NCBI RefSeq assembly: GCF_018398935.1
Contig: NZ_CP074694.1
Location: 5,820,001 to 5,852,000 of the forward strand
Direction of reading: 5' to 3'
Length of the DNA: 32,000 nt
Source of the DNA: Telmatocola sphagniphila
GTDB taxonomy: Bacteria > Planctomycetota > Planctomycetia > Gemmatales > Gemmataceae
Part shown: positions 1-32,000 of the stretch, piece by piece
Layout of the letters: each line of letters begins with the position of its first letter
How positions within the stretch are numbered: the first letter of the stretch is position 1
The notes under the pieces: generated by a model
What the model was told of the DNA's origin: nothing
Seen by the model: the letters and a program-made list of their open reading frames with translations, nothing else
Database searches by the model: none
Made by a program: the position numbers and the translations under genes

Positions 1-130
1 TGAGCGCCCTAAGACGAGTTTGGGTCGATCCCGGTAGGGGGAGAAGAAATAGTGGCTTGCGACCGCGTAGGTAAGCCAGCCGGTTTTTTTCGATGTCCGC
101 CGCCTGACTTTGGCTGAATTCAGTTGTCAT
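1..130 (-). CDS. hypothetical protein, N-terminal fragment running off the left edge
   Basis: There is an ATG at 128-130 on the minus strand, and the frame stays open to position 1 (43 codons, MTTEFSQSQAADIEKNRLAYLRGRKPLF...). It lies 15 nt downstream of the stop of the 146..1828 gene on the same strand. It is absent from the ORF track because no stop falls in the window. I see no recognisable domain and no obvious SD. Confidence 0.25.
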   Translation of the reverse strand, partial: MTTEFSQSQAADIEKNRLAYLRGRKPLFLLPLPGSTQTRLRAL

Positions 131-145
131 GCGGATGAGATATGC

Positions 146-1828
146 CTAATAGCGACAAATGGCGAATGGTCTTCCTTCGGTAGCAACTTTCCAGACCACT
201 TTTTTATTTGAATCGAACTCGACGACCTCATTATGATTGCCCCCGGCTACCAGAACATTGCCATTGCGCATTTTCTGCAGACGGGTCACTTCGAAGTTGA
301 TGTTCTTATGTTCGAAGAGGGCTTTACCCGTGGCATCGACTTCGGCGTAGCCGTTGGCACTGTTGTAATAACCAATCAGAAAATGCTGATTCGGTAGAAC
401 CTGAAACCCTCCCCAGCCCTGCATCTTCGCAATCGGGATCGTCCGCAGAATTTTGTTGCTGGGATCCAGTTCAGTCAATCCGGAATCGCCTAGCACGAAA
501 GTATGCCCCCGTTTATCGCGATGCACCTGATAAATCTGATTGGGAAGATTCGGAAATTCGCCCAATCTCTTTCCACTGCGATCAAACTCCATCACTCCTT
601 GATGAGTGGAGACCAGGGTATTTCCATTCGGGAGTCGTTGAGCACTGGTAGCATTCCCTCCTAAAGGCGGGCTCTTCCAGACAATGTCTCCTTTGCGGTT
701 TCGTTCGGTCACCTGCGAGGTGTAGTACTCGGCGATGAGGATATTACCGTTGGGGAGAGCCTGCACATCCACCGGGCCGCCGCAGTTTCGCAGTTCCCAG
801 GTTTTCTTTCCTTCACGATCAACTTCGAAGACGCGATTTCCGGGATTGCCATCGACTTCGCCGATTAGCGTCAGACCGCGCAGAGCGGGTTCAGAAGTTA
901 GACGCGTCAGTGGAATTTTCTCGCCGTTTTTGTTCCACCAGTCCAGCCAGGCGGCTTTCGATTTTTGTCGGGCTTCCGGGGTGTCTGCCGTTAGTACGAA
1001 TGGGATTTTCTCGCCATCGTAAAGTCGGCAGAGTTGATCTTCGATTAACAGCGCGATTTCAAAGGGAGAGTTTTCGAACAGCGAAATAAAAGGGACGACC
1101 TTATCCTTTTGTCCCACGCGAATCAACTCCAGATAAGCATGGAAGCGGATTTCTGTACTGGGGTCGGCCGTGAGCGGTTCGAGAAGTTTGATCTCGGCCG
1201 GGAAGCATTTTGCCAGAACTTCAACCCCGACTTGCCGGACCCAGATGTAGCGATGCTTCAGGAACGACTGGAGTCTAATGTCGGAACCGGGAGTTTTCGG
1301 AAGTACCTTCAGCAGGCATTCCTGAAGGCGATCGCGAAGGGAACGCTCTTCACCCAGTATCTCGACCATTTGAAAGAGCGGCTCGATTTGCTCGAGTTTC
1401 AAGGCCGATTGTTTTTCCAACATATCCAACGCGGCGTGTTGCTTGTTCCGATATTCCGCCGCCTTCAGAGCGCGCTGAATCCGCAGGGTCTGCCGTTGAA
1501 CTTCCGGTTCCGGTGATTCCAGCCCTGGCATCAGAGGATTCAAAACGATCGGCCCCATGCGAATCATCTCTTCGTAGGCCGCGTCTCGTATCTCGAATTG
1601 ATCATTCCCAAAATTTTGAAGGAGTTGGCGTATCCGCGCTATTTCCTTGTCCGTGGGGATTCCTTTCTGAAGAAAGCCCGAAGCCTCCTCGACTGTTCGA
1701 AAAGACGGAATCTTGGCAATCTCCCTTAACGGTGGTGAGACGGGGGGAGTGAAAGCAAAAGCGGGGAAGATTAATCCAAGCAGCAAGAGGGTCAAGAGAA
1801 TCAGCGAACGACGATGCGCGAGGATCAT
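146..1828 (-). CDS. secreted HEAT-like repeat / beta-propeller (PQQ/NHL-like) protein
   Basis: 560-aa ORF with AGGAG 8 nt upstream of the ATG. The N-terminus is a hydrophobic signal sequence (MILAHRRSLILLTLLLLGLIFPAFA). The helical N-terminal half has HEAT-like periodicity. The C-terminal half carries repeated blade motifs (LPNGNILIAE, LPNGNTLVST, MRNGNVLVAGG with ...VEFD...G..VW). Confidence 0.7.
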   Translation of the reverse strand: MILAHRRSLILLTLLLLGLIFPAFAFTPPVSPPLREIAKIPSFRTVEEASGFLQKGIPTDKEIARIRQLLQNFGNDQFEIRDAAYEEMIRMGPIVLNPLMPGLESPEPEVQRQTLRIQRALKAAEYRNKQHAALDMLEKQSALKLEQIEPLFQMVEILGEERSLRDRLQECLLKVLPKTPGSDIRLQSFLKHRYIWVRQVGVEVLAKCFPAEIKLLEPLTADPSTEIRFHAYLELIRVGQKDKVVPFISLFENSPFEIALLIEDQLCRLYDGEKIPFVLTADTPEARQKSKAAWLDWWNKNGEKIPLTRLTSEPALRGLTLIGEVDGNPGNRVFEVDREGKKTWELRNCGGPVDVQALPNGNILIAEYYTSQVTERNRKGDIVWKSPPLGGNATSAQRLPNGNTLVSTHQGVMEFDRSGKRLGEFPNLPNQIYQVHRDKRGHTFVLGDSGLTELDPSNKILRTIPIAKMQGWGGFQVLPNQHFLIGYYNSANGYAEVDATGKALFEHKNINFEVTRLQKMRNGNVLVAGGNHNEVVEFDSNKKVVWKVATEGRPFAICRY

Positions 1829-1938
1829 GCCGACACTCCTGAACGATCACCTCGGGGCTATCGTCAGTTAGATAGAATCAAGAGAACGATTCTAACAGGA
1901 TGCGGATGGAAATTCGAGCAATTACTGGCAGGTCCGGA

Positions 1939-3291
1939 ATGAGAATATTCTTTTGTTTGTTCCTGCTATTGGTCCCAGGGAGGTCTGAATGTCTGGAAGC
2001 GCAACTTCCTCGGGAGGCCGTGGGCTGGATTCATGCGGATAACGATCTGCTCGGCACCGGCTTCCTGATCGATTTGGAAAAGAAGCGGATGCTCAGCTGC
2101 TATCACTGCGTCGGCGAAGCCAAAGGGCTCGAAGTATTCTTCCCGGTGCGAGACAAAGACGAACTTCTTGCGGATAAAAACTATTATCTGAGCCATCGCA
2201 CCGAGTTGCGAAAAAGCGGGCATCTGATACCCGGCAAAGTGATCCGAAAATCTTTAAGCCGGGACCTGGCATTAATTGAACTCGCGGAGTTGCCACCCGG
2301 CGCACAGAAAGTCTCTTTCGCATCGAGAGCGGCGTCGCCGTCCGAATCGATTCGAACCGTCGGCCATCGCTATGATGCCGAATCGCTCTGGAATGTTACC
2401 CAAGGAGTGTTGCGACAATCGGCCCGACAGGAGGGCTACTTCTGGCAGGGACAGAAACTGGCCCAAAATGCCCACGCTCTATTTCTTCAATTACCCGTGA
2501 ATACCGGCGATAGCGGCGGGCCGTTGTTAAATTCTCAAAATCAGGTCATCGGTATTACTTCCGCCGTGCGTTGGCGAACGGGTGGAATTGCAATAGGTAT
2601 TGGCTGGGAGGAGATCCGATCTTTTCTCGATCAACCGGCGAGTGATAGCCCTACTACGAAGGCTCTCTACGAAGCTGTTGCCCAATCGACGCTTTGGGTG
2701 AATCCCGCCGCGACGGAATTTCGTCATGCCGGTTTTCTGGTCGATGCCCAAAAAGGATGGATCTTAACAACATCAAAAGCCGTGGAAGGATTAGAGAAAA
2801 CGGAAGTGGTTTTTCCTCTGGCCGATGCTTCACGAGCGGAGCGCTTTCAAAAAAAGCTGTATGAAGTTCCTGGCACAGTCCCCCGATATACAGTTCGGGT
2901 GCGAAAAGTGGATCTGGTACGCGACCTCGCGCTCCTGGAGTTGGAAGCTCCACTACCTTCCCGAAAAGCCGTGACTCTCGCGATCAAGGAACCGGCCGTG
3001 ACGGATCGGATCCATTCGATCAATCATCCTTTAGGGGTCGATTGCCTTTGGCTCTATTCGCAAGGGAATGTGAGGCAGAAGACCCGACTGACTGTAGAGA
3101 AGCCTGAAGCAATCGAGTTCCGGGTTCTTCTCCTGCAAATGCCGACACAGGGCTCCTCGCCGGGCGGACCCGTGTATAACGATGCGGGCGAAGTAGTGGG
3201 GTTAGTTTTGAATCGCGAATCGGCCCAGCAGCAGATCGGATACGCGATCACCGCGGCGGAGATTCGAGAGTTTCTGAAAGAGAAAAAGTAA
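1939..3291 (+). CDS. secreted tandem trypsin-like (S1/S1C-type) serine protease; the second domain is catalytically dead
   Basis: The ORF is open from ATG 1900. ATG 1939 gives a clean signal peptide (MRIFFCLFLLLVPGRSEC). Domain 1 has His (SCYHCVGE), Asp (RDLALIEL) and Ser (NTGDSGGPLLN, AGC at 2512-2514). Domain 2 repeats the fold (GFLVD..., RDLALLEL), but the His position is K (TTSKAVEG) and GDSGGP is replaced by SSPGGP. Confidence 0.8.
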   Translation: MRIFFCLFLLLVPGRSECLEAQLPREAVGWIHADNDLLGTGFLIDLEKKRMLSCYHCVGEAKGLEVFFPVRDKDELLADKNYYLSHRTELRKSGHLIPGKVIRKSLSRDLALIELAELPPGAQKVSFASRAASPSESIRTVGHRYDAESLWNVTQGVLRQSARQEGYFWQGQKLAQNAHALFLQLPVNTGDSGGPLLNSQNQVIGITSAVRWRTGGIAIGIGWEEIRSFLDQPASDSPTTKALYEAVAQSTLWVNPAATEFRHAGFLVDAQKGWILTTSKAVEGLEKTEVVFPLADASRAERFQKKLYEVPGTVPRYTVRVRKVDLVRDLALLELEAPLPSRKAVTLAIKEPAVTDRIHSINHPLGVDCLWLYSQGNVRQKTRLTVEKPEAIEFRVLLLQMPTQGSSPGGPVYNDAGEVVGLVLNRESAQQQIGYAITAAEIREFLKEKK

Positions 3292-3298
3292 ACGAAAA

Positions 3299-3322
3299 AC
3301 GGATGCCAAGTTTGGCATCCGT
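3299..3322. terminator. bidirectional rho-independent terminator between convergent genes
   Basis: ACGGATGCCAA-GT-TTGGCATCCGT forms perfect 11-bp arms. The hairpin is followed by T-rich sequence on the plus strand (GTTAGTAATTTT) and by GTTTTTCGTTT on the minus strand. Confidence 0.8.
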
Positions 3323-3349
3323 TAGTAATTTTCGAGTTTTGAACGCGGC

Positions 3350-3859
3350 TTAGGCGAGGGCTTCCAGATGGGTCTTGATTCGGTTCACCGGGAGCTTTTC
3401 GCGTCGGGCCAATTCATTCCGGCAAGCCGTCAGCAGTTCCTGACGTAGTTCCCAGTTGCTCAATCCCACCGAATCCCAAGCTTTGATAGTTTCGCTGGTG
3501 GCCGGGTTCAAGCGGGCAATTTTTGTTAACCAGGTGATTCCCGCATCGAGTGTGATGTGGGTGGTCTTCGGGTGATGCCAGGCAATATGAGTGGCCAGGC
3601 AACCGCGCGGCATGGCATGAGTGAACATCCCATGTATCAGCAGCGGGCTAGCTTGTTCCAATAATTCCGATACGCGGTCCAGTCCCGAAATAGTAACGTT
3701 CGGGAGCCAGACTTCGCGAAACTCTTCAAGGCAGCGTGTCCAAGGCATGTCCATCTCCTGACGAAAACGGGACGTCCATTCCAAATGCAGTCGGCATCTC
3801 GCCGTGGGGTTTATGTCGGGAACACTGGCTTTGTCGAAGACCGCGAAAGGCCTTGACAA
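3350..3859 (-). CDS. hypothetical protein (start uncertain)
   Basis: 169-aa ORF from a TTG at 3859. In-frame ATGs lie at 3754 and 3748, and the 3748 ATG has AGGAG 6 nt upstream. The terminator hairpin sits about 30 nt downstream. I recognise no domain. Confidence 0.5.
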   Translation of the reverse strand: MSRPFAVFDKASVPDINPTARCRLHLEWTSRFRQEMDMPWTRCLEEFREVWLPNVTISGLDRVSELLEQASPLLIHGMFTHAMPRGCLATHIAWHHPKTTHITLDAGITWLTKIARLNPATSETIKAWDSVGLSNWELRQELLTACRNELARREKLPVNRIKTHLEALA

Positions 3860-3934
3860 AAGGGGTGATAGTGAAAACTCTAAGAGATGATTTTTTCCAT
3901 CGCTCAGATAGTGTCCCCAACAGGTAAGACAATC

Positions 3935-3961
3935 ATATTAGCCACCATTGATGCTTGTCAA
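3935..3961 (-). promoter_or_regulatory. putative sigma70-type promoter for the 3350..3859 gene
   Basis: On the minus strand, TTGACA (3961-3956) is followed by a 15-nt spacer and TAATAT (3940-3935). The spacer is at the short end of the usual range. Confidence 0.3.
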
Positions 3962-4144
3962 GGCGCTACTTGGGCTTTTTCCTAAAGTAAATATTCAAAA
4001 TGACTTGCGTTTGAAAATATGGTTAATTTTGGAGGTAAAAAAGGGGCAAAATGGGTATCTAAAACCCGCGCTAACAAGAGACTATAAGAACAAGTTCCGA
4101 AAAACAAACTTTTATGCGCTTGAATGTGCGAATGTTATTGTAAT

Positions 4145-4174
4145 GGGGGAAAATATTTGAGAGTATTCTCCCCC
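4145..4174 (-). terminator. hairpin immediately downstream of ilvC
   Basis: GGGGGAAAATA...TATTCTCCCCC is an inverted repeat with one mismatch, lying 14 nt past the ilvC stop at 4188. The U-tract on the minus strand is weak. Confidence 0.5.
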
Positions 4175-4187
4175 ACATATTTCCGAA

Positions 4188-5243
4188 CTACTTCTTTTCC
4201 TGACGTTCGGGACGCAAAGCCCTCACGGCCACGCCCGCTCGCCACATTTCACTATCCGCAATCGCTTTCAGCTCTTTCTCGAGATTTACTCGATAATCCG
4301 GACGGCTATTCGCCTCCAGTGTTCGGCGGGTTTCTTCCCCGGTTTCGACACTGTGATAGAGCTGTTCGAACACTGGTTTCGAAGCGTCGCGGAACTTGGT
4401 GAACCAGTCCAGCGCGCCGCGTTGAGCGGTAGTGGAGCAGTTGGCGTACATCCAATCCATACCCTTCTCCGCGATCAGCGGGTAAAGGCTTTGCGTGGCC
4501 TCTTCCACTGTTTCGTTGAATGCTTCGGAGGGGCTGTGTCCTTTGGCTCGCAGCACTTCGTACTGCGCCAGCCAGAGGCCGTAGATGGCCCCCATCAGTA
4601 CACCGCGTTCTCCGGTGAGATCGCTGAAGACTTCTTTTCGGGCCGTGGTTTCGAACAGATAGCCGGAGCCGATGGCGATGCCCAGAGCCAGGCAGCGTTC
4701 GCGTGCCCGGCCCGTAGCGTCCTGATGCACCACAAAACTCGAATTAATCCCCCGGCCTTCGAGGAAGTGCTTGCGGACCGTGGTACCCGAGCCTTTGGGG
4801 GCTACCAGAATCACATCGATATCCTTGGGAGGAATGACGCCGGTCTGGTCGTGATAGACCAGCGAGAAGCCGTGCGAAAAATAGAGGGCCTTACCAGCCG
4901 TCAGATGCGGCTTGAGTTTCGGCCAGAAGTCTTTCTGACCGGCATCCGAAAGCAAATACTGAATAATGGTGCCTTTTTCAGCGGCTTCTTCCAGTGGAAA
5001 GAGGGTTTTGCCGGGAACCCAGCCATCTTCGAGAGCGAGAGCCCAGCCGGCGGAATTGGGACGCAGACCGATGATGACCTTCAAGCCGTTATCTCGCATG
5101 TTCAGCGACTGACCCCGGCCCTGTACGCCGTAGCCCAGAACCGCGACGGTTTCGTTGCCGAGAATGCTTTTGATTTTCTCAGGGGGATAGTCCGAGCGTT
5201 CGACGGCCTGTTCCACAAAATCGTTGATTCGAATTTCTTTCAT
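4188..5243 (-). CDS. ilvC: ketol-acid reductoisomerase
   Basis: The start is trimmed to the ATG at 5243 (MKEIRINDFVEQ...). The upstream 72 codons of the track ORF are Arg/Ser-rich junk running into the marR promoter. Supporting motifs are the Rossmann segment VAVLGYGVQGRGQSLNMRDNGL, then SHGF, VAPKGSG..VR and DLTGERGVLMG. The product is 351 aa. Confidence 0.85.
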   Translation of the reverse strand: MKEIRINDFVEQAVERSDYPPEKIKSILGNETVAVLGYGVQGRGQSLNMRDNGLKVIIGLRPNSAGWALALEDGWVPGKTLFPLEEAAEKGTIIQYLLSDAGQKDFWPKLKPHLTAGKALYFSHGFSLVYHDQTGVIPPKDIDVILVAPKGSGTTVRKHFLEGRGINSSFVVHQDATGRARERCLALGIAIGSGYLFETTARKEVFSDLTGERGVLMGAIYGLWLAQYEVLRAKGHSPSEAFNETVEEATQSLYPLIAEKGMDWMYANCSTTAQRGALDWFTKFRDASKPVFEQLYHSVETGEETRRTLEANSRPDYRVNLEKELKAIADSEMWRAGVAVRALRPERQEKK

Positions 5244-5268
5244 CGGATGTTCCCTCACGGAATCGGAA

Positions 5269-5352
5269 AAGTATCTCGATATCAAGATATCTGGCAGACA
5301 TCTTCCTGTCAAGAATCTTGACATAAAGATACTTTTGTTTAACAATAGCGGT
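5269..5352. promoter_or_regulatory. divergent ilvC/marR control region with repeated operator-like boxes and a leaderless-type marR promoter
   Basis: There are two 21-bp direct-repeat boxes (5272-5292 TATCTCGATATCAAGATATCT; 5314-5334 AATCTTGACATAAAGATACTT), 15/21 identical and 42 bp apart. There are also palindromes: AGATATCT (5285-5292) and TCAAGAaTCTTGA (5309-5321). The promoter reads TTGACA (5317-5322), N18, AACAAT (5341-5346), with the ATG beginning 7 nt after the -10. Confidence 0.5.
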
Positions 5353-5841
5353 ATGGCCGATGATCTGATTGATCGAATGAACGCCGCCTGGCGGCAACAA
5401 CGACCCGATCTCGATCCCACTCCGCTCGAGAGTGTCGGCCGGGTCATCGTGCTCGCCAAGCACCTGGAAAAATCGGTGGAGGCAGCTCTCGAATCTCACG
5501 ATTTAAGCCTCGGCCAATTCGATATTTTGGCGACGCTACGGCGTCAGGGGGATGGCGGAAAATTGACGCCGGGGCAATTGATGGAAAGCGTTATGCTTTC
5601 CTCGGGAGGCATGACGAATCGACTCGATCGACTCGAAAAAGCCGAGTTGATTCAGCGTTATGCCGATCCGGACGATCGCCGGGGAGTGATGGTCGGCTTG
5701 ACGGCCAAAGGCAAAAAACTGATCGATGCCGCGACGAAAACGAGATTTGAAGAAGCCCGAAAATCGATGCCGCCGCTCACCGAACGGCAGACGGAACAAC
5801 TGATCGATTTGTTGCGCAAATGGCTGTTGCAGTTCTCTTAA
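5353..5841 (+). CDS. MarR family transcriptional regulator
   Basis: The start is trimmed to the ATG at 5353 (MADDLIDRMNAAW...). A winged-HTH MarR signature is present (LSLGQFDILATLRR..., LTPGQLMESVMLSSGGMTNRLDRLEKAELIQRYADPDDRRGVMVGLTAKGKKL). Confidence 0.85.
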   Translation: MADDLIDRMNAAWRQQRPDLDPTPLESVGRVIVLAKHLEKSVEAALESHDLSLGQFDILATLRRQGDGGKLTPGQLMESVMLSSGGMTNRLDRLEKAELIQRYADPDDRRGVMVGLTAKGKKLIDAATKTRFEEARKSMPPLTERQTEQLIDLLRKWLLQFS

Positions 5842-6761
5842 ATTTTCCGTCGGGCCAGTCCGACTTTCAGGCCCTTCAAAAACAGCTTCAGCTTTTCCAC
5901 TTTTCTCAGCTTGGGCCGCCGGGACAGCACGTCGTAATTCTGCTCTTCGATTTTGCGGAGAATTGCCAAACCCCCCTGTCGAAACAGTTCGATATCGATC
6001 CGTACCTTGCGCGGCAGCCGTGCAATAAGGGGTTGGCCTTCCATAAAAAACTGTTGGGCTCGATGCACTTCGAAGATCATCAGTTGTCGAAATTCCTGCG
6101 TAAAGTGCTTCTCCAGAATATCACTTTCGGCCACGCTGAAACGGAGAAGATCTTCTTCGGGAAGGTAGATTCTGTTCAGATTGTCGAAATCCCGCGCGAT
6201 ATCCTGCCAGAAATTAGTCAATTGCAGGCCGGTACAGATCAGATCAGAGAGCCGGGCATTTTCTTCGGTATAGGCTTCGCAAAGATATAGCACCAATCGG
6301 CCGACGGGATTCGCCGAGTTCTGGCAATATCCCAGCAGCTGTTCAAAGCTGGAATAGCGATTGATCAACTGATCCTGTTCGAAGGCAGTCAGCAGATTTA
6401 AAAAGGGTTCCCGGGGAATCTGAAACTGCTTAATCGTCTCGTTCAGTGCGACCATTACGGGATGCCAGGCTTCGTTCCGGTAGCAGGCTTCGAGTTGCTC
6501 CCGCCACCATTTCAGCAGTTCCAGCGCCTGCCGGGAGTCAGCAATTTCATCGCCCAGATTATCGGCCCAACGGCAGTAACTGTAAATCGCCTGGAAATGC
6601 GGAACTAATTTTCGGGGAAGGAGGTAGGAAACGACCGTGAAGTTTTCATAGGTGCATTGAGTGAGTTCCGCACAATACGCGCGGGCTTGCATCAAACTCA
6701 CTGGGATCGGGGCGGCGGCAGGACCATATTTCGCCAGATCCTGATGAAATTTCAAATCCAT
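5838..6761 (-). CDS. hpnC: squalene/phytoene synthase family protein, HpnC-like
   Basis: 307 aa. It carries the N-terminal YENFTVVSYLLPRK motif that I associate with HpnC. The Asp-rich motifs are RWADNLGDE and WQDIARDFD...RIYLPEED. The HpnC versus HpnD/CrtB assignment is from memory only. Confidence 0.6.
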   Translation of the reverse strand: MDLKFHQDLAKYGPAAAPIPVSLMQARAYCAELTQCTYENFTVVSYLLPRKLVPHFQAIYSYCRWADNLGDEIADSRQALELLKWWREQLEACYRNEAWHPVMVALNETIKQFQIPREPFLNLLTAFEQDQLINRYSSFEQLLGYCQNSANPVGRLVLYLCEAYTEENARLSDLICTGLQLTNFWQDIARDFDNLNRIYLPEEDLLRFSVAESDILEKHFTQEFRQLMIFEVHRAQQFFMEGQPLIARLPRKVRIDIELFRQGGLAILRKIEEQNYDVLSRRPKLRKVEKLKLFLKGLKVGLARRKI

Positions 6762-6809
6762 GATAGTTCAAGATAGCATTTTTTGTCGGGGACGAGATCG
6801 GCCTGAGTA

Positions 6810-7772
6810 TCATTCGTCGCGATTCTGAACGTACTGGTAGCCGAATCGGCCCTTAATGCAGAGATGGCCGTGAGTGACTTCCACATCCAGGGGCGAAGTC
6901 ACTTTCACGATCGAATTGTCCTGAACGTGTAAAGTCAGCGTGCAGCCTACGCCACAGAAGGAGCAGATGGTATCGGTCTGGGTCTGTTTGCTTTCATCCC
7001 AGGTGCCAGCGGCGCGCATGTCGAATTCGCTTTTGAACATGAGTGCACCGGTAGGGCAGACGCCGATACAGTTGCCGCAGTAGACGCAAGCTGAGTCGGG
7101 CAAAGGCACATCCGCTTCCGTCGAGATATGAGACTGAAATCCCCGCCCTGCAACAGCAATCGCGAACGTATTCTGCGCATCGGTGCCACAAGCTTCGACG
7201 CACTTATAGCAGAGAATGCACTTGGAGTAATCGCGAACGTATAAGTCGTTGTCGATCTTAACCGGAACCTGGGTCGTGCGGGCCTTCGTGCCATCGACGG
7301 CTTCTGCGTGATCGTGAGTTCTCGCAGATTCCTTTCGCGGCCCGTAGCGATCCGGCTTCGCGTCGTAGCGTTCGATGTAAGATTGGGCTTGCGGCGCGGT
7401 TGAGAGATCGACGGAAGAGCCGAGGAATTCCAATACCATTTTGCGGGCGAGCCGAACGCGCGGCGAATCGGTCTGGATGACCATCCCCGCTTCGATCTTG
7501 CGGGAGCAGGCCGGTACTAATGTCCGCGCCCCGGTCAATTCCACCACACATATCCGACAGACATTCACGGGAGTCAGATTTTCGAGAAAGCACAAAGTGG
7601 GCGTATCAATTCCCAACGAACGGGTCACGTCGAGAATAGTCGAAGTCTTGGGCGCTTGCACCGTTCGGCCGTCAATGGTGATATCCACCAGCTCGACCAC
7701 CGGTTCGGCGGGGGGTAACGGTATCCGCGTGGAAACGGGCGGAGCCTGAAACCAATAGCCGTCATTGCTCAT
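6810..7772 (-). CDS. formate dehydrogenase iron-sulfur module (NuoG/FdsA N-terminal-like: 2Fe-2S, 2x 4Fe-4S, FS0 4Fe-4S), encoded as a separate protein
   Basis: The Cys motifs are C-x10-C-x2-C-x13-C (2Fe-2S), CILCYKCVEAC and CVYCGNCIGVCP (ferredoxin-type), and CSFCGVGCTLTL...HLCIKG (Mo-bisPGD-family FS0 domain). The protein ends ...RFGYQYVQNRDE*. Its ATG overlaps the upstream stop (ATGA at 7769-7772). Confidence 0.9.
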   Translation of the reverse strand: MSNDGYWFQAPPVSTRIPLPPAEPVVELVDITIDGRTVQAPKTSTILDVTRSLGIDTPTLCFLENLTPVNVCRICVVELTGARTLVPACSRKIEAGMVIQTDSPRVRLARKMVLEFLGSSVDLSTAPQAQSYIERYDAKPDRYGPRKESARTHDHAEAVDGTKARTTQVPVKIDNDLYVRDYSKCILCYKCVEACGTDAQNTFAIAVAGRGFQSHISTEADVPLPDSACVYCGNCIGVCPTGALMFKSEFDMRAAGTWDESKQTQTDTICSFCGVGCTLTLHVQDNSIVKVTSPLDVEVTHGHLCIKGRFGYQYVQNRDE

Positions 7773-9634
7773 GGCTGACCTCGTTCCGCGAACAGACCCT
7801 TCAAGTTTTTCAACGCCGACTCGACTGCGCTCGAAGCCGTCTGGCCCAAACCGCAGATGGAAGCATCCCGCATGACCTGACCGATTTCTTTAAGAAGATT
7901 CAATTCTTCTTCGCGACTCACCAGCGGCTGCTGGCTCCTGAGCCTATGAAATAACTCTTCCTGGCGAACCGTTCCTACCCGGCAGGGGACGCACTGGCCG
8001 CAGGATTCAGCTCGGAAGAATTCGGCGATGCGAGTGAGGATGTCGGTCATATCGACGCGATCATCGAAGATGATAATCACGCCCGAGCCAAGCGTGGCGT
8101 TGGCGGCTCGGGTTCCCTCGAAGGTGAGTGGAATATCCAGCTGATCGGGGCCGACAAAGACCCCGGCCGCTCCGCCGAGCAGAATCGCTTGAATCTTCCG
8201 ACCTTCAGGTACGCCGCCCGCTATCTCAATCATCTGGCGAAGTGTTGGGCCGAAAGTCGTCTCGTAGACGCCAGGCCGGGCAACATGACCCGAGAGGCAG
8301 AACAGTTTAGGCCCCGTAGAACTCTCCGTACCGAGTTGGGCATAGGCTTTGCCGCCCTCTTTCAGGATGAGTGGGATATTGACCAGCGTCTCAACGTTAT
8401 TGATGACCGTAGGCTTGCCAAACACACCCTCTTGAACGGGAAAGGGAGGCTTATTGCGAGGCTCGCCGCGTTTTCCTTCGATCGAATTGAACAGGGCAGT
8501 TTCTTCCCCGCAAATATACGCCCCGGCGCCGCGACGAATCTCGATATCGAAATTCAAACCCGACTCAAGAATATTCTCGCCGAGAAAGCCAGCGAATCGG
8601 GCCAAGTCGAGCGCCAGAGCTAAACGCTTGCCCGCCAGGGGGTACTCGCCGCGAAGATAGAGGAAGCCTTTTTCGCAGCCGGTGGCCAGCCCGGCGATGG
8701 TCATCCCCTCGAGAACGGCAAACGGGTCGCCTTCCATCAGAAGTCGATCTTTGAAGGTTCCCGGTTCGGATTCATCCGCGTTACAGACCAGGTAGTGGGG
8801 CTTCGCCGGCGCTTTCGCGACAGCCTCCCATTTTCGACCTGTGGGAAAGGCCGCGCCGCCACGGCCCATTAACTTGGAATCAAGAACTTCGCGAATTACC
8901 CCTTCGGAACCGAGTGCGAGGGCCTGTTTTAGCCGGGCATAGCCTCCAGAAAGAATATAAGCTTCAATACTTTCAGGATCGATTTTGCCGATCCGCTTTA
9001 GGAGTCGCAGCTCCCGTGAACCGGACGGAGGGATAGATCGGCTCAGATTTTGAAACGGCTCATCCACCGGCCAAGCGTTCTGCTTCAATCCCTGAGTAAT
9101 TTCTTCTCCACTGGTGGGAGCCAAAGTAATACCACGTGGTGTCGTAGCCGCTTGCAAAGTCAGGGCAGCGGGAGCCCGCTCGCAAAGTCCCAGGCAAGGA
9201 CTGCGCTGCCAACTTCCTGAGCCTGAGGGGCCTAACGTTTTTTCCAAATCCTGGCAGAGGTTTTCGCCACCTTTAATCCGGCAGGCAATATCGTCACAAA
9301 CATGGACCACCGTAGAAGGCCGAGGGCTAAGGCTGAAGAGGTGATAGAAGGTGGCAACGCCGTAAGCTTCTGCCGGGGGGACAGAGAGTCGCTGGCAGAT
9401 GTAGTTGAGGGCGCCTTCAGATACCCAACCGATACGCCCTTGCACGGCATGGAAGGCCTCGATCAAGCGATGCCGTTGAGTTCGCGATTCCTGACCTCCT
9501 ACTAATGCAATTCGGCCTTCCTCGTTCAAGTTGCGTAGTCCGCCCATCCAGGCCGAAGGGGCAGGGCCGAGCAGCCCGTCGACGGCTTCGCGCTCCTGAG
9601 GACTCGCCGTATCACCATGAATGTGAAGATCCAT
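7769..9634 (-). CDS. NAD(P)H-binding flavoprotein subunit of formate dehydrogenase (NuoE-like + NuoF-like fusion; FdsG-FdsB / Fdh1B type)
   Basis: 621 aa. The N-terminal part is NuoE-like (VCDDIACRIKG..., SPCLGLCERAP). The rest is NuoF-like (GRGGAAFPTGRKWE, YLVCNADESEPGTFKDR, ESCGQCVPCRVGT, ICGLGQTA). Its start overlaps the upstream stop (TGATG at 9632-9636). Confidence 0.9.
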   Translation of the reverse strand: MDLHIHGDTASPQEREAVDGLLGPAPSAWMGGLRNLNEEGRIALVGGQESRTQRHRLIEAFHAVQGRIGWVSEGALNYICQRLSVPPAEAYGVATFYHLFSLSPRPSTVVHVCDDIACRIKGGENLCQDLEKTLGPSGSGSWQRSPCLGLCERAPAALTLQAATTPRGITLAPTSGEEITQGLKQNAWPVDEPFQNLSRSIPPSGSRELRLLKRIGKIDPESIEAYILSGGYARLKQALALGSEGVIREVLDSKLMGRGGAAFPTGRKWEAVAKAPAKPHYLVCNADESEPGTFKDRLLMEGDPFAVLEGMTIAGLATGCEKGFLYLRGEYPLAGKRLALALDLARFAGFLGENILESGLNFDIEIRRGAGAYICGEETALFNSIEGKRGEPRNKPPFPVQEGVFGKPTVINNVETLVNIPLILKEGGKAYAQLGTESSTGPKLFCLSGHVARPGVYETTFGPTLRQMIEIAGGVPEGRKIQAILLGGAAGVFVGPDQLDIPLTFEGTRAANATLGSGVIIIFDDRVDMTDILTRIAEFFRAESCGQCVPCRVGTVRQEELFHRLRSQQPLVSREEELNLLKEIGQVMRDASICGLGQTASSAVESALKNLKGLFAERGQP

Positions 9635-11559
9635 CAGGACCGCACTTTCTGGGGCTCAATGCGCACCGCGGCGGCTTTGAACTCGGCCGTGCCTGCTTTA
9701 GGATCGGTGAAGTCGATCGTCAGCAGGTTGGTGGCTACTTCGTCCGGAAAATGGAAGGTCATGAAAGTTAGTCCCGGCCGCAATCCCCGATCGATTCGGG
9801 CCGGGACTTCCAGGCTGCCGCGACGCGAGATCACTTTCACCAGATCGCCGTCATGCACTCCGAGAGTCTGGGCATCTTCGGGAGAGACGTCCAGCGTTTC
9901 GCCGCGACGCAGCGGCGATTGATAACCCGCGGTTTGCACGCCGGTGTTGTAGTCATCGAGCCGCCGACCAGTAGTCAGTCGATAGGGATATTCGGGGCTG
10001 AGCTTTTCATGCGGCGGGTCATGCTCGACGGGATTAAAAGCCACTCGGGGGCCATTCAAAGGTTGTTCCCAGAGACGGCTATGCAGGAACATTTCCCCGG
10101 GATGATTTTCATCGTAGCAGGGCCATTGCAGTCCGTTGTGTTTTTCCAATCGGGCATAACTCAGCCCGGCGTGTGCAGGACTCAAGGCGCGAACTTCGTT
10201 CCAGATGTCCTCACTCTTGGGTTTACCCCAATCGTGTCCCAGCCGGCGAGCCAGTTCGAAGAGGATATCGAGATCATCGCGAGCCTGGCCGGGTGGATTC
10301 AAGGCTTTTCGAACGCGCTGAACCCTTCGTTCGCTGTTTGTGACAGTCCCTTCGCTTTCGCACCAACCGGCAGCAGCTGGTAGCACGACTGTGGCCAGTT
10401 CCGCCGTCTTGGTCAGGAAGATATCCTGAACCAGGAGAAAATCGAGGCTTTCCAAGAGTCGTCGGGCTCGGGTTTGATCGGCTTCGGACTGGAGTGGGTT
10501 TTCGCCAATCACGTAAAGCGCTTGCAGTTCGCCATGCTCCATCGCCTCAAACATTTGCGTGAGGTTCAAGCCGCGTTTTGGGGGGATTTTGGCCCCCCAG
10601 TGTTTCTCGAACTTCAAGCGGAACTCATCGACTTCGACGTGCTGAAAGCCGGGCAATCGATCGGGCAGGGCTCCCATGTCGCCGCCGCCTTGCACATTAT
10701 TCTGGCCGCGAAGGGGATTCAGGCCGCAGCCATAGCGGCCGACTTTACCGGTCAACAACGCCAGATTGATCAGCGACAGCACATTATCGACGGCATTATG
10801 ATGTTCGGTTATGCCTAGGGTCCAGCAGATAATTCCTTTATCCGCTTTGGCGTACGTATGCGCCAGTTCGCGGATCACCCGGGCCGGGACGCCCGTTTCC
10901 CGCTCCGCATACTGCAGCGTGTAGGATTCGACAGCCTTTCGATATTCCTCGAACCCAGTGGTGGCGTGGTCAATGAACTGCTGGTTCTGTAATCCGGCCG
11001 CGATGATCTCGCGACCGACGGCATTCGACAAAGCAATATCGGTTCCGATATCCAGACCCAGCCACTGGTCGGCCCATTGCGTGGAACTGGTTCGACGGGG
11101 ATCGATGGCGAAGAGCTTGGCTCCGTTATGTATGCCCTTGAGGAGATGATGAAAGAAGATCGGGTGCGTCTCCCGGGCGTTAGAGCCCCAAAGGAGAATC
11201 ACCTCAGTCTCTTCGATTTCGCGGTAGGAATTGGTGCCGCCGCCCATCCCAAAGACTGTCGCCAGACCGACGACGCTTGGGGCATGTCAGGTGCGGTTGC
11301 AGCTATCGATGTTATTACTGCCAATCACCACGCGAGTAAACTTTTGAGCGATGTAGTTCATCTCGTTGGTAGTTTTAGAACAGCTGAATAACCCGTAGGC
11401 TTCAGGCCCCTGTTTTTCGACAACTCGCTGCAATCCCTGGGCCGCTCGGTCAAGCGCTTCTTCCCAGGTGGCGGGTCGTAATGAACCGTTTTCGCGAACG
11501 AGAGGAGTTGTCAGTCGGGGATAAGGTTTCTTCGGGGTTCTGTTGTTCATGTTCCACAT
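9634..11559 (-). CDS. fdhA: formate dehydrogenase catalytic (Mo/W-bisPGD) subunit, selenocysteine-containing; lacks the usual N-terminal Fe-S domains
   Basis: Track ORFs 11287..11559 and 9634..11247 share one frame and are separated only by a TGA (11287-11289). The readthrough product reads ...AQKFTRVVIGSNNIDSCNRT-U-HAPSVVGLATVFGMGGGTNSY..., colinear with E. coli FdhF around Sec140. Downstream motifs include GLNPLRGQNNVQGGGDMGALP. The product is 641 aa including Sec. An alternative ATG lies at 11550. Confidence 0.85.
11248..11289 (-). promoter_or_regulatory. UGA(Sec) codon plus bacterial SECIS hairpin
   Basis: The mRNA is UGACAUGCCCCAAGCGUCGUCGGUCUGGCGACAGUCUUUGGG. The outer stem is CCCAAG/UUUGGG and the inner stem is GUCGUC/GGCGAC (one G-U pair). 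The apical loop GGUCU sits at +22..+26 from the U of UGA. As I recall it, the E. coli fdhF SECIS has the same loop sequence at the same spacing. Confidence 0.75.
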
Positions 11560-11688
11560 CCGAAGTGAATTGATTCTCTATAAAGTCTAAATTAATTGTA
11601 GGTTCCTGACAGAGAGCGGACAATCAAACCGCTTCAGAGCGATACCTTTGAAAATCCCCTCCTTCCTTTTTTAACCGGGTGAGTACTG

Positions 11689-12516
11689 ATGACCCAGTCC
11701 GAAATCCCGGAAGGCCCTGTTCCCGAGTCGATCCAGACCCGAAAAATTGTTGCGATCCCCGCCGTCGGCACGGAGGAGGCCCGGATAGATCCGGTGGCCG
11801 TCGAGGCGCCGTTGGAGTTACGTATTAACGGACAGGCGGAAACCGTGATGATGCGAACGCCCGGCCACGATGAGGAACTGGTTCTCGGTTTCCTGTATGC
11901 GGAGAATGTGATATCGGAAATAGGCGATATCGTCGCGATGGAACGGCCGAATGCGGAAAATATCCAAATTATTGATGTGAAGCTCACCTCCACTCGCAAG
12001 TTTCAGGGAATGGATCGTCCCCTCTACAGCAATTCCAGCTGTGGAGTTTGTGGTAAGCGCTCTCTTGCTTCGCTGGAAGTGCACGGCCCGCGCCTGGAAT
12101 CGGATTTTCGTTTAAATCGCAATCTGTTGTGCCCCCTGCCCGGTCGGTTGCGGAAGAATCAAAAATTATTTAGCGAAACCGGGGGAGTTCATGCGGCCGG
12201 GCTCTTTAGTCCGGAAGGTTCGCTGGTCACACTTCGGGAAGATGTGGGCCGGCATAACGCGCTCGACAAACTGATTGGCTGGGCCTTAAGTGAAGGTCTG
12301 GTTCCACTCAACGAGTTTATTCTTCTCCTTTCGGGAAGAGTGAGCTACGAACTGATTCAGAAAGCTATCCGAGCCTCGATCCCAGTCGTGGCAGCGGTCG
12401 GGGCGCCCTCGACGCTAGCCATCGAATTGGCCGAGCAGTTCGGCATCACCCTCCTGGGTTTTCTGAAAAACGATCACTTCAATTGCTACTCGCACTCTTC
12501 ACGCATCGCTCTCTGA
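11689..12516 (+). CDS. fdhD: formate dehydrogenase accessory sulfurtransferase FdhD
   Basis: 275 aa. Motifs are SSCGVCGK and the signature DVGRHNALDKLIGW. It is divergently oriented from the FDH operon. Confidence 0.9.
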   Translation: MTQSEIPEGPVPESIQTRKIVAIPAVGTEEARIDPVAVEAPLELRINGQAETVMMRTPGHDEELVLGFLYAENVISEIGDIVAMERPNAENIQIIDVKLTSTRKFQGMDRPLYSNSSCGVCGKRSLASLEVHGPRLESDFRLNRNLLCPLPGRLRKNQKLFSETGGVHAAGLFSPEGSLVTLREDVGRHNALDKLIGWALSEGLVPLNEFILLLSGRVSYELIQKAIRASIPVVAAVGAPSTLAIELAEQFGITLLGFLKNDHFNCYSHSSRIAL

Positions 12517-12686
12517 GCTTAGGTGGTCGCAAGTCTATCGTTACAGACATGTTACTACGTCCTTGACCAATTTGTGGTAGAAAGAATTCACGCATTGGAC
12601 TGGCGCAAACGAAATGCCAGGTTTCCGACTTTTGCTGGTTGTCTCAAGAACGCTGAGCGTTCTCCTTACTTCTCCGAGGTCTATTT

Positions 12687-15600
12687 ATGTTAAAAAAAAC
12701 AGTTGTCACTCTGGCGATCACCGCCGGTGCGGTTTCTACCGGGATGTATTGGCTGGGTAATCCCAGTCATGCTGAACCCCAAAAACAACTTGCAAGCAAT
12801 TCTGAAGCACGGGAGCCTCGCGAACCCCGGCAGGATGATCCTCTGAAAGCCACGGCCAAATTACCCATCACTCAGGTGGTGATGTTCAACAGCGGCGTCG
12901 GCTACTTCCAGCGCTCCGGGCCGGTCGATGGCGATGCCCGAGTCGAATTGTTGTTTCCAGCCTCCGGCATCAACGACATGATCAAAACGTTGGTCATCTC
13001 GGACAGTAAAGGCAAAATCACGCCTTTACGATACGACAGTCAGGAGCCGATTGAGAAGACACTGAAGAGTTTTGGAATCGACCTCAGCGGCAATCCCTCC
13101 TACGGTCAATTGATCAATCAGATACGCGGCGAAAAAGTCGAAGTGACCATGGGTAACACCGGGAATCTGCCCGCAACCATGCAAGGTACGATCATGGGCA
13201 TGGAATCGCAGATGCGCGGCGAGCCAGGTAAGCCTGCAACGGAAAAAGAGTTTCTGAATCTTCTCTGCTCGGAAGGGTTGCGCAATATTCCACTCGCGGA
13301 TATTCAGCGGGTGCGTTTCCTCAACCCGGTTCTCGAATCGGAATTGAAACGAGCTCTGGAAGTCGTTTCCATTGGCCATGATTCGCAGAAGAAAACGGTT
13401 CGCCTCGGATTTCGGGGCGAAGGGAAGCGGGACGTCAAGGTCAGTTATGTGGCCGAGCACCCGATTTGGAAAACGAGCTATCGCATTCGGCTGGATAAGA
13501 ACGGCAAAGCCAAAATGGAGAGCTGGGCTACGGTCGATAACACTTCCGACGAAGACTGGCAGGATGTGAAGCTGGTGCTGGTTTCCAGCCGGCCGATCAG
13601 CTACCAGATGGACATGTACGCTCCGCTGAATATTCCCCGGCCTATCGTGGAGCCGGAACTGTTCGCCTCACTTCGCCCACCTACTTACGGTGGCCCCATC
13701 GCCAGCGGTGGTAATGGGATATTCACCCAGCCGTTAACCAATCCCATATATGCGAACAATTCGATTCCATTGCAGAATGGTGGTATCGGAGGTGGAATAA
13801 ATGGAGGATTTCAGGGCCCGGGGAATCCGGGAGGACAGGGCGGACAACTTGGATTTGGCGGTGGTCAAATGGGTTTCGGAACCCAAGGCGGCTTTAATCT
13901 ACCGGCCAACAAATACCAGAACTTCGCCAATAATGAACAGGCGGCCGCCAATGGAAAGTTGAGTTATCAGGAGTTCGCCAACCGCCGACTTCAAGATAAC
14001 AACAATAAGGCAGCCAAGCCCAACCAGGCGGAGGTCCAGCAGGCGGCCCAGGTGGGCAGCATCATCTCCGATGTCGATCCTAAACTCATCGAAGCGGCTC
14101 TGGCCTCCTCCGAACTGGGGAATCCGTCCCGATTTGTGGTCGAAGAGAAGATTCGTCTTCCCCGTCAGCAAAGTGCGATGATTCCGCTGTTTGATCTGCC
14201 CTTGGAAAGCGAGCAGGTCAGTATTTACAATCCTCGCGTGCAGGCCAAGCACCCGCTGAACGGCTTGCGAATCAAAAATCCTACCAAACAATCTCTGATG
14301 CAGGGGCCCATCAGTATCGTCAGCGACGATCAATATGTGGGGGAATCCCGCATTCAGGATCTTCAGCCGGGCGAACAGCGGTTCGTCAGCTATGCCGTGG
14401 ATGTGGGCGTCGAAATCAAGCCGTATGATACGGTCAGCCCCAGCCCGACGATGACGGTATCGGTGAACAACAATCAACTCAGCGTGGGGTATCGCCTGCG
14501 TTCCACCCGCACGTACGCGATCAAAAACAATACCCCCGAAGATCGCGTGATCATCATCGAGCAGGCGCTCCGAACCGGCTGGCAACTGGTCGACGAAAAG
14601 AGTGCTTTGGAGACAACTCGCGATCTTTATCGATTCAAGGTTCCGGTCAAATCGGGGGAACTGGTCAAGTACGAAGTGAAAGAAGAACTGCCCAGGATTG
14701 ATCCCTTTGCCATTACCAAGCACACCAATTGGAATGGTTTTGCCACGACACTGGGACTGGATGTCTGGACCACCAACGAACGCGACCCGGAAGAGAAATT
14801 TTCCGTCCGCGTCGATAACCCGAACCTGATTGTCGTCACCCATAAAGATCGACGCAAGGTGACTTATAACATCGTCAATCGTTCCGATGTGGAACGCACG
14901 ATTGATCTCGAGCATTTCCTCCCGGCCGATCGCCAGATTATCGGGGAAATGAAGCCCGATCCGCAGAATAAGCTCAAATTCACGACTAAACTCGTGCTTC
15001 CCGCCTTGAAAAAGGATGTCGAGCCCAAACCGGTGACCTTCACGGTCGTTGAAGAAAACCGCGATACGATTCACGAGCCGTTCTCCCTGGTTGGCATCAC
15101 CCAGCGCGGGCCAGTCTCGGCTGTGCCCGCTCCGGCCAGCGTGGAAGATCTGCCACCCGCCCGCTTCATTACTCCTCTGGGAATTGAAGTCTGGCATCGC
15201 ACGGAAGTCCTGCCGGAAACCCTCGTCAGTGGCAAGTTCAGTAAGGGACTTTTCGACGCCTCCATCCATGATCGTCTGAAGCATGTGTACACAATTCGCA
15301 ACACCGCAGCCGCCGCTCGCACAATTATGGTGGAGCAAATTATTCCCGCAGGCTCGTCGCTGGCCGGGACTACACAAGTGGCTGGTCAAGGAGGTGCACG
15401 CAAAGAGTATGTCGTCGCCGTGGATGCGGGTAAGATCCAGGTTCAGGACAGTATTGTCGAAACGAAAGTGAAGCGTTCCTGGACCTTCGAACAGTTGTTG
15501 GCGATGCCGGAAGAGACTTTGAAGAGTTACACCAAGTCCGACAAACTGGCAAAAAATGTTCAGGAAGCTTTGGAAAAAGGTCTGGGCATGCTGACGGCGT

Positions 15601-15854
15601 TGCGAACTCTGGAAGCATCGTTGAAAGAGCAGGCGGCTGCGATCAAGTCGATCACCGAAGAACAGAAGCGTGTGACCGAAGCATTCGAAAAGCTGCCCAA
15701 TTCGACGCCTCTCTATAAGCGGTATCTGGAGAAGCTGGAGAAACTGGAAACCAGCCTTGAGAAATCGCAATCCAGCGTGAAAGAAATGGAAGAGAGCCAG
15801 AAGAAGCAAAAAGCCGAATACGAAGCCTATGTCAAGAAGTTGACGGCCGAGTAA
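12687..15854 (+). CDS. large exported DUF4139-like (MuiA-like) protein with a low-complexity insert, tandem C-terminal modules and a coiled-coil tail
   Basis: 1055 aa with GAGG 7 nt upstream of the ATG. The N-terminus is hydrophobic (VVTLAITAGAVSTGMYWL). Segments such as YVAEHPIWKTSYRIRLD...ATVDNTSDEDWQDVKLVLVSSRPISY and GPISIVSDDQYVGESRIQDLQPGEQRFVSYAVD resemble DUF4139 as I remember it. The family assignment is unverified. Confidence 0.85.
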   Translation: MLKKTVVTLAITAGAVSTGMYWLGNPSHAEPQKQLASNSEAREPREPRQDDPLKATAKLPITQVVMFNSGVGYFQRSGPVDGDARVELLFPASGINDMIKTLVISDSKGKITPLRYDSQEPIEKTLKSFGIDLSGNPSYGQLINQIRGEKVEVTMGNTGNLPATMQGTIMGMESQMRGEPGKPATEKEFLNLLCSEGLRNIPLADIQRVRFLNPVLESELKRALEVVSIGHDSQKKTVRLGFRGEGKRDVKVSYVAEHPIWKTSYRIRLDKNGKAKMESWATVDNTSDEDWQDVKLVLVSSRPISYQMDMYAPLNIPRPIVEPELFASLRPPTYGGPIASGGNGIFTQPLTNPIYANNSIPLQNGGIGGGINGGFQGPGNPGGQGGQLGFGGGQMGFGTQGGFNLPANKYQNFANNEQAAANGKLSYQEFANRRLQDNNNKAAKPNQAEVQQAAQVGSIISDVDPKLIEAALASSELGNPSRFVVEEKIRLPRQQSAMIPLFDLPLESEQVSIYNPRVQAKHPLNGLRIKNPTKQSLMQGPISIVSDDQYVGESRIQDLQPGEQRFVSYAVDVGVEIKPYDTVSPSPTMTVSVNNNQLSVGYRLRSTRTYAIKNNTPEDRVIIIEQALRTGWQLVDEKSALETTRDLYRFKVPVKSGELVKYEVKEELPRIDPFAITKHTNWNGFATTLGLDVWTTNERDPEEKFSVRVDNPNLIVVTHKDRRKVTYNIVNRSDVERTIDLEHFLPADRQIIGEMKPDPQNKLKFTTKLVLPALKKDVEPKPVTFTVVEENRDTIHEPFSLVGITQRGPVSAVPAPASVEDLPPARFITPLGIEVWHRTEVLPETLVSGKFSKGLFDASIHDRLKHVYTIRNTAAAARTIMVEQIIPAGSSLAGTTQVAGQGGARKEYVVAVDAGKIQVQDSIVETKVKRSWTFEQLLAMPEETLKSYTKSDKLAKNVQEALEKGLGMLTALRTLEASLKEQAAAIKSITEEQKRVTEAFEKLPNSTPLYKRYLEKLEKLETSLEKSQSSVKEMEESQKKQKAEYEAYVKKLTAE

Positions 15855-15873
15855 GTCCTTGGAACGAAAAAAC

Positions 15874-15903
15874 GAGAGCCGCGAGGGAATCCTCGCGGCT
15901 CTC
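15874..15903. terminator. bidirectional terminator hairpin between convergent genes
   Basis: GAGAGCCGCGAGG-GAAT-CCTCGCGGCTCTC is a perfect 13-bp stem. It is preceded by AAAAAAC and lies between the stops at 15854 (+) and 15920 (-). Confidence 0.8.
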
Positions 15904-15919
15904 GGCACTTTCCGTTCGA

Positions 15920-17728
15920 TCAATTCAAAAGCTGATCGAGTTCATCCACCATGCGGGCAAATTTTTTCAGGGCCGCTTCGACGGGTTCGGGAGTTTCCAT
16001 ATCGACCCCCGCACCGCGCAAGAGATCCAGCGGATCTTTAGAACTGCCGCTCTTCAGGAACCCCAGATAGGCATCCAGTTCTGATTTTCCGCCGTGCAGG
16101 ACCCGTTCCGAGAGGGCAATCGCCGCGCTCAGTCCGGTAGCGTACTTGTAAACGTAAAAGGCGCGATAAAAATGGGGGATTCGAAGACACTCCAGCGAGA
16201 GTTCTTCATCAAGGGTGAATTCCGGGCCGAAATAGGCATCTAGGAGTTTACGGTATTCGGCACGCAGCGTTTCCAGGGTCAACGGTTCGTTTTCTTCCGC
16301 CAGTGCGTGCGTCACCTTTTCGAACTCGGCGAACATTGTCTGGCGAACGATGGTTTTGCGAATGTCATCGATCTCCCGATTCAGATAGTAAGCTTTCTCC
16401 CGAGCGTTGCTGGCGGTTTTACGCAGCATCTCTCCCAGCAGCTGTTCGTTGAAGGTGCTGGCCACTTCGGCGACGAAGATCGTGTAGTTCGCGTACTGGT
16501 AGGGCTGATTCTTGCTCGAGTACCAGGTATGCATCGAGTGCCCGGCCTCGTGAGCGAGCGTGAAGATATGATCCAGCACATCCGGCTGATAGTTCATCAG
16601 GATGTAAGGATCGCTATCGTAGCAGCCGCTGGAGAACGCGCCACTGTGCTTGCCCTTGTTCTCGTAGCGATCGCACCAACGGCCTTTTAATCCTTTGGTC
16701 AGGGCGTCGATGTACTCACTTCCCAGAGGCTTCAAGGCCGCAATAACTTTTTCGACCCCCTCGTCCCAGGTGTTGCGAGTTTGCAGATCGCTCAAAATCG
16801 GAACGTACGTGTCGTACATGTGAATATCAGGCAGTTTCATTGCTTTGCGGCGGACTTGATAGTACTTATGCACGGCCGGAAGATAGTTATGGATGGCCGT
16901 CAGAAGATTGTCGTAGACGCTGAGAGGCACTTTATCGGGAAACAGCGACGCTTCCCGAGCCGAGGAGAAGTTGCGGACTCGTGCCTGATAGACATCCTGC
17001 TTGATGCTGCCCGCCAGGGTGGCCGCTAAAGTGTTAGCGTGGTCGTTGAACTCGCTGTAGTACTGATGGAAGGCGGTTTTGCGAACTTCCCGGTTTGGAT
17101 TTTCCAGACAGACGATGTAAGAACTGTGGCTCAGTTCGATTTTTTCGCCGGGGGATAGTTCGATCTCGCCGAATTTCAAATCGGCATCGGTGAGTTGATC
17201 GAAGACATTGCGCGGTGTCTGCGAAGTCTCGATCTGCATGGCCAGAATACGCTCTTCTTTTTCGCTCAGCGTATGTGGCTTATAGCGCACCAGTCGTTCG
17301 AGGGACAGCTTGTATTCCGCTAGGAGGGGGGACTTCAGATAATCCCCCAGGGTGGCGTTGGGCAGGTTTAGAATTTCCGGTCGAATATAGCTCGCCAGTT
17401 CGGCGGCCCGGCTGGCGACTCCGATGTACCGCGCCTTCATACCCTGGTAGTTCGAATTCGAAACATCTTCGGTTTCTTTCAGGAACGCATAGGTCCCAAT
17501 GCGGTCCCCCAAACGATCGAAGGCCGTGTCGAACTTCAGACATTCAGAGAGTAACTGAGCACTTTCCCCCAGCTTGCCGCGAAACTGGTTGTAGCCTTCC
17601 GCTTTCTTTTCGTAGTCTTCGAAGGTCTTTTCCCAGGCTGCATCGCTCTCAAAAAGACTGTTCAGATCCCAGGTATCTCCCACGGGAACTTCCGAACGCA
17701 GGGGCAGCTTTTTCGTTCCGCTCGACAT
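15920..17728 (-). CDS. pepF: oligoendopeptidase F (M3B family)
   Basis: 602 aa. It has the zinc motif HEAGHSMH and typical PepF length and N-terminal region (W.L..LF.......). Confidence 0.9.
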   Translation of the reverse strand: MSSGTKKLPLRSEVPVGDTWDLNSLFESDAAWEKTFEDYEKKAEGYNQFRGKLGESAQLLSECLKFDTAFDRLGDRIGTYAFLKETEDVSNSNYQGMKARYIGVASRAAELASYIRPEILNLPNATLGDYLKSPLLAEYKLSLERLVRYKPHTLSEKEERILAMQIETSQTPRNVFDQLTDADLKFGEIELSPGEKIELSHSSYIVCLENPNREVRKTAFHQYYSEFNDHANTLAATLAGSIKQDVYQARVRNFSSAREASLFPDKVPLSVYDNLLTAIHNYLPAVHKYYQVRRKAMKLPDIHMYDTYVPILSDLQTRNTWDEGVEKVIAALKPLGSEYIDALTKGLKGRWCDRYENKGKHSGAFSSGCYDSDPYILMNYQPDVLDHIFTLAHEAGHSMHTWYSSKNQPYQYANYTIFVAEVASTFNEQLLGEMLRKTASNAREKAYYLNREIDDIRKTIVRQTMFAEFEKVTHALAEENEPLTLETLRAEYRKLLDAYFGPEFTLDEELSLECLRIPHFYRAFYVYKYATGLSAAIALSERVLHGGKSELDAYLGFLKSGSSKDPLDLLRGAGVDMETPEPVEAALKKFARMVDELDQLLN

Positions 17729-17868
17729 TTCATTCAGCCTTTCGTTACCGGTGCGGTGTCTACTTTTCGATTATAGATAACAATTGGTTGGCAGGATGCG
17801 GGAACAGGATTGGCCGGCCGGGAAAATCGAAGTTCTCAAAATTGCTTGTTGGCAGCAGATTTAAAAGA

Positions 17869-17917
17869 CAAGCCGGGTGAACGGACAGCTGGTTTGACTG
17901 TCTTTTCACCCGGCTTG
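17869..17917 (-). terminator. rho-independent terminator of the aminomutase gene
   Basis: CAAGCCGGGTGAA ... TTCACCCGGCTTG is a perfect 13-bp outer stem with an inner GACAG/CTGTC stem. On the minus strand it is followed by TCTTTTAAAT. Confidence 0.8.
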
Positions 17918-17938
17918 CAAATTAATAACGAGGCGTTG

Positions 17939-19456
17939 TTAACCGTTCGAGGCGGTCAGCAACTTGGTTTTGACAGTCTTTTTCTTCGGCCCGCCGGCTG
18001 ATTTCTTGCTTCGCGTCCCATTGCCTTCGCTGTGGGGAGCGCGAACGGTCAATTGAATCAGGTTCATGCCGTCGACCGCAGGTTTTTCGGGAGAGGAATC
18101 GCTGCAGCAGCTGGCTTCCTTGGCTTCCACCTTTTTCTGGGCTGCGACTTTCTTCCGGCGTTCCATCCGTTCGATATTTTCGGGAATCAAAACCGACTTG
18201 TCGCCCTGAAGCAGACCGCTGACACCGGTGGTCTTAGTCTTTCGACGGGTGATCGGTTCGTCTTTCGCCTGATAGCGAACGATTTGCCCTTCGAAGTTAC
18301 GCAACACTACGGCGTCATCGGAAGAACTGATGAGATAGTTCGGCATGAGCGGAATCTTGCCGCCGCCGTGGGGACTGTCGACCACATAAGTCGGAATGCC
18401 CAGTCCGGACATGTGACCGCGGAGGCCTTCCATAATTTCCAGGCCCTTCCAGACGCTGGTGCGGAAGTGGCCCGCGCCGATGACCGGATCGCAATGGAAC
18501 AGGTAATAAGGCCGTACCTTGATGCGCAAGAGCCCTCGCATCAGGTTCCGCATCGTACTGAGGTCGTCGTTGACACCTTTCATCAGCACGCTGTGATTAT
18601 TTACCGGCATCCCGGCTCGCAGCAAAGCGTTGCAGACCCGCTTGGCTTCGACGGTAATCTCATTGGGATGATTGAAGTGCGTCTGAATCCAGACCTTTTC
18701 GGCCGAACTCAGCAGTGCAATCAATTCCGGGTCGTAGAGTCGCTGCGGCAGCGTCACCGGTACTCGCGTACCAATGCGAATCACGTCCACGTGCGGAATC
18801 TTGGATAGATTGTCGAGGTAGAATTTGAGCTTGGCGGTCGGCAGCGTCAGCGGGTCGCCTCCGGAGACGATGACATCGCGAATTTCCGGGTGGGCCGCCA
18901 CGTAATCGATCATGCGCTGATCGTTACGATTGACTGCGTCCCAGCCTTCGCGATCCATGGTGGTTCGCTTGCGGGTACAGAACCGGCAGTACATGGTGCA
19001 GACGTGGGTCGTCACCAGCAGAGCCCGGTCGGGATAGCGATGCGTCAAACCCGGTACGGGAGAATCGAGATCTTCTTCCAAGGGATCTTCGAGTTCGTAG
19101 CCGGAAGGATTCTGCAGTTCCGAAGACGAAGGGACCGATTGCCGACGGATCGGATCGTTGGGATCGTTGGGATCGATCAGGGAGAAATAGTAAGGAGGGA
19201 TTGCAAGTTTGTAATCGCTCTCGAGCTGACCGATGGCTTCGAGTTCTTCGGGCGTGAATTCGAGGAGGTTTCGAAGTTGACGTACGCTGGTAATGGCGTT
19301 TTGGCGTTGCCATTTCCAATCATCCCATTGTTCTTGAGGGACGTCTTTCCAGATCGGATGACGGCGAGGCTTACTCGGAGGCTCTTCTTCCGTGTAGGCG
19401 GCAGTCGGGGACAACGGCTCGTGCGAAAGCTCAGCACGCTCGTCAATGTGACTCAT
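17939..19456 (-). CDS. kamA: lysine 2,3-aminomutase (KamA family radical SAM)
   Basis: The radical-SAM motif is CTMYCRFCTRKR. KamA-type blocks are present (LIDPNDPNDPIRRQSVP, VIVSGGDPL, HFNHPNE). The ORF is open from 19513, but ATG 19456 is preceded by GGAGG. A Lys-rich C-terminal tail follows the catalytic core. Confidence 0.85.
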   Translation of the reverse strand: MSHIDERAELSHEPLSPTAAYTEEEPPSKPRRHPIWKDVPQEQWDDWKWQRQNAITSVRQLRNLLEFTPEELEAIGQLESDYKLAIPPYYFSLIDPNDPNDPIRRQSVPSSSELQNPSGYELEDPLEEDLDSPVPGLTHRYPDRALLVTTHVCTMYCRFCTRKRTTMDREGWDAVNRNDQRMIDYVAAHPEIRDVIVSGGDPLTLPTAKLKFYLDNLSKIPHVDVIRIGTRVPVTLPQRLYDPELIALLSSAEKVWIQTHFNHPNEITVEAKRVCNALLRAGMPVNNHSVLMKGVNDDLSTMRNLMRGLLRIKVRPYYLFHCDPVIGAGHFRTSVWKGLEIMEGLRGHMSGLGIPTYVVDSPHGGGKIPLMPNYLISSSDDAVVLRNFEGQIVRYQAKDEPITRRKTKTTGVSGLLQGDKSVLIPENIERMERRKKVAAQKKVEAKEASCCSDSSPEKPAVDGMNLIQLTVRAPHSEGNGTRSKKSAGGPKKKTVKTKLLTASNG

Positions 19457-19717
19457 AAAAAAATGGTTGACCTCCAAGTCCGACAGTCCCGCCAGGATAG
19501 CCAACGCAGTCATCCGGCATCATGGGACCTATTCAAGCGAAGTGGGAATTAAATCCATTCAACCAACTCCGCTTAACTTGCAATAGTAACGCATGTCGCA
19601 CAAAAAACAAGTTCTCTCGATTCGATAATCGTCTTCTTTTTCAATTTTTTTCGAAATAGTTCCTTCGAGAGACCTCAGCAAACTCATCGCATCAGCAAAT
19701 ACTTATACATTTTTCGT

Positions 19718-19778
19718 GCCGATGTAACATCTACATCGGCATTCGGCCCGCATCGCGTGATGATTTTTTATTCATCAC
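19718..19778 (-). terminator. two hairpins downstream of the OYE gene (putative terminator region)
   Basis: GTGATGA-N8-TCATCAC (19757-19778) begins 12 nt past the stop. GCCGATGTA-ACATC-TACATCGGC (19718-19740) is a perfect 9-bp stem. Neither hairpin has a classic U-tract. Confidence 0.4.
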
Positions 19779-19789
19779 CCGACTCGCGC

Positions 19790-20872
19790 TCAACGTTTCA
19801 GCCAATGGCCGTACTGCACCGCGAGAATTTTCCCCGGTGTCTCGACGCCGAGCGTCTTCGCCGCGTGGTACGGCCAGTGCGGATCGCGCAAAAGTTCGCG
19901 CGCCAGTGTTACCATATCCACCTGCCCGCTGGCAATGGCTTTCTCCGCTTGAGCCGCCTCGGTGATCAGCCAGGAGGTCGTCGTCGGCAGGCTGACTTCC
20001 TTGCGAATTCGTTCCGCCGTGGGCAACATGAAGCCCGGACCCCAGGGAATTGCAGAAATATCCGGGGAATTGAAGCCCAGACTGGCATCGATCATGTCGA
20101 GTCCTTCGGCTTTCATCTTGCGAATCAGCTCAATCGATTCGTCGAGCCGAATGCCGCCCTCCACATAATCATTCACGCTCAATCGTGCCGCCAGAGGATA
20201 TTTCTCCGGCCAAACCGCGCGAACGGCTTTCAGTGTCTCCAGAATGAACCGGCCACGATTCTCCGCCGAGCCGCCATATTCATCGGTCCGCTTATTGGCG
20301 ATGGGAGACCAGAAACTCGAAGCGAGGTAACCGTGGGCGAAGTGCAGCTGCAGAAATTCGAATCCGGCGGTGAGAGCGTTCTTGGCCGCCGCGACGAATT
20401 TCTCCCGGATTTGAACGATATCCTCTTTGGTCATCGCTTTGGGTGTCACCGGCAGGTTGGCCCCGAAGGGTATGGCACTAGGACCAAGAATTTGCCAGGC
20501 TCCCTGTCCAGGCGTGAGATGATTGTCCCCTTCCCAGGGCTTGTTGGCACTCGCTTTACGCCCGGCATGGGCAATCTGAATGCCAGGGACAGCGCCATGC
20601 TTTTTGAGAAATTGAGTCACCGGCTTCCAGGCAGTCACCTGAGACTCGTTGTAAATTCCGGTATCGCCCGGGCTGATTCGCCCTTCTGGTGAGACGGCGG
20701 TCGCTTCCGCGATCACCAGAGAGGATCCGCCGATCGCTTTGCCTCCCAGATGGACGAGATGCCAATCGCTGGGCACGCCCTCGGTGGCAGAGTACTGGCA
20801 CATCGGGGATACCGCGATGCGATTGTGGAAGGTGACATCTTTGATCTTCAGAGGTTCAAACAGTGCGACCAT
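19790..20872 (-). CDS. NADH:flavin oxidoreductase, Old Yellow Enzyme family (YqjM/NamA-like)
   Basis: 360 aa with GAGGAG 5 nt upstream of the ATG. The N-terminus LFEPLKIKDVTFHNRIAVSPMCQYSA and the segments HLVHLG, GIQIAHAGRKAS and LHFAHGYL support the call. Confidence 0.9.
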   Translation of the reverse strand: MVALFEPLKIKDVTFHNRIAVSPMCQYSATEGVPSDWHLVHLGGKAIGGSSLVIAEATAVSPEGRISPGDTGIYNESQVTAWKPVTQFLKKHGAVPGIQIAHAGRKASANKPWEGDNHLTPGQGAWQILGPSAIPFGANLPVTPKAMTKEDIVQIREKFVAAAKNALTAGFEFLQLHFAHGYLASSFWSPIANKRTDEYGGSAENRGRFILETLKAVRAVWPEKYPLAARLSVNDYVEGGIRLDESIELIRKMKAEGLDMIDASLGFNSPDISAIPWGPGFMLPTAERIRKEVSLPTTTSWLITEAAQAEKAIASGQVDMVTLARELLRDPHWPYHAAKTLGVETPGKILAVQYGHWLKR

Positions 20873-20951
20873 GACTCTCCTCGGGTCGGAAATCGGTTCA
20901 TCTTGGGAAGAATATCGTTCTCGAGTGAAGATATTACAACCACCCAGCGGC

Positions 20952-20963
20952 TATAATAGCGGT
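20952..20963 (+). promoter_or_regulatory. -10 box placed for a leaderless transcript of the SDR gene
   Basis: A perfect TATAAT lies at 20952-20957, and the ATG (20964) begins 7 nt after it. There is no SD and no convincing -35. Confidence 0.4.
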
Positions 20964-21821
20964 ATGGCCAATCTGATCATCGGTTGCGGTTATCTGGGGC
21001 GCTCGGTCGCACGACTTTGGCTCGAAGCGAAGCAAGAGGTTTATGCACTTACCCGTTCGGCGGGTTCCGAGCTTCCGGCGGGTACCCAGCCGATCACCGG
21101 CGATGTCACTCAGCCGCAGTCGTTGAGCAAGCTGGGTTCGCAAAGCTGGGATACCCTACTTTACGCGGTGGGTCTGGACCGCAAAAGCGGTCGCAGTTTT
21201 CGAGAGGTTTACATCGACGGGTTGAGAAACGTCCTGGAGAAATTGCCGCCCGGGGGAAAGTTCCTCTATGTTTCTTCGACCAGCGTCTATGGCCAGACGA
21301 CGGGGGAATGGGTCAACGAAGCCTCCGACACCTCGCCTCTGGAAGAGAACGGCAAGATCGTTCGGGAAGCGGAATTGTTGCTGCATAGTTATAGACCCGA
21401 GGCCGTGATTCTGCGTTTTGCCGGAATTTACGGTCCGGGTCGATTGCTGCGTCGGACCTCGATCGAAAAGGGGGAAGTGCTGGTTTGCAATCCGGATAAA
21501 TGGCTAAATCTGATTCATCGCGAGGATGGAGCGCGAGCGATTCTCCTGGCTCAAACGAGCGCGCAAGCCGGGCAAATTTATCTGATTTCGGATGGTCAAC
21601 CCGTGCGTCGACCAGATTTTTACAGCTTCCTGGCGGAGCAACTGAATGCTCCGACCGTGCGATTCCAGTCGCCTCCAGCGGGCGTTCCTCAACCTCCTCA
21701 CGAAATGGGGAACCGAAGAATCGAGAACCGAAAGGCCCGACAAGAACTCGGCTTTGAGCCGCAGTTTGCCAATTATCGGTCGGGGATCGCGGCGAGTCTG
21801 ACAGCTGAGGTTGAGAGTTAA
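20964..21821 (+). CDS. NAD(P)-binding SDR / NAD-dependent epimerase-dehydratase family protein
   Basis: The start is trimmed to the ATG at 20964 (MANLIIGCGYLGRSVARLW..., Rossmann GxGxxG). The upstream part of the track ORF is antisense to the OYE gene. Supporting segments are SSTSVYG and the RFAGIYGPGR block. Confidence 0.8.
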   Translation: MANLIIGCGYLGRSVARLWLEAKQEVYALTRSAGSELPAGTQPITGDVTQPQSLSKLGSQSWDTLLYAVGLDRKSGRSFREVYIDGLRNVLEKLPPGGKFLYVSSTSVYGQTTGEWVNEASDTSPLEENGKIVREAELLLHSYRPEAVILRFAGIYGPGRLLRRTSIEKGEVLVCNPDKWLNLIHREDGARAILLAQTSAQAGQIYLISDGQPVRRPDFYSFLAEQLNAPTVRFQSPPAGVPQPPHEMGNRRIENRKARQELGFEPQFANYRSGIAASLTAEVES

Positions 21822-21827
21822 GAGCTC

Positions 21828-21876
21828 CTCCTCGGAACTCCCAGGGGACGGTTGCGAGGAGACAGCCGTTTGTTTA
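21828..21876 (+). terminator. weak candidate terminator after the SDR gene
   Basis: CTCCTCG (21828-21834) pairs with CGAGGAG (21855-21861) and is followed by ACAGCCGTTTGTTT. The 20-nt loop makes this weak. Confidence 0.25.
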
Positions 21877-22002
21877 CCGGCGAAAATTAGCTTTTCGCGC
21901 CTTGACAGCTCTCGCGGCGTTGTTGAAAATTGATAAGAATATAACAGAGTAGAATGTACCCGTCTTCACACGGGGCCTAACCAATACGCGGGAGAAGCGG
22001 CC

Positions 22003-22368
22003 ATGAGCAGTCAACAGGGACGCCGCCGACGGATCGAAGTGGAAGAATCGGGCGACATTACCATCGTCCATTTCGTCGACAAAAAGATTCTGGATGAACA
22101 GAACATCCAGATGATCGGCGACGATCTATTCCGCCTGGTGGACGAATTGGGTCGTCACAAACTTCTCTTAAATTTCAGCAATGTGGAATTTCTTTCCTCG
22201 GCCGCTCTCGGTAAGCTGATTACTCTGAATCGCAAGATCCAGGCGGTTCGCGGCAAACTGGCTCTGTGCAGTATCTCTAAAGATATTCGGGAAGTTTTCG
22301 AGATTACCAAACTCGATAAACTCTTCTCCATCTACCCGGATGAGCAGACCGCTCTGGCGTCATTCTGA
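22003..22368 (+). CDS. STAS-domain anti-sigma-factor antagonist (SpoIIAA/RsbV-like)
   Basis: 121 aa. The layout is typical: ...ITIVHF.G.L......L...L......K.LLLNFSNVEFLSSAALGKLI.L.RK....GKLALC.I...I.EVFEITKLDKLF.IY. Confidence 0.85.
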   Translation: MSSQQGRRRRIEVEESGDITIVHFVDKKILDEQNIQMIGDDLFRLVDELGRHKLLLNFSNVEFLSSAALGKLITLNRKIQAVRGKLALCSISKDIREVFEITKLDKLFSIYPDEQTALASF

Positions 22369-22400
22369 TTTTTTTACCAGACATTGGGAATTGCAAGTTC

Positions 22401-22826
22401 ATGCATTCCGACGGGCGAACTCTCACCCGAGAAACGGTTATCCCCAGCGACTTGACGGCTGTTCATCAGCTTCAAGTCGAGATCGAGCAGATTCTGCAAA
22501 AAGAATCGCAATTCGACGAGCGGGAAATTTTCGCAATCAAACTGGCCGTCGAAGAAGCTCTGGTGAATGCCGTGAAGCACGGCAATCAGCTGGACCCCGA
22601 TAAATCGGTTCGCGTTGTCTACCACATCCGTCCTGACCACTTCGATATTCGTATCACCGATCAAGGTCCCGGATTCGATCCGGGCGATGTCCCCGATCCC
22701 ACAGCTCCGGAAAACCTGGAACGACCTTGCGGTCGCGGACTGTTACTGATTCGGCATTACATGTCGGACGTGCTGTTTTTCGATAAGGGCAATACCATCG
22801 CCATGACCAAAAGCCGCAAGAATTGA
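22401..22826 (+). CDS. anti-sigma regulatory factor, HATPase_c Ser/Thr kinase (RsbW/SpoIIAB-like)
   Basis: 141 aa. It has an N-box EEALVNAVKHGN, a G1 box DQGPGFDP and a G2-like GRGLLLIRHYMSDV. It lies 32 nt downstream of the STAS gene. Confidence 0.85.
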   Translation: MHSDGRTLTRETVIPSDLTAVHQLQVEIEQILQKESQFDEREIFAIKLAVEEALVNAVKHGNQLDPDKSVRVVYHIRPDHFDIRITDQGPGFDPGDVPDPTAPENLERPCGRGLLLIRHYMSDVLFFDKGNTIAMTKSRKN

Positions 22827-22854
22827 AGCGGCTTTTAGCCCTGTAATCCACTAA

Positions 22855-23511
22855 CTATTTCCGCACGATTTCCACTTCGCGGAGATCGACATTCAACGGC
22901 TGGCCGGGGCGGAACGTCACTTTTCGAGTGAGTTCCTTGCGATCGCCGTTCACTTCCATCACGGCCCGGAATGAGTATGCGAAATCCTCGCCTTCCGGCA
23001 GTTCCGGCGTCTGGAACCGACCATCGGCGGATTGAATCGCTTTCGCGGAATCGTTCACATAGAGTTTCGCCCCTTCCGGCAGTTCCACTTGAACTTCACT
23101 CCGGAGGAGGCGTGCACTGACCTGATTCAAAGTTACAGGCTTCTTGGGTTCCTCCGACTTAGGCATCTCTTTTTTGGGTTCCGTTGCGGGGGCAGTTGTG
23201 GGAGGAGCCGTTGTTGTCGGAGCGGAAGGGTAAATAACCGATTCCGAGCAACCGCAAGCCGGGAAGGAACTCCAGGTGGTCGGGTAAACGAAACCGGGGG
23301 ACCAGTTGGTGATTACGACTTCCCCGTAACCCCAGTGAGTTTGATAACCGCCGCAACAGCCGCCTCCGCAGCAGCCAGGGCTGACATAAACTACTCCACC
23401 GCAACATCCCGAACAACCGCTCGAAACGACATAACTGGTCGTGCGGTGATGAAACTGGGGAATTTCCGGGGCAGATCCGTTCATCGCCATCATCAATACG
23501 AGGCTATACAT
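22855..23511 (-). CDS. TIGR03000-type planctomycete protein with a Cys/Gly-rich N-terminal region
   Basis: The start is trimmed to the ATG at 23511 (MYSLVLMMAM...). The track start at 23523 is a TTG. Runs of GCSGCCGG and GCCGGGCCGG are followed by a Pro/Thr linker. The C-terminal domain reads VQVELPEGAKLYVNDSA...DGRFQTPELPEGEDFAYSFRAVMEVNGDRKELTRKVTFRPGQ. The family name is recalled and not searched. Confidence 0.65.
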   Translation of the reverse strand: MYSLVLMMAMNGSAPEIPQFHHRTTSYVVSSGCSGCCGGVVYVSPGCCGGGCCGGYQTHWGYGEVVITNWSPGFVYPTTWSSFPACGCSESVIYPSAPTTTAPPTTAPATEPKKEMPKSEEPKKPVTLNQVSARLLRSEVQVELPEGAKLYVNDSAKAIQSADGRFQTPELPEGEDFAYSFRAVMEVNGDRKELTRKVTFRPGQPLNVDLREVEIVRK

Positions 23512-23697
23512 GGTGTCATCCAATTAAATTGGGAAGTTTACGCAGGCTACCTCAACAGTAATCGGCAAATCGAATCGGGTCAAAAATGAGCCGCTTCCAA
23601 TGAAGCGGCGTGAGAGTTGTACTTCCCCAACAACCCATTCATCTAGTACAATTGGTTGATTGTTCCGTCCCCACCGGAAGAATCTTTGGAGTAATTC

Positions 23698-25068
23698 ATG
23701 ACGCGTTCGAATCTGGCTTGGCTGATTTGCGTTCCTCTCCTGGTGCTTTCGGGCCTGGCCATTTCTTATAGTGCTCCGCCCAGAACCAAGGATTATGAGC
23801 TTGTCCGCACCTTTGTGGACGTGCTTGCGCGGGTCGATCAAAATTACGTCCGCAAACTCGACGATGCCGCCAAGCAGAAACTCGTCGAAGATATGATCAA
23901 CGGCGGCCTGGAAAAACTCGACCGCTACTCGACCTATTTCGGGGCCGATGAACTGGCTCAATTCAATCACACGACCGAAGGCAATTTCGTCGGCATCGGT
24001 ATCACGATGGGATACGAACCGAACTCCGGCCGGCTGATGGTGCAGAGCCCGATCTTCGGTACCCCAGCCTACGATGCGGGTGTTCTGCCGGGTGATCTAC
24101 TCCTGAAGATTGAAGACACTTCTACAGAGAAGATGAACTTTCAGGAGGCCGCCAAGCTGATTCAGGGCGAGGCCGGCACCAAGGTGCGCATTACGATCCT
24201 TCACGAAGGGGCCAAGGCTCCTCAGGAATTGACTATTCCGAGAGCACGAATCGATGTTCCCAGCGTCACAGGCTTTCAACGCAAAAAAGAAAATCCCGGA
24301 GAATGGGAATGGTTTGCCGATCCCGCGCAGAAAATTGCTTACATCCATATCAGCGGCTTTAATGAAACCACTACGGACGAATTGAAGAAGGCCGTGGAGA
24401 AAGTTCAGGCCGAGCAAGCGCGGGCGCTGATTCTGGATTTGCGCGACAATCCTGGTGGCCTTCTCCGCTGCGCGGTGGAAGTGAGCGATATGTTCTTGAT
24501 GAGTGGCAAAATCGTTTCCACAAAGGATCGGAACGGCAATGGGCCGACGTATGAAGCTAAGGCTAGCGGCACGCTGTTCGAACCGGCCGAGAGCCATCCC
24601 CTCGTCATTTTGCAGAGTAACTTCAGCGCCAGTGCTTCTGAAATTGTCGCGGCCGCACTTCAGGATAACGGCCGGGCGATCATCGTCGGCGAACGTAGCT
24701 ATGGCAAGGGCAGTGTTCAAAAGCTGATCGACCTCGGCACGGCCCCGGCCACGGCTCTGAAGCTGACGGTCGAAAGCTACTGGCGGCCTAGCGGAAAGAA
24801 TATTCACCGCGACCAGAACATGAAAGATACCGATGAATGGGGTGTGAAACCAAATCCGGGATTCGAAGTCGAACTGAAAGACACCGACCGGCTAGCCGCA
24901 ATCCGGCTGCGTCGGCAGCGCGAAGCGGTGGGTGCCAAAATGCCGGCGGAGAATGAAAAATCCCTCGAAGATAAGGTTCTCAACAAAGCGCTCGAGCATC
25001 TGAAGAAAACGCTAACGGGAATGAAACCCGTACCGTTTCAGGATGTGAACCCGGGCATCAAGCTCTAA
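23698..25068 (+). CDS. S41 family C-terminal processing peptidase with PDZ domain
   Basis: 456 aa with GGAG 6 nt upstream. There is an N-terminal anchor/signal and a PDZ block (GIGITMGYE...GTPAYDAGVLPGDLLLKIED). The catalytic blocks are LDLRDNPGG and SASASEIVAAALQDNGRAIIVGERSYGKGSVQ. Confidence 0.9.
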   Translation: MTRSNLAWLICVPLLVLSGLAISYSAPPRTKDYELVRTFVDVLARVDQNYVRKLDDAAKQKLVEDMINGGLEKLDRYSTYFGADELAQFNHTTEGNFVGIGITMGYEPNSGRLMVQSPIFGTPAYDAGVLPGDLLLKIEDTSTEKMNFQEAAKLIQGEAGTKVRITILHEGAKAPQELTIPRARIDVPSVTGFQRKKENPGEWEWFADPAQKIAYIHISGFNETTTDELKKAVEKVQAEQARALILDLRDNPGGLLRCAVEVSDMFLMSGKIVSTKDRNGNGPTYEAKASGTLFEPAESHPLVILQSNFSASASEIVAAALQDNGRAIIVGERSYGKGSVQKLIDLGTAPATALKLTVESYWRPSGKNIHRDQNMKDTDEWGVKPNPGFEVELKDTDRLAAIRLRRQREAVGAKMPAENEKSLEDKVLNKALEHLKKTLTGMKPVPFQDVNPGIKL

Positions 25069-25109
25069 ATCTCCTCCAACATTTCAGATTTCAACGGGAA
25101 AGGATTCCC

Positions 25110-26090
25110 ATGATCGTTATTACTGGGGCCGCCGGGTTTATCGGTTCAAATCTCGCCCATCGTTTGGCAGGTTCGGGGACCGAATTGCTGTTGGTAGATC
25201 ACGAACTCAATCCGGCCAAGGCCGCGAACTTCGTCGGTCTCGGTCGCTTTCAATTCCGCCGGCACGATCATTTTCTGCAAGATCTGGAAGCGGGATGTTT
25301 CAGTCCCGCAGTGATCTACCATCTGGGAGCCTGCAGCGCGACTACCGAGACCAACTGGTCCTATCTCGAACAGAATAACATCGAGTATACTCGGCGACTC
25401 TGGCTCTGGTCGGCCAAAAATCAGATTCCATTTCTCTACGCCTCCAGCGCGGCCACCTATGGCGATGGGTCGCTGGGATTCGACGATCAGATTGCGCCAG
25501 AGAAACTGCAGCCTTTGAACCTGTACGGCAAGAGCAAGAATGACTTCGATATCTGGGCCTTACAACAGGTTAACCTCGGGAAACTCGTGCCCCCGACCTG
25601 GGCGGGGCTGAAGTTTTTCAACGTCTACGGGCCTCGGGAACAGCACAAGGGCCGGATGTCGAGCGTGGTCTGGCAAACGTATCAGCAGATTCAGCTGACA
25701 GGCAGGATGAAACTTTTTCGCAGCACCGATCCCAAATATCCCGACGGAGGACAACTCCGCGATTTCGTTTTCGTCGAGGATTGTGTCGATCACCTGATCT
25801 GGCTGGCCTCACAAAAGAGTGTCGGCGGCCTATTCAATAGTGGGACCGGTCAGGCGCGCTCCTTCTACGATCTCGCCGCGGCCACGTTCCATGCCATGGG
25901 TCGGCCGACAGACATTTCCTTCATCGATATGCCTAAGGATCTGGCCCGGCAGTATCAGAATTTCACGCAGGCCGCCATGCAGAGTCTTCAGAAGACGGGC
26001 AACTCAAAATTGCCAACCTCGCTTGAGGCGGGGATCGAACACTATGTGAAATGGCTGCAACAGGCACATCCGGTGCGACAAGCGGCGTAG
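25110..26090 (+). CDS. hldD: ADP-L-glycero-D-manno-heptose 6-epimerase
   Basis: 326 aa, colinear with E. coli HldD as recalled. Matching blocks are MIVITGAAGFIGSN, IPFLYASSAATYG, LNLYGKSK, FFNVYGPRE.HKGRMSSV and YQNFTQA. Confidence 0.9.
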   Translation: MIVITGAAGFIGSNLAHRLAGSGTELLLVDHELNPAKAANFVGLGRFQFRRHDHFLQDLEAGCFSPAVIYHLGACSATTETNWSYLEQNNIEYTRRLWLWSAKNQIPFLYASSAATYGDGSLGFDDQIAPEKLQPLNLYGKSKNDFDIWALQQVNLGKLVPPTWAGLKFFNVYGPREQHKGRMSSVVWQTYQQIQLTGRMKLFRSTDPKYPDGGQLRDFVFVEDCVDHLIWLASQKSVGGLFNSGTGQARSFYDLAAATFHAMGRPTDISFIDMPKDLARQYQNFTQAAMQSLQKTGNSKLPTSLEAGIEHYVKWLQQAHPVRQAA

Positions 26091-26268
26091 CCGGTCATAT
26101 TTGATTAATATCCGAGTACTTAAGCGGCTTACTCCCGATGTGCCGCCAAGAATTCGCACAACTTCGGTTCGGGATCGACTTTCAAATCTTCATTAAGCGC
26201 TAACCGCATCTTCTCATCTCAAATCTAATTTAAATGCAATTCCTCGATCCCATTATTTGGAGACTCGC

Positions 26269-27540
26269 ATGTTCAATTCTCATCGGAGGCTATTTTTAGG
26301 AGCTTCGTTTTCCGGACTCGCTTCCTACCCCTTATTTGGTCAGGAACCTTCCCCTAAAGAGCGAAACAAAGAGGAGGAGGATGAGAAAAAAGATCCGCTT
26401 CCTGCAAAAGCGGTGAAGGAAGATGCCGGGTTTCAACCTGCGACATTATTTCTGACCTGGCACAAAGATCCGACCACCACGATGGATGTGCAGTGGGTGG
26501 GGACTCAGGGCGAAACGGCCGATATCAAAGTTTACTACACCTCCGATCCCATTCCTGTCCCCGTAAAAGGCGCTCCGAAAAATCCGAATGAAAAGAAGGT
26601 GAACTGGGTGGTCTGCAACACGATCATCAAGCCCTACCCGATGAGCGATTTCAAAGTCTTTCGAGCGGAAATAGCCGGTTTGACGCCGAATACCGATTAC
26701 TCCTTCCGCATCGGGAAGGCATCCCCGATCTATAAATTCCGAACGATGCCCGCCAAAGCGAACGATTCGATCCACTTCATCGAAGGGGGCGACTGCGGCA
26801 TCAACTCGGCAGCCATCGCCAACAATATCATGGCCGCCAAGCAAGATCCGATGTTCGCGATCATCGGCGGAGACCTGGGTTACGATAACGGCAAATCGGT
26901 CGATGTCAGTCTCTCTTTCTTGCGCAACTACAGTAAGCACATGGTGACCAAGGACGGCCGAATGATTCCAATGATCACCTGCATTGGTAACCACGAAGTG
27001 CTCGGTTCTTACGAACAGAAACGCGAAAAAGGCACTTTCTTTTATCCGTTATTCGACGGTTTATATCCCGAGACCGGCTATGCGACGCTCGAGTTCGGCG
27101 ACTATCTGAGTCTGGTGCTGCTCGATACCGGTCACACGACCCCGATCGCCGGGGAGCAAACTAAATGGCTGGAAGAGACACTGAAAGCCCGAATTGACCA
27201 TCCCAACACATTGGTGATCAATCATGTTCCGTGTTATCCTTCTTATCGGAATCCCATAGGAGTTCCGGCCAAGGACGGGAAGTCGGGCAAGCTGGGAACC
27301 GGGGAAGGTCAGCGCATTCACTGGGTTCCACTATTTGAAAAATATCGGGTGCCCCTGGTTCTCGAACATCACGATCACACTTTCAAGCGGACCAAGCCGC
27401 TTCTGAACGGCATGCCCGATTCCAATGGCGTGCTCTACCTGGGGGATGGCTCCTGGGGAAGAATTCGAAATCCTCGAACGCCCGATTGCCGCGCCCTCAC
27501 CGCTTTCGTTTGCGATTTCAATCCACAGAAATCGCTCTAG
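26269..27540 (+). CDS. Tat-exported purple-acid-phosphatase-like metallophosphoesterase
   Basis: The track start at 26257 is a TTG, and the first ATG is 26269 (MFNSHRRLFLGASFSGLASYPLFG, a twin-arginine motif). An N-terminal PAP-like beta domain precedes the phosphoesterase motifs GGDLGYDNG, GNHE and LEHHDHTF. Confidence 0.8.
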   Translation: MFNSHRRLFLGASFSGLASYPLFGQEPSPKERNKEEEDEKKDPLPAKAVKEDAGFQPATLFLTWHKDPTTTMDVQWVGTQGETADIKVYYTSDPIPVPVKGAPKNPNEKKVNWVVCNTIIKPYPMSDFKVFRAEIAGLTPNTDYSFRIGKASPIYKFRTMPAKANDSIHFIEGGDCGINSAAIANNIMAAKQDPMFAIIGGDLGYDNGKSVDVSLSFLRNYSKHMVTKDGRMIPMITCIGNHEVLGSYEQKREKGTFFYPLFDGLYPETGYATLEFGDYLSLVLLDTGHTTPIAGEQTKWLEETLKARIDHPNTLVINHVPCYPSYRNPIGVPAKDGKSGKLGTGEGQRIHWVPLFEKYRVPLVLEHHDHTFKRTKPLLNGMPDSNGVLYLGDGSWGRIRNPRTPDCRALTAFVCDFNPQKSL

Positions 27541-27620
27541 CTTTCTCAGAGCCACGTTTTGCCCAGTTACTAGGAACAAAATCGTGCTGCCTTCCTTTTA
27601 CTATCAAACGGATTGGAAAT

Positions 27621-27646
27621 AAAAAGCACAAAATTTGTGCTTTTTT
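27621..27646. terminator. A/T-flanked hairpin, putative bidirectional terminator
   Basis: In AAAAAGCAC-AAAATTT-GTGCTTTTTT, the short GC core is extended by A:U pairs and followed by a T-run. It lies 80 nt after the phosphoesterase stop. Confidence 0.55.
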
Positions 27647-27766
27647 AAGTCTCTCAAAAATAAGGAGTTACGAATAAATAAAATAATTTTCATATCAATC
27701 AGTACTGGACAAGTGCTGATTATGCGATAAATCTTTTTTAGTATCGATCCCCACTCCATTTCGGTC

Positions 27767-27788
27767 GCGAAGGTTGGCAACCTTTCGC
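27767..27788. promoter_or_regulatory. near-perfect spacerless palindrome upstream of the first DUF1559 gene (operator or 5'-UTR hairpin)
   Basis: GCGAAGGTTG-G-CAACCTTTCGC has 10-bp arms with one extra T. It lies 50 nt upstream of the ATG at 27838. Confidence 0.3.
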
Positions 27789-27837
27789 CGCTTTAGACCA
27801 CGACCTTTCAGCCAACAACTTCTTGTGGAGTTTTTAG

Positions 27838-28785
27838 ATGAGAGGTCTTCATCGTCGGGCATTCACGCTTATCGAACTGTTGGTCGTCATCGCCATTATC
27901 GCGATTCTCATCGGATTGTTGCTGCCAGCCGTTCAGAAAGTTCGCGCCTCGGCGGCACGGCTCAAGTGCGCCAATAACCTCAAGCAGATCGGCCTGGCCT
28001 GTCATAACTTTGAGGGAGTTAACGGTAAGTTCCCTTACGCGGTGATGGACTACCAACAGGGCCAAACGACCGGCAGCTACAACAGCGGGTGGGTCATTAT
28101 CCTTCCCTACCTGGAACAGGATGCGATTGCCCGCGAGTACAACATAAATTTGCCGCGGAACAGCACTGTCACGAACAACGACGGTTACTCGAATTTCGTT
28201 CTCGAACAGATGCAGATTCCGACTTATACCTGCCCGTCGATGGTCCCACCGAGCGCCACGAATGGCGGTTCGCTTGGCACGGCCCCGGAGACTCGCGGCC
28301 CTTCCAGCTATGTTTTCTCAGCCGGTACTCCGACCGGCTATCAAGCCCGATACGGAACTTTTGCCAACTTCCGTTGCGATGGAGTCATTGTTCCAATCCG
28401 TAATTCGGCCTACTCCACTTCGAATACCACGCAGCCGGACAAGGCCGGCAATGCCCCCGTGCGAGTGACCGACATTCTCGACGGCACCTCGAACACGCTG
28501 TTGGTGGGAGAAAACGATTTCATGCCGGCCGGAGTGCCTTCGACCGAGGGGCCGGTATGGGCATACGGCTACCTCTACAACTGGACTGGCACCTATTACG
28601 GAATCAATAAACGAGACGGCAGCAACGATGCCAACTTCGGCGCTTTTCGCAGCGAACACACAGGGGGCGCCAACTTCACTATGGCCGACGGATCTGTGCA
28701 ATTCATCCTCGATTCAATCGATCCTGCCACCTTTGCAGGGCTTGGAACTCGCGCCGGCGGTGAGGTAGCTTCGCTCGGTAATTGA
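27838..28785 (+). CDS. DUF1559 / H-X9-DG protein with prepilin-type N-terminal cleavage-methylation domain
   Basis: 315 aa with GGAG 8 nt upstream. The N-terminus is [53 protein letters not shown]. The C-terminus carries the H-x9-DG motif ([18 protein letters not shown]). Confidence 0.9.
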
Positions 28786-28821
28786 TCCTCTAAAAGCACC
28801 CAATCACAAAGGAGAATTTCT

Positions 28822-29496
28822 ATGAAGCGTATTATCTGTTCAATGCTACTGTTCGCATGTATGGCATTTGTTGCCGAGGCGCACTTCGTTTACATCGTCC
28901 CGGATAAAGACGGCACCTCAGCGCAAATTATTCTGAGCGAAACGCTGGAAGCCGACGAAGATGTCGGCATTGCCAAACTCGCCAATATGAAGCTGATTTT
29001 CATCGACGCGACTGGCAAAGAAGTTTCTTTGAAGCACGAAACCGGCAAACATGCTTTGACCGTCAAAGTGCCAAGCCGAGGAGTCATCTTCGGCAGCGTC
29101 GATTATGGAGTCATGGCCAAGGGAGAAGGAACGCCTTACCTGCTTCGTTATCATGCAAAAGCCATCTTGGTCGATGCTCAAGCCAAGATCGCCACATTGG
29201 GCGAGAAGCAGGCTTTGGAAATCTGCGTGGTGGGTGAACCGGGTAAAAATCGATTCCAGGTATTTTCTTCCGGCAAACCCGTAGCCGAAGCCGAAGTCAC
29301 CGTTCTGAAGCCGGACGGTAACAAAGAGAAGCTAAAGACGGATAAGGACGGCTACACACCGAGTTTAACGGGCTCAGGTCGATTTGGGGCTTGGACCAAG
29401 AAAGTCGAAACCCAGTCTGGTGATCTCGAAAGTAAAGCGTACAGCGAGATCAGGAACTACGCGAGCATAGTAGTCGATTTGAATCCAGCTAAGTGA
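28822..29496 (+). CDS. secreted DUF4198-like protein (periplasmic metal-binding-like, with a carboxypeptidase-regulatory-like segment)
   Basis: 224 aa with AAAGGAG 7 nt upstream. The signal peptide ends ...FVAEA|HFVYIVPD, which leaves an N-terminal His. The segment AEVTVLKPDGNKEKLKTDKDGY is typical of CarboxypepD_reg-like folds. The family call is from memory. Confidence 0.5.
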   Translation: MKRIICSMLLFACMAFVAEAHFVYIVPDKDGTSAQIILSETLEADEDVGIAKLANMKLIFIDATGKEVSLKHETGKHALTVKVPSRGVIFGSVDYGVMAKGEGTPYLLRYHAKAILVDAQAKIATLGEKQALEICVVGEPGKNRFQVFSSGKPVAEAEVTVLKPDGNKEKLKTDKDGYTPSLTGSGRFGAWTKKVETQSGDLESKAYSEIRNYASIVVDLNPAK

Positions 29497-29625
29497 GAAC
29501 GCTATTGGTTATAGATCGAATGAATTCTTGCGGGATGACTCCAACTGCTAGTCGGGTGTCATCGCGCGAAAAGAACGCGCGGTCTCGGAAAGGGGTAACG
29601 AACTAAGTCAGGGGTTAGAATCGAG

Positions 29626-29859
29626 ATGTCGAACATTCCAAAACCAGCAATCCCGCCATCCCGAGAAAAGCCCTCCAATGACTCAGCTACCCTCTATTTC
29701 GATTACAAGGATGTAGAAACGCTTTGCAAATTTATAACTGCGGACGGTAAAATATTGCCGCGCAGATTAACGGGTTTAAGCGTTGAAAATCAAAAAGCCC
29801 TGGTATTGGCGGTGAAGCGTGCCCGCTTCCTGGCGCTATTACAAAAAGTGACAAAGTGA
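29626..29859 (+). CDS. rpsR: 30S ribosomal protein bS18 (divergent, isolated copy)
   Basis: 77 aa. [49 protein letters not shown] aligns with the E. coli S18 core [48 protein letters not shown]. No rpsF, ssb or rplI is nearby. Confidence 0.85.
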
Positions 29860-29903
29860 AATCAATGGCCCGCTCGGCCTGCTCCAACTTTGAGAGAATT
29901 GAA

Positions 29904-30905
29904 ATGAAAGCGAGATATATTCGACTGTTGGCTGCTCTAGCGATTGCCTGCCTGCTTCCAGCCATTGGTGCATCCCAAGAGGCTAAATCCTACCCGCCGC
30001 TTCCAGAAGCCTTTTCGAGTTTCGGGGCCGCGGTTTGCGATGGTTATGCTTATACATACGGCGGCCACCTAGACAAAACTCATCACTATGCGACTGAAAC
30101 CACTTCCGGAAAATTACGCCGGTTATCTCTTACTGAACCTGCCAAGGGTTGGGAAGACATTAGCAGCGGCCCGAATCTTCAAGGTCTTGCTCTAGTAGCC
30201 CAGGGCGGCAAGCTCTATCGCCTGGGTGGTATGCGGCCGCGCAACATGGAAGGTGAGAAGGCCGACAATGTTTCTGTCGCTGCCTGCGCCCGCTTCGATC
30301 CCAAAACCAAAATCTGGGAGGCTTTGCCCTCATTTCCGGAACCTCGTTCTTCCTTCGATGCGGCGGTCGCCGGGAACACAATCGTCGTTGTCGGCGGTTG
30401 GAAAATGAACGGGCGCGACAGCAAATCCGATTGGTGCGAAACGGCCCTGCTTCTCGATTTGGATAAGTCACCGTTGAAGTGGGAAGCTGTAACGCAGCCT
30501 TTCAAACGACGTGCGCTAAACATCACGGCCGTCGGTTCCAAAGTTTACGTTGTCTGCGGTATGAACGAAGAGAATGAGATTGAAAAGGCAGTGGATATTT
30601 TCGAAGTGAAGTCGAGAGCGTGGAGTGAAGGCCCCCCTGTACCGGGACCTATGCTGAATGGGTTTGCTCCCGCCGTCTGTACCTGTAATAATCGCGTTTA
30701 CGTCAGCCCCGCCGATGGCAAAATCTATCGATTGACTGAAAAGCAAGACGGTTGGGAAGAAGTCGGTTCGCTCAAAGTATCTCGCTATGTGCATCGAATT
30801 GTTCCTGCCTCAGAGAACCTGCTTTTGGTGTTGGGTGGGGCATCGAAGGCCAGCAATATTGCTCTGACTGAAGTGATTGAGCCGGCTTGTTGTGCACCCA
30901 ACTAG
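29904..30905 (+). CDS. secreted Kelch-repeat beta-propeller protein
   Basis: The start is trimmed to the ATG at 29904 for the signal peptide MKARYIRLLAALAIACLLPAIGASQ. The track start at 29856 is a GTG overlapping the rpsR stop. There are six Kelch-like blades (GYAYTYGGH, GGKLYRLGG, GNTIVVVGGW, GSKVYVVCGM, NNRVYVSP, NLLLVLGG). Confidence 0.8.
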   Translation: MKARYIRLLAALAIACLLPAIGASQEAKSYPPLPEAFSSFGAAVCDGYAYTYGGHLDKTHHYATETTSGKLRRLSLTEPAKGWEDISSGPNLQGLALVAQGGKLYRLGGMRPRNMEGEKADNVSVAACARFDPKTKIWEALPSFPEPRSSFDAAVAGNTIVVVGGWKMNGRDSKSDWCETALLLDLDKSPLKWEAVTQPFKRRALNITAVGSKVYVVCGMNEENEIEKAVDIFEVKSRAWSEGPPVPGPMLNGFAPAVCTCNNRVYVSPADGKIYRLTEKQDGWEEVGSLKVSRYVHRIVPASENLLLVLGGASKASNIALTEVIEPACCAPN

Positions 30906-30952
30906 AAAATTGCTTCGTCCCGACGATTAAACTTCAATGAGAGGCATTCCGA

Positions 30953-31381
30953 ATGATCGGATCGCTGAGTCATTTGACAAATCGGTGCGAGGCAGTGCTC
31001 CTTACCGGCGGTTCTGACGGATCTCCTTTAACTCGCAAGATTAAAGGCAAAGCATTCTTTGAAAGCAAACGTGAATGCGGTGACGTGGGCACATTTCCGA
31101 AGTCGAGAGGCGATCAAATGAAGTGGCCTTCGAATGAGATCGTCGAGGACAACGGAACTCTTGAGTGGAAAACTTTTGCCGTAAATGATTGTGTCTCTGT
31201 AGGCGACCTCCAAATAGCAATCTGTTGGGATTCGAAGCAGACAAAGGGTAAAGGAAACGACCATAGCCAACCGGGAAAATCTCTCCTCAACCCGCGCTAT
31301 TACAAAACAGAAATATCTGGCCTCACGGCGACGATTACCAAAACATCTACCGCGCTCGAGCAGTTCGAGTGGGAGAAATAA
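30953..31381 (+). CDS. hypothetical small protein
   Basis: 142-aa ORF with GAGAGG 8 nt upstream of the ATG. It has no signal peptide. The C-terminal segment [20 protein letters not shown] resembles tails of small DUF1559-associated lipoproteins (recalled). An antisense ORF of similar length exists, so coding status is uncertain. Confidence 0.4.
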
Positions 31382-31430
31382 AGTCACCCGAAATTGTTAT
31401 TTTTTCTTATCTCATAGAGGAGAGATTTTG

Positions 31431-32000
31431 ATGTCTTCGATTCGGAATTCGATGCGGACTCGCCGAGCTTTCACGCTCATCGAGCTCTTGGTGGTCATCG
31501 CGATCATCGCCATCCTGATCGGTCTGTTACTGCCTGCCGTGCAGAAGGTCCGAGAGGCGGCGGCTCGTATGAGCTGTCAGAACAATCTCAAGCAATTGGG
31601 TTTGGCTTGCGTCAACTACGAAAGCGCTTACGGCAATTTGCCATGTGGCTTTCTGGGGAAAGACCAGGTCTGTGCAGCTGCCGGTACTTTAGGCGTCCAT
31701 AAAACCGCTTGGTCAGCAGCGATTCTGCCCTTCATTGAACAATCACCATTGGCCGGTATCTACAACTATAACTACGATTATGACGCCCAGCCGAACGCGA
31801 CGGCCATTTCAACTCAGTTAAAAGTGTTCAATTGCCCCTCGACACCTTCCGGGCAGCGCTGGGATACCAGTGTCAGCGATGACGCGGCATCGACCGGATG
31901 GGGAACTCAAGGTCGCGCTGCTACAGATTATTCCGGGATCAATGCAGTTAAGGCATACCTATACGCCTACTGCTATCCAAATTCGGGGGTGACGACAGCG
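31431..32000 (+). CDS. DUF1559 prepilin-type N-terminal domain protein, 5' part (runs off the right edge)
   Basis: It is not in the ORF track because it has no stop. AGAGGAGAG lies upstream of the ATG at 31431. The translation is [65 protein letters not shown]... and stays open for 190 codons to the window end. Confidence 0.9.

Follow-up and report, generated by a model that had tools for sequence, protein, structure and literature searches.

Judged from its sequence, a three-gene operon of Telmatocola sphagniphila very probably encodes a formate:NAD(P)+ oxidoreductase related to NuoEFG (Fds/Fdh1 kind) that is soluble, cytoplasmic, and non-bifurcating. The enzyme would consist of three polypeptides, with its alpha subunit divided precisely at the boundary between the FS0 and Mo-bisPGD domains. 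NAD-linked formate dehydrogenases of this kind are already known; for the split, permuted variant, a full-text literature search returned no description, and it is apparently undescribed. Within the window, the whole stretch of 32,000 nucleotides that was analyzed, the following features were located:

9634..11559, minus strand: catalytic Mo/W-bisPGD module, the C-terminal "half" of FdhA/FdsA, 641 aa (translation, Pfam and TIGR01591)
7769..9634, minus strand: diaphorase subunit, a NuoE-NuoF fusion, 621 aa (Pfam, TIGR01959)
6810..7772, minus strand: Fe-S "half" of the alpha subunit, HoxU/NuoG-N-terminal-like plus FS0 domain, 320 aa (Pfam/NCBIfam, alignment to R. capsulatus FdsA)
9632..9636, minus strand: TGATG, 1-nt overlap of the Mo-module stop and NuoEF start (ORF ends)
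7769..7772, minus strand: ATGA, 4-nt overlap of the NuoEF stop and Fe-S protein start (ORF ends)
11287..11289, minus strand: in-frame TGA read as selenocysteine, codon 91, motif NNIDSCNRT-U-HAPS (translation and relatives)
11258..11274, minus strand: SECIS-like hairpin GUCGUC-GGUCU-GGCGAC (RNAalifold consensus)
11689..12516, plus strand: fdhD, FdsC-type sulfurtransferase (PF02634, NF001943)
11595..11623, minus strand: sigma-70-like promoter match TTGTCC-17-TACAAT upstream of the Mo-module gene (consensus scan only)

ORF calling gave the minus-strand gene order Mo module, NuoEF, and Fe-S protein, in which the diaphorase order E-F-U stays canonical. The ORF calls and translations agreed with all coordinates and sequence statements of the first-pass annotation, and the ORF ends reproduced its two junctions, TGATG (9636-9632) and ATGA (7772-7769). 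Its order of Mo module, NuoEF, and Fe-S half was likewise upheld, but "reversed" is not the best term for it; the arrangement appears to be a cyclic permutation of fdhA(Fe-S.Mo)-fdhB(EF). The tight coupling of the genes also stands, with overlaps of 1 nt and 4 nt, and the 4-nt overlap between the NuoEF and Fe-S protein genes is found in 48 of 56 intact relative loci (ATGA in 37, GTGA in 11). The Mo/NuoEF junction is short in relatives but differs in length; in the 49 loci analyzed, the genes overlap in 7 and are separated by 0 to 40 nt in 30, by 41 to 400 nt in 10, and by more than 400 nt in 2. The sigma-70-like match lies in the 129-bp divergent intergenic region and is weak, as 4 matches were found there against 2.3 expected.

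The position of the split was the same on each of three references. On the TIGR01591 model, positions 1 to 52 correspond to residues 268 to 319 of the 320-aa protein and positions 52 to 672 to residues 14 to 634 of the Mo module. On R. capsulatus FdsA, the halves lie back to back, the Fe-S half covering residues 25 to 307 (E = 8e-44) and the Mo half residues 308 to 932. The Mo module aligns to residues 58 to 687 of E. coli FdhF, so that its beginning, placed by the first-pass annotation at about residue 60, falls at residue 58. Instead of a single-chain alpha subunit of ~950 to 990 aa, the locus thus contains two genes with the NuoEF gene between them. The domain map proposed at the same time was also drawn up, and Pfam and NCBIfam assigned the domains of all three proteins as had been claimed.

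The 641-aa Mo module, whose N terminus reads MWNMNNRTPKKPYPRLTTPLVRENGSLRPATWEEAL, contains only the Pfam domains PF00384 and PF01568. By its MopB pterin domains and its score it belongs to the Fdh-alpha family (TIGR01591, 688.6 bits against a cut-off of 666.25), with the first 51 model positions missing. The FS0 domain (PF04879) is not on the same chain as the pterin domains but on the separate 320-aa protein; the module has no FS0, no CxxCxxxC, and no other Fe-S motif, and its only cysteines are at positions 60, 87, 245, 278, 400, and 481. An in-frame TAG is present 18 nt upstream of its ATG, and the module can therefore have no N-terminal extension. Its active-site residues are Sec91, His92, and Arg284, the last in an RGQ motif, and U91-H92 together with R284-G-Q corresponds to the class I formate dehydrogenase signature C/U-H ... 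R-G-Q (PMC8808070). The best matches of the module in the PDB are all formate dehydrogenases, namely, HDCR FdhF, archaeal FdhA, and E. coli FdhH. Maturation of the Mo/W-bisPGD cofactor in formate dehydrogenases requires FdhD, and an FdhD/FdsC-type sulfurtransferase is encoded divergently beside the enzyme (PF02634, E = 1e-70; NF001943, 273.9 bits against a cut-off of 269). Among relatives, an fdhD homologue was found in 30 of 83 loci, at variable positions.

The single in-frame TGA of the Mo module, at 11289-11287 in the context SCNRT-U-HAPSV, had not been recorded in the first-pass annotation, nor had the SECIS-like hairpin that follows it. TGA occupies the homologous codon in 70 of 70 loci whose active-site region was found by a relaxed motif scan (Telmatocola included) and in 68 of 68 by a stricter scan, and the reading frame on both sides of it is conserved at ~70% amino-acid identity among relatives. 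In the RNAalifold consensus of 66 unique sequences, the hairpin spans nt 16 to 32 after the U of UGA. Third-codon positions within the stem-loop (nt 18, 21, 24, 27, and 30) are invariant or nearly so, with a single exception at nt 24, while all four bases are used at the third positions flanking it; the pair 20/28 is U-G, U-A, or C-G, but never C-A. Folded as a single sequence, the Telmatocola hairpin alone was not significant. Its GGUC probably lies at the same distance from UGA as in the E. coli fdhF SECIS. The in-frame UGA, the stem-loop starting within ~11 to 20 nt downstream, and the apical GGUC-type loop are those of a bacterial selenoprotein, and recoding by SelB is predicted. No genes for Sec insertion (selA, selB, selC, selD) and no tRNA-Sec were found within the 32-kb window, and we therefore assume that selA/B/C/D are present elsewhere in the genome. 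In GenBank, the catalytic gene is broken (QVL31746.1, 522 aa, labeled "molybdopterin-dependent oxidoreductase"), and the point of breakage is the Sec TGA instead of the FS0/Mo junction.

The 320-aa protein, which ends in HLCIKGRFGYQYVQNRDE*, comprises a 2Fe-2S domain (PF13510), two Fer4 motifs, and a Molybdop_Fe4S4 domain (PF04879) at residues 265 to 317. Its ligands make up a complete NuoG/HoxU-like on-path chain of FS0, two [4Fe-4S], and one [2Fe-2S]: C270/273/277/305 for FS0, C185/188/191/195 and C229/232/235/239 for the two [4Fe-4S] clusters, and C61, C72, C75, and C89 for the [2Fe-2S] cluster. All 16 cysteines are invariant in alignments of 12 and of 60 homologues, and Lys307, which comes after the last FS0 cysteine, is kept in at least 90% of homologous sequences. 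The structure model of this protein alone was poor (mean pLDDT, 59). A further observation that was not recorded in the first-pass annotation is the absence of the His-ligated [4Fe-4S] cluster of FdsA (cluster A4); SSVDLSTAP-QAQSY stands in place of HPLDCLTCAANGDC, and the motif is likewise replaced in 12 of 12 aligned homologues.

The 621-aa protein combines NuoE (PF01257) with NuoF (PF01512, SLBB, and PF10589) and scores 460 bits with the nuoF model TIGR01959. It possesses the NuoE-like [2Fe-2S] ligands (C113, C118, C147, and C151), the FMN/NAD(H) site GAGAYICGEE at residues 369 to 378, and the ligands of an N3-type [4Fe-4S] cluster (C545, C548, C551, and C594). The C-terminal ferredoxin (Fer4) domain is absent, only about 6 to 8 residues remaining after the N3 domain (PF10589), and PDB matches of the fusion stop at residues 609 to 618 of 621. 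The fusion accordingly carries none of the additional NuoF Fe-S domains of the Bfu (HydABC/HylABC/NfnABC) family.

Synteny was then compared across genomes, as had been proposed with the first-pass annotation. Among species-representative genomes, relatives of the 320-aa protein are encoded at 595 loci or more. Of these, the 80 best (63 to 75% identical) come from nine phyla, mainly Acidobacteriota, Chloroflexota, Eremiobacterota, and Planctomycetota, and in 73 of them, as well as in three further loci, all three genes are arranged as Mo, EF, Fe-S on a single strand; five of the seven others among the 80 are cut by a contig end. Recurrence in dozens of genomes puts the arrangement far beyond chance. 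The best 120 homologues of the 320-aa protein are 268 to 392 aa long and have the same domains, and all lack PF00384. The three proteins also co-vary in their pairwise distances (r = 0.71 to 0.85, Mantel, 0/999 permutations), the value for the Mo module and Fe-S protein being r = 0.71 (0/999 permutations). The split layout is not rare but the standard form in a large clade, and it is common in soil bacteria. Of the concern that the same order might already be common and characterized, the first part has proved correct, but the second has not: the source names encountered, such as "(2Fe-2S)-binding protein" and "YjgC-like predicted molybdopterin oxidoreductase", are generic, and no NCBIfam model reaches its cut-off for the 320-aa or the 621-aa protein.

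The broken catalytic gene produced by gene callers and in GenBank, and frameshifts in this gene in several long-read MAG loci, could be taken to mean that the split reflects misassembly, the scar of a recent rearrangement, or decay into a pseudogene. The chance of this is negligible, since the annotation break is the Sec TGA, the three-gene order spans nine phyla and three types of assembly (short-read, long-read, and closed-chromosome), no ligand varies and the overlaps are kept at a mean pairwise identity of 62 to 71%, and no fused alpha form was found among relatives above ~50% identity. Recurrence in assemblies of all three types refutes misassembly in practice, and the recurring order, kept overlap, invariant ligands, and co-variation of the proteins support the earlier reading of a functional operon instead of a rearrangement scar. 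It is also very unlikely that the genes form independent units, with NuoEF and the 320-aa protein as a HoxEFU-like diaphorase in which FS0 is an N7-like remnant, and the Mo module working alone or with another carrier. HoxU-type proteins do exist as separate subunits, and the 320-aa protein matches the NCBIfam HoxU model (238 positions) at E = 4e-38, below the cut-off; with its N7 cluster, complex I gives an example of an FS0-like domain retained in the absence of catalysis (PMC7171172). Moreover, a few Chloroflexota loci have 0.7 to 3.5 kb between the Mo gene and NuoEF, and in two relative loci no Mo gene was seen within the flank examined. However, the Mo module lacks any Fe-S cluster and therefore depends on an external one beside the pterin; the two halves adjoin to the residue, without loss or repetition of sequence; the FS0 ligands do not vary, and Lys307 is retained in at least 90% of sequences; and the distances of the Mo module and Fe-S protein co-vary.

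An electron-bifurcating or confurcating enzyme of the Bfu/HylABC type, using NAD(H) together with ferredoxin, is similarly improbable. We count against the non-bifurcating reading that the NuoF part scores highest in the PDB with bifurcating Bfu-type subunits (Bfu-family 9bov_B, NfnB, and HydB, 375 to 414 bits), FdsB scoring lower (C. necator, 368 bits; R. capsulatus, 324 bits). Nevertheless, the operon contains no ferredoxin-like or further subunit gene, the cofactor set is that of the non-bifurcating Fdh1AB, and most carriers are soil lineages, which are largely aerobic. A separate NuoG-like Fe-S chain also occurs in HylCBA-FdhA, but the two extra [4Fe-4S] clusters of HylB/HydB (PMC5736913) must be missing here because the fusion stops just past the N3 domain. 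That the Mo module belongs to another MopB enzyme, such as an assimilatory nitrate reductase that receives its electrons from NAD(P)H, is extremely unlikely. It does score with NasC (445 bits) and NasA (351 bits), but the respective cut-offs, 1100 and 1000 bits, are far higher, while the Fdh-alpha score exceeds its own; Sec-His with RGQ is the class I formate dehydrogenase signature (PMC8808070), fdhD adjoins the operon, and the best PDB matches are all formate dehydrogenases. The non-bifurcating, three-polypeptide formate dehydrogenase is the reading used below.

Known NuoEFG-related formate dehydrogenases are built from two or three polypeptides. In Methylobacterium, Fdh1A has no Fe-S clusters beyond three [4Fe-4S] and one [2Fe-2S]; FMN, another [4Fe-4S], and another [2Fe-2S] are on Fdh1B (PMC10869683). 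M. extorquens Fdh1AB (MeFDH1; 7E5Z, 7VW6) is a soluble NAD-linked formate dehydrogenase, as is predicted for the Telmatocola enzyme, and shares with it a single-chain, Nqo1/2-like NuoE-NuoF diaphorase as the beta subunit and the set of FS0, two [4Fe-4S], and one [2Fe-2S] without a His-ligated cluster (PMC10869683). In contrast, Fdh1A is one chain of 989 aa where Telmatocola has 320 + 641 aa, it is a tungsten enzyme with Cys436 in place of Sec, and its genes are named fdh1A and then fdh1B, compared with Mo, EF, Fe-S. The Telmatocola Fe-S half also scores lower with Fdh1A (116 bits) than with FdsA (154 to 164 bits). Its best match is R. capsulatus/C. necator FdsABG(D) (6TG9, 6VW7), which is colinear with both halves and likewise has the on-path electron chain, an FdhD-type maturase (FdsC), and NAD+ as the acceptor, the acceptor being a prediction for Telmatocola. 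FdsA is, however, a single chain with Cys386 in the active site instead of Sec and with a His117/Cys121/Cys124/Cys130 cluster at the dimer interface that Telmatocola lacks; FdsG and FdsB are separate, unlike the fused NuoE-NuoF, and the system has an FdsD subunit. The Fds gene order is fdsGBACD.

The order E, F, and a U/G-like Fe-S protein is shared with NuoEFG and with the HoxEFU diaphorase of NAD-reducing [NiFe] hydrogenases, in which HoxU is a separate chain like the 320-aa protein. HoxU has no FS0 domain, and the catalytic partner of HoxEFU is a hydrogenase; in NuoG, a MopB-like domain without Mo is still fused. FdsA resembles HoxU over its N-terminal 250 residues (PMC7171172). In HylCBA-FdhA (FdhF2) of clostridia and Desulfotomaculum, HylA and a Sec-containing catalytic subunit are separate within a NuoEF-dependent complex, as here (PMC5736913). 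HylB has two extra [4Fe-4S], HylC and HylB are unfused, and the complex is bifurcating, unlike our reading of the Telmatocola enzyme. The catalytic FdhA of that complex keeps its own Fe-S clusters, probably including FS0, whereas the Telmatocola Mo module has none. A precedent for a MopB catalytic subunit in two polypeptides is formylmethanofuran dehydrogenase (FwdB/FwdD), which is cut between domains III and IV, at the opposite end from the Telmatocola split; there, FS0 remains on the pterin-binding chain, while in Telmatocola it is on the other chain.

As the sequence shows, the catalytic chain of the proposed enzyme carries Mo- or W-bisPGD with Sec91, His92, and Arg284 and no Fe-S cluster; the 320-aa chain, FS0, two ferredoxin-type [4Fe-4S], and one [2Fe-2S]; and the NuoE-NuoF chain, an N3-type [4Fe-4S], FMN, the NAD(H) site, and an N1a-type [2Fe-2S]. 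By the FS0 domain at its C terminus, the 320-aa chain may dock on the catalytic chain as in FdsA/FdhF, which would rebuild domain I in trans and bring Lys307 between FS0 and the pterin. Formate electrons would then pass from Mo to FS0, [4Fe-4S], [4Fe-4S], [2Fe-2S], N3, FMN, and NAD+. This path corresponds to the on-path chain of the R. capsulatus structure, A1-A2-A3-A5-B6-FMN, in which the His-ligated A4 is off-path (PMC7171172). As that cluster is absent, as in Fdh1A, the alpha-N/alpha-C/beta protomer likely does not dimerize through it. For expression, the selenoprotein gene would be translated first, with UGA recoded via the hairpin 16 to 32 nt downstream; the overlapping stop and start codons probably couple translation of NuoEF and the Fe-S protein, and the neighboring FdhD would sulfurate the cofactor. 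The permuted order would have arisen most simply if the operon had been duplicated in tandem and had then lost its two ends, and the three-gene unit may later have spread horizontally among soil phyla.

In soil and peat bacteria with an aerobic or facultative way of life, the enzyme likely serves to oxidize formate to CO2, yielding NADH. Oxygen sensitivity of Sec-type formate dehydrogenases fits oddly with an aerobic host such as Telmatocola. Enzymes of the Sec type have been described as rather oxygen-sensitive (PMC7171172). It is doubtful that the FS0 split and the leading position of the selenoprotein gene are an adaptation and not a neutral accident. If they were, ribosomes failing to decode UGA when selenium is scarce would leave the mRNA 1.6 kb ahead of the next gene, and polarity would then shut off synthesis of the NADH-reactive, O2-reactive Fe-S/flavin module; nor would there be a truncated 380-aa Fe-S stump, as from a fused FdsA-type alpha subunit, to form a dead-end diaphorase. 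The catalytic module could mature apart, through cofactor insertion and sulfuration by FdhD, before plugging onto a pre-assembled, FS0-bearing diaphorase. If true, this would be the first MopB enzyme whose proximal cluster belongs to its electron-transfer partner, and abundant soil phyla would possess a selenium-dependent, NADH-yielding route of formate oxidation.

The formate dehydrogenase (FDH) genes are arranged head to tail on the minus strand, with an fdhD gene running divergently beside them:

11559-9634, minus strand: Mo (catalytic) gene, a 641-codon frame with one in-frame TGA
11289-11287, minus strand: the in-frame TGA, within the motif NNIDSCNRT-U-HAPSV
11274-11258, minus strand: SECIS-like hairpin, the RNAalifold consensus placed on the window
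9634-7769, minus strand: NuoE-NuoF (NuoEF) fusion gene, 621 aa
7772-6810, minus strand: Fe-S protein gene, 320 aa
11689-12516, divergent from the FDH operon: fdhD, by domain/family match

The stop codon of the Mo gene overlaps the NuoEF start in TGATG (9636-9632), and the NuoEF stop overlaps the Fe-S gene start in ATGA (7772-7769). An N-terminal extension of the Mo gene is impossible, since its ATG is preceded 18 nt upstream by an in-frame TAG. The Fe-S protein is 100% identical to QVL31744.1/WP_213495936.1. On the same strand, a squalene/phytoene synthase family gene (PF00494; 5838-6761) begins 48 nt downstream of the operon; between the two, no terminator-like site was seen and there is a weak promoter-like match at 6789-6760. 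Co-transcription of this gene with the FDH operon is possible, but looks coincidental.

The first-pass annotation had proposed that the FDH alpha subunit is split at the junction between FS0, the proximal [4Fe-4S] cluster, and the Mo-bisPGD module, and a domain map of the three proteins bears this out. The 641-aa Mo protein contains only the MopB pterin-binding domains PF00384 and PF01568, and its six Cys residues include no cluster motif. It nevertheless passes the curated Fdh-alpha cut-off (688.6 versus 666.25 bits, model positions 52-672), and its active site (Sec91-His92 and Arg284-Gly-Gln) carries the class I FDH signature, as set out in PMC8808070. In the 320-aa protein, a [2Fe-2S] domain of plant type is accompanied by two CxxCxxCxxxC motifs and, spanning residues 265-317, the FS0 domain PF04879 (Molybdop_Fe4S4); residues 268-319 correspond to Fdh-alpha model positions 1-52. 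Against solved structures, the 320-aa protein aligns to residues 25-307 of Rhodobacter capsulatus FdsA (E = 8e-44), and the Mo protein aligns to FdsA 308-932 and to Escherichia coli FdhF 58-687. In terms of the canonical enzyme, the alpha subunit is therefore severed between two neighbouring residues, with no residue lost and none duplicated. In the NuoEF fusion, ligands for the N1a-type [2Fe-2S] cluster and for the N3 [4Fe-4S] cluster are present, as is the FMN/NADH site, and the chain ends six residues past the N3 domain. An AlphaFold2 model of the 320-aa protein (60 homologues) reached a mean pLDDT of 59, with only the 2Fe-2S domain confident.

To determine how widely this arrangement is distributed, one genome per GTDB species was scanned with the 320-aa protein as the query. 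At least 595 confirmed loci encode a relative, the best 80 of which are 63-75% identical to it and include closed chromosomes. Going by their record titles, these 80 loci fall in Acidobacteriota (43), Chloroflexota (15), Eremiobacterota (8), Planctomycetota (7), and Actinomycetota (2), with one each in Dormibacterota, Myxococcota, Verrucomicrobiota, and Methylomirabilota and one unclassified. When the three window proteins were used in tblastn searches, all three genes were found in the order Mo, NuoEF, Fe-S on one strand in 73 of the 80; of the other seven, five run off the end of their contig, and in two Chloroflexota loci (L020 and L068) the Mo gene was not found within the flank examined. 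The same order occurs in a Terriglobia metagenome-assembled genome (MAG) and on a 280-kb metagenome contig, in both of which the gene caller has split the Mo gene at the Sec codon. The best 120 homologues of the 320-aa protein are all 268-392 aa long, with the same domain set and without PF00384. Recurrence of the order in so many loci, closed chromosomes included, rules out an artefact as the source of the split. Among these relatives, the Mo gene and NuoEF are set apart by an additional 0.7-3.5 kb in six Chloroflexota operons (L013, L017, L018, L021, L025, and L059), and in a Thermoanaerobaculia locus (L076) an insertion of about 1 kb separates NuoEF from the Fe-S gene. The Mo frame is broken early in L003 (near 3690), L006, L013, L016, L059, and L070, and in L024 it shifts between frames; all are long-read MAG loci (MFD and 'contig_' assemblies), and the break in L003 resembles a single-base indel. 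These disruptions look like assembly indels rather than real pseudogenes.

The conserved features of the operon point to a working enzyme. All 16 Cys ligands of the 320-aa protein are invariant across 60 sequences, and the Lys directly after the last FS0 Cys, which we take to correspond to FdhF Lys44 on the pterin-to-FS0 path, is kept in at least 90% of them. The NuoEF stop and Fe-S start share a 4-nt overlap in 48 of 56 intact loci (ATGA in 37, GTGA in 11); the Mo/NuoEF junction is short and variable in relatives. Furthermore, pairwise distances of the three proteins correlate across 44 intact operons (r = 0.85, 0.71, and 0.72; Mantel test, 0/999 permutations), and on this comparative evidence the three genes are inherited as one unit. 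Collectively, the recurring order, ligand invariance, overlaps, and covariation uphold the first-pass reading of the locus as a split but functional operon.

The catalytic codon was TGA in every region found, comprising 68 of 68 loci in a strict scan and 70 of 70 in a relaxed scan that included the window. RNAalifold analysis of 66 unique sequences placed a 6-bp stem with a GGUCU loop 16-32 nt after the U of UGA, the distance of GGUC from UGA being presumably the same as in E. coli fdhF. Third-codon positions within the hairpin (nt 18, 21, 27, and 30) are invariant, with one exception at nt 24, and flanking third positions (9, 12, 33, 36, and 42 onwards) use all four bases. The pair 20/28 is U-G, U-A, or C-G, and never C-A, though both changes alter the amino acid. 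There is thus good comparative evidence that the hairpin serves as a bacterial SECIS. This assignment rests on the comparative data, since the 68 nt after UGA, folded alone, were not better than shuffles (z = 0.46); Rfam gave no matches at gathering thresholds across the whole window. GenBank QVL31746.1, the record for the Mo gene (9634-11559), is a 522-aa fragment named 'molybdopterin-dependent oxidoreductase', in which the Sec codon was missed and the first 90 codons were left without annotation; gene callers have split the Mo gene likewise in the related contigs examined. We take T. sphagniphila to be aerobic. Its possession of the enzyme, together with the prevalence in soil lineages, is worth noting because Sec-type FDHs are reported to be oxygen-sensitive (PMC7171172).

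One difference from FdsA had gone unrecorded in the first-pass annotation. The motif of the FdsA His-ligated cluster A4 (S-D-H-P-L-D-C-L-T-C-A-A-N-G-D-C) is replaced by S-S-V-D-L-S-T-A-P-Q-A-Q-S-Y in the 320-aa protein, and the replacement is common to this protein and the eleven homologues aligned with it. According to the R. capsulatus structure paper, A4 lies off the Mo-to-FMN path, at the dimer interface, and the on-path chain runs from bis-MGD through A1 (FS0), A2, A3, A5 ([2Fe-2S]), and B6 to FMN (PMC7171172). Methylobacterium Fdh1A is described as having just three [4Fe-4S] clusters plus a single [2Fe-2S]; FMN, a [4Fe-4S], and a [2Fe-2S] share the one chain of its beta subunit, and one alpha and one beta chain make up the enzyme, a simple heterodimer (PMC10869683). 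Because A4 is absent and the on-path cluster motifs are present, the cofactor inventory of the T. sphagniphila enzyme equals that of Fdh1AB. A low-GC homologue, P0269, runs past FS0 into the N-terminal motif of the Mo module (RLTKPLIK...), looks fused, ends after 295 aa, and also lacks the His/Cys ligands of A4; it is therefore likely that A4 has been lost outside the split clade and Fdh1A as well.

Fdh1AB is the closest known system in architecture and cofactors, although its alpha subunit is a single chain with Cys at the active site, whereas that of T. sphagniphila is cut in two and has Sec. FdsABG is closest in sequence. HoxEFU offers a precedent for a separate U-like subunit, and HylCBA-FdhA for a separate NuoG-like protein, but the catalytic FdhA of the latter keeps its own Fe-S clusters (PMC5736913). 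A MopB subunit divided in two is already known from FwdB/FwdD, where the division falls at the opposite end. FS0 shares a chain with the pterin cofactor in those Mo/W-bisPGD enzymes for which a solved structure matched. Since the Mo protein here does not carry FS0, we describe the locus as functioning like an Fds/Fdh1-type FDH and representing a new variant in architecture rather than an ordinary member of that type. The C-terminal FS0 domain of the 320-aa protein would dock on the Mo chain and complete domain I, whereupon electrons would reach FMN and NAD+ by the FdsA path; we infer both docking in trans and the FdsA-type path. Lacking the additional clusters found in HylB/HydB-type subunits, the enzyme appears non-bifurcating, notwithstanding that its NuoF part scores highest against Bfu-family chains. 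Its role is likely formate oxidation yielding NADH; the metal would be Mo or W, and the nucleotide NAD or NADP.

As to how the alpha subunit came to be cut, joining of the halves by a split intein or protein ligation was rejected, as extra sequence is absent at both ends of the break. A mosaic origin showed no sign either, in that the Mo module scores best against HDCR FdhF, as does the FS0 domain alone, though this is weak evidence because the FS0 domain is short. The orders Fe-S, Mo, NuoEF (fdhA-fdhB) and Mo, NuoEF, Fe-S are cyclic permutations of each other. Had the operon been duplicated in tandem and then lost its first Fe-S part along with all that follows the second, a single step would account for both the cut and the order seen, with the canonical E-F-U diaphorase order retained. 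We infer this duplication-loss origin, for which no intermediates were found among the relatives examined. No fused relative above about 50% identity was seen among the best 120 homologues or in a search of 1.84 billion representatives, and the split therefore seems ancestral to the clade; that search did not reveal a close fused sister group, its matches being dominated by fragments and frameshifted translations. The window operon is about equally close to a Terriglobia operon (74/68/77% identity) and an Isosphaeraceae operon (75/64/71%), which, together with the 62-71% mean identity across phyla, suggests horizontal spread.

Several proteins from the large homologue search were set aside. 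P0226, P0229, and P0231 were rejected as fused ancestors, being NuoG/MopB-like without an active-site Cys or Sec; at 838-976 aa and with a C-terminus that is NuoE-like by eye, they seem to represent another kind of architecture, related to the Fe-S half and presumably non-catalytic. P0190 and P0252 (about 350-378 aa) are ordinary fused FdhA truncated at its own Sec codon. P0132, one predicted protein of 1405 aa, carries two tandem copies of a full unit of NuoG-like N-terminus plus MopB, with an obvious Sec/Cys active-site motif in neither.

The first-pass annotation had also allowed that the split order might already be common and characterised. It is indeed common, but its database names are generic and we found no description of it. 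The source names examined include '(2Fe-2S)-binding protein', '2Fe-2S iron-sulfur cluster-binding protein', 'predicted molibdopterin-dependent oxidoreductase YjgC', and 'NAD(P)H-dependent oxidoreductase subunit E', and neither the Fe-S protein nor the NuoEF fusion reaches the cut-off of any NCBIfam model. The split goes unmentioned in the full-text literature searched, including a DMSO-reductase-superfamily paper, the ForCE, RcFDH, and MeFDH1 papers, and a 2026 FDH review; this literature covers few subscription journals, so an earlier description is possible. To our knowledge, FS0 is always on the pterin chain in the FS0-bearing superfamily members described so far, and here a large, strongly conserved clade supplies it from another protein. 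As a natural experiment, the clade bears on how electron transfer from pterin to FS0 copes with a subunit interface, by what route an enzyme with FS0 on a separate chain is assembled and matured, and how an operon can come to hold a gene that has been cut and cyclically permuted. Attention is drawn as well to an unnamed NAD-linked FDH that occurs in Acidobacteriota, Chloroflexota, Eremiobacterota, Planctomycetota, and other soil lineages, with a predicted selenocysteine at each of the loci examined. Public annotation of this enzyme is poor, with the catalytic gene truncated at the Sec codon and the partner genes generically named, and its presence bears on soil one-carbon turnover, on the selenium requirement of its carriers, and on the search for FDHs usable in CO2 reduction. 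The split FDH is of moderate interest, as a clean, widespread structural oddity and an unannotated selenoenzyme of major soil phyla; new chemistry is not involved.

Elsewhere in the window, a 1055-aa frame (12687-15854, plus strand) gave a weak, below-cut-off match to DUF4139 and has a central Gly/Gln-rich stretch and a Lys/Glu-rich, possibly coiled-coil tail; the 674-aa TTG-started open reading frame antisense to it (13899-15923, minus strand) is probably spurious. Two further long frames overlap on opposite strands, at 19757-20692 (plus) and 19790-20872 (minus). The latter matches the Old Yellow Enzyme-type NADH:flavin oxidoreductase family (PF00724) and, because the family match is limited to it, the plus-strand frame is probably not a gene.

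Follow-up and report, generated by a model that had tools for sequence, protein, structure and literature searches.

An in-frame TGA that splits a formate dehydrogenase gene of Telmatocola sphagniphila is almost certainly a selenocysteine codon

Introduction

Formate dehydrogenases (FDHs) that contain selenocysteine (Sec) and carry an fdhF-like SECIS are the commonest bacterial selenoproteins, and genes of this kind are often truncated by annotation pipelines. In the stretch of DNA analysed here (the window, 32,000 nucleotides from the planctomycete Telmatocola sphagniphila, whose family is reportedly composed of aerobic chemoorganotrophs), two open reading frames of the minus strand, 11287..11559(-) and 9634..11247(-), lie in one frame with a TGA at 11289-11287(-). 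The question raised by this locus is whether the TGA terminates translation or specifies an amino acid and, in the latter case, which one. An earlier note on this DNA had favoured Sec and had anticipated that gene callers would truncate the gene, which agrees with the annotations: the protein listed by NCBI at the locus is 522 aa long with the GTG at 11202 as its start codon, and another pipeline reports two products of 87 and 537 aa. Judging from sequence comparison, the apparent stop that splits this gene almost certainly is a Sec codon that encodes the catalytic residue of an FDH.

Results

A single gene across the TGA

When 9634-11559(-) is translated throughout, the sole internal stop is codon 91 (...GSNNIDSCNRT*HAPSVVGLATVFGMGGGT) and there is no other frame disruption across the 1926 nt; around the site the minus strand reads AAC CGC ACC TGA CAT GCC CCA AGC GTC GTC GGT CTG GCG ACA GTC TTT GGG ATG. 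Homology to the catalytic subunit of FDHs extends over the TGA without a break; it spans residues ~3-15 to ~635 both in tblastn comparisons with 80 loci and in alignments with FDHs of the PDB (best E = 1e-158), which cross the TGA column with 'nnvdhCarlCHaPtvagl'. Based on this uninterrupted homology, the two open reading frames are one gene, as the earlier note had claimed, with 641 codons (9634..11559(-)); its product, with codon 91 read as Sec, would be a complete selenoprotein that serves as Mo/W-bis-PGD catalytic subunit of an FDH. The 641-codon product contains the Pfam domains PF00384 (Molybdopterin, 5e-74) and PF01568 (Molydop_binding) and, searched with Cys substituted at the TGA position, matches positions 52-672 of the profile TIGR01591 (Fdh-alpha) with 688.6 bits vs a cut-off of 666.25, a value that is passed only with the TGA read through. 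The tryptic peptide predicted to span the read-through junction is T-U-HAPSVVGLATVFGMGGGTNSYR.

The codon present at the catalytic column was recorded in the 80 homologous loci, which represent more than 10 phyla. TGA occupies this column in 67 of them, covering Planctomycetota, Chloroflexota, Acidobacteriota, Actinomycetota, Gemmatimonadota, Verrucomicrobiota, Bacillota and others, and the remaining 13, chiefly from Streptomyces, Nocardiopsis, Amycolatopsis and Nonomuraea, have TGC or TGT. The nearest relatives (81% identity) have TGA too, and their gene has been called as 87 aa + 533 aa. The TGA of 9634..11559(-) also aligns with that of Escherichia coli fdhF, and the motif CNRT-U-HAPS with CAR(L/V)-C/U-H of the PDB FDHs and of E. 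coli fdhF, that is, a metal ligand followed by His. Thus, both the column comparison and the fdhF alignment point to the UGA at 11287..11289(-) being read as Sec91, the predicted Mo/W ligand, and the assignment of this codon to the Sec/Cys site of FDHs stands, with conservation continuing past the TGA. The residue R284 in PLRGQNNVQG is invariant in alignment A1, and we take His92 and Arg284 to be the equivalents of His141 and Arg333 of FdhF. The resemblance to the Sec-site block of E. coli FdhF that the earlier note had pointed out proved to be correct, since the fetched fdhF sequence has the same block (...TNNVDCCARV-TGA-HGPSVAGLHQSVGNG) and GGUCU at +22..+26.

A SECIS hairpin that accompanies the TGA

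Folding, covariation and a covariance model locate a SECIS hairpin within the coding sequence at 11246..11283(-). Its upper (inner) helix consists of 6 bp (11274-11269 paired with 11263-11258), 11283-11276 and 11253-11246 form its lower (outer) helix, and the GGUCU of the apical loop, at 11268-11264, corresponds to +22..+26 counted from the U of UGA. The hairpin drawn earlier had the same place, stems and loop, and the register given there for the outer stem (11281-11276 with 11253-11248) is the one backed by the comparative consensus. The minimum free energy of the hairpin (-18.7 kcal/mol vs -21.0 on average for shuffled sequences, z = +0.73) is no better than chance, and in this GC-rich coding segment free energy is not informative as a guide to the hairpin. 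The case for a hairpin beyond chance is very strong and is built on the comparison of related sequences.

In 49 distinct sequences of Sec-type orthologues, the row of the window included, the upper helix shows complete (100%) pairing and compensatory synonymous changes: the synonymous third positions of the Val and Ala codons form C-G in 44, G-C in 4 and U-A in 1 with no mismatch, and none of 500 shuffles (0/500) reaches the values observed for this helix. When 16 more distant Sec homologues were added, pairing amounted to 99.7% and the C-G to G-C exchanges went up to 13. In contrast, the same helix is 66.7% paired in 12 Cys-type orthologues, with no excess over shuffles. Of 50 Sec-type rows, 49 have the loop GGUCU, compared with one of the 12 Cys-type rows; Gly-Leu is encoded by GGU CUG in 49/50 of the former, and the Gly codon of the latter is GGC (7), GGG (3), GGA (1) or GGU (1). 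The lower helix, with 80% pairing in Sec-type vs 70% in Cys-type genes, shows no clear difference and is largely set by conserved amino acids; it was dropped as independent evidence.

Rfam models at gathering thresholds gave no match in the whole window. A permissive scan of 11150-11400 returned only SECIS_3 (RF01989), a full-length match (model 1-59) in register with the UGA, yet its 11.9 bits vs a gathering score of 63 place it below the Rfam membership criterion. None of 12 related loci scanned with Rfam gave a match at gathering level either. Since the Sec-type relatives fail as well, the Rfam SECIS models are too narrow as a test here and were therefore replaced by a custom covariance model (R1), built without the window. 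R1 found a single match in the window, at 11236-11295(-), with 72.9 bits and E = 3.6e-13; its scores elsewhere were 32-48 bits in Cys-type orthologues and 24.8 bits, in register, for the authentic SECIS of E. coli fdhF. The term "FdhF-type" used in the earlier note is appropriate for the SECIS located 3' of the UGA, which has the loop and register of fdhF and a covariation specific to TGA-bearing genes; it does not suit the enzyme, which is without the N-terminal Fe4S4 domain and is encoded in a NuoE/F/G-like, FdsABG-like operon.

Operon content and neighbouring genes

Two genes follow the catalytic one on the minus strand. That at 7769..9634(-), whose start overlaps the catalytic-gene stop by 1 nt (TGATG), encodes a fused NuoE-like + NuoF-like subunit (equivalent to FdsG + FdsB) with 2Fe-2S, FMN/NAD(H) and 4Fe-4S sites, as indicated by Pfam PF01257, PF01512 and PF10589 and by a 460-bit match to TIGR01959 (nuoF_fam). 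The next, at 6810..7772(-), has a start that overlaps the stop of 7769..9634(-) (ATGA) and encodes an Fe-S subunit corresponding to the N-terminal third of FdsA/NuoG, with a 2Fe-2S, two ferredoxin-type 4Fe-4S and a C-terminal Molybdop_Fe4S4 module (PF13510, PF12838/PF00037, and PF04879 at residues 265-317 of 320). The Molybdop_Fe4S4 domain is absent from the N-terminus of the catalytic polypeptide, where the TIGR01591 match begins at profile position 52, and positions 1-52 of this profile match residues 268-319 of the Fe-S subunit, so 6810..7772(-) contains the module that the catalytic gene lacks. The same split at the Fe4S4/molybdopterin border occurs in 61 orthologous loci, and homologues with 42-46% identity have the domain fused. 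The gene order, namely molybdenum cofactor (MoCo) subunit, NuoEF fusion and Fe-S subunit last, is kept in these 61 loci of many phyla. In divergent orientation, 11689..12516(+) encodes FdhD (PF02634, 1e-70; NF001943, 273.9 bits vs a cut-off of 269), a sulfurtransferase for FDH molybdenum cofactor maturation. No FdsD was identified.

Selenocysteine machinery

A search based on ARAGORN, Pfam analysis of large open reading frames and SelA/SelB/SelD motif scans revealed no selA, selB, selC or selD in the window or ~10 kb past each end (~52 kb in total). At three loci of other phyla (L009, L028 and L035) a tRNA-SeC gene lies beside the orthologous operon, and the accompanying selA, selB and selD pass the NCBIfam cut-offs, except for a fragmented selB at L028. 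Gemmata obscuriglobus, a member of the family of T. sphagniphila, was reported to possess a full set of sel genes (PMC4807772). No publication on Telmatocola selenoproteins was found in the literature. A Sec codon in this gene implies a working Sec pathway in T. sphagniphila.

Discussion

Comparison with known formate dehydrogenases

E. coli fdhF, which encodes FDH-H with Sec140, has the UGA at the homologous catalytic column followed by His, and a coding-region hairpin right after the UGA in which GGUCU derives from the homologous Gly-Leu codons GGU CUG. G23 and U24 of the loop are equally far from the UGA in Telmatocola and E. coli. Unlike in fdhF, the upper stem in Telmatocola is continuous (6 bp, closed by C21-G27) and has no bulged U17; the predicted fold pairs U17 with A31, and the family consensus at this position is U-A or U-G. 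A bulged U17 in the upper stem is a determinant for E. coli SelB that bacterial SECIS elements do not always have. The two proteins also differ in that the Telmatocola subunit is without the N-terminal Fe4S4 domain, and the PDB chain of FdhF aligns with it only in FdhF residues 58-687 (E = 1e-140). Moreover, in contrast to FdhF, the Telmatocola enzyme is no hydrogenlyase-type monomer, its gene being part of a NuoE/F/G-like operon. An FdhF orthologue (hydrogenlyase FDH-H) was considered and rejected in view of the missing Fe4S4 in the polypeptide and the translational coupling to the NuoEF fusion and the Fe-S subunit.

The closer parallel is FdsABG (Rhodobacter capsulatus 6tg9, Cupriavidus necator type), in which NuoE-, NuoF- and NuoG-like modules and a Mo-bis-PGD domain are likewise encoded in one operon; the alignment of the catalytic gene covers FdsA residues 308-932 (E = 2e-128) and the adjacent FdhD is FdsC-like. 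In Telmatocola, unlike in FdsABG, FdsA is split at the Fe4S4/molybdopterin border with the Fe-S half encoded last, FdsG and FdsB are fused, the order is MoCo, NuoEF fusion, Fe-S, and the active-site residue would be Sec instead of the Cys used by the characterized FdsABG enzymes. Since the catalytic gene shares one operon with the NuoEF fusion and the Fe-S subunit, the enzyme most likely is a soluble, FdsABG-like formate:NAD+ oxidoreductase with three subunits.

An fdhA with a Sec codon that shares its operon with nuoEF, and not with sel genes, was described in the planctomycete isolate P1 and in Plesiocystis pacifica, and this arrangement was reported as confined to those two genomes (PMC4807772). 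The Telmatocola operon resembles them in the co-operonic Sec fdhA and nuoEF, and P1 is a planctomycete as well; unlike the two-genome distribution of that report, the gene order of Telmatocola was found here in 61 loci of many phyla. Beyond that publication (PMC4807772), nothing on the split MoCo/NuoEF/Fe-S gene order was found in the literature.

Decoding of the UGA and alternative explanations

Altogether, it is very probable that the TGA at 11289-11287(-) is a Sec codon with a 3' SECIS, located in the catalytic subunit of a three-subunit NAD-linked FDH. If decoding proceeds as in E. coli fdhF, SelB-GTP-Sec-tRNA(Sec) would bind the hairpin and deliver Sec in place of termination, yielding a 641-residue Mo/W-bis-PGD catalytic subunit whose metal would be ligated by Sec91 and whose active site would be completed by His92, next to Sec91, and by Arg284, the conserved Arg of PLRGQNNVQG. 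This subunit would be co-translated with the NuoE-NuoF fusion, predicted to hold FMN and the NAD+/NADH site, and with the NuoG-N-terminal-like Fe-S subunit, and the divergently encoded FdhD would sulfurate its cofactor.

The annotations themselves (only the 522-aa product at NCBI, 87 + 537 aa in other pipelines) and the lack of sel genes in the ~52 kb examined are what would be expected if the TGA were a genuine stop, leaving either a pseudogene or two polypeptides of ~90 aa and ~522-537 aa. That the TGA falls at the exact catalytic column in 67/80 loci of many phyla, with strong purifying selection on both flanks, speaks against it, as do the 1926 nt that are otherwise open and the compensatory SECIS changes and 49/50 loop conservation seen only in TGA-bearing genes; furthermore, the downstream piece would be devoid of the metal-ligating residue. 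Termination at this codon is therefore regarded as very unlikely. An even smaller probability is given to a recoding of the UGA by other means than Sec, be it as Cys or Trp through a near-cognate or misacylated tRNA or as read-through following partial loss of the Sec pathway. The same absence of sel genes from the ~52 kb around the Telmatocola locus is compatible with it, and Sec UGA codons are decoded as Cys in some bacteria under selenium limitation; against it, an intact SelB-type hairpin is held at synonymous sites, so that SelB-dependent decoding is the only reading that makes sense, tRNA-SeC, selA, selB and selD adjoin the operon in relatives, and Gemmata has the full set (PMC4807772). 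As for a sequencing or assembly error that conceals TGC or TGT, one base difference would suffice, but a second, independent assembly (Logan, run SRR14506984) contains an identical 1926-nt gene with the TGA, every close relative has TGA as well, and the GGUCU hairpin found here is one that Cys-type genes are without; the chance of such an error is practically negligible.

Significance and distribution

Returning to the Sec reading, the mechanism holds nothing new given how common Sec FDHs with an fdhF-like SECIS are among bacterial selenoproteins, and only the alpha subunit, split and reordered throughout the clade, is mildly unusual. The practical value lies in the correction of the annotation at the T. 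sphagniphila locus and in its relatives: the public Telmatocola protein is a 522-aa fragment without the catalytic residue, and in dozens of relatives the protein is likewise divided into ~87 + ~535 aa; metabolic reconstructions could therefore miss a functional FDH and the selenium requirement of the organism.

More tentatively, and with somewhat less than even confidence, the operon may represent a widespread clade of three-subunit, NAD-linked and mostly Sec-containing FDHs in which an FdsA-type alpha subunit is split at the Fe4S4/molybdopterin border and its Fe-S half comes last, a clade for which no biochemical characterization was found in the literature. In that case, its members would be Sec-dependent relatives of the FdsABG enzymes, which tolerate oxygen and attract interest for CO2 reduction. 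The lineages in which this clade occurs (among them Planctomycetota, Actinomycetota, Acidobacteriota, Chloroflexota and Gemmatimonadota) are soil- and wetland-associated.

The probable selenocysteine codon and the read-through product

The minus strand runs at this site GGC AGT AAT AAC ATC GAT AGC TGC AAC CGC ACC TGA CAT GCC CCA AGC GTC GTC GGT CTG GCG ACA GTC TTT GGG ATG GGC, and direct reading of the sequence places the TGA at 11289-11287. The earlier note had proposed that this triplet joins two open reading frames into a single gene for a selenocysteine (Sec)-containing formate dehydrogenase (FDH); both frames were recovered in the ORF listing and translation showed that they share a frame, the region 9634-11559 (-) giving 641 codons with codon 91 as the sole internal stop (GSNNIDSCNRT*HAPSVVGLATVFGMGGGT). 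The read-through product contains Molybdopterin and Molydop_binding domains (Pfam) and passes the curated FDH alpha model TIGR01591 (688.6 bits, cut-off 666.25). Its closest solved structures are all formate dehydrogenases (E 1e-158 to 1e-124), including E. coli FDH-H (1aa6) and Rhodobacter FdsA (6tg9), and in the PDB alignments the TGA column corresponds to the catalytic Cys/Sec, directly before a conserved His. The TGA at 11289-11287 (-) is very probably read as Sec, which would act as the catalytic ligand of the FDH.

In 80 homologous loci, taken from a scan with one genome per species, the aligned column contains TGA in 67 and TGC or TGT in 13. TGA is found in Gemmata and other Planctomycetota, Methylomirabilota, Chloroflexota, Acidobacteriota, Eremiobacterota, Dormibacterota, Verrucomicrobiota, Gemmatimonadota, many Actinomycetota, Bacillota and delta-proteobacterial lineages; the Cys codons belong to Streptomyces, Nocardiopsis, Amycolatopsis, Nonomuraea, Sphaerisporangium and one Methanothrix. 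Conservation continues past the TGA, both flanks of the peptide NN(I/V)DSCNRT-x-HAPSV being essentially invariant, which is the classical signature expected of a Sec/Cys pair.

Some of the related loci showed peculiarities of their own. An orthologue on an ENA farmland metagenome contig (protein P0014, L085:407-466) carries CGA (Arg) at the Sec column and nonetheless retains a perfect hairpin (GUCGUC GGUCU GACGAC; 67.7 bits with the covariance model R1 described below); the CGA is explained by a sequencing error or by a T-to-C change of very recent date. The contig DATLRQ010000161.1 (L013), labelled "Candidatus Micrarchaeaceae archaeon", bears a bacterial-type operon of catalytic (MoCo), NuoEF and Fe-S genes with TGA and a bacterial SECIS, and is probably a mis-binned bacterial contig. 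The tblastn match to the catalytic gene at L049:10001-11895 lies in two pieces (different frames or gapped), and NuoEF matches are likewise broken in L004, L036, L047 and L056; the breaks reflect frameshifts, inserts or assembly errors of the genomes concerned.

Comparative evidence for the SECIS hairpin

Folding recovered the hairpin where the earlier note had placed it, with an upper stem at 11274-11269/11263-11258, a lower stem in the region 11283-11276/11253-11246 and an apical GGUCU loop at 11268-11264, +22..+26 from the U of UGA. Its free energy is no better than that of shuffled sequences (-18.7 vs a mean of -21.0 kcal/mol, z = +0.73), and the case for a SECIS therefore has to be comparative. 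An ungapped alignment of 60 nt (6 upstream, the UGA and 51 downstream) was made from the window and 49 Sec-type (TGA) orthologues, on which the same structure, with the lower helix extended to 8 bp, was counted. Among the 49 distinct Sec-type sequences the upper helix was paired in 100% of cells. The pair between the third positions of a Val and an Ala codon occurred as C-G (44), G-C (4) and U-A (1) with 0 mismatches, and one other pair showed a single C-G to G-C switch. The observed values were reached by 0 of 500 shuffles, and slid registers were only 31-58% paired. With 16 more distant Sec-type homologues added, pairing of the upper helix was 99.7% and the C-G to G-C exchanges increased to 13. 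In the Cys-type control (12 orthologues with nearly the same peptide) the upper helix was 66.7% paired, showing no excess over shuffles. The loop is formed by Gly-Leu codons, which read GGU CUG in 49 of the 50 Sec-type rows; the Gly codon in the 12 Cys-type rows is GGC (7), GGG (3), GGA (1) or GGU (1). The lower helix, 80% paired in Sec-type vs 70% in Cys-type genes, is weaker evidence than the upper one.

The covariance model R1, built from 64 Sec-type sequences with the window left out, gave one match in the 32-kb window (11236-11295 (-), 72.9 bits, E = 3.6e-13). Scores were 68-79 bits for held-out Sec-type relatives and 32-48 bits for Cys-type orthologues. R1 also matched the authentic E. 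coli fdhF SECIS in register (24.8 bits). Rfam yielded no match at gathering level, neither in the window nor in 12 related loci, the best at the site being SECIS_3 (11.9 bits vs a gathering score of 63), and is not an informative test here. The comparison with E. coli FdhF made in the earlier note agreed with the retrieved gene, which reads TNNVDCCARV-TGA-HGPSVAGLHQSVGNG and likewise has GGUCU at +22..+26.

That the TGA is a true stop, or the gene a pseudogene, is very unlikely: the TGA is conserved at the catalytic column, the gene has no other lesion and the SECIS covaries. Recoding of the UGA as something other than Sec would leave selection on a SelB-type hairpin unexplained and appears highly improbable. 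A sequencing error at the TGA is scarcely credible, considering that Cys-type genes lack the hairpin and that a second, independent Telmatocola assembly agrees; the complete 1926-nt gene including the TGA is identical in it, making an assembly error unlikely.

Public annotation

As the earlier note had anticipated, gene callers truncate this gene. The NCBI protein [quoted passage not shown] (P0001) has 522 aa, 100% identical to the window product, and spans 9634-11202 (-) from an internal GTG at 11202 (Val121), downstream of the TGA, so that the first 120 residues are missing, among them the catalytic Sec91 and His92. Calls of 87 aa plus 533-537 aa are obtained in two close relatives and in the independent assembly of Telmatocola. 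In the protein collection, nearly all homologues with 76-82% identity have ~535-540 aa and a query coverage of only 83%, which suggests the same truncation. The locus was correctly called as a mis-annotated gene, and it is one of a known kind.

Sec machinery

No tRNA or sel genes were found in the window or within ~10 kb beyond either end. Evidence for such machinery in Telmatocola is of an indirect kind. Complete Sec-insertion gene sets have been described in Isosphaera pallida and in Gemmata obscuriglobus, a member of the same family, Gemmataceae, and a planctomycete Sec-fdhA sharing an operon with nuoEF has already been published (PMC4807772). In Telmatocola itself the hairpin is preserved at synonymous positions, which is an argument for active SelB-dependent decoding in this organism.

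tRNA-SeC adjoins the orthologous operon in three non-planctomycete loci (Chloroflexia, Thermoleophilaceae and Geodermatophilaceae), the tRNA-SeC/sel neighbourhoods being L009:3652-7052, L028:5398-9205 and 15092-15184, and L035:9775-9868. Neighbouring ORFs in L009 and L028 encode selA (442-480 bits) and selB, and in L028 also selD (396 bits; NCBIfam). The L028 selB is fragmented across frames, probably due to indel errors in a long-read MAG. The Geodermatophilaceae MAG carries a further molybdopterin oxidoreductase, a paralogue with 37% identity (L035:4587-6479), 3.5 kb upstream of its Sec-FDH gene and tRNA-SeC.

Operon organization and enzyme type

The most widespread selenoproteins of bacteria are FDH alpha subunits that contain Sec and have an fdhF-like SECIS. 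The catalytic gene of Telmatocola lacks the N-terminal Fe4S4 domain, its TIGR01591 match beginning at profile position 52. Its stop is overlapped by the start of the next gene, encoding a NuoE+NuoF fusion of 621 aa (2Fe-2S, FMN/NADH site, 4Fe-4S), and the stop of the fusion gene is overlapped likewise by the start of the gene for a 320-aa Fe-S protein, which has one 2Fe-2S and two ferredoxin-type domains and, at the extreme C-terminus, Molybdop_Fe4S4; fdhD lies upstream of the catalytic gene in divergent orientation. Every orthologous locus with sufficient sequence, Sec-type or Cys-type, has the order MoCo, NuoEF fusion, Fe-S, and this split and permuted arrangement was found in ~60 orthologous loci of many phyla (window 6810-11559 (-); L001-L060 and L063). 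Homologues with 42-46% identity (comparison of L061-L080) have, like FdsA, a fusion in which the Fe-S module immediately precedes the catalytic domain, whereas the window operon is split at the Fe4S4/molybdopterin boundary with the Fe-S part last.

The best-supported picture is that of a soluble formate:NAD+ oxidoreductase that resembles FdsABG and carries a Sec ligand. Its alpha subunit would have been divided, with the Fe-S part relocated to the last position in the operon; Sec insertion, the metal and the use of NAD+ as acceptor are what we infer. On this picture, the term "fdhF-type" of the earlier note holds for the SECIS, which has GGUCU at +22..+26 as in fdhF, but not for the enzyme, which is not an FdhF orthologue. 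Only the splitting and reordering of the alpha subunit might deserve separate study.

Other genes in the window

The Fe-S subunit gene is followed after 48 nt, on the same strand, by an HpnC-type squalene synthase gene of the hopanoid pathway (5838-6761 (-); TIGR03464, 333 bits), in place of which the close relatives L081 and L082 have an HpcH_HpaI/2-Hacid_dh gene. A 1055-aa ORF with a weak DUF4139 match (12687-15854 (+)) is overlapped almost wholly, on the other strand, by an ORF of 674 aa that matches no Pfam family (13899-15923 (-)); presumably only one of them is a real gene. A DUF1559/N_methyl gene in the window is in keeping with a planctomycete.
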